Shown here: positions 1 through 64,000 of the stretch, in pieces
How the letters are laid out: the number at the start of each line of letters is the position of its first letter
Position numbering within the stretch: position 1 is the stretch's first letter
DNA from: Patellaria atrata CBS 101060
Lineage: Eukaryota
NCBI GenBank assembly: GCA_010093705.1
Contig: MU006102.1
Location: forward strand, 376,123 to 440,122
DNA length: 64,000 nucleotides
Reading direction: 5' to 3'
The notes under the pieces: model-generated
Databases searched by the model: none
What the model saw: only the letters and a program-made list of their open reading frames with translations
Told to the model about the DNA's origin: nothing
Position numbers and translations under genes: made by a program

Positions 1-1943
1 AAGGCCACAGAATTCTGTGCGTGCTCGGAAATGCTAACAGAAATGTAGGAGAGTGGGAAGGATGCATGGATGGAAACAGGACGGCTCTTTCGAATGATAC
101 TGTCACACAATCGTAAGTGTTTGTGAAATCAAGAAAAATAGCCCGACTACCTCGATCTAGATTGCATGCTTATAGGGGTGCCACCGATCGGATTGATGTT
201 TCACGATATGAAAGAAGGTGATACTGAAGAAGTCGATGGATGTGTAGAACTAATCCTTACCAGCCAGAATGAGCGGACCTGAAACGAACCTGAAAAGCGC
301 TCGTACGCCCCTAAATGTAGGTGTATGAGTTGATTCAAAGGTACTCACATTTAGAGACCAAGGTTAGTATGCAACCATTTTTTCACAGCTCCATATTTAC
401 ACAAAATTGGAGGTGTGTTTGACCAGCTTTGAGTCTCTGTACGGTCGCAAGGTTCTTGAATGCCGAAGCTAATTGACCCAGGCCGGTCATTGATATCTCT
501 ATTCCTCTTAGATTATACGAAGACGGACTCGTGAATGAAGGAATTTGCTGTTGAGGGGGACGGATATAAATAAAGGAAGAATTGGAGGAACTAACCCTCT
601 GGGTGTATCCTAATGTCTTTCGAATCCAGTAGCTAAGCGTCTTCCCTCTGGTCTCGGGAGGTTTCTTCCAATGGTCAACGACTCGTACAACACTTTTGAT
701 TTCAATGCGGTTAAGAGAAGAGCTTGATATATTTGAAAGTCGAGAATAACAATAATAGATCCACACATAATACAGTTCTTCGAGATTCCGATGGTAACAA
801 GTAGATAGAGACCTTGTAGAACATAATCCGCGAATCTGAGCTGGAGGGACTTGGACGATATAATACTTGTATATTCCTCGAGCTATCACTTACTCCGCAG
901 GATGATACCGGGGGTAAAAGAGGAAATACTACTCTGGGCAGATGTTTGAGGAAGTATAAATCTGACGTTTAGGCTTTCAAGTGAGAGACGTACAGTAGTA
1001 GACGCAAGTCTTCATGTTTAGAGACGAATTTTCTGTCTGTTAACTTACAACTCATCCGTCTTCTTCCTTTAAGGTCTCCAATTACTACAGGTCGATTAAA
1101 GACCAAGTGTTTCGAGTGCCCAATAGATCCTTGATCGGGTTTAGGTTTTAGGCAACCGCGTATCGCGGCCAAAAGGCTAGGGATCGAAGAGGCGTCTTTG
1201 ATCGCCCAAATGGCCCGGTATCCGGAGCAATGTGAGACGAATATGATCTGCAGCGTGGAGTAAGTGCGTAATCACAAACAGCTTCTCTTCAATCGGCTGT
1301 TTAATAGGGGAACAATATCAAGTTTACACCATTTTGCATAGGCGGGCTGCCATCCACTTCATGCTAACCAGATCAGAATGGGACTCAAAGACTCGCGGAA
1401 ATGCTCGGTCTGATATCTGTCGAAAGGAATGATCGTGGTCGACATTAGCGGTATGCTCAAATGAAGCCGTGCATACCGCGCTTGTCAAAGCACACCATTC
1501 TCCATACTTTCATGGTACACGAGGAATTTTCGACCCGGGCAACCGGTCAACACAACCAGAGTAAGCTATATGCACGCTGCCCTCGACAGGTCTTTCGCCA
1601 CGAGGGTATAACGATTGTTTAACGGTTTCGTGTAAGTTGAACCGTGCATATGTGGAGAACTACCGAGGAAGCACTGGTGATAGATTGCCAGCGGCGATGA
1701 GCTGACCGCTCTCGTCCATGTTGAGCGATTGCTTAATATTATACTGATATCAAAGAAGTAAATACTGTAGCCCAAACTACATCATTCGGGGAACTTTTTA
1801 ATTGATAATAAACCATCTTTAGGACATCGACTCGGTTGGCGCAATCGAATATAAATGATCAAGTAGTGCCGGTCTCTTCAGAAGTGGGAATTTTAGCCAG
1901 CCCCGCACCGATTCTTGGTCATTTTCTTTGAACCTTTGACGGG

Positions 1944-2953
1944 CTACTTGGACATTTTGCGGTAGACTTGAATCTCTCTTGGTAGATCTTTAGATGTTAA
2001 AATCTGCTTGAAGCCGTGGTGCACTAGAAGGTCGGCGAATTGATCCGGATGGATTTGCAGCCGATCAAAATTTTGATGCAAATGCGGGGATTTTCCTCTT
2101 TTGACCGCTTTTTGATATGAGTCCCATGGTTGTATCTCAAGGACGAGGAAACCATTTTGAGACAAACATTTTGAGAATTTTGCAAACAAGACTTGAAGAC
2201 CATCATCCTGGTGTTCCAAATGAATCCATTTGACTACGCTCAGAGCAAGAATCACATCGTACGGGCCTGACGTGCGTGGGTTCTCGCTGACGGCCCAATC
2301 CTCGCACACGAACTCGATTTTGGGAAGTGCGGGTAGACTTGCGTCAGCTAATCTACTCTCAGACACCTTAATCAGACGAAATCCATGGCAGTCTATAGCT
2401 GGATTCTCTCGAGTCTCTCTATGTCCATGCTCAATAATGGCCGAAATAGGAAAATATATCAGATCTGCCTCGTGCAAAGCACGAGATGGACGTATACGCG
2501 AAATCTGGAATGACCGATGACTACGGGCTTTGCTGATTAGATTCTGGTCAATGTCGACGCCTGTGACTGATTTGGCATTGAAGGCCAAGCCTATGATATA
2601 TATCAGACTCCATGAGTTATAATCGCTTAGAACCGTGACAAGGGCAATCCTTAAACTTTCTTACCAAGCCAAACCGCAACGTTTCCCGCGTTGCAGCCGA
2701 GATCCAATATTTCCTTGTTGTCGAAGAAACCCGGGATCAGGCTAGCAATCAGCTCTAGACGTTTGTCTCGAATGTGTGAAGCATTCGCCGATGGGCCAGG
2801 TTGATGACGGTTCGACCCTTGATAGTCTTGAAACAAAACATCGAACTTCAGTCACTTGGACCAGTCGGAAACGACGAATTCTCAAGGACAACACAAGTCC
2901 GGCGTCCGACGGGGATTGGCAAACTTACATTGATAATTCCCAATCATCATCAT
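1944..2953 (-). CDS. Bin3/MEPCE-family RNA cap methyltransferase (3 exons: 2953-2929, 2826-2665, 2590-1944)
   Basis: Spliced protein begins MMMIGNYQYYQG. It has the SAM motif ILDLGCNAG, GVDID..LI..A, and YDVILALSVVKWIHL...LVLEIQPWDSYQKA, typical of the Bin3 C-terminal domain. Both GT-AG introns keep the frame. Confidence 0.88.
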
Positions 2954-5900
2954 GAGATTGATTGTCGTGATATGTGGAGGTGCTAGAGGGGAGCGATAAT
3001 GATTGACAATGATAACCGAGGATCATCGTTTTCATCACCTAGTTTGGCTTTCGCATCAGGCGTAGATGGGTTCAACCTGTATATTCGAGTAATAACAAGT
3101 GATAATTCCTGGAGGATTGCTTTGGGTGGGTTTTTGGATTATCGATGCGCGTTGGAGAAGAAGAGATAATGCCGTAGAACTACCGTAATAGACCTAGGCC
3201 TTCTGTAATCGGCGGACCCAAATTCCAGCCTGGGTAAGAAGTTAACAACTCACACCAGCAGGGTCAACACAGGTTTCAATATCCACAAGCGACTCCGCCA
3301 TACAGAAAACACTATTGTACAGTTTCTTTTTTTCTCATTTCTATTTTGTTGGGTTTGGAAAATGGTGTCAACCTTGGAGGTTAGAGGAATGCGGTGTAAC
3401 ATGTGCAAGTATGCAGAAAAATGAGCCTATTTGAAGTACGTGTACTATTACTTGCACAGTAATTGTTTCATACATGTCAATATGAGCTGAACTGGACCGC
3501 TAAATTCCACCATAGAATAAGGTAGGCTATCTGAAGTCCTACTATGTCGAAGAACTACTAACAACAATAGATATTGACGAACGTCACTCTACGACTGCCT
3601 ACGTTTGGGATTTAAGGTAAGTTCAAAAGGCACACAGCCAACTTGTGTGACGGCTCTACTTCTGATGTCCGGAGAGCTACGATGACGGGGCAAGAATTAC
3701 CTTAGGGATTAATTGTCGAGACTTCGAGTCTGCATCTGCAACACCATATCTGGAAATCCGGTGTCAGGGCATACCTGATTTGGGCGGAACTTGGACAAAA
3801 GTCCGGTTGAATATGCAGATTAAGCTTTGAGCAGCTGCACGCCTCCGCGATTCGATTTACACTATTGCCGCTAACCTATTGATAACTGGACCGCATCATA
3901 AATTCATAAACTGCTGAGGTGTGTGTTAAACTTACCGAATATACGGAGTACGTACAGTAGGTGAAGGATAGGAAGCAAACCTCTATGGGGCCGATTGAGG
4001 GTTGCTAGATTCGTTTCAGCTTCAACCACGATCATGGTTGATCAAGCAGCTCGAAATGTAAGTTGATTGATTTCTTGATCGCGGGATCACATCATTTCCT
4101 CGATTGACAATCAGGAATCCCCGCCATTTCTTATTCCCAGCTGTGAAGTTCTCTTCATACCGTACATTATTGTTCTATCTTTCCAGTCTCCTATTTTTTT
4201 TTTTCATTTATATTTTTCAAATCATTTGACAGGCTAGATATTATCCTCCGTTTACCCCTCCTAGCATAACTGCCGAAAAATGACGTTCATGTGGAGTTGC
4301 TTGTACTGTAAGTTATATAAGGGACCGCAGATTTATATAAACGAATTGTGCACAAGTTCCTGTCTCCCATATGATTTTACCATAAAAGACCGAGCACACT
4401 CATATGCTCTGCCATGGTTTCACTGTGGGGCTAAGCATGCAAGACAGCCGTTGGTAGCAGGGTTGTCAATCCCGGATGGTGGCCATACATTCGTATAATA
4501 GAAGTAATGGACACGTTGATAGGCTCGTTACGGAGTCTAAACACAGTTACAGTAAAGAGACAAGAGTCCAAACAGACGGTTTACAGTAGCACGCCAAGTA
4601 CCTAATAGTGTACGATGCTTTATGGACTGTTCAAATATACCGAAATCTCGAGATACTACTACACTGTACTCTTGAGCCGAGGAAAGACGTTACTGTGCCA
4701 TGTCGTTCTAGTCGTACGCCACCGTCCACATAACGATCGAATGGCGTTATCTTATGGAACTCATGGCTGTTGTGGAAGACGGGTTGTGGGCTTGACGTCC
4801 TGCTCTTAAAGGTCTGGAGGGTCTCCTTTCGATGCAAGTCCTGAAAGGGGATGAGCGGGACGAAACTCTGATTCTGGTCTGGTAGCGCGGGCGTAGATCA
4901 ACGCTTTACCCGCGGCAAGCCCTGACTTTTCAGCATAAGGCTTCTCCAAATAATCGCGAGCTAAGTATCCTAAATCCAAGAACCCCCATGAACCCCATGC
5001 GGACATTCCACCAGTACTAACGGCCGCTATGGACCGAGTGCAAGTATAGCCGTTGACATTTGATGCGCGCGCAACCAGGAAACACAAAAGCGCAATGCAG
5101 CCACCGGCAAAAGTAGTCACACCGCGCTCCTTGAGGGATGCCAGTGCCTGCAAAAAGATGCCAGGGCCTGTCAGTGCCTGCCAATGCCTGCCACCCATCC
5201 GTCAGAAGCTTGCCAAAAGAGATGGCAGAGAGCTTCAACACCTTCTCCCTGATGTGTATGGCGTAGATCCCGCATGGAGGCCGTAAAACCTCGCCGAACA
5301 CTTGAGAGGTAGTTCTATCGTCCAGACCTGCATGCACAATGATGATTCCGGTTCTAGTGTGGATGAGAAATTCATCAGACAGTCCGAGCTGGATATCGAG
5401 TTGTATGCCTAGCGGTTCCATCTAGCTGCTCGACTAGAACTAGCTACTTTTTTGCTTTTGCACACCTTTGCACAAATCTTCGCATCACTACTGGTCTTGG
5501 TGTGCGCAAGATGGAGTAGTTGGCTGCTTTGCTGTTCAGATCGGGATGCGGAGGTGATGCGGAAACTCGACGTCTTTCTTGCTTAGTCCAGTATTTTCAC
5601 TGTACTATACATTACTGTACCGTCTATCGACCAATCTATGCGATATTTGCCCTCAAATTACCGGGGCTCGCGGAGACGCTGTGAATCACCTTTTAGGTCC
5701 CAAATAGTGGAATGATTCGAAACCGCGCCTCCTTTCTCCCGTGAACCCAGGGTGAGGGTTGCAAAAACCTGGGGTCGTCGCCGAATGTTTGTTCGTTTTA
5801 TCCGGCAACAACCTTATCGGTGGTGACGCGAACGAGAATGCAGTTCTGGCGACTTTTCTGCGCCTGCACCACCGCCGTAACCACCGTAAACCATCGCCGG

Positions 5901-6404
5901 GGGCCAAGGTTGGGTGAGCGAGCTGCTACGAGCGTCTGCTAATCTCACAATTTGCTTTCCAAGGCCCCAGTTTAAGGTCCTTGTCGTCTGTTTCCGTTGG
6001 GTACGACACTCTCCCTAGCTAGGACTCTTGCGTAAGCAGTAAGGAATAGAAGAAGCAGAAAAATTCGCCCATATCTGGTGTGAGAGGCTTGCCCAACAGC
6101 AAAGACAGACATAGTATGACTGTATGAGGTGTTGTTCACTACTGTGCGAGGTCGCGCATTAGCTCTTGCATGTAAAAACCCGGCATAACCCTGACATCGG
6201 CCACTCTTCCTCTTCCTGAAGGTTTTCGAGCTTAGGGAAGGGAAAAAAAAAATAGGTTGTCCTAAAGAACCCTTTAACGAAACGCTCGACCCTCGAAAGT
6301 CAACGTAACGCAAAAGCAACCGTTTATCGCCGTTTGGCCCTGGGAGAACGGCGTGCTCACGGGCTGTTCAAGGCTTTTACATATAACTAGGTTGCCCGAA
6401 TGCC

Positions 6405-6450
6405 CGTCCTTGGTCCCCTTGGTCCCCTTGGTCCCCCAGCCCCAGCCCTG
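6405..6450. repeat. Short tandem repeat (GTCCCCTTG)x~3 followed by CCCCAG repeats
   Basis: Seen directly: gtccttggtccccttggtccccttggtcccccagccccagccctg. Confidence 0.7.
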
Positions 6451-6952
6451 TCTCCTCCGCACATCATATCGACCCGCCAAGACCGTTGTTTTCATTCTTA
6501 CCCGCCAATCGAGTAGCGTGGTTCAGGCGTGGACACCAGATTCAAACCCTCGTCTACTTGAATATTGCCATGTTACAGATGTCTGGCGTGAGGCTTTTCT
6601 GAAATCCTGGATCACATCCCGGAGGCCATCATCTGGATCATCTGCGCTTAGAAGAGCCGAAAGCTGGACGGAATCTGTCCCTGCTGCGGGCACACGGTGA
6701 TCCCATATAGTTAACATTACTGTGAGTATAGACCGGGATTGCTCGTGCCTATAAACTCTGTGATCGTCCGCCAACTTTCTCTCGTTCCCGAATTTGGTCG
6801 AATTGCTCTGTCTCCATCATACGGTTCCACAGCCGGAACGCTGGATCACCACGCCTAGGAACCTCACTTGGAACCTCACCTGGAACACGAAGCGGAATTC
6901 TCGATGCGGCTTCGTGCATGTCGTCCTGCCGCAGACAGATAATAATACACGT

Positions 6953-8346
6953 ATGTCCCGACCTCCTCCTCCGCCGCAACTACATCCTCCAAATACCAGT
7001 CCAACTCCTTCCGCCATGGCCGAAACTCAACATGCACCGAGACCTCAGTTATTCACTGCCCATCGTCGTCTTCCCCAACAAGGATATCGACTTCCTCCTT
7101 TGACCATTCCAGCTTTGACACAGTCCGAAAATCAATACGGTCAACCAGCGGGTCAAACTCTCCCTGGCATTCATTCCGCTCCTCCTGCTCGGCCATTACC
7201 TCGACAACAGCTTCCTCATGCTGCACCGGTCGAAAAACTTCTGGGGACCAACCCATACACTCCTCCAAGATCCGAAAGTGCCCTTTCACCACAGCAATTT
7301 GCACATCCTCAATCCCCAAGATCTGCTATAGAATGGCAACCGCAACGAAGAGGGGAGCGGCATCCTTTTGAAGAACCTAGACCGCCTCCTAATCAAGAGT
7401 CCGCATTCCTATCACCCATCGAAGGCCAGAGAAAGCTCTCCTATGCACCTCTACCTTCCCCGAATTATACGCCAAATTTTCCCGGCAGCAATGCACCCTA
7501 TCGTGGTTCTTCAAGTATTCAACGTGAACCGGCTATCCCTCCTTATGCTCCACCTCCACCGTCATATCGTGATCCCGCTCCAATAGCTCCACCTAGGGCA
7601 GCACCTCAACAACCCCAGCAACGGCACTCGACAGAGTCAGAGTGAGTTTGATCTATTCCCTGCGTGATATTTTTCCCTAATCAAAGTTTAGGCCGTATTT
7701 GTATCGGCTTACTGTCCGACAACAACCGATTGCTGCTAGAGCTTGCGGTTTCGGTGAGCGAGATCGTCGAGTGATCGATCCGCCTCCAATTATCCAACTT
7801 ACGGTAACTGACAAGAAAACCGGAGTACCGGATACGGATGAACTCAGGTATTCACTTAATGTCATTCATTGCACCTTATGGAATGAACATGGCACCCACG
7901 AAGAAACCGCTCTTATGCAGCCTGACAGACGTACGACACGGAGACTCATGGGCCAACTCGTAGCATCTCCATCCGTTGCGAAGGACGAGCATGATGTCGA
8001 AGGATGCTTCTTTTGCTTTCCGGATCTCTCATGCCGCACGCACGGCAGGTATCGGTTACGTTTCGTGATGATCAGGATTGACCCGTCGAATTTGATTGTA
8101 GGGGACGTGTCACCAATTTTAGCGGATGTGATGAGTGACGTGTTCACGGTATATACGGCCAAAGATTTTCCGGGGATGCGGCCCAGCAGTGCGCTTACCA
8201 GAGCATTGAAGCTGCAGGGATGCAATATCCAAGTCAAGAAAGGCAACGAGAAGTCACTGGCAGCACGCAAGAGAGCCAAATCACCCGAGGAGGCTGAGGG
8301 TGAGGAAGACGATACGGACCCGAATAAAGCAAAGCGTAGGCGTTAA
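6953..8346 (+). CDS. velC: Velvet-domain regulator, VelC-type (exons 6953-7641, 7692-8346)
   Basis: C-terminal velvet domain YRLTVRQQPIAARACGFGERDRRVIDPPPIIQL...FCFPDLSCRTHGRYRLRF...FTVYTAKDFPGM after a Pro-rich N-terminus. The GTGAGT..TTTAG intron joins the two ORFs in frame. Start codon uncertain. Confidence 0.88.
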
Positions 8347-9282
8347 CAGGCGTTCAAAGCAGTTCCCAAGATGATCACCTCATGAGACGACATGACGATA
8401 CATTTTGGATTTATCATTCCAATTATCATAGAGATTGGTTGGTTGCATGGCATTAGGAGCTTTTGATTATCTTTCAGTCAGACGACATTTTTCCGACGTT
8501 TTTTTCTAACGAGTGCAAAGCAAACGAAGAAACAAGTCAGATTTTCTTTTTTTTTTTTTTTTCTTCTCTTTCTGTGGAGTGGAATTCGTACTTTTTCGGC
8601 GTCGTACATTAGCAAGTTACCAGCAATGCGGTCCTTGATCCCCATTATTCGCCCAGCTTTGACGGCTGTGGCTTACGCCAGGACCATTTTCGTTAGTTGT
8701 ACAGCAGGAAGGCATTTGAGGAATCTTTTTTCATTTTCATTTTTTTGTGATGGGAGCATTTGACGACACGTTTTGGAACTTTTCAGCAGGTATGGCATGT
8801 TGGAGAGTGTACCTTATGATACAGCACATGATACCACGTTGTTAACGAATGAATAGTTTCTAACTATATCATGAATGAAAAAGGTCTTCATAGTAACCTA
8901 AGCTTCTTGAAGATTTTTAAAATGAGTGATTGGCGATATTGCATGGTAGTACATTGTTCTTGAGCATATTGAGATACATATCAAAAGCCCCCGATGCGAG
9001 GGGAGCAAGGAGGATAAGTTGGTAGTGGGGCAGCTGGAAGTTTGATACGGTATAGTAAGGTATTGTTCAGAACACTTCACTACTGGCTGTAATCGAGCTT
9101 TGGGGGCTTATTAAGTTATTAACAGGACAATGTAGGCGCTAGCAGGGAATTGTAGTTCTACCGCGGGGTCCCTTTCTCGAGGGCCACTTTATTACTACGC
9201 GACTCTTTCCAAAATTTCTTCTTCTCTTCTTTCCCCCTGGCAATAGCCAGGAAAGGCACCCTATACTTCCGATAATACCAAT

Positions 9283-11422
9283 ATGAAATATGTTCTTGTC
9301 TCCGGAGGTAAGTGGCGTCCGAGACATATCCTATTTCGTCTTCAATTGTCCTAATGCAGACGTGTACAGGTGTTATTAGCGGTGTTGGGAAAGGCATCAT
9401 TGGTAAGAATATTGTCCCCCAAGCGGCTAGTCGCGTCATGGTGGAGAGCTTTCCAGTCTGATCTCAACGCGTCACAGCCTCTTCTACCGGCTTGCTACTC
9501 AAGACCACCGGTCTCAAGATAAGTTTTTCCCCTTTGATCAATGCACAATGTGCTTTTTATCCTTCGGACAATTACTGATATTCCTTGCACGTATCCTCCA
9601 TCAAAGTAGACCCCTACATCAATATCGATGCGGGGACTATGAACCCCAAAGAGTGAGACACAACATCTCATCTGCATAATTCAAGCATCACTAACTTTCT
9701 ACGTAGACATGGGGAGGTTTTTGTTCTTGACGACGGCGGTGAGGTTGATCTGGACCTTGGGAACTACGAGAGATATCTCAACATTACCTTGACCCGTGAA
9801 AACAATATTACCACCGGAAAGATCTACAAACATGTTATTGAGCGAGAACGGAAAGGTGACTACCTTGGAAAAACCGTACAGGTGGTTCCACATGTCACAG
9901 ATGCTATCCAGGAATGGATAGAACGAGTCGCAAAGTTACCCGTAGATGACACAAAGGAAGAACCGGACGTGTGTAGTAGGTTATCTCGCTCAAAACTATA
10001 AGCAACAAAATTAATAACAGTAACTCTTTCAGTTATCGAGTTAGGAGGAACGGTCGGCGATATCGAGAGTATGCCATTCGTTGAGGCTATGACACAGCTG
10101 CGGAGGCGTGCAGGGAAGAACAACTTCATACAGATTCACGTATCTTACATACCTCTCATCAATGGGGAACAGAAGACAAAACCCACACAGCAGGCGATCA
10201 AGATGGTACGAAGCGCTGGTTTAATTCCGGACCTGGTAAGTGCTTGGTTGGCATCACCCATACCCACTTCTAACGTGGACCACAGATCGCATGTCGCTGC
10301 GAGGTACCACTAGAACCATCCACAGTCGACAAGCTCGCACGGTTCTGTCAGGTTGAACTCGAACAAGTGGTCGTGGTGCGTGATATGCCGTCTATTTATC
10401 AAGTACCTGTCCTTTTGGAAGAGCAGGGACTGGTTCCTCTCCTTGCTGATGTCCTCAAACTTGGTGACATGGAACTATCGAAATCATTAATAGCCAAGGG
10501 AGCAAACATTTGGCATCAATGGAAGGCTCTAACCATCAAGGACACTCGATTTCTGGATCCAGTAAACATCGTCTTAGTGGGCAAATACACCGAATTACAC
10601 GATTCATACTTGAGCGTCATTAAATCCTTAGAGCATTCGGCAATGCGATGCAGACGCGCACTAAAGCTTATTTGGGTTGACTCCGAGCATCTCGAACTAA
10701 AGACGCAAGAGAAAGAACCCGCAAATTATCATAAAGCATGGCACGATGTATGCACAGCCGACGGTATCCTTGTCCCAGGCGGGTTCGGTTATCGGGGTAC
10801 CGAAGGTATGATGGCGGCGGCTAAGAGGGCTCGCGAAAACGGCACACCGTACCTCGGCATTTGTCTCGGCATGCAGATAGCCGTCATCGAGTACGCTCGA
10901 AACTTGTGTGGCATCACGGACGCATCATCTGAGGAGTTTCGCGAGGCACCGAGTGACAACAAGGTTATCGTGTTCATGCCCGAAATCGACAAGGAGACCA
11001 TGGGTGGTACTATGCGTCTCGGTCGTCGTCCTACCATCTGGCAGGAAGGTTCTGAGTGGAGCAAACTTCGCGCTCTGTATGGGCAACAGAAAGAAATTCA
11101 TGAGCGACATCGTCATCGGTATGAGGTCAATCCTAAGTATATCGAAAAACTGTCACAGGCGGGCCTCAACTTTGTCGGCAAGGACGATAAAGGCGAGCGT
11201 ATGGAGATTATTGAACTTAAGAATCATCCTTGGTTTGTGGGTGTGCAATATCATCCGGAATACTTGAGTAGAGTGCTGGATCCGAGCAGACCGTACCTTG
11301 GATTCGTTGCGGCGAGTGCGAAGTGCTTGGACGAGATCACGAAGCAGATGGGATGGAAGAAGGATGGGCTTGTTAATGGTACCAATGGTGTTAACGGCGC
11401 CGATGACGGTACTCACTTCTGA
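9283..11422 (+). CDS. URA7: CTP synthase (exons 9283-9307, 9370-9402, 9478-9518, 9591-9652, 9707-9975, 10033-10235, 10286-11422)
   Basis: Spliced N-terminus [78 protein letters not shown]. Glutaminase motifs [26 protein letters not shown] and QYHPE present. Confidence 0.98.
9519..9590 (+). other. Non-canonical AT-AC intron (72 nt) with U2-type signals
   Basis: AAG|ATAAGT...TACTGAT...TTGCAC|GTATCC. Removal gives the conserved [12 protein letters not shown]. Retention introduces an in-frame TGA at 9576-9578. Confidence 0.88.
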
Positions 11423-12264
11423 ATATCTCGTTGATCCGAAACATCTGAGGATAGGATAGCAGGTAAATAGGGGATCATAGGAGAGTGAATGCGGTCATGA
11501 GATAATGTAGATAAGATCGGTCATGGTTTCGGTTTGCAGAAATGGGTGGGTATATGGGAATCCTGATGATGATGCTTCCTTAGGTTTCTGAGGGAGAGCA
11601 ACAAGTTTTTTGACACTAATAGTTATGTAGGACCTGTGATATTTCATGTACATTTTACACTTCTCCTCTATATAAATGTACTGTACAGATGCACAAAAAT
11701 ATTATTATACAGTTATACAATCATGGTTGGCGAAAGCGTGAGCACGCGTACCCCTGATGATCAATTCCGCGTCTTCCATCTCGAGTCCTCACGATAGTTC
11801 TAAAGTACGACACAATTCCAGAAAACATCTCTAGATTTTCAATCCTCATGTCTACATCATCTGATTCCAGCCCTTTCTTTCACATCAGCGACCGATGTTC
11901 GAGCAGTGAAATAATCGAAAAGGACCAAGAAAATGAGACACGTCGAACTACCGACGAAACCCCGGCCGATAACCAACAACCCCACAAACGCAGCGAGGAG
12001 GATATCCCCCCGCGTCCCCATTGAAAAAATGAGAGAAAGCATCAGACTCCGCTCCCGACAATACCAATAAGAAAAAACCCTCCTCCTCGACGAATTACTA
12101 AAACGATCCGCTGCTGCCAACGCTCTCCCGCAAAAGAGGGGACCGGGCCGACCGCGCATCTGGAAAGACGCCGCGGATCGGCAGCGAGGGTTCCGGGAGA
12201 GGAGGAAAAGAGAACGAGAACAACTTCTAACGAAGGACTTCCTCCTCAACTCCAACCGCGCAAG

Positions 12265-13119
12265 ATGTCCGTATCAGACTCAAAAATCGTGTCCACGGAG
12301 CCATTAGTGCGTATCCCCCACCCCTAAACCCCCCCACACATTCATCAATCGACCACAGGACTCCAAAGACGCCCGCTGGACGAAATTAGTCAAGTACCTC
12401 TTTCCCCCGCCCTTTTATCCCCCTTCTTTCCCCTCCCCCCACTAACTAACACCCGACAGAACAACCTACACAGACCCGCACGGCGCAACCCGCGACTGGG
12501 AATCCGCCATCCGCCCCACGCGCCCTGCCGACAGCCCCATCGACGGCGTCGGCATCCTCGCCCTCCTCCACCGCCCCTCGGGCTCGGAAATCCTGCTGCA
12601 GAAACAGTTCCGCCCCCCCGTCGGCGGCGTCGCGATCGAGATCCCGGCCGGGCTCGTTGACGAAGGTGAAACGGCGGCGCAGGCGGCGGTCAGGGAACTC
12701 AGGGAGGAGACGGGGTATGTGGGTGTTGCTGCGGGCGTTGGTCCCATTATGTTTAACGGTGCGTTGTGCGTTGTTCCTGTGACCTTATATTACCCTTTAT
12801 ACCCCCGTGTTTCAGTTGAGGTTGAAGACTAAGAGCTAACTAAACACCCCCCCGCCCCCGGGCCCCCACAGACCCCGGCTTCTGCAACACGAATCTCAAA
12901 ATCGTCCACGTGACAATCGACCTCTCGCTGCCGGAGAACCAACCGCAGAACCTGAAACCGAAGCTCGAGGAGAACGAGTTCATCGAGACCTTCTCCGTTC
13001 CCGTCGCGGAGCTGTACGCGCGCTGTAAAGAGTGGGAGCGCGAGGGTTTCGCGATCGATGCCCGTGTTGGGACGTTGGCGGAGGGGGTCGAGGTTGCGAG
13101 GGGGTTGGGGTTGAGGTAG
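12265..13119 (+). CDS. YSA1: ADP-ribose pyrophosphatase, Nudix family (Ysa1/NUDT5-like), 4 exons
   Basis: Spliced MSVSDSKIVSTEPL/DSKDARWTKLVK/TTYTDPHGATRDWES...QFRPP...EIPAGLVDEGETAAQAAVRELREETGY (Nudix box)...DPGFCNTN...IDARV. Confidence 0.92.
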
Positions 13120-13696
13120 AGGATGGGCGGGGGATCGGGGAGAGGGAAGGGGGACGGGGAGGGAAAGGGGGAGAAGGGGAAGGAAGAAGGGGATTTATGG
13201 GTGAGAGACGTGTGGTTGAGTAGATCGGCTGGGTCGGATACAGTCGTCCGGAGTGGTTTCGGTTTCTATGCCTGGCATCTGCAGTTACCGATGGTGGAAT
13301 GTGAAAATCCTCTTCTCGTACAGCAGGATGGAGTCATGAAGTGTGTTGGTCTTCTAATACCGTCCCGTCGCTCCTTTTTTGATATCCCGTCGGAGTCGGA
13401 GTCGGATCACGTGGATCCTTGGACTTCGAGTCCACCATGCTGTACTGTACGATTCCAGCTTTGCGATAGGGTGCAGTATTCTCGTTTCCGTACCGGTTGA
13501 AATTCCAGTTAAGAACGTACGTGCAGCATCAAGATCAATATCTCTATTCTATACAGTGTAGTGTATACGTGATACTTCCCACAAGAGCATGGCCTCGCTA
13601 CTCCTCAACGGAAACTCTCCACAAACTCTATCCCACTACAACATCCCTCAGTCCCACAACTCCTCAACATAATTCCCCTCCCCCCATCCTTTCAAC

Positions 13697-15372
13697 CTAT
13701 CCCACTCTAACATAATTCGCCGGAAAAGACCCCCTAACACCCTCCAACTCCCCCTCCCACCAATCATCCGCACTCTCCGTCTTCCTAACAACTCTAATCC
13801 GATCACCCTCCCTAAACCCCAAATCCCCCTCCTGCGCCGCATGGTAATCATACAGCGCGGTCACATAATCCCCTTGCGTCGACTGTATCCTCTTCGGCTT
13901 CGGTGGCGGGGGCGGAGGTTTCTTTTTCGCTGCTAGCGAGGAGATGGAGGTGTGCGAGGGAATGCGGGATGTGGGTTTCGAAGTGGGCGGGGAGAAGTAA
14001 CTGTCGGATTTGAAGGTGGAGGGGGTTAGGGAGGGGGAGTGTGCGCTTGTGGAGGAGGTGCGGGAGTTGTATGAGGTGTTTGACGCGTAGGGGGTTAGAG
14101 TCGCGCCGATGGAGGGGGAGGTCGTGGCTGAGGAGATCCTGGGACGGGTGGAGAAGGTGTTTGGGGGCAGTGAGCCGATTTTGGTTTTGGATGATAGGTC
14201 GGGCGGTGGGGTGTTGATGGATTGTGCAGAGGCGGATTGAGAGATGGGTGGTCTAGGTGTGGTAGGGTGACTGGAGGTTTGGCTGTTCTTGCGGAATCCG
14301 ATGCGGTTTGAGGCTCCGTTTCGAAGGTTCAGGCCGGTTATGGAGCCGTGGGAGTTCTCTTTGGGGGTCATGGGTTGGTGGACCGCTTTCCCGTGTAGCA
14401 GAAGTGAGAATTGACCCTCTATCTCCATACGTAGTGGTGTGAAAGCTCCATCCCAGTCCGAGACAATGTCTCTCAGCTCCGGTGGTGGAGAGGGATAGTT
14501 ATGATCGAGGCAGAAGTTATGCAAAGTTGTATATAACTGTCCAAGAAGAGTATTTTGGATCAAAATTTGAGTGGCAAGAAGTTGTGGTAGAAGAGAGAAT
14601 ACAGTTGCAGTTATACCAGGGAGTGTTTGACGTAAATGTTCGTCCGCGTCATGGTAGTCCTATCGCATTTCAGTAAAATCATCCGAAGTATAACATAGAT
14701 TTTAGGAGCATCTACCTGTGTTATACGACTCAAATCTGCTTCATGCTTTACTAGAGCAATGGTCTCACGATCAGAGAGCTTTGCCTTCTTCTGCAGAGTA
14801 TCTACTCGACCCTTGTATCGCTCATAGTCCAACTACACTTTGATCAGCAGTCGAAACGGCCCCAGAACTCGGGACTTACATACTTTTCGATCTTCACGCT
14901 TTTTGATCACCTTCTTCATAGGCTTGATCTCATCTTTTGCTCTCACAGCAGGCTTTATAAGCTTCTCTTCCATCATCTCAACATCAGCCATAACCTCTAT
15001 CTTAAGCTCTTCACAAGCTTGTTTTAGCTGTACAGCCCTCCCTAAAGTCTCTTCTGGAGTTTCCACATATTGATGTCCATTGAGCGTCTCCGAATGTCCA
15101 CTTATGGATTGGAAAAGTTCCTCGAAGGTGTGGGACATAGTGATTTGATGGGCTAAGAGGTCTCTCCAGGCTAATCGCCATGCTGTAGCCCCTTCAATGA
15201 TCTAGGGAATATGTGAGCTATGAAATTAAGGAAAAGAGGATATCATTAGATCATTACTCACCTGAGCCAATGCATTGTCAGCTTCCTCGAACTCTTTGAG
15301 GGCAACAGCAACATTTGTGTCATCCGCAGATCTCGTCAAGAAAGTACCGAACTTCCGTTGCATACGCTGCAT
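13697..15372 (-). CDS. BAR-domain + C-terminal SH3 protein (4 exons)
   Basis: Starts MQRMQRKFGTFLTRSADD. Helical BAR-like region contains KKREDRKLDYERY. A Pro-rich KKKPPPPPPKPKR segment precedes the SH3 domain VTALYDY...GDLGFREGDRI...DDWWEG...GSFPANYV. Confidence 0.9.
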
Positions 15373-16301
15373 AATTGCGGTGTTGTAGAAGTATAGACGT
15401 AAGAAATGAACAAATGAAATCTCAGTTCAAAGGAGCTGAGATGGTAGAGTGGCTCTCCATGAGGCGACGTTGAAAGAAGATATCGTATAGCCTCCGTAGA
15501 TCAAAATCTCCACGAAATAGAAACGAATTGGGATTGCGGGGATGGATTCAGCCTTGCCAAATTGTCGTGGGGTCAATTCCAAGCTTTTTGATAAACAACA
15601 TCACCTCAGCCGACTTAGCATCAAATCCCTTCTTTGTTGGTTTTTGATTCATCTTAGTTGTCCACGGCATGCATTCGTTACATTGAAAACGTGTTCAGAG
15701 GACGCGTCACGGCGCATCAGTCAGCAATTCCTTCCCCGATGATCCCCACAAAAGCATCTTCTTGTCTCCACCAGCTGGAACTCTCAAGTCAGTATTATAT
15801 ATTGTAGAGTTGTGTTCTGTCTTTTGTATGTTCAAGAGTATGTTATAGTAAAATCGATTTAATACATCTAACACACCTCCCACAGGATTTCCATGGTTTG
15901 ACGGGGCTGAATGAAGTCGTATTATAACAGTATCCACTGCGTCCTTTCACTCCACAACGCAGGCTCTCTAAATCATTTCCATGTTCAATATGTCCTTCTT
16001 ACATAAACTCTGTCTTCTTTCTATCAGCCCATCGGATACCACTGTGACACACACGCCGTGAGGTATTTCGCAGCCCAAAACACCAGGGACCGGATATCTG
16101 CATTTCCAAGAGCCTAACCCTTCCTCCTCGCAGTATCCGCTTTGTTTCCATTAACGTACAAACTCGCTCCCAATGTACCCCCCGACATTCCAATATTCCT
16201 CGCCTGTACCTCAACATATCCCCTCTCAACCCGCTCTCTTGCCTCCCCTGAGCTTGTCCCACAGAGCTCGGAGACGTCACAACCCTGTCCCCACCGAGAT
16301 A

Positions 16302-16733
16302 TCACAGTCGCATTTCACCCTCCCTCCCATGATACATGTGTCCCTGTCGCAGCGCTCCTCCCCCGCTGTCGTGGACCGTCTCCCGGGACCCATCCCGCCC
16401 GTCTTTCCCTGTATAGGTCTGCGACCATCTTTGTTTCGGCCTTACATTGCTAGATATCGCCTGCTGATATGCAAGCACCCGATCGGGGTACTTGTGCAGC
16501 ACTCTCCGTTTCCGCTGGGCGGACAGCGTATCGATGTGCTCGTACGGACTGGGGACATCGACGTCCTTAAAGGGTAGAGGCATCTCGGGGTCGAATTCGA
16601 CTTCGTGTACCCATTTGCGGATCAGGGCTGTTTGGGATGGGGTGAGGGCGTTCGCGTACATGTCCCGGAGTAGTTTGCGGTGGCGAGCCGCGTCTGAGCT
16701 TGGTTGGAACATCGTGAGGTGATTATGTGCCAT
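16302..16733 (-). CDS. Hypothetical protein (orphan; 3' end uncertain)
   Basis: ATG-started 143-aa GC-rich ORF with plausible composition. No recognisable domain. Confidence 0.35.
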   Translation of the reverse strand: MAHNHLTMFQPSSDAARHRKLLRDMYANALTPSQTALIRKWVHEVEFDPEMPLPFKDVDVPSPYEHIDTLSAQRKRRVLHKYPDRVLAYQQAISSNVRPKQRWSQTYTGKDGRDGSRETVHDSGGGALRQGHMYHGREGEMRL

Positions 16734-17371
16734 CTCATTACCCTTTTTGTTAGGATAGAGGATTTTTGTCAGTGGGAGATGTCTTCATTGGAATTCTGCT
16801 GAGATATGCCATTTACTCGGCTTTGTTGATCTAGATTGCGATTTCTCGGCATTTAATTTCAGCGATGCTTTGTCTCTTTCTCAAGTGTAAGGCTGGATGG
16901 TTCATCCAGACTCGTTTCTATAGATTCTTTTATCTTTTTTTCTTTGATGCCACGTTCGAGCTCAAAATAATCAGTAAATCTTGGAAGAAATGTGGTATCA
17001 AGTAATAGGAAAACTCGTAGCCTTATGTACCGCGTCGTTCAAAGCGTAAAGCAAGGGTCAAAGGATCCTGTAAAGGAAATGGTATGGCAAGCCTCAATAT
17101 CTAATGTCAATATCTTCATACCGCTCGAACCCATTCATATGGGCTCATTCAGTGGTACAGCGAAGACGGAGACTCTGGCTAAGAGCAATGGAACAGTAAA
17201 ATAGAAGTACCGCGATATGGAAAAGGTTATTATGCTCGAAGTCAGAGCAATTAAAATTGGGCGTAGCGAACGGAAAGATTCTATCAAGTACTTAAGCAAC
17301 AAAATATAGCTTCTTAGGACGCACAATAATACAAACCAGAGATGAGCCTATTCCTTAATAATATTATAAGT

Positions 17372-18020
17372 TTACCCCATTGGTGATGATATACAGAGTA
17401 AAAATAAAATCCTCAATCCAACCTCATCTGAAACCCGAAGTTCATCGGATATCTCCCACTCATCCTCCACGCCGATGTCGATTGGGTAACTTGTCCTTGC
17501 GTTGAGAATGGTCCTCATCTGTAGTAGCAAGTCTTGAATAGTCTCGTCGTCCACTTCGCGAAAACAAGACTTTCACGCCCTGCTTCCTCAACAAATCTAC
17601 CTCCAGATGCATCAAACCGATTAGCGACTCGTATCCTCTCGCCTCTTGGCGATTACCGCCTTGCAGGTATTTCTCGTAAGTCTTATCCATGGCGTCGACT
17701 CAGTATCCCCAAATTGTCTTGATGATTGCTTGCTTGAAATCTTTGCCCTCCCGGTTCAGCCTGCGGATGTAGAGTAATCCTTCATTGCCGGCGTGGATCT
17801 CACCTCATTCTATTCCGTTGCAAGCATCCTCAACGATTTGGGAAATGTAGTCGCCCTTCTGGGTTTTGACACAGGTGGCGTGTACGTTGATTCCATTTTC
17901 GTCGGGGGTGTAATCGCTAGCTACTGTAATAACAACGTGTTGATCTGAGGTGGGGGCGTCTTCCGGTTTGGGTATCTGCTATTCAACTGCTTCGAGGGAC
18001 TGTTTGCCGGCTATAGTCAT
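17372..18020 (-). pseudogene. Possible decayed orphan gene (in-frame stops and a frameshift)
   Basis: ATG at 18020, in-frame TAG at 17981-17979, then protein-like fragments in two overlapping frames (17460-17690 and 17372-17554). Confidence 0.3.
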
Positions 18021-19086
18021 GTAACACTTGGACTGGTCAGCAATGTATTCGCTCTAAAAGAAACCTTCGCCCGACTGCATGGGTAGAAGACTTGGAAAGG
18101 TATAAATGAATTAGAACTATACGTACAGCTCAATTTTACGGGCGATTGAAATCGTAGTTTACTACTTTTAACAGTACTCCTGTAAGACGTTCTGCAGGTG
18201 TACAGTTTAGTCGAGCTGCCACAATAGAGAAGGATAGTTGTGAATACATACAGTCTAGCTCCTATCCCTTGGTTTGAGAGGAAGTTATTTTGGTCGTATG
18301 CAAACTGAAGATAGACCTGGTATAGCAGAATGGAGAGAAGAGCGGCCAGTAAGAACCATAATCAAGGTAGAAAACAGCTGTGAGAGTGACATACAAACCT
18401 GTCCTAAAACTGAGAACTACACACAGTAACCTGCACACAGCTCACCAATATGAGACTCATGTTACAAAACCTCAGCTTACTTTCAGATATTACGGTCAAA
18501 CAAATCTGTTTCTGTGTTGTACGCAGCCATCTTTTTCCTGCAGGCGAATCATCAAATGCTGATGACGAGCCGCGTGTGGGCGTATCGATTGCGTATGAGC
18601 GACGGCGAATTGAATTGCGGCACCATTCATACTTGACCCTGATTCCGTACGAGGTTGTCGAGCTACGTATAGGCCTTTGCTGTATAGTCAGTACGGTTTC
18701 AAACAATATGCTAGCCTCATCAAAGCTTGTAGTTAATCTGTACAAACTGATCCTGTACGTACGATGGAGGCGGAGTAACAATTTTGGAGAGAACCGTACA
18801 ATAGTCGAGGGTGGTAAAATAAAGGTATATGGGATATTGGTTTCTCCAACCTATCCTCTAAAACCCATATTTTGTAAGCAGTTACTTGAAACGAGGTCAA
18901 AATAAGTTTCCAACGGTCAATTTGCACCGTCCCCTACTCGCATGAACCACAACCAAAATGGCAATGATCTTCAGGCACCCCCGGTCCGGACTTTGCGGAG
19001 TAAAAGCTTCTTCATAGCCTCACCACACACCATCACTTTTCCTGCCCTACAAAATTAACACGCTATATAAAAATCTATGATAAACC

Positions 19087-19911
19087 ATGGACGCAGAAAA
19101 CACCGCGTTCCTCACCAGCATATCCCACATCCTCACCGACTTCAAGGCGGTCCAAAACTCCTACACTGCGCTCCAAGAAACCCTCTCCACGCTCCCCGAA
19201 CCCGCCCAGTCAACCCTAAACACGCACATCACCGAGCTCCAAACCTCCATCTCAACCCTAGGCGCGACACTAAACCGTACCCGCGCAACGCTTCCCCCCT
19301 CCCCATCCCGACCATCCCAATCGCACGTAACTTACGTCCTACCACCGGGTGCGTCTCCTCCCCTTTAATATTCCGAAGCCCAATTTAACACCCAACCAGC
19401 CATTCCCCTCCCCCTCCTCCCCCACGACACCCTCTCTCCTCCCCCCACCCAAGTACCCCTATCCCCCCTTCCCCCGGCGAACATCACAAACGCCGGTTCC
19501 ACCCCCGGTCCCCCCTCCGACGACAACACACCCACCCAACGCTCCTACAACGACTCCCGCTCCGACGACATACCCCTCGACACGGACACTGACCCGGCGC
19601 TGCGGGGTCCGCTAACCATGCTCGACTCGCCGGACTTCGCCGCGCGGGTCGATGAGAAATTGAGGGAGTTGAGTAGGGGCGAGGATGGGGAGGGCGTGTT
19701 GCCTACTGTCTTACTGGGGATGGAGGTGGAAATAGGGATAGGGGAAGGGTTAAAAGTAGGGATAGAGGGGGAAAGCGGGACAGAAGTAGAAGTCGTTGAA
19801 GATGCAGAGACGGGATTGCCGATTAAACAGAAGTTAGGCGCGAAACGGAGTCTCAACTTCGAGGACCTAAAACTGCATCGGCGGAAAGTGTCGGATGAGT
19901 TTTTGGTCTAG
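19087..19911 (+). CDS. Hypothetical protein, ~257 aa (exons 19087-19348, 19400-19911), N-terminal amphipathic/coiled-coil segment and Pro-rich linker
   Basis: TATATAAAA at ~19064 and ACCATGG start context. The GTGCGT...ACCAG intron (19349-19399) joins the 19087 and 19618 ORFs in one frame. Confidence 0.65.
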
Positions 19912-20252
19912 GTCTGTTCGTGCGATTTAGTCAAAGGTATACTTTTTGCTATGTGGATGATTTGGATTATAGTCTAAGGGTGAGAGCGGGTAGGAAGTTT
20001 GTTCGTTCGCCCGTGTCGAACTGGAAGATATTGTGATCCCTTGGTCCAGTACGGGTCAAATACCTCGGTCGCTATGCTTGTTGAATAAATACTGCGATGT
20101 TGGTTGCCCGGTGTTGATACTCCTATTGTCCGTGCGGTCGTTCCGTACGTAGTGTACCTTTGAGGGTTCGCCGTATGTTTACAGAGTTTATGTATTGTAG
20201 AGTCAGACGCTGGAGAGAATGAGTAGAGAGAATCGAAAGAAAAATTGATATA

Positions 20253-22047
20253 TTATTTGGAGACTGAGAAGGCCCCGTGCGTTCTGTGTTTTCCTGTATT
20301 ATATGGTCGAGGACACGTTGGGAAAGAGTAGCTAACTAAAACTATATCCTGATCTTGAAACTCTCCAGCTTCCGTCCTCTGAATGATTTCCCCGTTCATG
20401 ATACCTTGTATGTAACACCCAGCGACTAACTTGTAACAATCGAATCCTTCGTCCATTTCCAATATGTAAATAACTCCCCCCAGTAAATGTCAGCCAGTAT
20501 GCATCTCACAGGTCCTCATAAAAAGTCCTAAATCCACGTGCCGTGATATCTCGAAAGATCTCATCGACTTCTGGGCAGTAACCGATTGTCTCCACGATTG
20601 GGTTGCGACGCTCCTGATGGAAGAATTCGAGAGCCGGAGACACCCAAGCTACTGCGTCAAATAGGATGCTTCGGAGCTGTAGAAAGCGTTCCCTGAGAAC
20701 TTTTGCGCTAAATGACGAGCCGGATCCGCCAGCGCAGTACCACGATCGCACCATTCGGAGGGTATTAACAAACAAACCATCGTTCCAGCGAGGTACCCAG
20801 GATGGGCGCGAGGAGTGCAGGGAGATGTGTTCCCCGGTGTGGTCGACAGAGGAAAGGGTGGTCCAGAGCGCTATCGGGTCGCGTAGGATAGCACACGCCA
20901 CTTCGAAGTAAACCCGATCGACGAATTTGGTATAGTTAATAGTGAATAAGTGTTCTCCCTCAGAGGTCCTAGCGGTGGTTTGGTCAATGAATGCAAATAC
21001 GTGATCGCGGGAATCTGAAGTTCCGAAAGATCGACTGAGCGCTAGAATGTCGGTTACGTACAGTTTTTCATGATGAGTATTTAAATTTTGGATTAGAGAC
21101 TTGCCAGCCCTCCATGTGGGGCTGTTTTTGTAAGAGCGCCATAGTAACTTGAAAGGAATGAATATCGAATTGACAAGACTGAGCCCTGTTAATCTTACAA
21201 GTCGTGGTTGATGGATACTAAAGGGTGATAGTTCACCAAGCTCGCTTAGATCCATTATCGAACCTCCCTATATGATCACAGCAGCTCTTGCTAGGCCCAT
21301 TTCCGAGAGAACCCACACACGTCTAAAGTATTGCAACTCCATCATCATTGCTTCAAGTTTGGTCCACCTTGCTCGATCAGTGCATACAGGGGTAAAACAT
21401 GGTTCGGGCTGCATGGGTGGCTCAAGCATGAAAGAGCCCCCACTGACCGTCCGTGATTGCATCGTTTGAACTTTATGGGCACGATCAGAGACGGTGGTAT
21501 GTCTCTAGGATCTTCATATCTCTCTAGTTGGCCATTAAGATATTCATTAGTCATCTTGACAAGGTTAAAGCAATCTTTAGCAATTCCTCGTTCATCCTTT
21601 CCAATCCAAATAAGTACTTTTGACGCTTGTTGATAAATCGACGCCATCTGCCTGACTTGATGTCCTTGCTCTTCCTCATTTTCCTGGTGAATACATACTG
21701 CGCCTGCCCATAACGCTCTCGTCTTCTTCTTATCCCGAAATCTTTCAAGAGCATCATGCAGATTTCGTGTTACTGGAAGTTTAAGACCATTGCATGAAAC
21801 ATATTTCGTGTCTTTTGCGTCTCCCCAGCAATATGAAATGGCTTCATACCTAGCTTCCACATCCTCGAAAAATGCTATCCGCAGTCTGCATTGTATGACA
21901 GGGCCGTCGCCTGGTATGAGCTCGAGCAGCCGAATCAAATCTTCGCTCGGGAGGGCTACGTACACATACGAAGGTTTGAGGGAAAATTCGAGACCGGTCG
22001 ATCAAGCGTCTGCCTACGACTGAGCGACTTTTGGATTTCATCTTCAT
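20253..22047 (-). pseudogene. Heterokaryon incompatibility (HET-6-like, PF06985-type) pseudogene
   Basis: HET motifs IRLLELIPG, YEAISYCWG, NLHDALERFR, QVRQMASIYQQASKVLIWIG, YFRRVWV, DSRDHVFA, RPSWVPRW and CYIQGIMNGE are spread over 4 ORF pieces. Frameshift near 21460, TAG at 21268-21270, and the WxDAICINQ motif reads WAGAVCIHQ. Confidence 0.85.
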
Positions 22048-22887
22048 TCTTTGAAAGACTGAGAAGAAAAGATTGCGGGATTGAAGTCACAGTCTTCCCT
22101 TCTTCTATCGACACGCATGCTAAGAATGATTGAGAGGGCGAAGACTCGATGTTGAACTATCTCAGCCCCAGCCTTGCGTCCCAATTCGACCATAGATGGA
22201 CCTGATAAGCTTTCATCGTGATTCCGGCCATTGAAATTGCGCGTAAACAACATAAGATAGAGAGACTGAAAAATAAGAAGAAAGAAATGCGGGTTGAAGA
22301 AGATAATCAAAAATAGAACGTTGACTCAGCGCGTTATTGTTGAAAGGAAAGAGCTCAGGTATCTTAGAACTCAAGTATTTCTTCTTTAGGGGTACTGAAG
22401 ATGATGTAATCCTTCGGTTAATTTCGGCTATAGGCTTGCCATGAAGTCGCCGACGGACTGTTGAGCTCTAGAGTCGTTTCGAGCTTTTAATCACATACTC
22501 AGATCAGATGTGCATACTTTTCTGAGCTGTGTATATGTCAAGTGCATTACTTAGACGGTGACTACGTCTTTCAAAGACCAGCTGTACGGTACCGCGAGAA
22601 ACTATCGTTACCCTTCCTATGGCGCAACACCATATGCACAGTTCCCCTCAGTACGCACAGTGAAGTCGGATATCCTTTTAGGTTCAAGCGTATAGAACCT
22701 AGGTAGTAGTACGAAAAGGAACTCTGTAAAACGCCATTCTCCGGAATTTGTCCTGAAAATATTAGACCCATTGATATGAGCATATCTTCCCGAGATTAGA
22801 TCAGTTTCATTCCACACGGCACAACGATGTGTACAAATATCTTATCAAACACAGAAGATATGTCATCATACCGTTCATCAAGACACA

Positions 22888-24287
22888 CTATCTCCTGTAG
22901 ACGCCAATAGCCCATGCGATCCGTAAAATCGCAAGTCCCCAAGCCATGCCCAAGCTATCCCAAATGACATTCAATTTACTCCCCATGACCTCTTTCCACC
23001 CAATGGCGACTTCCACGACAGTGATTTTCGCGCTTTCGGCGAGCATGAGCATCTCAACGTCAAATATCCATCCCTCCGAATGCATGTGGGGAATTATATA
23101 GGGAAGAGTAGGACGAGAGAAAAGCTTGAAACCACATTGGGTATCCTTAATGAGAGAGGTGTTGCGGGTAGTGAGAGAGCGGATAAGGAGATGGAAGCAG
23201 TGCATGAGAAAATTGCGGAGTATAGATCTCTAAAACCAAACCATTAGCGTCACCCACAGTTTTAAGACCCTGAAAAGAAGTTACCTTTACAATTGCATCA
23301 CTTCCTACTAGATGAGCTCGAGATCCAATTGCAACACCTCGTCCTTTATCGTCTTCGATGTCCTGACATCCCTTGACCAGCTTTGCTAAATCCTCAAACT
23401 TGCTCGCACCGTCTGCATCTGCGAAAACAACATATTCGCCTCTTACGTGTCTCATTCCGTGTGTAACTGCACCTCCTTTGCCTCTATTTTCCTCCAGCTC
23501 AACAACACGAATACTACCGTGAGGTATTTGGGTTGCGTGGGTGGGATGTGGTGTCCGCGGTCCTGGTACTGGAACCGGATACTGAGCAAGCTGATGATCC
23601 CTCGCGAAGTCAAAAGCTTTCTCCACCGTTTTATCCGTCGATCCATCCGATATGATCAGTATTTCCCAGCCACGCCCAACTTTCATCTGGCCCTTCGACC
23701 GAACAGTCTCCGGCGTCTCACTATTCTTCTCCTGAGCTATCTTTCTGTATGTCGCTGAGGTAGAAGGAGATTTTGACTCTACGTCTGCACCGTGAGCATC
23801 TCCGTATTCCCGTTGAAGGAACTCGACTGCCTCTTCCAGCATCCCGCCTAAACGGTCTTGTTCGTTGTAGGCAGGGACGACAACACTCATGAAGAGTGAA
23901 GCTCCCTGCACAGCATCGGGGTCTTCTAATACTCTATTTTCCTTTCGAGCCTGCAACTTCCGCACGAGCCAAGAATCCTCCCAACATGGTAACCTAGCAT
24001 ATTCGCTTATTTCCCCGTTTGGCAATATCGTACGGTATCTTTTTTCGGACAGTCTTGGTGGGCGAGGAACGGGTGCGACAATGAAGACAAGCAGATAGCC
24101 CTAGAAATGTCACAAGATATTAGCTCAAACCGGATTGCTTGAAGTTTTGCTGACTCCAAGAACATACAAATGCCGAAAACGCTAGAGCATTGGTGACTAT
24201 AAGACCAATTAAGAGTGGTAGAGGAGTTGTTTGCGCAATATCAACGCATTTCTGCAGAAAAGCGCCGAGAGTATTGATGGCATACAT
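22888..24287 (-). CDS. ALG5: Dolichyl-phosphate beta-glucosyltransferase (GT2), 3 exons
   Basis: SVVVPAYNEQDRL, DGSTDKT, NRGKGGAV, FADADGAS, DTQCGFKLF, WIFDVEML. N-terminal TM exon 24287-24168 splices in frame to 24100. Confidence 0.96.
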
Positions 24288-27200
24288 CCGGTATGAGCCG
24301 GGGAGATAAGAGGCTCAATTGGAAGCAGAGCAGCGCATTGATTGGATATTTTGCAAGCTGTAGCTGAGCCGAAACGATTCCGATATGATACCACTCGAAC
24401 TGAATGAAATGAATGACTGTGGTAAGGTTAACATCTATGGGGATGTCATTGCTTAACGTGCTACTAATAAGTGTTTCCGTCGGGTCGGGAGATCTGTCAT
24501 GTTCCTAACTACCGGGGCGGACACCGGGGGATAGAACTACGATTACATCCAACAGCTCGATGGGAAGTATAATATAGAAATTGGTCTGAGCAATTGGGCT
24601 ATTCTTGCAAGTGGAAGTATATTTTATGACCTCAATTGAGTGGCATAACCACCTGAATCGATGTTTGTTTGTCTCAAGGAAAGTTGTTGCAATCCCAAGT
24701 TGGGAGATTATCTCCGAGAATTCTAGGCTTGATCAGGCTTAGCGGAATTTTATCTGGGGAAATGTGGCTGTGTTGCACCTGTGGCTGTAACTATGCGTCG
24801 AGCCTAGCCTAGATGCGAACTAAGATGAATACGGTAAGGCTGGTTTGATCGCATGAACTTGTCAAGTAGATTTTACTTTTTAAACCTTCCATACCTCCAC
24901 TACTGACTTGTCCAACTCCTCCCCCTTTTCACTAGAATACATTACGAGAACTGCGTACTTGTGGTTCTGCGAGCATTCAAGTACGCACTCGAAATCATCG
25001 CCGCTTCCTGAAATTTGTGTATAGAGTATCACCGGAGTATCACGTTTTGATGTTAGAATTCAGCTAAGCCAGATCTCATAGATTGAAACTCCTCAGCTGA
25101 ACGTCAGCTATTGTCCTACACTTAGTCCTTATCGTAATTTAGTCCCTTTCAGAGTTCTTCCAAAGATATACTAGTCCTATCGTAGCTTCAGCTTCGTCTT
25201 CTGCGGTTTGCCCCCACTTGCAAGTCTACTTACCAAGTAGAATTTCTATTTTTAGCGAAGTAATGGTTCTTGATTTCTCTACTTTAATTATTCACGTCGC
25301 TCGTGAGTGTTTCCGTTGTTTTTTCGGGTGTGTGCATATTTTGCTCCACTGAAGATAACCGCACCGCTTGCGAAAGTGAGACTGGAGTTCCTTGGTGATA
25401 TTCCATGTTGCATGTGGCGGTGCACTAGAAGCACCTGATTTACGACAACAAATCGCCACATTCTATGCATTTCTCTCTATAAAATTCGCTACATTCAGGT
25501 AATCAAGCGGCAAATTATCATATACATGTCAAAATGAAAGGTCATACCACAATACATTAGTGTCAGTCAATGCTACAGATATCGCTCAGGGTTATCATCA
25601 GCCATTCCATATTACTCCACAGGTGAAAATTATCTGGAAGTTATTGCACCCTTTTAACCAAGAAGCTATATTCGAGGTGATAACATGGTTACTTAATGTT
25701 ACTCTGAAGATCATCTTCTACACTCCCCTCAGGATCTTGTTTGCCTCTCTGCTCATCAACTAAGTACCGCCTATAATATCTGGTACCGACATTTACTTGC
25801 CACCGTAGATTCTCAACATCGGAGTCACCGAAGCAAGCGATCACCAAAGTTCCTGGAGGCGCATATGATCAAGGGGCGTATGACCGTGTCATTTACGCTT
25901 AAATACGGCTTATTACCAACAATCAACCGTCGATTTATTACCAGCAAGATCGTTGGCGCACTGGTTGGGTCATAGATTCCCCAGATCATGCGATGGTTGC
26001 CTTGATGCAAGTGCATTCAGCGAGAGAGGATCTCCCTGTTGTCTCCAGCTGGAAGAGCAAAGTTTAGGGCGTCACCGGATTTGAGGGATATTGATCGCTC
26101 TAAGAGCTCTAACCCTATACTTGACCGGTTGTTCAGCACGTCGTGTGTTGTTGGCTACGCAATATCAGCGACTTATCCACCTCTCAAGTCTATTGTGAGC
26201 CTTGTCCTACTAATCTCCCCGTTCACACCACCTTGATTTGTGTTCAACTACAAGGATGATCTACTTTTACTTACGTGTTCTGAGAAAACTGGCTGGATCA
26301 TCCAAAAAAGCGTTACCCACTCCACGGAAGGAACGATATCATTGTCGTCTGCCGTATACAATACCGAATGAGGAATGTGTATTCTAATTACAAGTAAGTG
26401 ACAGTTTCTAGTTTATTTCACTTAAACCCTTAGGCCCTATGGGTTTAGCTGAGCTATCAAGTCTCACAAAATGTCGACAAGGATCTTAGGATGTTGAAGC
26501 CCCTAGCATAAAGGTTTATCCATGCATTGTCTGTAGCCGCACCTTCCGATTCAGGGACTGCTATTCGACCACGTCTGGTTCGGCTTCAGTGCATAACAAT
26601 TTTCCGCGTTTCGTGCATTGGTCATGAATAGACCGCCTCACTTCTACCATGGGTTACGTTTCCTTCGCTATGTTTCAGATAATAGCTCTGCGGTATTTCA
26701 TTAGCTATCGTAAGTATTAGCTTGCGTCGTCCAGAGACCCGAACCAGCTCACACTGCATTTAGTGGTACGTGGCTTTCGTTTTATGATTTTTTGACTTTG
26801 TAGTAACTATGGTTGCCTTCTTCATCTCTTCAAAATAATTGGATAAGGACGAAGATCGAGGCTTTTTATTTCGCGATACAGCAAGCCATCCATGTACACT
26901 TTTTCTTTTCATCATCTTGTGCATGATGTGATTAACAGAATAATATTGTTTGCCTTTTTCTTAATCTATGTACTTGTCGTTTCTAGCTCTCAACTCCTGA
27001 TTCTGTTGAAACAGTTCACGTGATTGCTACCGAACATGTATAGATCTCCGAATCTGTGACCTGTAGCCTCGCTGCGTTAAGATTGAGGATATCTATCGGT
27101 GAAGCATCGCTATTTTTATTCTCTCAGGCGATTGAATTTTCAGATCCAATGGATTACAATCATCAGTTTCATACTACCTAACTAGAGGGTAGAATTCCTC

Positions 27201-29304
27201 TGCCTTCTCAGAAACCTCGTCATGCATGAAGTTTTTCACAGGACAAGCTCCTCTCACTGCTCAAAAGAAAATAAGCGAAAAGAACTCCCAAACGCTGTTT
27301 CAAGCTTTGAACAATCAGTCGGTGAAGCGGTGCTGTATTTCTTTTCATCAACTCCCGCCTTTCCATCCGATCAACTATATCCAGTCAAAACCATGAAACG
27401 AGCCCCTGAATAGATCTAGGTCGAGCAACTTCCATCCCGTATCAACACCGACCATTTCCATCCTCAGATCTCCCCTACACCGTTACGTCCTCCGACCATC
27501 CGCTTCATCGCCTTCTTCCTCACCTACATCGTCCGTGTCGCCTAGATGCCATTGTTGGTCACAACGCCGTGAAACGGCACTGTACGGCATGGTCACTCTC
27601 CAACATAACCGCTCCAGGCTCACAGCGTGACCACCCTAGCGTATAATATCAAAAATACACAAATACACATAGTTGGATATCATTGTAGACCATAGTCATC
27701 CGGCGAACAGTCCCATTAGCGTCCAATTCAGGGGCAAGGCTGAATAGACTCAAGGCGTAAATAGGATTAGTAAGAGGCGGGTTGGGGGGCGGAAAAAGGA
27801 ACTCCACACTCCAATTTTTATCATGTGAATATGTAGAGTAAGTTCTGTTTGCTTTTCCTACAGTATACTCCAGACAAACATTTTCTCACCTCACATCCTT
27901 AGAACTTATAAATCCCTCGTCTCCCGTATCGGACGTTGCATTTCCCACCCCGTATCCCATTTGCCTTCAAAATTCCCACACATGCCCTAGAATTGCGCTC
28001 AACACGAAGTCACGAAACCACAATCACACCATCCCCCCATCTTACCACATTTGCTAGTACCCGAGACATAAATTCCGCAACCCACTCTCTCTTGACAGAA
28101 GGTGTGAGACAAGCGTGACATTCCCACACTACCACCGGGACGGAATTCGCCTACTCCCCTGTCCAATTAGCTTAGCTAATCCAGGGCAGGGCAGGCACGT
28201 GCGTCCGGTCAAAGACGCAGGTACGGCTCTAGTTCTCCCTACGGCCGATCCGGTGGGGTGGGTGTGGGGTTGGGATCGTGGGGTTTGGGAAGTTATTCCT
28301 TAACGGGTAGTTGGGCTTATGGATGCCCTGGGTGGTGAGTTCACGTATTGGTAAATTTGGCAGGTGGGATAGAGGTGGTTCTGTGATTGTGAAAGAGGGC
28401 CGTATATTTATAATTTATGGACTACTAAATCTATCGATTGTGTACGTATGAAAGAATCGATCGGTGAACAGAGAATCATCGTATGAAATAAGAGAAGTCT
28501 TGAAGTCGAAATAGAGTAAAATATCCCAGTACGCAAGGAAAACTGATACCGAATACCAGTACTCAAAACATGACACCGAACACCACAACTCCGGTAGGGA
28601 AAGAGTGCAAGATCAAATAAATGCTCCCATCTAGGTTTCCGAACGTCAAACCGAAAACCTAATTGTGAATCCTACGCTCTGTGTACCAAAGAATCGATAC
28701 CCTTAGCCCATGTTTCACAAAAGCCCGAAAAGACATTAAATTTAAGATTTGCACACCCTGAAGTACTAGCACCATACCTCCCGTCCTCTCACGCGTCCTA
28801 GACCGGGAGGAAACTTCCGATTCTGTTCCGAACAAAAACCATCCAGGTATTGATATAAGACGCTACACCAGGATCCTACTTCTACTGTACATTTTTCCTT
28901 TGAAGAGCAAGATCAGACACATATAGGCCTCCAGAGTATGAGTAGCTACTTGCCAGACCCGCCTTCCTGCGCGTCCTAAGAAGTAGCTGTGTGATTTAGA
29001 GGGGTGTCCATTGATCCCGCATTTGTGCCATTGCGTAAGTGCGTCTACTGTATTTCCCTAGCTTTGCTTGTCAACGTTGATGTAGGATATGCTTGTAGTC
29101 ATCTTAGTCCTCTACTTTTTAGGAAGCATCTACAACCGAAACTAGTAAAGGGCTAGGACAACTATGAACAATGCCGTACATTAGCGTTGGCACGCAAAGC
29201 TGAGAAAATACGGTACCTGATACCTAAATAGTCCCTGATGCTGTGGAACTCGAACTGAACACCCATGAATGATAATTAGCCATTCGTGGGGGACATGTCC
29301 ATTT

Positions 29305-31808
29305 TCAATGTGATTCGTCTTCGGGGAGCTGGCATGATTCCCTTGTGCTACTTTCAGCTGTAGATTTCCATTCCATCATATCGTCTTGGGACGTTGTGCT
29401 ACCTAGAAGTGGTCTTTCTAGGTCATTTGTATCAGTCCTCTGCTTCCTTGCTTCAATATATTCAGGTGTCAATGACCAGGTTTTGGTTTTTGAATCATAT
29501 TGCATCCATGGACCCGCCTAAATGAGTTAGATAAAGAATGCGAGAAACAAGACACTTGAAACAGACCATGGCGAGTTGGACTCCACGATGGAGTACTCTT
29601 TCAATCCTTGTCTTTACCGTTGATGGTAGCTCGAGACTACGTGAATCCCCATCCTTCGCACTATCTCCGAAGAAGTCCTGCGGTAAGCTCCACTGATACC
29701 ACAACTGTCCTCTAGCATGATGATCTTCCGGTAGAAGGTGTTCTTCTCCGCTCCCTTTCTCAAGTTGAAGAAAGTCTTGTCTCTCAAAGCGATCATCAAC
29801 TTTTCCGATTTTGAATAATGTAGTAAGAAAGAAAGCAACCTCTTCCCACGGGACTTCTTCAAGAATATATGTGCCTACGTATGTACGTGTTGAATCGACA
29901 GACTGAACAGAAAAAAGACTAAGAAGGAAGGAGAAGATGAGGTAAAGATGAGTCAAAACATTATTGTCCCCGATTCTTCGGAGATTCAAACTCAATGTAG
30001 GGAGGAGTAAATGAGTGGCAAGTCGAACATTGTTATAAGAACTTCGCTTTGAGCTGGTGGATGTGATAGAAGTATCTAAAATAGAGGGTGATAGAGAGAG
30101 AGTAGTGGACGTTATTCTCGATTGGGTGTGCTCTTTCCCATGTTTCTGCGGATGAAAATTATCATCGTATGATCTGTAAGCTTTCCAAAGATCTGATTCC
30201 GCGGAGCCGTAATCAAAAACACTTGCAATATTCGCGATTGCGACGTAAATGCCTTGTTCCTTCCACTTGGCGGTCACTCGTCCGATATGCGGGTCCAATT
30301 GACGAAGGTACTCGGAAACGTTGCTCTTAAAGGTCTCTAGGGATCCACGCGAGAAGATGGCAATGTGTGCGCGAAAATAGTGAGCTTCCCATGTCAAAGA
30401 AATATCGGATGAAGGTTCTGCAACTACCTGATCGAATAACATCGCAATTGATCCCCTAGCCTTTGAATACGGCTGAGCGGAAGTCAACGACCTAGAGTAT
30501 AAATAGAGTTGTTGGAGGGCATTCGCTCTTGCAAGAATAGATAGGTGATGGTATAGCCTGCCAACATGAGGATTCTTTCTAGCTGCTTTAGTATACCAAA
30601 ATCGAGCCACTTCAATCCATATCTCACGGTCGTGGGATCCCTGCTTCTCGATGGACATACGATATCTGCAAAGGTCGCCAAGATTCTCTATCCAGATGTC
30701 TTCAAAAATTGGTACTGTCTCGTAAAGTAACGCCATCATTTGGTAAGCCGAATATAAAAAGGTGAGCATGTGTTCGCGCCTTTCGGGAAGCTTGTCCTGC
30801 AACATGGCTAAGAAGGGCTCAATCCCATTTTTCCACATACGACGTGGCATCTCCTCCGTTTCAGCCTTGCATTTCAGTTCATTGCTTGCTGAAGGATGTT
30901 GAGAGGCTAATAGAAAGTCATGATGCTCATGCAATAGGGTCTTGAAAAGCGCTATTAAAGCTTGTAGCTTATCATCGCCTAACTTGGTTTCTTCTTTTTG
31001 ATTTTGCTTTTGCTTTTGATAATCATGATAGACTTTCTTACATTTCTGTTCGACCATCACGAGGCCTGCCAGTATCAAGGTAACCTCTACGTCTAGCTGT
31101 TTCGCACTAATTGGCGTTGACTCAGGCTGTAGGATCAACCCTGGATATTTGGTATCAAGAAGCACTCTCAGCCCATCTCGGGAACCATAGCGTGCCGTCG
31201 ACGAGAATGGAAATGTAGTGTTTTGAACATGCTGACCTGGGAAGGTTACTGAGCCTGGGGCCAATCCGGGCGAATACATTTGATGACCAAGCGGTCTGGT
31301 TTGTCGAGGCGATGATTTAGTTCTCCTTGATCCATGTGACCTCTCTGCTGATTGCTCTTCTATATCCGAGCGAGCTCTACGCTTGCCCGAGCTGCTAAAC
31401 TGTGGCTCAGATAAAGATAGATCTTTGATTCTGAGCGTCTCGGATCCTGGGGCTACCTGAAGAGATAGCTCGGATGGTACACCGCCTACATGAGTGGCAT
31501 CTAGTTGCTTACTGTAAGGCAAACGTCAGCTGCGATGAGGCTGAGCGTTCCTAAGAAAGAAAAGGTTTGGAGTATGTGATTACGAGCAGACAAGGGTAAG
31601 TAGTGACGTACGTTTTCAGGTGTGCCTCGTCCAGGACATGTCTCTTCTTATCGGTGTCTTTTGAGTCAAGTTGTGGGTCATGTTCTGCTATTACGTGATT
31701 CCAAAGGTCGTCATCCGTAAATCGTTGAGGTGCATCGTCGCAACGAGGGCAAGCGAGTTGTCGAGGATTTCTGGGTTGATTTTGCAATGCTTCTATGTAG
31801 CGATTCAT
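29305..31808 (-). CDS. Est1/Ebs1/SMG5-7-like TPR (14-3-3-like) protein with N-terminal C2H2-like finger (exons 31808-31612, 31511-29567, 29517-29305)
   Basis: Motifs LILQPESTPIS, HEHHDFLLASQHPSAS, MPRRMWKNGI, WIENLGDLCRYRM, ARFWYTKA...GRLYHHLSILAR, LPEDHHARG. Exon 1 contains CPRC...LWNHVIAEH. Confidence 0.85.
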
Positions 31809-34800
31809 GGTAGAACTGCATCTCCTGGCAACAATGGAGGTGGGAAACAGACTAGAGGCAGATGCTTCGTTAGCGGAATGTCAGCCTCACGGAACCTTAT
31901 TAGGATCAAGATATAATAACGATTAAGGTAAATGATCAAGTGCTTAGATACGTACTTTCTTTTATGGGACACAGTCTGGGTATCTATCGCATGAGGTCTA
32001 CCTTATTCTTTTCCGACGGCAGTTCCACTAAGGTAGATGTTTACTGTAATTTTCCGGTTTAGATGTGTGATGTCCAAGCGTAAACAGCGAATTGCGGGTC
32101 GTAGGCTTTTCCTTGACTTCGAAAACGAAAATGTATGCCGACGTATGAAATGAATACTCCCGTACTCCCCAGTGAAAGACTGCTAACTACTGATCTATTA
32201 ACAAGAGGAGTCGACCTATATTTATTCTAACATCAAGCGCTTCAGAGAACGATCTCGATCACGGTCTGTAGCATGTGTATTAGCTCATAATATGTTGCCT
32301 TCTTCACTGTTATCAAATGGTGGTTCGCAAATCTGGTAACCGAGAGGACCAGAGCCTCATCTTCCTGAAATTCTTGTAGGGGGTAGTCCACTCAATCTCA
32401 ACTACGTGTATACGGGGCGAATTATATTTAACAAGGCATCACTAAAATTTCATTGATAAAATTTACTTCCTACCTGAAGTCGCCGGTCAACGTTCTTGGG
32501 TTGGATAATCGACATTTCTTCTTGAACTCTAAACTGCACTTTTAACCCTTCTGCGTGAATGCCATTCCTCTATGATTGGGGGCCAAAGAGCCCAAAAAAA
32601 AATATTGTAGCGCCGAGAACCGTTTCAAATGCCTTCGAATGAATCAGCTTTGTTCGAGGCTACGAGTATTGTTCGCGTCGATTCCAAACAAGTCGAAGCA
32701 CGTAGGATGGATGCCCGCCTCTGCGTTGTGTGTGGTAACTCAGCAGCAGCGTAAAATTCAAAGTAAGGCGAAATAGGTGAAGATTTGTCCAATACATTTT
32801 CCCTCTCGCTAAGTCGATGAGGCTACAACTCCAGACGTACTAATGACATGGAACTAGAGCAAATGAGAAAGTCCACACCCAACACTATGATTGCGAGAAC
32901 AAACAGAAAACTTAAGGCTTTCAGATTCCAATAGTCGAACAACGAGAACATGTACGATCTTTCCAGGTTACTAAAACTATGTACAGTAAAACAACGCCGT
33001 AACACTAGTCTAATCGCACCACAGTGAGGGAGAGTCTCAATGCTTCCCGTGTGCGATCTACAATCACGAATCACTTTTAGCACTGCAATGACGGCCCAAA
33101 CTAGGAGGGGATAGGTTGAAACACTCAAAGGATGGTTGAGGAATGTTTACAATGAGAGGAGATGTCTTGATCGAGATTAATCGCTCCTATCCACCCGAGC
33201 TCGATCTTAAGACTAACATTCAATTGGAATCCCGTACGTGGTGAGCTTTTGGATAACAGACTAAACCGCTGCTCTGCATGAAACGTGGCCGTAAGCACCT
33301 GGACTCATGTATACCTGGCCCCAATAATTCTGACCCAGAAGACGAAGTAATGTAATGCGAACATAGACGATATGATACTAGTACTCCGCCGACTCTGGTT
33401 AGGATGGGCATTCTTCTATGAAACTAACACAGTTCTGTCCGTGTGATTGAATACATTTTTCTAAGTCGCTTGGATACCGAGATTGCAACACCCGATTGTA
33501 AAGTCGGGCGAATGGCCCCCGAAACCGTTTACGTCTGGTTCGTACAAGACAAATAAGCCCAACATTCGCGAGATCAAGATGATTTGGAGTCGATTTAAGG
33601 ACTCGGAGCATCAAACAAGATGCAACCTTTCGGGACTTAGAATTGAAGAACTAGCACAACTTTCCTTTGGCCCAACCACCTGAACGAGATGAACTGGACA
33701 AGCAACTTCCCGACCCTCGAAGTCATAGATATCTATCAATAACACAAGATGCCAGCTAAACACTACCAACTGGTGCGCATCAGTGTTCCGACTAATGTAA
33801 ACATAAGCTGTGCAAAGGCTCAGACGTGCCCGATGGTATCGATGTGAGTGAATGAGAACAGCTCCTATTCAACTCAGCGCAATTTTCCCCTCTCGTAATT
33901 TTAAAGCTTTGGGGTAAAGATATATTCCCACAAAGAAGGAGGATTTGATGGAGAATCTCTACGGAAAAAGGTCTAGAATGAGTACAAGTCTCTAGAGTGC
34001 AATCACCTTTATCCGTAACGTTCATAAGCGAAACTACATTACTATGAACCACTCCTTGGATTTTTCCTAGCTCTTACACTACTGTACACATATACTTCGC
34101 GAAGAGATATACAGTAGAACGTAAATGGGCCTAAGCACAAACATCGTTTGCCTGATCTATCGGATGTTTTCGTTGATTAAAGCCCCTTGGGTCGTGCATG
34201 AGAGTTGGAATCTGCAAAGAAAGCACCTACACGGCGTATTGTAGCTCCTTCTGCCTACGGTAGTCTATCCGGGAGGATTATGGCCAGTGCGCGTTGATGT
34301 GGGCCTGGTGTTGATGCTAACTGAGGTGGCTCTGCATGCTACATGTACTGTAAGTGGAGTAAGGCCGCTAATAGAAGAGACATTCAGAGGGAAAGGGGCC
34401 ATATGGGAGGAATTGGTTTCCTCAAATCAACAGTGAAACTGATCTCTTACTGTTGACGTTTGTCGTGAGCTCCTGTTTCTCCTTCGAAGTTGGAATAAAC
34501 TTAGGTTGACTTAGCGCATTTGGGATAGAACTAGTTCTACGCGATTCAGGAACAAGGCTGAGAAGAAGAAAGTCAGAGTCTATCCTTCCGAGGTAAGTCA
34601 AGGCAGCACCGCATCTCCATGCATGTTGATCGCGCTTTAATGATGTCTACGAAAATGCACCAATATAACCGTCCGTTTTCGGAGAAGGCAGTAAGGCAAA
34701 AACAATCGAAGGGCACCAATACATGGTAGCTAATTTCAATTCGTGATATCGTTTCATTCAGCTTCACAACGTTAGAAATCGATATCATGTTGCCTTTCCA

Positions 34801-37800
34801 TCGCGAGTGCCAGCATACATATCCTGTATCAGTCATAGGTCGACATTACCCCTCTCGAATTCCGAGCGAAAGGAGGGAAAGGCGAGTTTGTAGTGTGTAA
34901 TTGGATATGAGTAACCGATGGGAGTCGTTGAAGAGGTTACTGGCTTTGGATATTCCGTGCCCAGTTCGAATCGAGACTTATCAAGTGTGGTGCGCTTGGT
35001 TCAACACGTATGGGAAGGGACAAAGCGAGCGGAAACTAATTGTTACATTGCACAGGCCTTCTTATAGTAAATTCGAAATCATCGAGCGCTCATGGATTGC
35101 ACGGCATGCACACATTTAATACGTGTCTATTATTCTAGTATCAGTAAAAGAGATATTTGAGCTGAGGTTCGTAAACGTCTCATATATTTCACTATTTCAA
35201 ACGTTCTTTACATTCATTCGCATCTTACAACTAAGCGAAATTTTTTGAACCCCTCTGTGAAACTCATATCCGTTTCCTAGTTCCTGTATCATTGGGAAAA
35301 GGGATTCCGTAAATAACACGTTCCGTAATAGTCATCATATCTGTACATGTATCTCCAAAGAGATATGGTACCATTTGTTTCATCTGATCGAAATTGTTTC
35401 TATCATAGCCGACAGAAAATTGTACTGTACGGTCTGAACTACTGTCTATTTCGATAGATTGATGTTGGCGTCAGAGTTTAAAGACAAAGATATGTACCGG
35501 TATTACTTCTCAGTTGAAGCATACAACGGCATCAGCTAGCCTGAGAATCGGAGAATCCTTAAGGTAGCTGTTGTTTACAGAATGTGTATAGCTTTAACTG
35601 CAGTTGCAATAGGAAAACTCAAGTCAATCGTATCTTTATTTGAAGTCTATATACATATTTTAAACTTCTCTAATTTCCTACTCTGAGTATCCACTATCTT
35701 CCGGCGATGCTTATCAAGCAACTGTACTCCGTACGTGTATCTCAAAAAGGACACATCCTCCAAAAAAAAAAGAAAGAAAGATATCGTACAGAGCCTCAAG
35801 TCTTATGTGAAGTACAAGTACTCCATAGCATTGTTCCTTCCCCTATTGTATTACTTACTTAATGCCAAGTTGAGAATTGTAGAAACTGTCCACCTGTCCA
35901 CATCACCTGCTGCTTTGTATCTATGACCTCTGTTCTGTTCTCCCTATCATTCGATATTGAGTCTAGATGCTCCGCGGTGAGTAATGATTGCGTATTGTAC
36001 AACCGATATCCGGGAGATCAAAGAAGGCAAAAGTGGAGTCTCAGGCCTAGTGGTCTCTCAAGGTCTGAAATCCGAGTTCAAGTTTAAGCAATCTGGTAGT
36101 CTAGTTAGTTCTAACATTGCCGATATCTAGCTTTGTGAGCGGTGCAAATCATGGCGTAGGCAGCAAGGCTAAGATTACTCATTCTTAGGCCGACATAGAT
36201 ACAGGGTGCTACACTCGATGAAGACCAATCATCTAGTTTCGATATGAAGTTCTGATCCCCAAGAACCGGTCCTACGCTGTGAAAGGGAAAGTCATGCTAG
36301 CCTAGATTTAGCAATTCTCTCGCACTAGTCACCATTTAAACATACTACTAGAACTACATGAGGGACTCCGTAGCTTATGGGTCAATAATGTTTTACGTGC
36401 ACCACATCTGACGTTACCGCATGACTCTCTGGTCTCGTTCTTAGGAAGCTAGGCTAAGGGTCGGTGGGTATCTTAAGAGGCACAGATGTATAAGCGGAGA
36501 GACCTATCACACATTTATATAGTTCACCAGTTGCCTTTTTATCTTACACACCGTATCTCCCTTCTCACAAAGGATCAGATGGCGTCTTCTCAACCCTATA
36601 ATTTTACTAAACCCGGCCCCCACAAACAAGCGGGGCAATGAAGGCTACGTAGAAAGCATTCCAGCGCTCCGGAAAGATCCCCCAATTCTTTCATGCAAAG
36701 GAAAAGTTTATCTTCGACACTATGTTTTCCCCATAACCGCCCTTTCCCACTATATAAAGGCTGAAAACCGCTTCTGTGACTACCTGCCGTGTTTGCCCTG
36801 CTCCACTCCTCCGTTCCCAGCAATGAGACGACTCCCTAGCAGACCTCGTGCTTCCATCCTCTACCTATCCCGTTGGACATACCATGGTATATTTGCTTAT
36901 TATGCCTTAGGGCAATATCGAGATCATGAGCTTCCTGCGCAAAGGGGCGGATATGGAAGGATGGGCGAGCAGAGAGGAATCCGTCGATTTGCGGCAATGC
37001 AGAGTAATTATGTCCTCAGTTTGATTTTGGGCTTGTTTGCCTACAGATGATGTCCACCGAATGAGGAACTTTTTGCGAGTGATACGAGGGTTGTTGTATT
37101 TCCGGCGCTTTGTAGCCTTGTGGAGCTTGAGGACCTCGAGGGGTAATTATGCAAGGCTTTCCGTGGGGATATGTCCATGGCCTCTTTCTCCATGAACACC
37201 CCTAATCCTTTTACAACCACTTGTCAGTATACATTTTATGGTCCCCAGGTACAGTTGAGAGAGACTATTCGTCCTGGAAGGACTTTGCCATAGGTTAGAT
37301 CTGAGTTCATTCGTTCATGTTGTTGAGGAAATTCTAGTCTAGAGTTAGTATCTTTCATAATTATCTTATGTCTTAGTCGTTGTGTTTTCGGTCACTCTGT
37401 CAAATTTTCATTGGGACATTCCTCGATCAAGATATACGCGGAGTTGGAACGATATTTGAATTGGCAAAAGACACGTGTTAAGAGACCAATTTCTCCGTAC
37501 TGTATTGTACAGTACCACCATTCATGCTTTCTCTTCTAAACTGGATTATCCATATTTTCAAGACTAAGTTTCGAAAGACATCTACATTAATAACTATAAA
37601 ATGGCGGTGATATACTGTACAACACCGAAGTCGTGAATTCAAATTCAGGGGCCACTTGTCAGACCTTAGTGTGGTGGACCATAACATTATCCTCAGAAAG
37701 ACCATGAATCTCAGTGTTTTCCTTTCTCCCGAAGTTCATCTCCGCTCTTGTAGTAGCTGCCATCCCTCAGTTGTTGTACTGTACACTTGAGCCTCTGCTC

Positions 37801-38684
37801 TCGGATCCCGGCCAGCTCATACATTCCGTTCTCCTTCCGCTTCAAGCTCCCATAGAACTACCCGCCGGGCATTATTTCACACATTCCCCCTTTCGTCAAC
37901 TCCATCGGTCCCTTAGAGTCCGCCCAACGCGTATATTTCCCCTTATCTAATCTCTCTTTCCGTACCGTACAGTATGCTCCAACTGCACCATACAACAAAC
38001 TAATCCTACAATTGACCCAATTGGCTACAATCCGCTCATCTGTATAAACCATACATTGTAAGTATACTCATCCCCATTGTTCATATTCTCCACCCTTTGA
38101 ATTGACTCTGGGTGAACTTCCTCTGTGGTGGGTTTCCGTTCGGTGGGGGTATGCTCGTTCAGTACCGTATAGTCTTTTGACGGTTGAGTCTTCAGTAAAG
38201 TTTAGTCATTTTGTCCAGCCCACCCAATCCCTTCCGCACCACTGGTACACCAGCCGTCAGCAACCCACGTCCAACAGAACAGGTGCAAGAAGCTAAATCA
38301 ATATCTATATAATTGGTATCTAAACACGTCATAAACATCATAAACACCACCTCCTTTCCAACATGGGTACACGTAAACAAATAGAAGCCGCTTCGTTAAA
38401 TGCTATGCGCTATATCCAATCCATGCTCCGTTACAACCAGACTGCTATTCCAATATGGTGGCATAGATCCAACTCCTCCGACGAACCCAGATTATCACTT
38501 GGATAGATGAGGTTTTTGAGGGTTTGATTACCCAGTAAGTGGCCGTGCATAAGACCTGGTATGACGCCGTCGAGATATCAAACCACGGACGCCGAACAAG
38601 CATCTCGTGCGTGTCTCTGACGACCTATCTTCGAGAACTGTCCCATCAAGTTAAACTATACAATCTTATCCGAACCACTATGCC

Positions 38685-40579
38685 TTAAAACTGTCCCACA
38701 GGATCCTCATCTTCCGCATTGGTGGAAGTCCTACGACCACTCCTAGCCGCGCCAGCCGGTTCGTCGTAATAAACTGTAGGACCAATGAGTACAAAGATAT
38801 CGAGCGTTTGTCAAATTTGAAACTCACCGTGCGGCTTCACAAACCACGTACACGTAAAAGCAACAGCGAAGGTCACGGTTAAGCATAAGAAGACTGTTTG
38901 TGTGAACTTGCCGACCGTGACGCTGTAAATGCCCTGAAAGATTGTCGGAGCGATGATGCGGGCGCAGGCGTGTAGTAGTCCTGTTGCACCGAGTAGTTGT
39001 CCCGTTTGGTTAGACGATACATGTTTCGTCAAGGCCGAGGTGATAGTGGGAGAGGCCATACCTCCTATTCCACCGATGACTCCGGAAATGGTGAACAGTA
39101 GACCGGTGCGGGAGACCGTGTATCCTAGGTATGCTAGAGTGTCGAAGAAAACTGCTATCCGGATGATGGATAGGTCGAGAAGGTCAGAGCCCATGTTGCC
39201 ATGCGGGTTACTTCTTCTTTTATGGAAAATGCGCGTCACGAGCGGCAAGACTAGCAGGAGACATGAGACGCGACAGGCATTGACGATGGAGACGAAACGG
39301 GAGGATTCGAATGTGGTCCAGCCAAATTGGAAGTTGGAGTAGATAACGACTACCGTCATCGCACTCATGGCAATGCCGAATATTGTGAAATCAACACCGG
39401 CAAGTAGCAATAGGTTTCTCCGCAGTGCAGGACTAGAGCCTTCTCCCGTTGGATATAAAACCTTAAGGGGTTCTATCAAATTAATATGCCGCAATTGATT
39501 GATCCAGTCGGACGATGGGCCCTGTGCTTCACGATGAGCCCGATGCTTTTCTCGGGCTTCATGTTGACGAGACTTTGACAAGGATTCTGGAATCAGAAGG
39601 GCGAGGAAGAGCATGAAGGATAGGTGAGCTCCTAGCGCAACATAAAAGATACTGAGGATAGAACCAGTGCATTTTACGACGTATGCGGCAATGATTGGAC
39701 CGACAGCGATACCAGTAAATAGACTGCCATGGAAGTACCCAAACGCAACATTGCGATTAGCTGGAGGAGTGCAGTCAGTTGCGTATGCATATGATAATGC
39801 CATGCTAGTGATGAAGGAGCCGCAGATACCATCGATAGCATAGCCGAAAAGGATCCAGTCGACCGAGACCTGGTCCGGATATTTACCTGCTATAATAGTT
39901 ACAACTTCGGTTGCAAGTAAGCCCGCTGATGATAGTAACAAGATAGGTTTCCTGCCATAGCGGTCGGACAATGCACCGAGTTTTGGACTTGTCAAGGCGC
40001 ATAGTATACCCATGATTAGGTTGCCGTATAGAGTAAACTGAGATACACGCGATTGTACTTCAGGAATTCGACATTGGGGGTTCTCCCCCCCGAAAACAAC
40101 TGGCATGATCGTCATATTTGGGTCTTGGAGAACCTGTTCTGCTAAGTATTGCTTGCAGATAAGCTCAAGTATGAGATTGATCTTAGGCACGATAATGCCA
40201 CCAAAGGCAAGCATTGCGATTATATATGGAGGGACCACCCAATATATCTTGAGCCAAGTTAGTTCAACAGCTTTATGAATATATGAGGATTGGCGCTTAC
40301 AGAGGGCCTTTTGTACCAAGGCAACTGATCCAAATATGCTCGTCCATCCCATTCCTCCTCATCGACGGATTCATTATCACCGCTGAGAGACCCATTTTTT
40401 GGGAGCAAGGGAGTCTCTTCAGACCAGTTCTGTTTTCCAGTAAACGGGTGTAGTCCTCCAGTGGTAGCTGTCACCACGTTTTCTCCACCAGTAGTGTTAT
40501 GTCCCGAACTCGAACCTGCGAACTCTGGGCGAAGTCCGGAGACTCTCTCCTCTGCAGCGAAGGGAGCGCCGTCCTGCAT
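38685..40579 (-). CDS. MFS transporter (SLC46/tetracycline-efflux-like), 3 exons
   Basis: About 12 TM segments, motif A GALSDRYGRK, LPWYKRPS/IYW splice junction. The terminal exon ends at TAA 38687-38685. Confidence 0.92.
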
Positions 40580-41260
40580 GTTTAGTAAGATATATCGGTT
40601 CGAGCACTACCTAGGTGGGGCGATGGAGAGAGTCTGGAGTGCACAGTATGGTAGCGTTCGCCATAGATATTGGGAGGACGAAGATGGTCAATGTCGTAGG
40701 AATCCCACTGTTGATAAAATGTATATCTTGATTATTAGGGCCGTACAGGAAGGGAGATGGACGCGATTGGTTATACTGGGAATATAGTAAACGTCAACAG
40801 TCGCGGCCTCGGGTGTTGCTTGATAATCGCTGTCAGATCTTGTTGGCCCACTATGAAACGGAATGCGGATAGTATAGAATCCGAGTAATTGACTCATCTA
40901 AGTATTAAGGTATTCTCAAGAGACGCGATACCTCATATATATCAGCAAGTCTTTTCCTCTTACCTATACATTTTTCATTGCGCTGAATTGGAATTTCAAA
41001 GTTATCGCGTCCAGAATCTGTACGAGCGGACGTGCATATCGATGACGCTATTGTCGGTGTTTCAGGTTGTAGCAACGGAATACTTGCACGCTGTCGCCGG
41101 ACCGTGCCATGGATGTTACTGCATATCAAACGTGAACTTATACATGACATAGTTTTGCAAAAACAAATATTTCGTGACTTGATAGCCTTGATAAAAGTGC
41201 TGTACAAATGCTACTATATATATACACTTTACATAAGGTAACCGTCATTCCGCCGGCTTT

Positions 41261-42660
<1,400 letters not shown>

Positions 42661-43761
42661 TGGGGTTACTGAAGGGCTATTTTGATGCACGATTGCGACT
42701 CAAACAGATTCGATGTGAGGGTAGGACATCATTTTCTCATCTTGACCTTGCTCGTGAGCAAATTCATTAAAAAGATCTGGATTTCTAGACGATGTGTACT
42801 TTCAAGCATGTCATCGATGCGGCGACACTATGACTTGTGGCGATGAATCGGTCTTTTACCGCCCGAAAACGCCAAGTGGCAGATCATCAATAACTTAAAA
42901 TCAGACGAGATGCGACCACGCGATGAAGATCCAAGAGGTCACACTTCCAAAACCTTAATAACTCCTTCATCCTCTTGCAAAGACGAGGTCCGTAGGCAGT
43001 ATGGTATGAGGTCGCATTCATTACTTAGGTTACAATGTACACGAAATTGAGCTTCGACCTTTACTATACACCCTTGAAAGCTCGATACGATGCCGAAGTT
43101 GACAGTATACCAGCAAATATACTAAATAAAGTGTACAGGGCCGTAAGGATAGCGGATCATGATTAAGAACGAGATGCTCTCGTCTACCTTAGCGTACTCC
43201 AATTCAGATTCTCATTCTCTACTATCCCATCCATTGGAAGAACCTGAGATAAGCCGCCAACAACGGACAGTAGTAGGAAAGGTTTATTATTAGGAGTGTT
43301 GTCTCTATGAAACAATGCCAAATACCATACTCCCTTGGGAAGTGCTCTCTATCATGGCCCTTTACACCCAATATAATGAGAAATTGACAAAGAGGGGATT
43401 ATCATTATATTTGAAATGCTCCTCTCCGCTCATTCGATGACAGAATGCGGCAAGTCTCCGCGATCTGCTTAGTTTTAGCTCCACCTGACCGGCCTAATAA
43501 CTACGACATCGAAGTTTCAAACCCGCTGACATATAACACCAAAGCAGACCACGCTGCCATTCCGCTTATTACGACAGTCTGTATTGAAAAGGCACAATGG
43601 CTCAGTCTTTCACGAGAAAAATTTTCAAGTCCGTTGTCCTAATTCAGCCAAAGAATTGATTTTTTTTTTTTTAAAAAAAAAAAATAAAAACAAAAAGAAA
43701 AAGAAAAAGGAACTCTTATTGGCCCCTATTCTGAAATTGAAACCACCAGAAAGTTTGCACT

Positions 43762-45423
43762 ATGCCAGAAATCGAAGAAGAGAAGGTCTCTTCCATTGGC
43801 GATGACCAGTATGACGACGAAAGTTACCCACCGGGCGTCGCCTCAGACGAAGAAAAAGCTAAAGACCTAACGCGAGGGAGCTCTCATATTTCTATCGCCG
43901 AGACGCTTTCTCTTCCTCATGAGATCGCTTTCGTTGCTGTCGTTTGTATGGCACAAGCTATGACGCAGGCGGGATTGGCTCAATGCCTGAGTATCCTTCG
44001 CGTGGTTGGAGATTCTATGGGATTGTCAAATACTAGCGAGCTAAGCTGGCTGATAGCGTCCTACAGCTTGACTGTTGGAACTTTCATCCTATTTGCGGGA
44101 CGGCTAGGGGACCTGTTTGGGTATAAGAAGATGATCCTAATCGGATTCTCCTGGTTTTCTGTTTGGTCAATGATCGCGGGCTTGAGTGTCTACTCAAATT
44201 ATGTGCTATTCAACTTTGCTCGTAAGTCCAAAACTACCCACTCATACCGTGTTTAGCATACATGATATACTACTGGATATAGAGATGGTTTCCTTTGTAA
44301 ATGAGGTCAACTAACAAGTACAGGTGCATCTCAAGGACTGGGACCAGCCATCCTCCTCCCAAACGCTTTGGCAATCCTTGGAGCAACCTACCGTCCAGGA
44401 CCAAGAAAAGCCATGGTATTCGCTATATTCGGTGCAACTGCACCAGGTGGTGCCGTCCTGGGAGCGACTTTCGCAGCCCTACTAGCACTTGAATGGTGGC
44501 CCTGGGCATTTTTCGCCTTTGCCATCGTCCTCGCCGTACTCGTCGTCCTGAGCTACTTAATAATCCCCTCACCCCCTCCGGCACCGTTATCCAACGAACC
44601 CTTAAGTGAGAAGCTACATGACCTTGACCTTCCCGGAGCGATTACTGGGATCCTGGCTCTGGTCCTGATCAACTTCGCCTGGAACCAAGCACCCATCGTC
44701 GGTTGGTCGACACCGTACGTTTATATCATTCTCATCCTTGGCCTTCTCTTTGTTCCAGTTTTCTTCTTCATCGAGCTTCGTGTTGCTCGCAAACCACTGA
44801 TTCCACTACATGCCCTAAATACCGATGTCGCCTTCGTCTTGGGATGTGTTGCCTGTGGCTGGGGCTGTTTCGGCATCTGGGCACTCTATGTCTGGCAATT
44901 CTTCTTGGAAGCCCGCCATGCATCTCCACTTCTAGCGTCCGGGTATTTCTCCCCCGCCGCTGTCTCCGGCGCTTGTGCTGCCGTAATTACCGGGTTCTTG
45001 CTCGGCCGACTCAGACCTGCGACCGTGATGATAATGGCACTGACCGCTTTCACCGTTGGCTCGATCATCATCGCAACAGCGCCAGTTGATCAGTCCTACT
45101 GGGCCCAGTGTTTCGTCAACATGGTCATCATGCCCTTTGGAATGGACATGAGCTTTCCCGCCGCAACATTGATTCTGAGTAATGCAGTGGGCAAAGAACA
45201 TCAAGGGATCGCAGCGAGCTTGGTGAATACGGTGGTCAATTACAGTATCTCTTTGGGTCTGGGGTTTGCGGGGACTGTGGAGGTGCATGTGAATAATGGG
45301 GGCCATACGACTGAGGACTTGCTGAAGGGATATAGGGGAGCGTGGTATGTGGGTATTGGACTCGCGGGCCTGGGGATGGTGATTAGTTTGATATATAGCT
45401 TGAATACTAGGCGAAGCAAATAG
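43762..45423 (+). CDS. MFS DHA2 drug/H+ antiporter, Atr1-like (exons 43762-44221, 44324-45423)
   Basis: WLIASYSLTVGTFILFAGRLGDLFGYKK, FGATAPGG, GMDMSFPAATL, HQGIAASLVNTVVNYSISLGLG. Confidence 0.93.
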
Positions 45424-46919
45424 ATATCGCTTCCTTCGTTGTAGAACTGCTAAGCTGGGTACGGTTGCTCTTTTATTGACCTCCTGCTGCACTGTACGTA
45501 ATCAATTAAACTGTACGGAATGCCTGCAAGCTGTTCGAGTCTCGATCCTGTACATGTGGAAAAGGTATGGAAGATTTTGCTTTCATGGCCTCCTGCTCGT
45601 GCCACAAGCATGGCGATCAGTTGTAACAATACAAATAAATGACTTCTCTAAATTCGTTCCGACTACCGTCCTCCTTCGTATATCAAATAATTTTCCTATG
45701 GTATCATGCTGTAGATTGAAGGTCCCAATCCGGTAAATGGTGAAATTACCATTTTAGGTCTAGTACCATCTAGAGCTATAAACGTCTACCTCCATGAACT
45801 TTCCATTCATCAACTTCACTCTATTGTCAATACTTGCGTATCGCTATCTATGTAGGAAATGCACAAAATAGCTAGAGACCACTTATAGCTTCGTATAAGT
45901 TATATCGGGCTATATACAATCTACCTTAGGTGAACCATAACCAAATTTTGTAATCCTTAGTTTCAGGTTAGGATAGAGTCGACAAGAGTGGCTTTCAAGT
46001 TCTCAGTTTGTTCCGTTATTTTCTTCTCATTTGAATTTTTTAGTTTACTTCCCATGCGGTTATTATTTTCTTTTTATCATGGTCGGGAATATAGGACTTC
46101 GACCGCTAGGACAGCACTGATGTATAATGGGGTCTGAAGTGGATACGGTAATATCATCATTACCTTAAGGTAGAGTAACTCCGTCTCTCGAAAAGGGGAA
46201 GAACGAATTGTTCTACATCGCCGTTAACCTTCCAAAAACACTACGTCGCCCTTTTCTCGAAATGTATACTGGAATGATACTGTGGCATCTTCCAGGTCAC
46301 AGGGCACTTTTTCTTCGTTTCTGTGTACCATATCTCCTTCATTGAAACTGACAGTTCATTCCGAGTAAGACTACAATGGACTGCCGGTGTCCTCAAGCTT
46401 TTGGGTTCAACCCAACTTGCCGGTACTCGGCCAGAAAGCGGATGCCGGCCTGAGTGCTCTTGCGCTCAAACATATGCTCTTACCGTTTGTCGGTGGTAAG
46501 ATGGAAGTATTAGATCACTCTTGCAAGAAAGAACAGCACGAAGGACTTCCATTTCCCTTACATATCCTCTCATCTCTTATTTGAAACCTCAACTTCTCTT
46601 CCTCGCGCCAGTCTTTGTAACCATAGGCTGTTCGTCGCCTTCCAGACCTCGACTTTCCTCTTCGCCAGTATTGTCTGATCCGACACCGTTCATTGCTCTC
46701 AATATATGTTGATTACTGTTCACACACGAGCCATAGCTGTTTATACTCGCCTTATTACTGCTCGCACCCGCTTTATTCTGATCACTCACCGCTCATACTG
46801 CTCACACGCGAGTTGAACTGTCCATACACCGCATTAAGACAACTCTTCTTTGCACCAAGATATCAACGTTGACTATAGCTTATTTATAAGTGAGGAATTG
46901 TGGACCTTTGTCTTCCAAC

Positions 46920-48465
46920 ATGAAGACTTGCAAGGCGGCATTGACGGATGAAATGGGTGGGTGCCCCTTTTCAACTGCTTCTGCCCTCCCACTGGTACTG
47001 ACACTCAGTAGATGACGGCCCCTGGGTATGGAAGCATGCTTCATTCAATGAGATTTGTTTCGCGATATCCTTGGTGTTCGCTTCTGCAGCTATCATAACA
47101 TCGTTTGGCCTGATTTTCATGCATGGGATTCACTATTCACAGCCGCAAGAGCAAGTTCAGTACGTACTATCTAGTATTTACGATACGGTACCTCGCCCTC
47201 ACATCCTACTGCAATTGTTATCTAACGGAGATCCCAAATAGCGTTATTCGACTCGTTCTAATGATACCCTTGTATGCCTATATAGCAGCCTGCACCCACA
47301 ATAACCCCACAAAGGCAGTGTATCTTCAAATGTACCGAGACCTATGGGAGCCCTTCGCCATCGTAGGTTTCTTCAACCTCCTCCGGTTCTATATTGCACC
47401 CAATCTCCATGGTCAGAAAGAATACTTCAGGACGATGGAGACGAAAAATTGGTTGTGGCCGTTACCTTGGTTACAGAAATGTACCGGCGGGCGCCATCGT
47501 GGGCCTTTTCGAAAACCTAGAAGCGGGTTGACTTGGTTCAATGTGAGTTATCTCATGTATTGCCTACACCCTTGAAGCGGAGCATGCTGATCGCTCAACA
47601 GATCGTTTGGGCCGGAATGTACCAATACTGTTTCGTCCGCATCGTCGTGACGGTAGTGGCAGTTTGGGCCGAAAACACCCATCGCTATTGCGCTCACTCT
47701 TTCGATCCCTCTTTCATGTCCGTCTGGGCCTTATTGATTATCTTGATCTCGTCTTCCGTCGCTCTTTATTGCTTGGTGCAGTTCTACTGGCAACTAAAAG
47801 AAATAGTGGCACCGCGAAAACCGGCCCTTAAAATCTCCTGTGTGAAGCTGGTCATCTTTTTCATGTTTTGGCAGTCTGTAAGTTACTCATCATGTCCGAA
47901 CACCCTTACCCTATCCTTCGTCCTGGTTCTCCTTACTCTCTGTACACTTGTGACAAGCTGTTGCCTTACTTGCGTTACGTGTACTATTCCACCCGCAAGA
48001 TTCTATACGGAAACAAGTCTTACAGTATGGCTTTGTGTACTCCGAGCCTACCGTAGACGAGAAGCACAAGCCAAAAGGATAAAAAAAAAAAAAAAAAAGA
48101 GCACGCTAACCACCCTGCCCACCTTGCAGGTCGTGAACGAAATCCTCGTCGCCACAAACCTCTGGAAACCTAGCAAGGTAGTCCGCATGGTCGACATCAA
48201 AGTCGGGATCCAAAACATGCTCCTCTGCATCGAAATGTTTGTCTTCGCCGTCCTGCACCACTGGGCCTTTCCCTGGCGGGAATACAGTCTCTCCCGCCAG
48301 CTCTACGATACCGGAGCCGAGTACGAGGGGGGTTTCTTGGGCTGGGCCGCGTACTGGGATGCGTTGAGTCCGGTGGATCTGGTGAGGGCGTTTGGGCGCG
48401 GGATGCGCTGGCTGTTTTGGGGTGTGTGGAATAGATTTGGGGATAGTAGTTATTATGGGCAGTAG
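46920..48465 (+). CDS. TMEM184/OST-alpha (DUF300) family membrane protein, 5 exons
   Basis: HGIHYSQPQEQ, IRLVLMIPLYA, PRSGLTWFN, YQYCFVR, ALYCLVQFY, KLVIFFMFWQ, LLCIEMFVFAVLHHWAFPWREY. Confidence 0.9.
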
Positions 48466-48775
48466 GATCTTGGTGTTGGTGGTGTACTGGATGTGAGGGG
48501 ATAGGCTGGCTGGATGGGACTTGGATTGTGGCCTGTACATCGATATCCGCAACAGAGCACCATCGCACATTTCTCACCTGAATTTCCTAGCGTACAAATC
48601 GACCCTTTTTTCCTTTTGAAGGTCTCTGAGGTCGCAGAGAGCTACTGTACTGTACAAATGCGAACCATATCCGTGCGGGGATATCCATCTTCCACCCTCC
48701 CTACATTCAATAACACTCAAACCACCACCACTCCATTCTCTATCATCTCACTTACCCCGTCCCTCCATATACCAT

Positions 48776-50731
48776 CTACCGTCCCCTCCAACCTCCCCTG
48801 CCTCTTCCCCTTCCTCCCCCCTCCCCGGGATTCCTATGAGCCCCTCCATCCACGATTCGCTCCTCCTGAAACGAATACCGCCGCAACTCCTCCTCTGTAA
48901 CCCTCCCGGCCACCCAGTCGCGACTACTCTCGGTCTTGAAAGCGGCGAGACGTTTTTCCGCGACCTCTTTGCCGATCGGGAGGTAATACAGTTTCGGTTT
49001 CGCGGTCGTGGAGGGGAATAAAGCGTCCAACGCGCGAAAAGGGCGGGAAGGCGGCTCCTTCGCTTCCAGCCCCGGTTCAAGTTCTTTACTTTCACCCTCT
49101 GCTTCAAGCCCCGGTTTCATCGCATGGTTCGGGCCGGGAATCCGCGGAGAGCCAAGCCCGTATTTCGAGTCCGCTGCTTCGTCGGAGGGCTTGAAAGGGG
49201 GTTTACCCCCACCGACTTCTTTGAACACGGCTTCGACGCTGCCGGAGGCCAGAGGCGTGTAGATGACTTCCCACCACTTGCCCTGTCTGCTCCCGGTGCC
49301 GAGCGCGTCTTCTTCAATCTGGATCCACTTTGCGACGAGCTCGGCGGGGACGAAGTCGGACCAGAGGGGTTTTCGGTCGCGCTCGGGGGGCCAGATTGTG
49401 TCGTGGAGGGCGGCGCGGACGCGGGCGGCGGCGGCGAGGGTTGTGAAGGCTGCAAAGGCGTGCGTGCGCAGGGGGTCGAGGTGAAAGGTGTGAAGAAGGG
49501 AGGGGTCCGGGGTGTTGGTTCCCGGGGGTGTGGCGAGAGTTATGAGGTGGGATTTTAGGGTGTGCGCTTGGAGGGGTCGCTTGAAGTTGCGGATGTAAAG
49601 GGATGTTGTTGCGGGATGGAGGGAGGGGGTTACGGTCCGGTCGGTGGGTTGGGAAGGAGGGATTGTGGGGGGAGCGAGGAGGGGTGCGAGACCGTGGTTG
49701 GTGGAGGGGCGTCGCGGTTGAGTAGGTTTTGTGGTGTCTGAAGGGGTAGAGGCGTCTGGTTTTGAGGATGAGGGTGAGGGAACTGATTTGTTGTCTGTCT
49801 TGGGGACGTCCTGTTTACCATCTCCTGGCGGGACGTCATCTTTGGAAACCGTTGTTGGGACGTCGTCAATGTTTTCAGTTATAGGAATGTCCTTCTTTTC
49901 ATCCGGCTGAGGGATATCGTCTTTCCTGCTCACAATGGGTGTCCGGTCCTTCCCTTCAACAACTGGGGTATCATCTTCCGCTTCAGATTTTGAAGTGTCA
50001 TTCGTGGTATCGGTCATGGGTATATCTGCTTGTTCCTCGGATGATACAGCAGTCTCCATACGATCCTCTTTTAGGTGTACCACACCACCGTGCTCCTCCT
50101 CTTGTCTAAGCTTCTTCTTCACAACTTCCTCTTCAATTACTGGAGACGGGCTCCGCCTCTTTCTCTTCCGCCTATCCTCTACAAGCTCATCGGTGTTAAG
50201 CCTAGATTGTGATTTAGAATGTGCCACGCTTTGCGACTCCGATAATTCTCTTGCAGGCTCTGCGATAGGTACCGGTTCCTCATGAGATGGTACGGGTGTC
50301 TGTGATGTGAGCGGCTCTAACGGAGCAAGTTGTTCGGTTTTCTTGACATCCTGTGCTGGAGTCAATTTATCTGACTCGACTAGCGCACCCCATGCGTCTT
50401 TCGCTTCATCTTGACCTCCATCTTCTTGACTGACAGGTGGATCCTTCTGCTCTTCCTCTTTGTCTAGATTATCTCGAGTTGAGATTTCATCCGAGGCTGC
50501 GACTTGTTCCACCTCTGAATCCTGACTAGCATCCGCCTGATCGCTTTTATCTTCTGCAGGCAACTCTGCTGCTGTGAGCTTTTCCTCGACCTCTTTCGCG
50601 CTCTGCTGATGGTCCACTTCTTCAAGCTTGTCAATGATCTGTTGCTTTCGCGTCAAACCGGTAGAAGGAATGCTGCGGTCTTTCAGAAGCTGTCGCAGTT
50701 GCGCAACGGTAGATTTGCTGTAGTCTGTCAT
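48776..50731 (-). CDS. Acinus-like protein (SAP domain + RRM-like + RSB motif)
   Basis: N-terminal SAP YSKSTVAQLRQLLKDRSIPSTGLTRKQQIIDKL; RRM-like SLYIRNFKRPL...RTHAF...WPPERDRKPL; RSB-like LDALFPSTTAKPKLYYLP; RGG tail. Confidence 0.9.
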   Translation of the reverse strand: MTDYSKSTVAQLRQLLKDRSIPSTGLTRKQQIIDKLEEVDHQQSAKEVEEKLTAAELPAEDKSDQADASQDSEVEQVAASDEISTRDNLDKEEEQKDPPVSQEDGGQDEAKDAWGALVESDKLTPAQDVKKTEQLAPLEPLTSQTPVPSHEEPVPIAEPARELSESQSVAHSKSQSRLNTDELVEDRRKRKRRSPSPVIEEEVVKKKLRQEEEHGGVVHLKEDRMETAVSSEEQADIPMTDTTNDTSKSEAEDDTPVVEGKDRTPIVSRKDDIPQPDEKKDIPITENIDDVPTTVSKDDVPPGDGKQDVPKTDNKSVPSPSSSKPDASTPSDTTKPTQPRRPSTNHGLAPLLAPPTIPPSQPTDRTVTPSLHPATTSLYIRNFKRPLQAHTLKSHLITLATPPGTNTPDPSLLHTFHLDPLRTHAFAAFTTLAAAARVRAALHDTIWPPERDRKPLWSDFVPAELVAKWIQIEEDALGTGSRQGKWWEVIYTPLASGSVEAVFKEVGGGKPPFKPSDEAADSKYGLGSPRIPGPNHAMKPGLEAEGESKELEPGLEAKEPPSRPFRALDALFPSTTAKPKLYYLPIGKEVAEKRLAAFKTESSRDWVAGRVTEEELRRYSFQEERIVDGGAHRNPGEGGGRGRGRGGWRGR

Positions 50732-51657
50732 GTTGCGCGTCTTATATTAGGTTATAGTTGGTAAGATAGCATGAAGATATATCGAATTGACTGCGTGAAG
50801 AGTTCAATAGGATGTTGGTTTGACATCTGAACAAAGCTCCAAAAAGTCGCGGTGGTTTAAGACGAATGCGGTTAGGTCCACAAACGTTGCCAAGCGCATG
50901 CTGACATAAGACATCGTAACGTTCATCTTCCTCTTTCTCGGCAGTCGGTAGCAGACAACAAACATACGGAGCAATCACTTCTCAACCATGTTCATTTCCA
51001 CGATAATAGTTCGTTCACGATATCTGCTTTTGAAACCCTCGAGTGCTACAAAAGCCTTCGAGGACTCATATCTAAAAATAAGATGCTTACTGATGAATCT
51101 GAACAAGAGGTTAGCGCGACGCGATCCTCCTAACCGTCCAGCGTAGCTATTTGCTGTCTGCCTGATCTGGCCAGTAACAACGGCGTGGAGCCGCATCTGG
51201 AACAGCATCCACGCTTGCAGCCTTGATCAAATTGGTGAAAAAGCTTCGTAACCGAAGTCACCATATCTACTAGTCCTGGTATATGTGTAGAGTCCTAGTT
51301 ATTAGTCTTTGTTTTCTTCTGAATATCTTCAATCCATGTCGTATTTGTGTTCATTTCGATTTGTTGCGATAGTATTACATTAAGGCCACTGGCGGATTCT
51401 ATCCCATGCTTATTAACCCTGTTCAAGGCCGCTAGTAAGATGAGAGAATTGTTAGAGCTGTATGATAAAAAGCCGCTGAGATCCATCATGATGAAGATGT
51501 CTTTTAGTGGCATACTTCTCATGTAGCGTCATGCTCTAGAAAATTTGAATCGTTTTAATATAAAGTCTCAGACTCATTTTGATACCGTGTCTACTGTGTC
51601 TCCCTTAAACAGAAAAATATATCTCATTCTCCCTTTTCATATCTAGAGAGCAACAAA

Positions 51658-53524
51658 ATGGCCAATGCAGAAACAAACATGGAGAAGCAACCCACCGGGA
51701 CTGTCGAACCATTAACAGCAAAGTCTGAGATAGGAGATGATACAGTTAGCCAGGTTGTTAACTCGCAGACTGATGACCAGGCCCTTCAATCTCCACGTCA
51801 GCTCCATGGCCTTTTATGGGCTGTCGTTGTATCCTCTGTTCTCTCTGCAATTTTTCTATTCGCCTTGGACAATACGGTTGTTGCATTGATTCAACCGCAA
51901 ATTGTTGATACTCTGGGTCATATTGAGAAGCTCCCATGGCTTTCGGTATCATTTGCTCTGACGTCTGTTACTACGAATCTTATCTGGTAAGTCCTTAAAT
52001 GCTACACACTCATTGTGATTCTGACGGAGATGATGTATTAAGGGCTAAACTTTCGGACAATTCAATTCCAAGAAGCTGTTCCTGACAGCCGTCTTCCTCT
52101 TTGAAGTCGGCTCAGCTCTATGCGGTGCCACGCCTAATATGAATGCTTTTATTATTGGCCGTGCGATCTGCGGTATCGGTGGCTGTGGGATATACATGGG
52201 AGCTATCAATATCATGTCAGTCACCACTACAGAAGCTGAGCGTCCGTTGTATATCAGCTTGCCCGGAGTGACGTGGGGCTTGGGAACTGTGTAAGCCTAC
52301 TGACTTAGATCATGCCCCTTTCCAATCATCTGATGATCTCCAGGCTCGGGCCGATAGTTGGAGGCGCATTTGCCGATAGTTGGAGGCGCATTTGCCGATA
52401 GCAGTGCGACATGGAGATGGGGATTCTATATCAATCTCTGTGTCGGAGCTGTCGCTGCTCCCATCTACTTCCTGCTTCTACCATCACACAATCCCCGCCC
52501 GGATATTCCAACTATGCAGAAGATCCGAGAACTTGATTTTGTTGGTATGGTCCTAGAGACTGGTGGTCTTCTCTCTGGGGTCATGGCCATCAGCTTCGGC
52601 GGCGCTATGTACACGTGGTCTAGCGGTACGATCATAGGGCTTTTTGTCTGTTCAGGTGTTCTAGGCATCTTGTTCTGCTTACAACAGAAGTTCCGTCTCT
52701 TTACCGACCCGGAGAATCAACTTTTTCCTGTGGATCTGCTCAAATCGTGGGAACTCGATATCCTATTCTGTCAGAGTGCCATCGCGATAAGCTGTGTCTT
52801 CATTCCGATATATTTTACACCAGTAAGGCGATACCACTTGCTTAGATCAAGGTGATACTGATAATGGTAGCTTTACTTCCAATTCGTCCGACAGGACAAA
52901 GCACTGAAAGCTGGAGTCCGTCTCTTGCCCTTTGTGTTTCTCCTTGTCGCAGCGAATGTCTTCAATGGAGTGCTCATGGGTAAACTTGGGTACTATATGC
53001 CATGGTTTTTCGGAGGCTCGATCTTCGTAATCATCGGCGGTGCTCTTCTCCATACTATCGGGATCAATACTAGCAACAGTCAGCTGTACGGTTATACCAT
53101 CATCGTTGCCATCGGTGCTGGCTGTTTTGTGCAAGCTCCATTCTCTGTTACTCAAGCAAAGGTTGGAGCAGCACGTGTTGCTGAAGCTACTGCGTTTATT
53201 GGGTTCGCCCAAATTCTCGGTATTACGCTATCGCTCTCGATATCAAATAGTGTCTTCATCAACCGTGCCATGACCTTGATCGGAAGGATATTCCCGGATG
53301 CTCCTAAAGATATAGTTCAAGCAGCCATTGCTGGCGTCACTGGCGATCTGTTTACCGTGATTACTGATGCTCAACGAATGGAGGTTCTGGAAGCGATTGT
53401 TACGGCGATCAAGGACGCGTGTATTTTGGTTCTCGCTGCAGGAGCCCTGTCTCTGGTTCTGGCTTGCTTCATGAAGAGGGAGCGTCTATTCTTAGAGAAT
53501 ATAAAGGACAACGTCAGTGAATGA
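51658..53524 (+). pseudogene. DHA2 (TOXA/AflT-like) MFS efflux pump disrupted by two frameshifts
   Basis: Motifs FLFALDNTVVA, FEVGSALCGATPNMNAFIIGRAICG, WRWGFYINL, YYMPW. One base is missing at 52051-52053 (expected AAA CTT TTC GGA), giving TGA at 52083-52085. A 22-bp tandem duplication lies at 52350-52393. Confidence 0.85.
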
Positions 53525-54065
53525 GGAAAGAAAGTACGATACAGCTGCGGCCAAAATTGGAATTTCTCACTTATTTTCTTTCGTATCAAACGGCTACTAA
53601 GGTATCATGTCAAGAGTCGGAAGAGGTGATTGAAAAGACATGTCGTTGTCCTAGTTCACCGTCAAGGACCTCATATATCAGTTCTCTAACGTCTTTTACC
53701 TTTTCGAATGACATCTCCTCTTTCAGTCAGTCTTAAGAATAGAGTCTATTTATGTGTTTGCATTATCGGCAATCTTGACGCTCCTGCAATTGATTAGGGT
53801 GCCTTACCTTCACGTGTACTCCCCCCTGCCAAGCTCTATCAATGGTGAAGGTGAAGCTGGACTGTACGTCAACAATAAACAATTCCGCACGATGCAGACC
53901 CTTGGAAAAATTGGCACAGAATCACCTTCTCTTGATTCCTCCAGTTATCACTTGAGAACAACACTCACAATTGGACAATTCTACCTACATATCATCAGCG
54001 TCCACAGTCATCAGACCTCTTTCTCTCCTTTCAAATTATCACCGTACAGAATAACACAAGCGAGA

Positions 54066-55328
54066 ATGATTAAGCTTGTGGATATTTCCCAGAAATGGGT
54101 GTTGATCGTGTGTGGAGTTTTTTTCTTGCTGTCTGCTGTCTGTTTCGCCCTCCGTCTGTACGCGACGCGGAGGAAGTTCTCAAGGATCTTTGCGGACGAC
54201 TGGATGATGCTGGTTTCTTTGGTGAGCAGTACAATCTCCGTCGATTCCTTAATAGAAACTGACTGTTTTCAGGTGGGTCTTCTTTTGTTGACGGTTGGTA
54301 CCTATACGGGTAAGTCTATATACCGTATCCAATTACGTCTTCTAGTGTTAATGAACTGTTATACAGCTGTCTTGATAGGCGGTATGGGCCTAAATAAAGG
54401 CTACGTCATGAATTGCTACGGAAAAGGTCCAGTCGAGTTTCTTCTGCTAGTAAATACCCCCTCGCTTACAACAATTCATTCCAATGAGCAGATACTAACC
54501 ATACCCCTGTACAGAACAAGTTCATCACCACCTCCATATGGACAATCTCGGCCTCAGCATGCCACATCTCCATCCTGCTGTTCTACCGCCGCGCATTCCC
54601 TGTACAGAGGATGCGCCTCCTAACCAAGTACGGCAGCGTACTCGTCCTCCTCTTCACCATCGCCTCCCTCTTCAAGGACTTCCTCATTTGTATCCCCATA
54701 CAGGAAGCCTGGTCCCTCGACCCCCAACCCGGTTCCTGCGGCAACATGTCGCTAGGCTACGGCCTCTCCCTCCTCCTCAACCTCACCCTCCAAACCGCCA
54801 TCCTCCTCCTCCCGCAACCCACCATCTGGACCCTCCAGATGGCACCGCAGCCTAAGATCGGGCTCAGCATCCTCTTTCTCGTCGGCCTCTGGTACGTCTC
54901 CCCCCCATCCTAATCCTCGTACTGTACTGTACAAACAATCTAACATCCACAGTGGCGTCGCAATGGGCTCAGTACGCGCATTCTGGCTCCTCCGCGGCGA
55001 CACCCAGAACCAGAACACCACTCGGGTCCTCGCTCTCAGCCACGCGTGGACGACCATCGAGCCCGCGCTCAACATCTCCCTCGCCTGCGTCCCGGCCATC
55101 CGGACCCTCTTCGCTGCGGCCCCCGGTGCGCCGAGCGGGAACCGCCTCCCGGTCTACCGTGAGCCGGTTCCCCTCGCCGCTTCCGAGGAGATACTCTTGG
55201 AGACGTTGGCGCCGAGGGAGGAGAACGAGTCCGTACAGAGCTTTGCAGAGTTTCTCGGCGAGGCGGATGGGGCCTTAACTCCTTCCGTGGCGACGGTCGA
55301 GTCGGGTGATATGGTACGGGGCGTATAG
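54066..55328 (+). CDS. Pth11-like (SAT4/rhodopsin-like) integral membrane protein, 5 exons, no CFEM domain
   Basis: ALRLYATRR...ADDW, HISILLFYRRAF, LICIPIQEAW...GSC, ILLLPQPTIWTLQM...KIGL, WTTIEPALNISLACVPAIR. Confidence 0.85.
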
Positions 55329-55735
55329 ACCCGCTGGGTGTGTTCTTTGGGGAGCGTGTGGTGGGACACCGTGGATGGAGTTGGCTTTGGACGATCTTTT
55401 CGTCGATTTGTACGATATGATGGTGGATGATGACTTGGGACGATGATATGAGTTTACGATCACACGAAAACGGACACGTAGATAGAGACATGATAACCCT
55501 TTTTGCTCGGATCACGAGCGCATTTATACACGATGAACCTCCTGATATGTGAAAATCCCTATAGCCATACCAGCTTAAGGGGTTATTTATTCGTTAAAGA
55601 CGAACCGGCGCGACTGTGCAACGGACGACCGAGCCCAGCAAAGTGCTTATAGTACATTGATGATATCCCTACAAATCAAGAGCAGACGCTAACCCCAGAA
55701 TGATATCCGGGTTCATGGGTCTGTTAAGACAGATA

Positions 55736-57592
55736 TCATTTGGATCCAGAACTCTTGAGCCATGAAAACGCCGACGCTCCTCCTACAGGATTCGCATCTC
55801 TCGTCTTGGGCACGTTCAAGTCCTTCTCCTTCTCCCTTTCCCTCAAGATAGACGCTTTCGCCATACCGATAGGTTCTCCTTTCCCACCTTCCTCCCCAAG
55901 GCCAGCCCCACTCCTCCTCCTACCCTCATCGAAAAATCTACTCTGTCCGGTCAAGCTTGGACTACTCGCCGCAGCGGGTTGCTTCGCAGGCTCTGTCGAA
56001 GTTACTGTCCTCGAAGGAGCCTTCAACGGTCTAAGAACTTTGATGCCTGATTCTCGTCGTTGGTATGTTGGAGCACCACCTTTTGAAATAGCCGCCCAAT
56101 CCATTTGACTGGATGGTTTTGCATCGCTATCACGACGCCAATTTCCCCAGATTGCAGAACCTGACCTTGATGGCGTGCCTGTGCGAGGGCTATCAGTCTC
56201 CTTAGGATCGGGGCGAGTGTTAAGAAGGCCGAGTGAGGGACGTTGCTCGAGAGCTGGGCGGGTAGTTGGGGGAACGAAATTGGATTCTTGAGTGGTATTA
56301 GGAGCAGATACTCTTTCTGACTGTAACGGTCGGGGTTTCCCAGTGGATATGGATGGTGCGGTGCTGGGAAGTGTATCAGGTTCCGAGGCACCAGTAGAAG
56401 AGGTTCCTTTTTCGGAAGCGTCGGTACTACCTTGAGATATAGAGGAACCGGATGGGGCAATAGGGCCCTTCGGCACAGAGTCCTGGAGGAGATCGGTGTT
56501 GGAGAGGTGTAATGTTTTGAATACACGTTCATCTTCAGGTATCACGAATGGAACGGAGAGCTTACTGCCCTCGTCATCAAAAAGTGTAAGACGGTTAGAA
56601 GAAAACAGGATGTCAGCATTGTGGCCGCGGAGCATATCACTCCCTAGGAAAACTTGTATTTCTTTAGAACCTGAATCTGACTCATCGCGATCGATGACAG
56701 TTAGGGAGACGGAGACAGAGGGAAGTTGAGGCGCGGCGCTGTTGGAGCGAGATGATGACGGTTGCGGGATAGCTTCCGGGAGATACATTGTAAGCTGTAC
56801 CTTACGAGAACCGTCTCCTTGCTGGTATATGCGGTTTTGAAACCCAAGCCGGACAACGAGATGCAGATCGATATAAGACACGCAAGAGCCCGTGCATACA
56901 GCAGCATAGAGTAAAGAAGAGTGTTTGAAATTGTTATCGAGCCAACAGCGAATGATAGAAGGAACAGGACCCAAAATCAACTGACCTGGAGCAAGGGAAG
57001 GAGGTTCTACCGGAGAGTTGTTGGAGTGGGATAAGCCATAATTTGTATCTAGACCCAAACTATTGGCACGACCGGATGTTAGAGAGTGGACAGAATGCCC
57101 AGCAGAACTTTGTCTCCCATCTGACTTATGGGAATAGGTTCGTTCAGACATTGGATGTCCTCCCAGTCCACTTCCAGTTCGTGGAATAAGATCGACAGAA
57201 GATCTGGATGTGTGAGCCCAGTGACCTTGATTAGCGCTTTCATCGAAACGGACACTATTAGCCCTAGATGTAGCACCAATCCGGCGCGGTTCCTCATCAG
57301 CGTCAAGATGTAAGCTATTAATAAGATTGGTATGTTGATCATCGAAATTGCTAAATGCGTCAGCTGGAGGCTGCTGTACCGGTCCTTGTTGTGGAGTGCC
57401 ACTCAGAATAGAGGGGAACGGTGATGATGTTCCCCAAACTGATTTCATTCTAGCGTCGTTATCTTGCCGTCTCTCTAATCTCTCAAGTCTCTCTGAGTGT
57501 TCCACCTGCGTTTGCTGTAGGTGAAGCAAATCCGCCTGAACACGCCAGAGATCGTTTTGAGGTGTAAATGCAGCACTCTGCGGATCCATCAT
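55736..57592 (-). CDS. Conserved fungal protein: N-terminal coiled coil, central aspartyl-protease-like motif, long disordered tails
   Basis: Long intronless ORF (625 aa from the upstream TTG; ATG at 57592). Motifs RLERLERRQDNDARMKSVWG, SRANSVRFDESA, LGPVPSIIRCWL, LLYAAVCTGS, FLGSDML, NPVGGASAFSWL. Confidence 0.85.
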   Translation of the reverse strand: MMDPQSAAFTPQNDLWRVQADLLHLQQTQVEHSERLERLERRQDNDARMKSVWGTSSPFPSILSGTPQQGPVQQPPADAFSNFDDQHTNLINSLHLDADEEPRRIGATSRANSVRFDESANQGHWAHTSRSSVDLIPRTGSGLGGHPMSERTYSHKSDGRQSSAGHSVHSLTSGRANSLGLDTNYGLSHSNNSPVEPPSLAPGQLILGPVPSIIRCWLDNNFKHSSLLYAAVCTGSCVSYIDLHLVVRLGFQNRIYQQGDGSRKVQLTMYLPEAIPQPSSSRSNSAAPQLPSVSVSLTVIDRDESDSGSKEIQVFLGSDMLRGHNADILFSSNRLTLFDDEGSKLSVPFVIPEDERVFKTLHLSNTDLLQDSVPKGPIAPSGSSISQGSTDASEKGTSSTGASEPDTLPSTAPSISTGKPRPLQSERVSAPNTTQESNFVPPTTRPALEQRPSLGLLNTRPDPKETDSPRTGTPSRSGSAIWGNWRRDSDAKPSSQMDWAAISKGGAPTYQRRESGIKVLRPLKAPSRTVTSTEPAKQPAAASSPSLTGQSRFFDEGRRRSGAGLGEEGGKGEPIGMAKASILREREKEKDLNVPKTRDANPVGGASAFSWLKSSGSK

Positions 57593-58398
57593 CCCAGTGG
57601 TGTAGGAGTCCAAATACCAGGATTGATTCTAATCGACCTTTCTTAATGTCCCTGGCTCGCACCGTCCCAACACCTCCCCACCTTCACCTAGTCCAGAGGA
57701 CAACGGGGACAACCGTTTGCCCTCCACCGTGAAGCCCCAGTATAATTTGGATGATCTTGATCCACAGAATCCGTATTATGTTTCCGACAAGAGTGAAGGT
57801 CTGTATTGCGGAGTCAAAGGAGTAGAAGTTATCGCCGCCGCCGCAGATACTGGATTCTGGGGTCAAGATCGTTCTATATCAGATAAAAACTGACAGCGTC
57901 TGTTTCACTGTTTGACGAGCAAGTGAAAACAGATGGCCAAGCTGTAACCAGTGCCTGAATAACACAGAGCGGAAGTTAAACTCAAGGCTTGATTGAGGTG
58001 GTGAGGCTAAGCGGCGAATTCGAGGCGAGGGGTTTCTTGTAGAGATGCGAGCAGAGGTTCACAAATTCAATCTGATGAGACGTTTGAGGACAACCAGTAG
58101 AGGGAAGGATATGAGAGAAGATGTGACATTCAGGTATCGTTGTAAGGGAATGACGATTGTGTATGGTAGAGTTGTATCTTTAACGTGGAGTGATCCATGA
58201 ACATGGAAGGTAATAAATGATTGATTACTGTATAGAACTAAGGTAGAACTAGTTCTAGTTCTAAAGGTAGCGCCGCCGCCGAGCCATGCCAGTCCCACTT
58301 CTACTCCTTATCTTTGCAGAGATATAAGAAAAATACTTTATTTATTCCAAGATTGCTATACATATGTTAAAAGGCGCTAAAGATATATCTATAACGCC

Positions 58399-58437
58399 TA
58401 TAGTAGCCGTATAGCAGCCGTATAGCAGCCGCAATAG
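58399..58437. repeat. 11-bp tandem repeat (TATAGCAGCCG)x~3
   Basis: Seen directly: tatagtagccgtatagcagccgtatagcagccgcaatag. Confidence 0.7.
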
Positions 58438-60309
58438 TCTTACCTTGCTGGGAAAAATGTCCCTTAATCAGAGCTGGTGATTCAATTTACACTCCACCTT
58501 TATACTAAATTACCATAATTTAAGGTAAATACTGGTACTTTCTGATCTATTTTAGTCATCCTCTGCCATTCCATTAATCTGTCACTCATTCCTTTTTTTC
58601 CAGTTTCTCTTTTCTAATGAGATATGAACCTTCAACTGCACCAGACTGTATCTCTACACCCTGCTTTTCAATAATCGATTCTAGGCTGTATTAGAAAACA
58701 ATTGGACATTCATCAGCTACTTCCTGGGTTACGTCCTGCAGTATTTACCGTCTCGCATGTTTATCAATACTCTATGCGCTGCATTAGACGCCTTTGCCAT
58801 CACTTTGCTTCTTTCTTCTGACTCAACTGACGAATAAAACACTAAACGGTCAAACGTATTCCACTGTTGGTTTCTCATGGTGAAAAATATCCTATATGCT
58901 AAATTATCTCCATCACTCGTTTTCTCTGTAAAGATGAAGAAATCTTTCAAATAAAGAGTCAAGTGTGATGATGGTTTGGTTAGGGGGACCCCTCAGACGA
59001 CGTTGGCATGGCAGGTCTTTACAGAATAACGAACTATCAGACACGTGGAGATATCTTATCGAGAGGTAGGAGATCGACATTTGCAACAATATCCCCGTCT
59101 TCATTAGTTCGGATGATGCTGCCGTCTTGGACCGGGTGGCTTATGAGATAAGTAGCTGATACCGGTACATATATATATACTTCCTACAATCAATCCACCA
59201 ACCTGCGCAGCGAATACACAACCTCGAATTGTGGCCGCACGCAAAGCGATACGTAGCCATATCAGTCACATGTGCCAAGCATTGCTCGAGCAACTCAGAT
59301 AGTGATCCAGACCATAAAACCTATAGAGTTCGCACAAAAGTTATCACTCGGTGTTATTCCTCCCATTTCTAGACCATGGTCTACCCAATCGAGGACCAGC
59401 AGCTAAGTGGAAATCTCCATAATCTCTCCTGAGAAAACTTCCGAAAAGCGCGATACGAACCCGTTCCACAGGACAAAATCTTGTATTTCTTCTGTCCATT
59501 TGCATAACCCTATCTTGGGTGGCCTGGAATACAAGAACTCTAGTGGAGATCAACCCTCTCTCCCAATGAAACCCCTTGTGAAGCATGCTTCCACTTCCAA
59601 GTATTAGAACCAGGTCTCTCCTTTACCATCACGCCCACATGCAAATTGTCAGATGCTCAAGATGAACCACCCAGTCAACAGGCAAGCAGGGAGCTCATGA
59701 ACGCCATTATCGATCGTCAGCAGCACTCTAGACCTACCCATATTCAATCACTTGGCGAACGCCCTTCATCCCACACGACCAACACTAAACCTCCCTCTCT
59801 ATGCGTATACGAGATCCCTCACATTTCTGAATATATCATTTCAATCCGATCTGATTCGATTTAAATGCGACCAAGGTGGATGAGAAAGCAAGAAAGCAGC
59901 AACTACGTATATTACTGTATCACGTCTCGGATTGGAGTGTCGTAGAATACTGGAAGGAGCAAAGTACAAAGGAGGGAGGAAAAGGGAAGTGGATTATATG
60001 ATATGATAAATACCTTAAATGACTATTGTTGAGGAAGGGAATAGGAGTTTGGGTTCTATACTATATATACTAGGTAGCAGTCTACGCTTATTCCTCGATC
60101 CATAGGTAAGGTAGGGTTAGAAACCAATACATCTGTTTCTTCTTACCCTTGATCCATGTCTAGTGGGGCGATGGGATGTGATAGGGACACGTGAAAGCGG
60201 GGGGTGGAGGGAGGGATGGGATGTGGTGTAGACTGGGGCACTGGGAATGGCGTTTATGAGGGGGTTAAGATGTGAACGAGAGGACTATATCAGACCTGAA
60301 TGACACGGC

Positions 60310-60560
60310 TATACAAATGATACGCTCGTGGAAAATAAGACGCTTGTGCAGAATGAGTAAGATATACAGGATGAGTGGACCGTATAGAATGAGTAGACTG
60401 TACAGAATAAAACGACTAAACATAATAAGACGAGTATGCAGAATGATACGAATGTACAGAATAATACGACTGTACAGAATAATACGTCTGTACAGAATAA
60501 GATAACGGTACAGAATAAGATAACGGTACAGAAATAAGATAACTGTACAGAATAACACGC
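60310..60560. repeat. Degenerate 18-bp minisatellite (consensus ~GTACAGAATAAKAYRACT), roughly a dozen copies
   Basis: Recurrent TGTACAGAATAA units at ~18-bp spacing, giving hexapeptide repeats (LYRIIR, YRYLIL, FCTVIL) in shadow ORFs. Confidence 0.85.
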
Positions 60561-60766
60561 ATACACAAAACTCGCAGCCTATACCGTACAAACAGCCACA
60601 GTGCAGACAACCGGAGCGAACGGTCGAAACGATCGCGTACACTGGATGATGTACCAACGCACGGTTCGGCAAGACATTGTGAATCGCGCAAAAGAGACAA
60701 TGCGGCAAGGTCAAACATCTATAGCGTAATCTATCTAATATGTGAGCTGAGGGACGAAACAGTCTT

Positions 60767-62523
60767 CTAAACCCCCAAATCCCAATCCTCCCCCTTCATC
60801 CATTTGCTCCTATCATCCCACGCCGGCAAAACCAGCTCCATCGCCTCCGGTGCATCTCCTGGCCATTCCTTCCTCACCAGCTCCATCAACCTACTAAAGA
60901 GCCCCGAATACGCAGGCCCGTTGAAATGTAATCCATCATGCAGCAATTGCTTCAACTTCAGATTCTGCGGGAGTTTGCGGCTACCAGGTAAGGGTGAGTT
61001 GATCTGCGGCTGGGGAGGAGCGTGATACCCCGCTGATGCCATCATCAAGGCCCATAGGTCGAGCACACGGACGTCTGCGCCTTGCTTCCTCACCTCCTCG
61101 CCCACTTCTCTTACCGCTTCGGCGTACTGTGCCGTTGTTGTGGAGTTGCGCCTCATTTCTCCATCTGTGGAGAGGACTACAAACTGCCACTCATCAACTG
61201 GTGGTGGGGTGATAAGGATGATGTGCGGGTTATGTGCAAGAAGCGCGGGATGAGTGAGGATAGCACGGAGGTTCTGCTTGTAGAGGTCGAGGGGGATACT
61301 CTGAAGCGGGCGGCCATCGGGATCGGGAGGGTATGGCAAGGCCGCATCGTTGGCGCCGAAGAAGATGGTCTAGACGGATTAGTGTTTCCTTCATGGAAGG
61401 TGATGAAGCGGATTAGTAGCGTGGAGGAAGTGGTGACGGAGATGGTCAAGGGCGAAGAGGTAGGGGTGGGGCGGGACGGAGTAGAGCGGAGGGAGAGATA
61501 GAGAAGACGGAGAGAGGCGGAGTTTGAGGTGGGAAATAATGAGTACTCTAGAAGTATTGGGATAGCATAGTATAGGGGGGGAAAGGCTAGTTGGAAGAAT
61601 ATGCAGAGTTGAGAAGTGGGGCGGATAACAAACGACATGCGATAGAAGTTAGGAAGGATCTGCAACTGTACCATAAAGAGAATCTTTGTGTGCGAAGGCG
61701 GTGGAAGGATTTTAGGGAGGATCTTAAGGGCCTGGACCGTGTTGTAGCCACTAGTGGTCTAAGTTATCGTGATTTAGGGTGTGAAGGAGTTCTAGAGTGT
61801 ACCTGAAGCCCCGGTTGACTACATCGAGGCGGCGACTGTATGCTGTCTCATGTTAATTTTCAATGCATACTTGTCGAGATGAACAATTCCAAGTTGCGTC
61901 GGTCTCAAATTCAATGAACCATCGTTCCCTTTGCCCTGACTAGCATTCCTGGCTTACTGTATGTCGGTAGCGTAGAACCTAGTGTCCATTTGACAGAACC
62001 ATATCGTGATACTTCAATGGTGTGTACTTGTGCAAGCAAACCGGAAGTTCCCGATATCAACACACAGTAAGCCGGGAATGTCGTGACCTCTGACAGCAGA
62101 TAGTTAAGAGAAGATCAAACAAGATTGAAATCGTTGTGCGTCCGAATTGACTCTGTGGTCGAAATTGAACCATTTTTGAAATGATATTTGATTGATCTCG
62201 ATCTTGTTTTCTACGCAAGTTGACCTAGTAGGGTAGGATGGAAATGCAAATGAAGGATCGGGATAAATGCTTGATACGAGACTCAGAGCGTAGTACAGTA
62301 CATTGCGGACCTGAGGGGAGGACAATACTCGATTTGAAAGGGGGTGCATACAGAAGTGCAGGCTGGCAAGGAGGATGTTCGAGAGTATGGAAATCATAGT
62401 TCTAACGTTGAATGAGATAAGGCCCTCACCTTCCTGAAGAGCTGGAGCAAATGCAAAGCCTCGCCCTTGGACGTCAGAGAATTGCGTGATTGAATCCCCG
62501 AAGAGGATGAATTGAGGATACAT
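60767..62523 (-). CDS. IAH1: Isoamyl-acetate-hydrolysing esterase-like SGNH/GDSL hydrolase (exons 62523-62430, 61842-61803, 61750-61672, 61369-60767)
   Basis: Spliced FILFGDSITQ...AYSRRLDVVNRGFSGYNT...TIFFGANDA...LITPPP...DGLHF. All four SGNH blocks are present and the splice phases are consistent. Confidence 0.93.
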
Positions 62524-62716
62524 GCCCGGATGATTCCTGTCTTGCTTATTACCGAGATCTTCTCGCCCCGAGTACAGTACTTGAAGGAAGCTGAAGCAAG
62601 GCGGGACAAGATGGAAGATGTGCGGCTTGAGGTTACCACGATGGATTGAAGTCCAGGTAAGTTTTCGAAAGGTCTAGATGTTTCACGCGGGATTAATATT
62701 GCATGAAGATGATGCT

Positions 62717-62770
62717 GGTGGATGGGTGGATGGGTGGATGGGTGGACGGGATGGGTGGTTGGCGGTGGTT
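62717..62770. repeat. G-rich 8-bp tandem repeat (GGATGGGT)n upstream of IAH1
   Basis: Seen directly: ggtggatgggtggatgggtggatgggtggacgggatgggtgg. Confidence 0.75.
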
Positions 62771-64000
62771 GCTGATGGTTAATGATGGTTGGTGGTGATG
62801 GGCACGTTTTTATGCCTTTCCATCAGTTCATCACTGAATGTTACATGAGAAATTCCCGACACTTTGGTATCTCCTACGGGGAAGGAGCGGAGGAGGCAAG
62901 CACGACAAGGCGGGGAGGAAGCTTGATACGGGATATCGTTAGGGTTCACCCTTGACCAGATGAAGTAAGATATATTCCGTAGGCGAGAGGACTGCACGTG
63001 ACACGCGTAAATCTCGAGAATAAGGCAATCCTTCATGAACAACTTTCTGTCACTTTGGATGTGTCGATCCCGAGGACATCATTCTAAGCATCCTGCAGCT
63101 GTACTCATCGCGTATTTTGTAGAGAGATCTACGTAAATGCGGAGGGAACATCTGCAACCTGCAAGAGAACATTAAGCCCTTGATGTACAGTACCGTTTAG
63201 AGAGTACTGCATGTTACTGCACTGTACTGGGCTGAGCCACAATACTCACAGCTGTAGTACATACTGTATGTTCAAAGGTTAGGGGGGAAGTGTACGGAGG
63301 TACCTCCAAATGACACACCGTCGAAATGACATCTTTACTATAATAACACCTTACTTCTGCAGTGCGTGTCAGTAAGCTTGTTTGTGCCTTTTGAGGTGTT
63401 GTAGATACTGTACCGTACGAGTAGTGGAAGAAGCTGCTTCGGCAACCCAAAGAAACCTCCAACCGCTGTACAGAATCATATGCCAAAAGGGTAGAAATGA
63501 GTTGGCGGTGACAATATTAGAACTTAATTTTGACATTCCATACAACGCAAGACTACTGCACGAATACCGTATGCAGGGTCCTTGATGAGATCTTTATTTC
63601 CAACCGCTTACTTCGTCTACTACGGGATAGCTAGTAACATCTTCACTATTCACTACATCTCTCATCATTGTACGGTGGAAGTTACACACTTATTAGAGAT
63701 GGACTCGAACTTCATCGAAAGGCAGGTCTTCGATTATCGAGTCTTGCGTGGGTGCATCGAGGCATGTTAATCAAAGTAGATGTCTCCTTTAAGGTGATGC
63801 CTCGGGTCGATAACTTGCTTTAGTGAGTGGTCATCTGAACAGGGCGAGTCAAAAACCTCATCCAAAACAAGTTACCGGTACAACCTGCTTTTGTTCCTTA
63901 GCCGAGAGCGAACATCTTCTATCAAACATGCAAATCATCGCTTTCTGTCATACTCTGTCCCCTACACCACTGCTGCATCTCAACAATTTTCGTCCTGGGA

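Follow-up and report, generated by a model that had tools for sequence, protein, structure and literature searches.

Can an intron with AT and AC ends be a genuine part of a core enzyme gene in a filamentous ascomycete, by which spliceosome would it be removed, and why has it persisted? These questions are raised by the gene for CTP synthase in the dothideomycete Patellaria atrata CBS 101060, the single gene of this kind seen within a 64-kb stretch of genomic DNA (hereafter the window, meaning the whole stretch that was analyzed). A preliminary description, made from the letters of the window, had proposed a rare AT-AC intron of the major spliceosome, invisible to standard gene predictors, at positions 9519-9590. 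Our analysis leads us to regard this segment as very probably a genuine, ancient U2-dependent intron of the 'AT-AC type II' class, which would persist by a mutational lock.

The CTP synthase gene and its third intron

The following features form the basis of the analysis; positions are those of the window.

9283-11422, plus strand: CTP synthase (URA7-type) gene, ATG to TGA, seven exons, 589 amino acids, from exon model and translation
9283-9307, 9370-9402, 9478-9518 and 9591-9652, plus strand: exons 1-4 of the CTP synthase gene, from the exon model
9707-9975, 10033-10235 and 10286-11422, plus strand: exons 5-7, from the exon model
9478-9518, plus strand: exon 3, encoding (A) and 13 residues, final bases CTCAAG
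9591-9652, plus strand: exon 4, encoding 20 amino acids and (E), with a Pfam match and a gap-free alignment to a solved CTP synthase
9519-9590, plus strand: intron 3, 72 nt, phase 0, AT-AC ends, ATAAGT...ACTGAT...TTGCAC
9516-9524, plus strand: 5' splice site AAG/ATAAGT, U2-type consensus with A replacing G at +1
9573-9579, plus strand: branch-site motif TACTGAT (CTRAY type), presumed branch A at 9578, 12 nt from the 3' end
9588-9590, plus strand: 3' splice site CAC/, read from the sequence

Translation of the exon model with the AT-AC intron 3 gives an open frame of 589 amino acids. Its Pfam matches are CTP_synth_N (PF06418; E 9.1e-120), in one stretch over profile positions 1-265, and, C-terminal to it, GATase (PF00117; E 9.6e-40). 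This order of domains, a CTP_synth_N synthetase and then a class-I glutamine amidotransferase, makes the gene a CTP synthase (PyrG/URA7). Solved CTP synthases match the product at E 1e-233; residues 1-102 align gap-free to chain 7rmc, with a 12-residue segment lying opposite GLKVTSIKIDPY. The 20 amino acids of exon 4 alone match CTP_synth_N positions 33-51 (E 5.3e-6). The spliced product is identical, letter for letter, to a protein (P0001) named at NCBI 'CTP synthase [Patellaria atrata CBS 101060]'. Because the product equals this deposited 589-aa protein, the AT-AC gene model is already public; the accessible part of the 101-Dothideomycetes paper (PMC7082219) names only the JGI pipeline as annotation source.

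Intron 3 is flanked by ...GGTCTCAAG upstream and GTATCCTCC... downstream, and its predicted splicing joins ...GLK exactly to VSSIK.... The remaining five introns of the gene are GT-AG. Sequence and exon model agree on an ATAAGT...TTGCAC intron of 72 nt at 9519-9590, as preliminarily described. Exon 3 ends with G and the intron with C, the intron starts with A and exon 4 with G; because of these mismatches at the exon/intron edges, the boundaries cannot slide, and the earlier argument that no shift yields GT-AG is sound at both ends. The in-frame stop foreseen upon retention was also found, a TGA at 9576-9578, which lies inside the branch motif CTGAT (9575-9579).

Introns at the same boundary in related fungi

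In order to follow the intron across relatives, 80 metagenome loci with exon 5 were fetched, and their junction status was classed locus by locus. An intron at exactly this boundary with AT...AC ends occurs in five of the 80 (L001, L002, L003, L005 and L006) and a GT-AG intron in one (L062), i.e. AT-AC accounts for five of the six related loci with an intron there. Two loci (L047 and L077) possess introns that lie 5-6 codons off; 69 have no intron at the boundary, and in three the site is not reached. The five AT-AC introns measure 52-69 nt and are dissimilar in their interiors except for a CTGAC that precedes the 3' end by 9-12 nt: ATATGT..CTGAC..GCAC in L001, L003 and L005, ATAAGT..CTGAC..CTAC in L002, and ATAAGT..CTGAC..GCAC in L006. 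Introns 1, 2 and 4 of these loci are GT-AG where covered (L005 covers intron 4 only), and AT-AC splicing gives each of them the same conserved peptide. An assignment of L005 and L006 to the Sordariomycetes was rejected; their nearest named proteins are from Helotiales (Calycina marina, 84%). For L062, the nearest named protein is that of Lecanora helva (71% identity), and its GT-AG ends at the intron 3 position therefore point to a switch between the AT-AC and GT-AG subtypes in a Lecanoromycete-like lineage.

These loci also bear on the accuracy of the bases. The suggestion of a sequencing or assembly error, or of a decaying pseudogene, draws on nothing beyond the rarity of AT-AC ends. Logan contigs re-assembled from two DNA runs span 9200-11500 with no differences from the window at word depths of 316 and 399, both runs deriving from one sample and possibly being the assembly's own source. 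Because of this possible identity, it is the agreement across species, with the same termini in five other loci, that bears weight for the two terminal bases. Moreover, the 589-aa frame is intact, and the last exon is at least 70% identical to orthologues. Error or pseudogene decay has, in our view, a negligible probability.

A search of sequencing runs for the locus returned two matches, both DNA-like contigs, and no RNA. The exon junction 9518/9591 in P. atrata is thus a prediction from genomic sequence. A hint of the exact junction at the RNA level comes from a relative: the protein P0065, an open frame of 614 amino acids on a 2112-nt contig, reads ...GLKVSSIK... and is 97% identical to the gene of the AT-AC locus L002, translated 5' leader included. 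This contig is taken as transcript-like (cDNA) because it is too short to hold introns, its length being the sole basis. Two further loci without introns 1-4 (L008 and L009) were considered as spliced transcripts and dropped; no open stretch in them exceeds 234 aa.

A second source of evidence is provided by 276 orthologous proteins and fragments, pooled from three protein searches. The junction is intact in 79 of them, among which at least 14 are transcript-like contigs. Many of the others carry footprints of the intron. Thirty models read out of the intron and on into exon 4; immediately before V(S/T)SIK they have H (24), Y (4) or N (2), and in no case K, Q or E. These residues derive from wrong gene models and fix the codons as xAY, not as xAC. 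Codons of the form xAY fit an AC end, whereas an AG end would give K, Q or E. At the other end of the intron, exon 3 is read through into it in 14 models, and GLK is then followed by I (13 models) or M (one model), all of them ATx codons. Both footprints are found in seven proteins, which brings the number with a footprint to 37 of 276, while models that start inside exon 4 number 33. Most of the broken or truncated models are devoid of exon 3, and in many the nucleotide-binding segment GGVISGxGKG is incomplete or missing altogether. A single model (P0197) is fused to the neighbouring velvet gene.

Footprints are present in the classes Dothideomycetes, Leotiomycetes, Eurotiomycetes, Lecanoromycetes, Lichinomycetes, Geoglossomycetes and Pezizomycetes, with one species per class verified in the taxonomy; Lasallia, Rhizina, Cadophora and Lachnellula are among the sources. 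The proteins examined from Sordariomycetes and Eurotiales are intact or truncated models only, with neither a footprint nor a DNA locus seen for these groups. In the light of this distribution, the intron is not rare in the sense of an isolated case, as the preliminary description had it, but is common to relatives across the subphylum. Its supposed invisibility to standard predictors does not apply to P. atrata, for which P0001 is the AT-AC model; it does apply to many relatives, with at least 37 CTP synthase models broken and 33 more beginning in exon 4 (of 276). This is a systematic annotation error, which the intron explains and which could be repaired in the broken or truncated models by permitting AT-AC at this one site. 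The main practical value of the finding lies in gene annotation.

It could be objected that AT-AC is a misreading, and that the transcript is in fact spliced at a nested GT...AG pair, e.g. donor 9523 with acceptor 9606, at the price of a small deletion or insertion. In-frame pairs do exist in the window, and several deposited models of relatives use nested pairs, with products such as ...GLKISHVSSIK... and ...GLKINYVSSIK.... However, all eight in-frame, stop-free GT/GC...AG pairs enumerated near the site delete or replace VSSIK(V), which is aligned to conserved residues of Pfam and of the solved enzyme; the cost in conserved residues that had been claimed for the nearest GT/AG alternative thus extends to every one of them. 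The alternatives vary by locus, none being common to all, and L002 has no in-frame GT/GC-AG alternative at all. Against nested splicing speak also the 79 proteins with the exact junction, including those from transcript-like contigs, and the case of Phyllosticta capitalensis, for which one deposited model is intact and another begins with MH+VSSIK. We consider this reading highly improbable.

Splicing signals, origin and persistence

The signals of the intron are those expected for the major spliceosome. Judged by the 5' splice site criterion for U2-type AT-AC introns, as given in the accessible part of PMC1557818, and by the remaining marks of this type, intron 3 has AT and AC ends, unambiguous boundaries, a U2 5' site except at +1, a U2 branch site and preserved termini. 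Neither the 5' motif ATATCCTT (or GTATCCTT) of U12-type introns nor a TCCTTRAY at 10-15 nt from the 3' end was found. Considering the window intron together with those of the five AT-AC loci, all six have a CTRAY branch site (CTGAT or CTGAC) at a distance of 9-12 nt from the 3' end, and none has an ATATCC start or a TCCTTRAY. At the extreme 3' end of the window intron, TTCCTTGCAC partially resembles the branch motif, in the wrong place. An Rfam gathering scan of the 64-kb window gave no matches.

In both respects, these results agree with what had been noted beforehand. The assigned U2-type signals recur (a consensus 5' site bar +1, CTRAY 12 nt from the 3' end, no ATATCC or TCCTTRAY), and the absence of a minor spliceosome from Pezizomycotina accords with the literature on Ascomycota, which in the parts accessible describes the phylum as devoid of minor-spliceosome RNAs and minor introns (PMC10639083, PMC2396436, PMC2846911). 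From the sequence signals and this published absence, we infer that intron 3 is removed by the major spliceosome.

A terminal A...C pair is able to replace the usual G...G pair in splicing. According to our model, U1 and U6 would bind AAG/AUAAGU, the fungal consensus bar +1; the branch-point machinery would use ACUGAU, 12 nt upstream of the 3' end; and the A...C pairing of the first and last intron bases would allow the second catalytic step. Most or all Pezizomycotina probably inherited an AT-AC intron at this codon boundary from their common ancestor. Its persistence would be most simply explained by a mutational lock: GT-AC or AT-AG would each cripple the splicing of a core enzyme, and because either single-end change does so, both ends must change together. 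The lock is argued from published mutant behaviour and is compatible with selection for slow splicing. In the relevant part of PMC1557818, a first-base G-to-A change is rescued by a last-base G-to-C change, 'although less efficiently', and U2-type AT-AC introns are described as conserved between orthologues. A double-end switch to GT-AG has happened at least once, in the Lecanoromycete-like lineage. The data are explicable without a special regulatory role.

Such a role had nevertheless been considered. The AT-AC ends might be selected as a slow, proofreading-sensitive step, so that the stop encountered on retention, together with NMD, throttles CTP synthase. The AT-AC state is kept across seven classes, but the requirement that both ends change at once predicts such persistence just as well, and the L062 lineage carries a GT-AG intron here. 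The A...C combination is described as splicing 'less efficiently' (PMC1557818, in the part accessible), retention does give an early stop (9576-9578), and the transcript-like P0025 reads intron 3 into exon 4 with the downstream introns removed. Read-through of the GT-AG intron 4, however, is equally visible in the transcript-like P0062, P0112 and P0202, and retention is therefore not particular to the AT-AC intron; the notion that intron 3 is retained more than other introns was abandoned as unsupported. A control point at this intron appears quite unlikely to us.

A further proposal concerns origin and is compatible with our explanation of present-day function. The intron could descend from a U12-type AT-AC intron, whose removal would have passed to the major spliceosome upon the loss of the minor one in Dikarya. 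In agreement with this, the AT-AC ends are of ancient date, ATAT is the start of three of the six introns, and early fungi possessed a minor spliceosome (PMC2396436, in the part accessible). Yet the present signals are fully U2-type, and no locus has a U12-type intron at the boundary, 69 of the 80 being intronless there, in a sample that leaves early-diverging fungi outside. A search for CTPS1 or CTPS2 tied to minor or U12-type introns gave no relevant publication among the matches listed. We judge such a descent very unlikely. The wider proposition is unlikely as well: that selection has maintained the AT-AC ends across Pezizomycotina, over several hundred million years, as a second-step kinetic bottleneck which couples the output of CTP synthase to NMD or to spliceosome fidelity factors, or else that a U12-type intron was converted and outlived the minor spliceosome in Dikarya. 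If either were true, the gene would offer a natural system, open to genetics, for studying how the major spliceosome removes AT-AC introns.

Comparison with known AT-AC introns

As a U2-dependent AT-AC intron, intron 3 is a fresh case within a known class. A well-supported and deeply conserved fungal case thereby joins the very few natural AT-AC introns known for the major spliceosome, and L062 adds a natural AT-AC to GT-AG switch for comparison. One intron in one essential gene also makes a test bed in which a two-hit mutational lock can be set against selection. No published account of an AT-AC intron in CTP synthase was found, subscription journals being outside the search.

U12-type AT-AC introns share the terminal dinucleotides with intron 3. 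In contrast to them, intron 3 has neither the 5' motif ATATCCTT nor TCCTTRAY, and its host phylum is devoid of the machinery, according to the accessible parts of PMC10639083, PMC2396436 and PMC2846911.

AT-AC junctions have been reported in Pezizomycotina at low frequency, amounting to 0.03% of SnowyOwl introns (PMC4084796, in part accessible). For Fusarium graminearum, the accessible part of PMC3577648 names FGSG_08743 and FGSG_10073 as AT-AC genes, reports non-canonical splice sites of seven genes as Sanger-confirmed, including one AT-AC gene, and gives confirmation primers for FGSG_10073. AT-AC introns were also hypothesized for xylanase genes (PMC1557818, same restriction). Such junctions are of the same class as intron 3 and come from the same subphylum, but concern other genes, and deep conservation is absent from the descriptions in the parts accessible. 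An identity of FGSG_10073 (786 nt) or FGSG_08743 (210 nt) with CTP synthase was ruled out by gene length; a text search for both locus tags found no papers.

Of the same kind are the U2-dependent AT-AC (type II) introns of animals, such as those of SCN4A/SCN5A and TAF2, with 15 in human and 3 in fly (Sheth et al. 2006, PMC1557818, in the part accessible). As there described, they have AT-AC ends in an otherwise consensus U2 5' site (/ATAAGT), are very rare and have long been kept in orthologues, all of which intron 3 shares. It differs in belonging to a fungal housekeeping gene, in being a fungal intron of 50-70 nt and in having a CTRAY near the 3' end; use of the major spliceosome is, in its case, deduced. 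Parker and Siliciano reportedly showed in 1993, with an engineered yeast intron, that a G1-to-A change is rescued by changing the last G to C (as cited in PMC5029451 and PMC1557818). The same pairing logic between first and last base, as far as that work is described in the text accessible, would explain both AT-AC splicing on the major spliceosome and the failure of single-end changes. The yeast intron, however, was an artificial reporter, whereas intron 3 of CTP synthase is natural and conserved.

RPL30 of S. cerevisiae, finally, contains a nested AT-AC intron, spliced as a 1-2% side product from a non-consensus 5' site (PMC5029451, in the part accessible). Like intron 3, it is an AT-AC splice native to an ascomycete that has no minor spliceosome; unlike it, the AT-AC splice of intron 3 would be the sole route to a functional mRNA, and starts from a consensus 5' site.

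Gene structure and the third intron

The CTP synthase gene (URA7-type) extends from the ATG at 9283 to the end of the TGA at 11422 on the forward strand, with seven exons and an open frame of 589 aa.

Exon model and intron 3 of the CTP synthase gene
9283-9307 (+), exon 1
9370-9402 (+), exon 2
9478-9518 (+), exon 3
9519-9590 (+), intron 3: 72 nt, phase 0, AAG/ATAAGT...TACTGAT...TTGCAC/GTA
9591-9652 (+), exon 4
9707-9975 (+), exon 5
10033-10235 (+), exon 6
10286-11422 (+), exon 7

The other five introns are GT-AG introns of the ordinary short fungal type (50-75 nt, CTRAY-like branch sites). The ends, length and motifs ascribed to 9519-9590 in the preliminary description match the sequence exactly. 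Different bases on the two sides keep the boundaries from sliding, and all eight in-frame, stop-free GT/GC...AG pairs found by full enumeration near the intron remove or replace VSSIK(V). Retention leads to a TGA at 9576-9578, inside the branch-site motif. The last ten bases (9581-9590, TTCCTTGCAC) are in part similar to TTCCTTRAC, the U12 branch motif; this likeness lies at the splice site itself, not 10-15 nt upstream, is absent from related loci, and was judged to be chance.

Exon 4 alone matches positions 33-51 of the Pfam domain CTP_synth_N; the full spliced product covers positions 1-265 in a single stretch (E 9.1e-120), followed by the amidotransferase domain. Its residues 1-102 align without gaps to the solved CTP synthase chain 7rmc, where GLKVTSIKIDPY lies opposite a 12-residue segment of the product. 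The product equals, letter for letter, the NCBI entry 'CTP synthase [Patellaria atrata CBS 101060]' (P0001), from a species that a taxonomy check places in the Dothideomycetes. Hence, the AT-AC intron is already used by public annotation, within the deposited gene model. Across 9200-11500, all sampled words occur in two public runs, and independently built contigs show 0 differences (word depths 316 and 399); since both runs are DNA-like, share one sample and could themselves have served to build the assembly, they exclude on their own only an assembly slip.

Features flanking the CTP synthase gene
7681-8346 (+), velvet-factor ORF (Pfam PF11754, E 2e-61), directly upstream
about 8542-8575, long T/CT-rich run past the velvet ORF and some 700 nt ahead of the CTP synthase ATG
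12446-12832 (+), NUDIX domain (PF00293, E 2.5e-14) in an open stretch downstream

In a 910-aa protein deposited under the tree Carpinus fangiana (P0197), a velvet domain occurs together with the part of CTP synthase that starts at HGECFVL. The protein appears to be a chimera predicted from these two adjacent fungal genes, with CTP synthase exons 1-4 skipped, and probably stems from fungal DNA in a plant assembly.

Introns at the same boundary and their splice-site class

Exon 5 was used to scan metagenome contigs, which gave 80 loci. The boundary between GLK and V(S/T)SIK carries no intron in 69 of them, mostly non-fungal or intron-poor, and is not reached by three; in two, L047 and the alga-like L077, a GT-AG intron lies 5-6 codons further downstream. 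The remaining six loci have an intron precisely at the boundary.

Introns at the GLK-V(S/T)SIK boundary in metagenome loci
L001, 69 nt, ATATGT...GCTGAC...TTGCAC, AT-AC
L002, 52 nt, ATAAGT...GCTGAC...AACTAC, AT-AC
L003, 52 nt, ATATGT...ACTGAC...AAGCAC, AT-AC
L005:32-88 and L006:1323-1379, 56 nt, AT-AC, a near-identical pair differing only at +4 (T or A)
L062:1203-1270, GTAAAT...CTGAT...GGCCAG, GT-AG

The preliminary description had asked whether AT-AC is conserved or switched among relatives: five of the six boundary introns are AT-AC, and the GT-AG ends of L062 at the same boundary imply a position common to both, with the terminal pair switched at least once. The nearest named proteins mark L002 as Cadophora-like (97% identity) and both L005 and L006 as Helotiales-like; those of L001 come from lichen-forming or allied lineages (about 80%). 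L003 is unplaced, its nearest proteins (about 82-88% identity) coming from several classes. For L062, the closest named proteins belong to Lecanoromycetes (Lecanora helva, 71%; Cornicularia; Psora). Interiors of the five related AT-AC introns are otherwise dissimilar, and introns 1, 2 and 4 of these loci are GT-AG wherever covered (L005 covers intron 4 only).

The two bases at +4 in L005 and L006 correspond to the two common fungal 5' splice-site variants. L062 also has a probable GC-AG intron (about 1288-1334, AG/GCAAGC...TCAAG/) within the Asp codon of IDPY, the site of the GT-AG intron in L077. Two Dothideomycete-like loci (L008:367-796 and L009:1-339, about 69% identity) are without introns 1-4 and are not full-length open frames; either introns were lost at the 5' end, or these are transcripts spliced only in part.

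The six AT-AC introns (intron 3 and those of the five loci) all lack an ATATCC start and the branch motif TCCTTRAY, and each has CTGAC or CTGAT at a distance of 9-12 nt from its 3' end. Each follows an exon ending in the consensus AAG and starts with ATAAGT or ATATGT, which differ from the two usual fungal 5' sites in having A instead of G. A gathering-threshold Rfam scan of the whole 64-kb window returned no RNA family. Passages of PMC5029451 describe a 'very strong /ATAAGT consensus' for U2-type AT-AC introns; by their motifs, the six introns fit this description as well as the selection criterion in PMC1557818. Ascomycota are described as being without minor snRNAs and minor introns in parts of PMC10639083, PMC2396436 and PMC2846911. 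A last base C would make an A at the first position tolerable, as indicated by work cited in section 20 of PMC1557818 and in parts of PMC5029451; that work calls such splicing 'less efficient'. Intron 3 may have had a U12-type origin; no U12-type intron occupies the boundary in the loci seen, a set without early-diverging fungi.

Footprints in predicted proteins and transcript-like contigs

With an intron in phase 0, a wrong gene model that continues from exon 3 into the intron translates the first intron codon, and one that leads from the intron into exon 4 translates the last. We tallied 276 orthologues and fragments from three protein searches: the junction is exact in 79, another 33 models begin with a methionine within exon 4, and 127 are fragments or lack the junction region. 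Fourteen read on after GLK, with I (13) or M (1) as the next residue, all ATx codons; in 30, the intron is read into V(S/T)SIK and the preceding residue is H (24), Y (4) or N (2), all xAY codons, never the K, Q or E expected from AG. Seven proteins show both footprints (e.g. GLK-ISH-VSSIK and GLK-ICLVSAHDDGHWPRRH-VSSIK), which gives 37 with a footprint.

Examples of named footprint sources by class (one species per class taxonomy-checked)
Dothideomycetes: Phyllosticta, Kalmusia, Verruconis
Leotiomycetes: Cadophora, Lachnellula, Rhynchosporium
Eurotiomycetes: Microsporum, Trichophyton, Ophidiomyces, Exophiala
Lecanoromycetes: Lasallia
Lichinomycetes: Phylliscum
Geoglossomycetes: Geoglossum
Pezizomycetes: Rhizina, Trichophaea

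The inclusion of Pezizomycetes puts the AT-AC state close to the base of Pezizomycotina; coming from wrong models, the footprints are indirect, yet uniform and in accord with the DNA of all six AT-AC introns. Many taxa have ATG-CAC as the intron end, in frame with exon 4 (...ATGCAC in L005 and L006), and predicted proteins start with 'MH' plus V(S/T)SIK, their first 33 residues missing (P0002, P0104, P0153, P0169, P0174, P0179, P0219).

At least 14 transcript-like contigs carry the exact junction (hand count). P0065 is an open frame of 614 aa whose contig has 2112 nt; it reads ...GLKVSSIK... and shares 97% identity with the L002 gene over a stretch that takes in the translated leader (32 of 33 residues). 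The contig is too short for introns like those of L002 (52-113 nt), which implies cDNA; if so, the AT-AC intron is removed exactly in this lineage. Intron 3 may be a control point, as first proposed from the sequence; nothing in the data favours this idea in particular, and among these contigs read-through of GT-AG intron 4 (P0062, P0112, P0202) is as visible as that of intron 3 (P0025).

Persistence and relation to known AT-AC introns

A two-hit lock is the simplest account of why AT-AC persists. With either end changed alone, splicing would be defective in a core-enzyme gene, so that the AT-AC state would drift only in its interior; L062 shows that escape is possible.

The open-access literature, as far as its text was available, yielded no account of a CTP synthase AT-AC intron, its subphylum-wide conservation, a GT-AG switch or the recurrent annotation error. 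Intron 3 is relevant to specialists in splicing and fungal genomics, with practical use in annotation. According to sections of PMC1557818, U2-type AT-AC introns are very rare (15 in human, 3 in fly), are conserved between orthologues and had earlier been suspected in fungal xylanase genes; the intron described here belongs to this rare, orthologue-conserved class. Portions of PMC4084796 and PMC3577648 report AT-AC junctions in Pezizomycotina transcriptomes and, for seven Fusarium graminearum genes, Sanger confirmation of their non-canonical splice sites. The AT-AC genes of F. graminearum belong to the same subphylum as intron 3, but none of them is CTP synthase.
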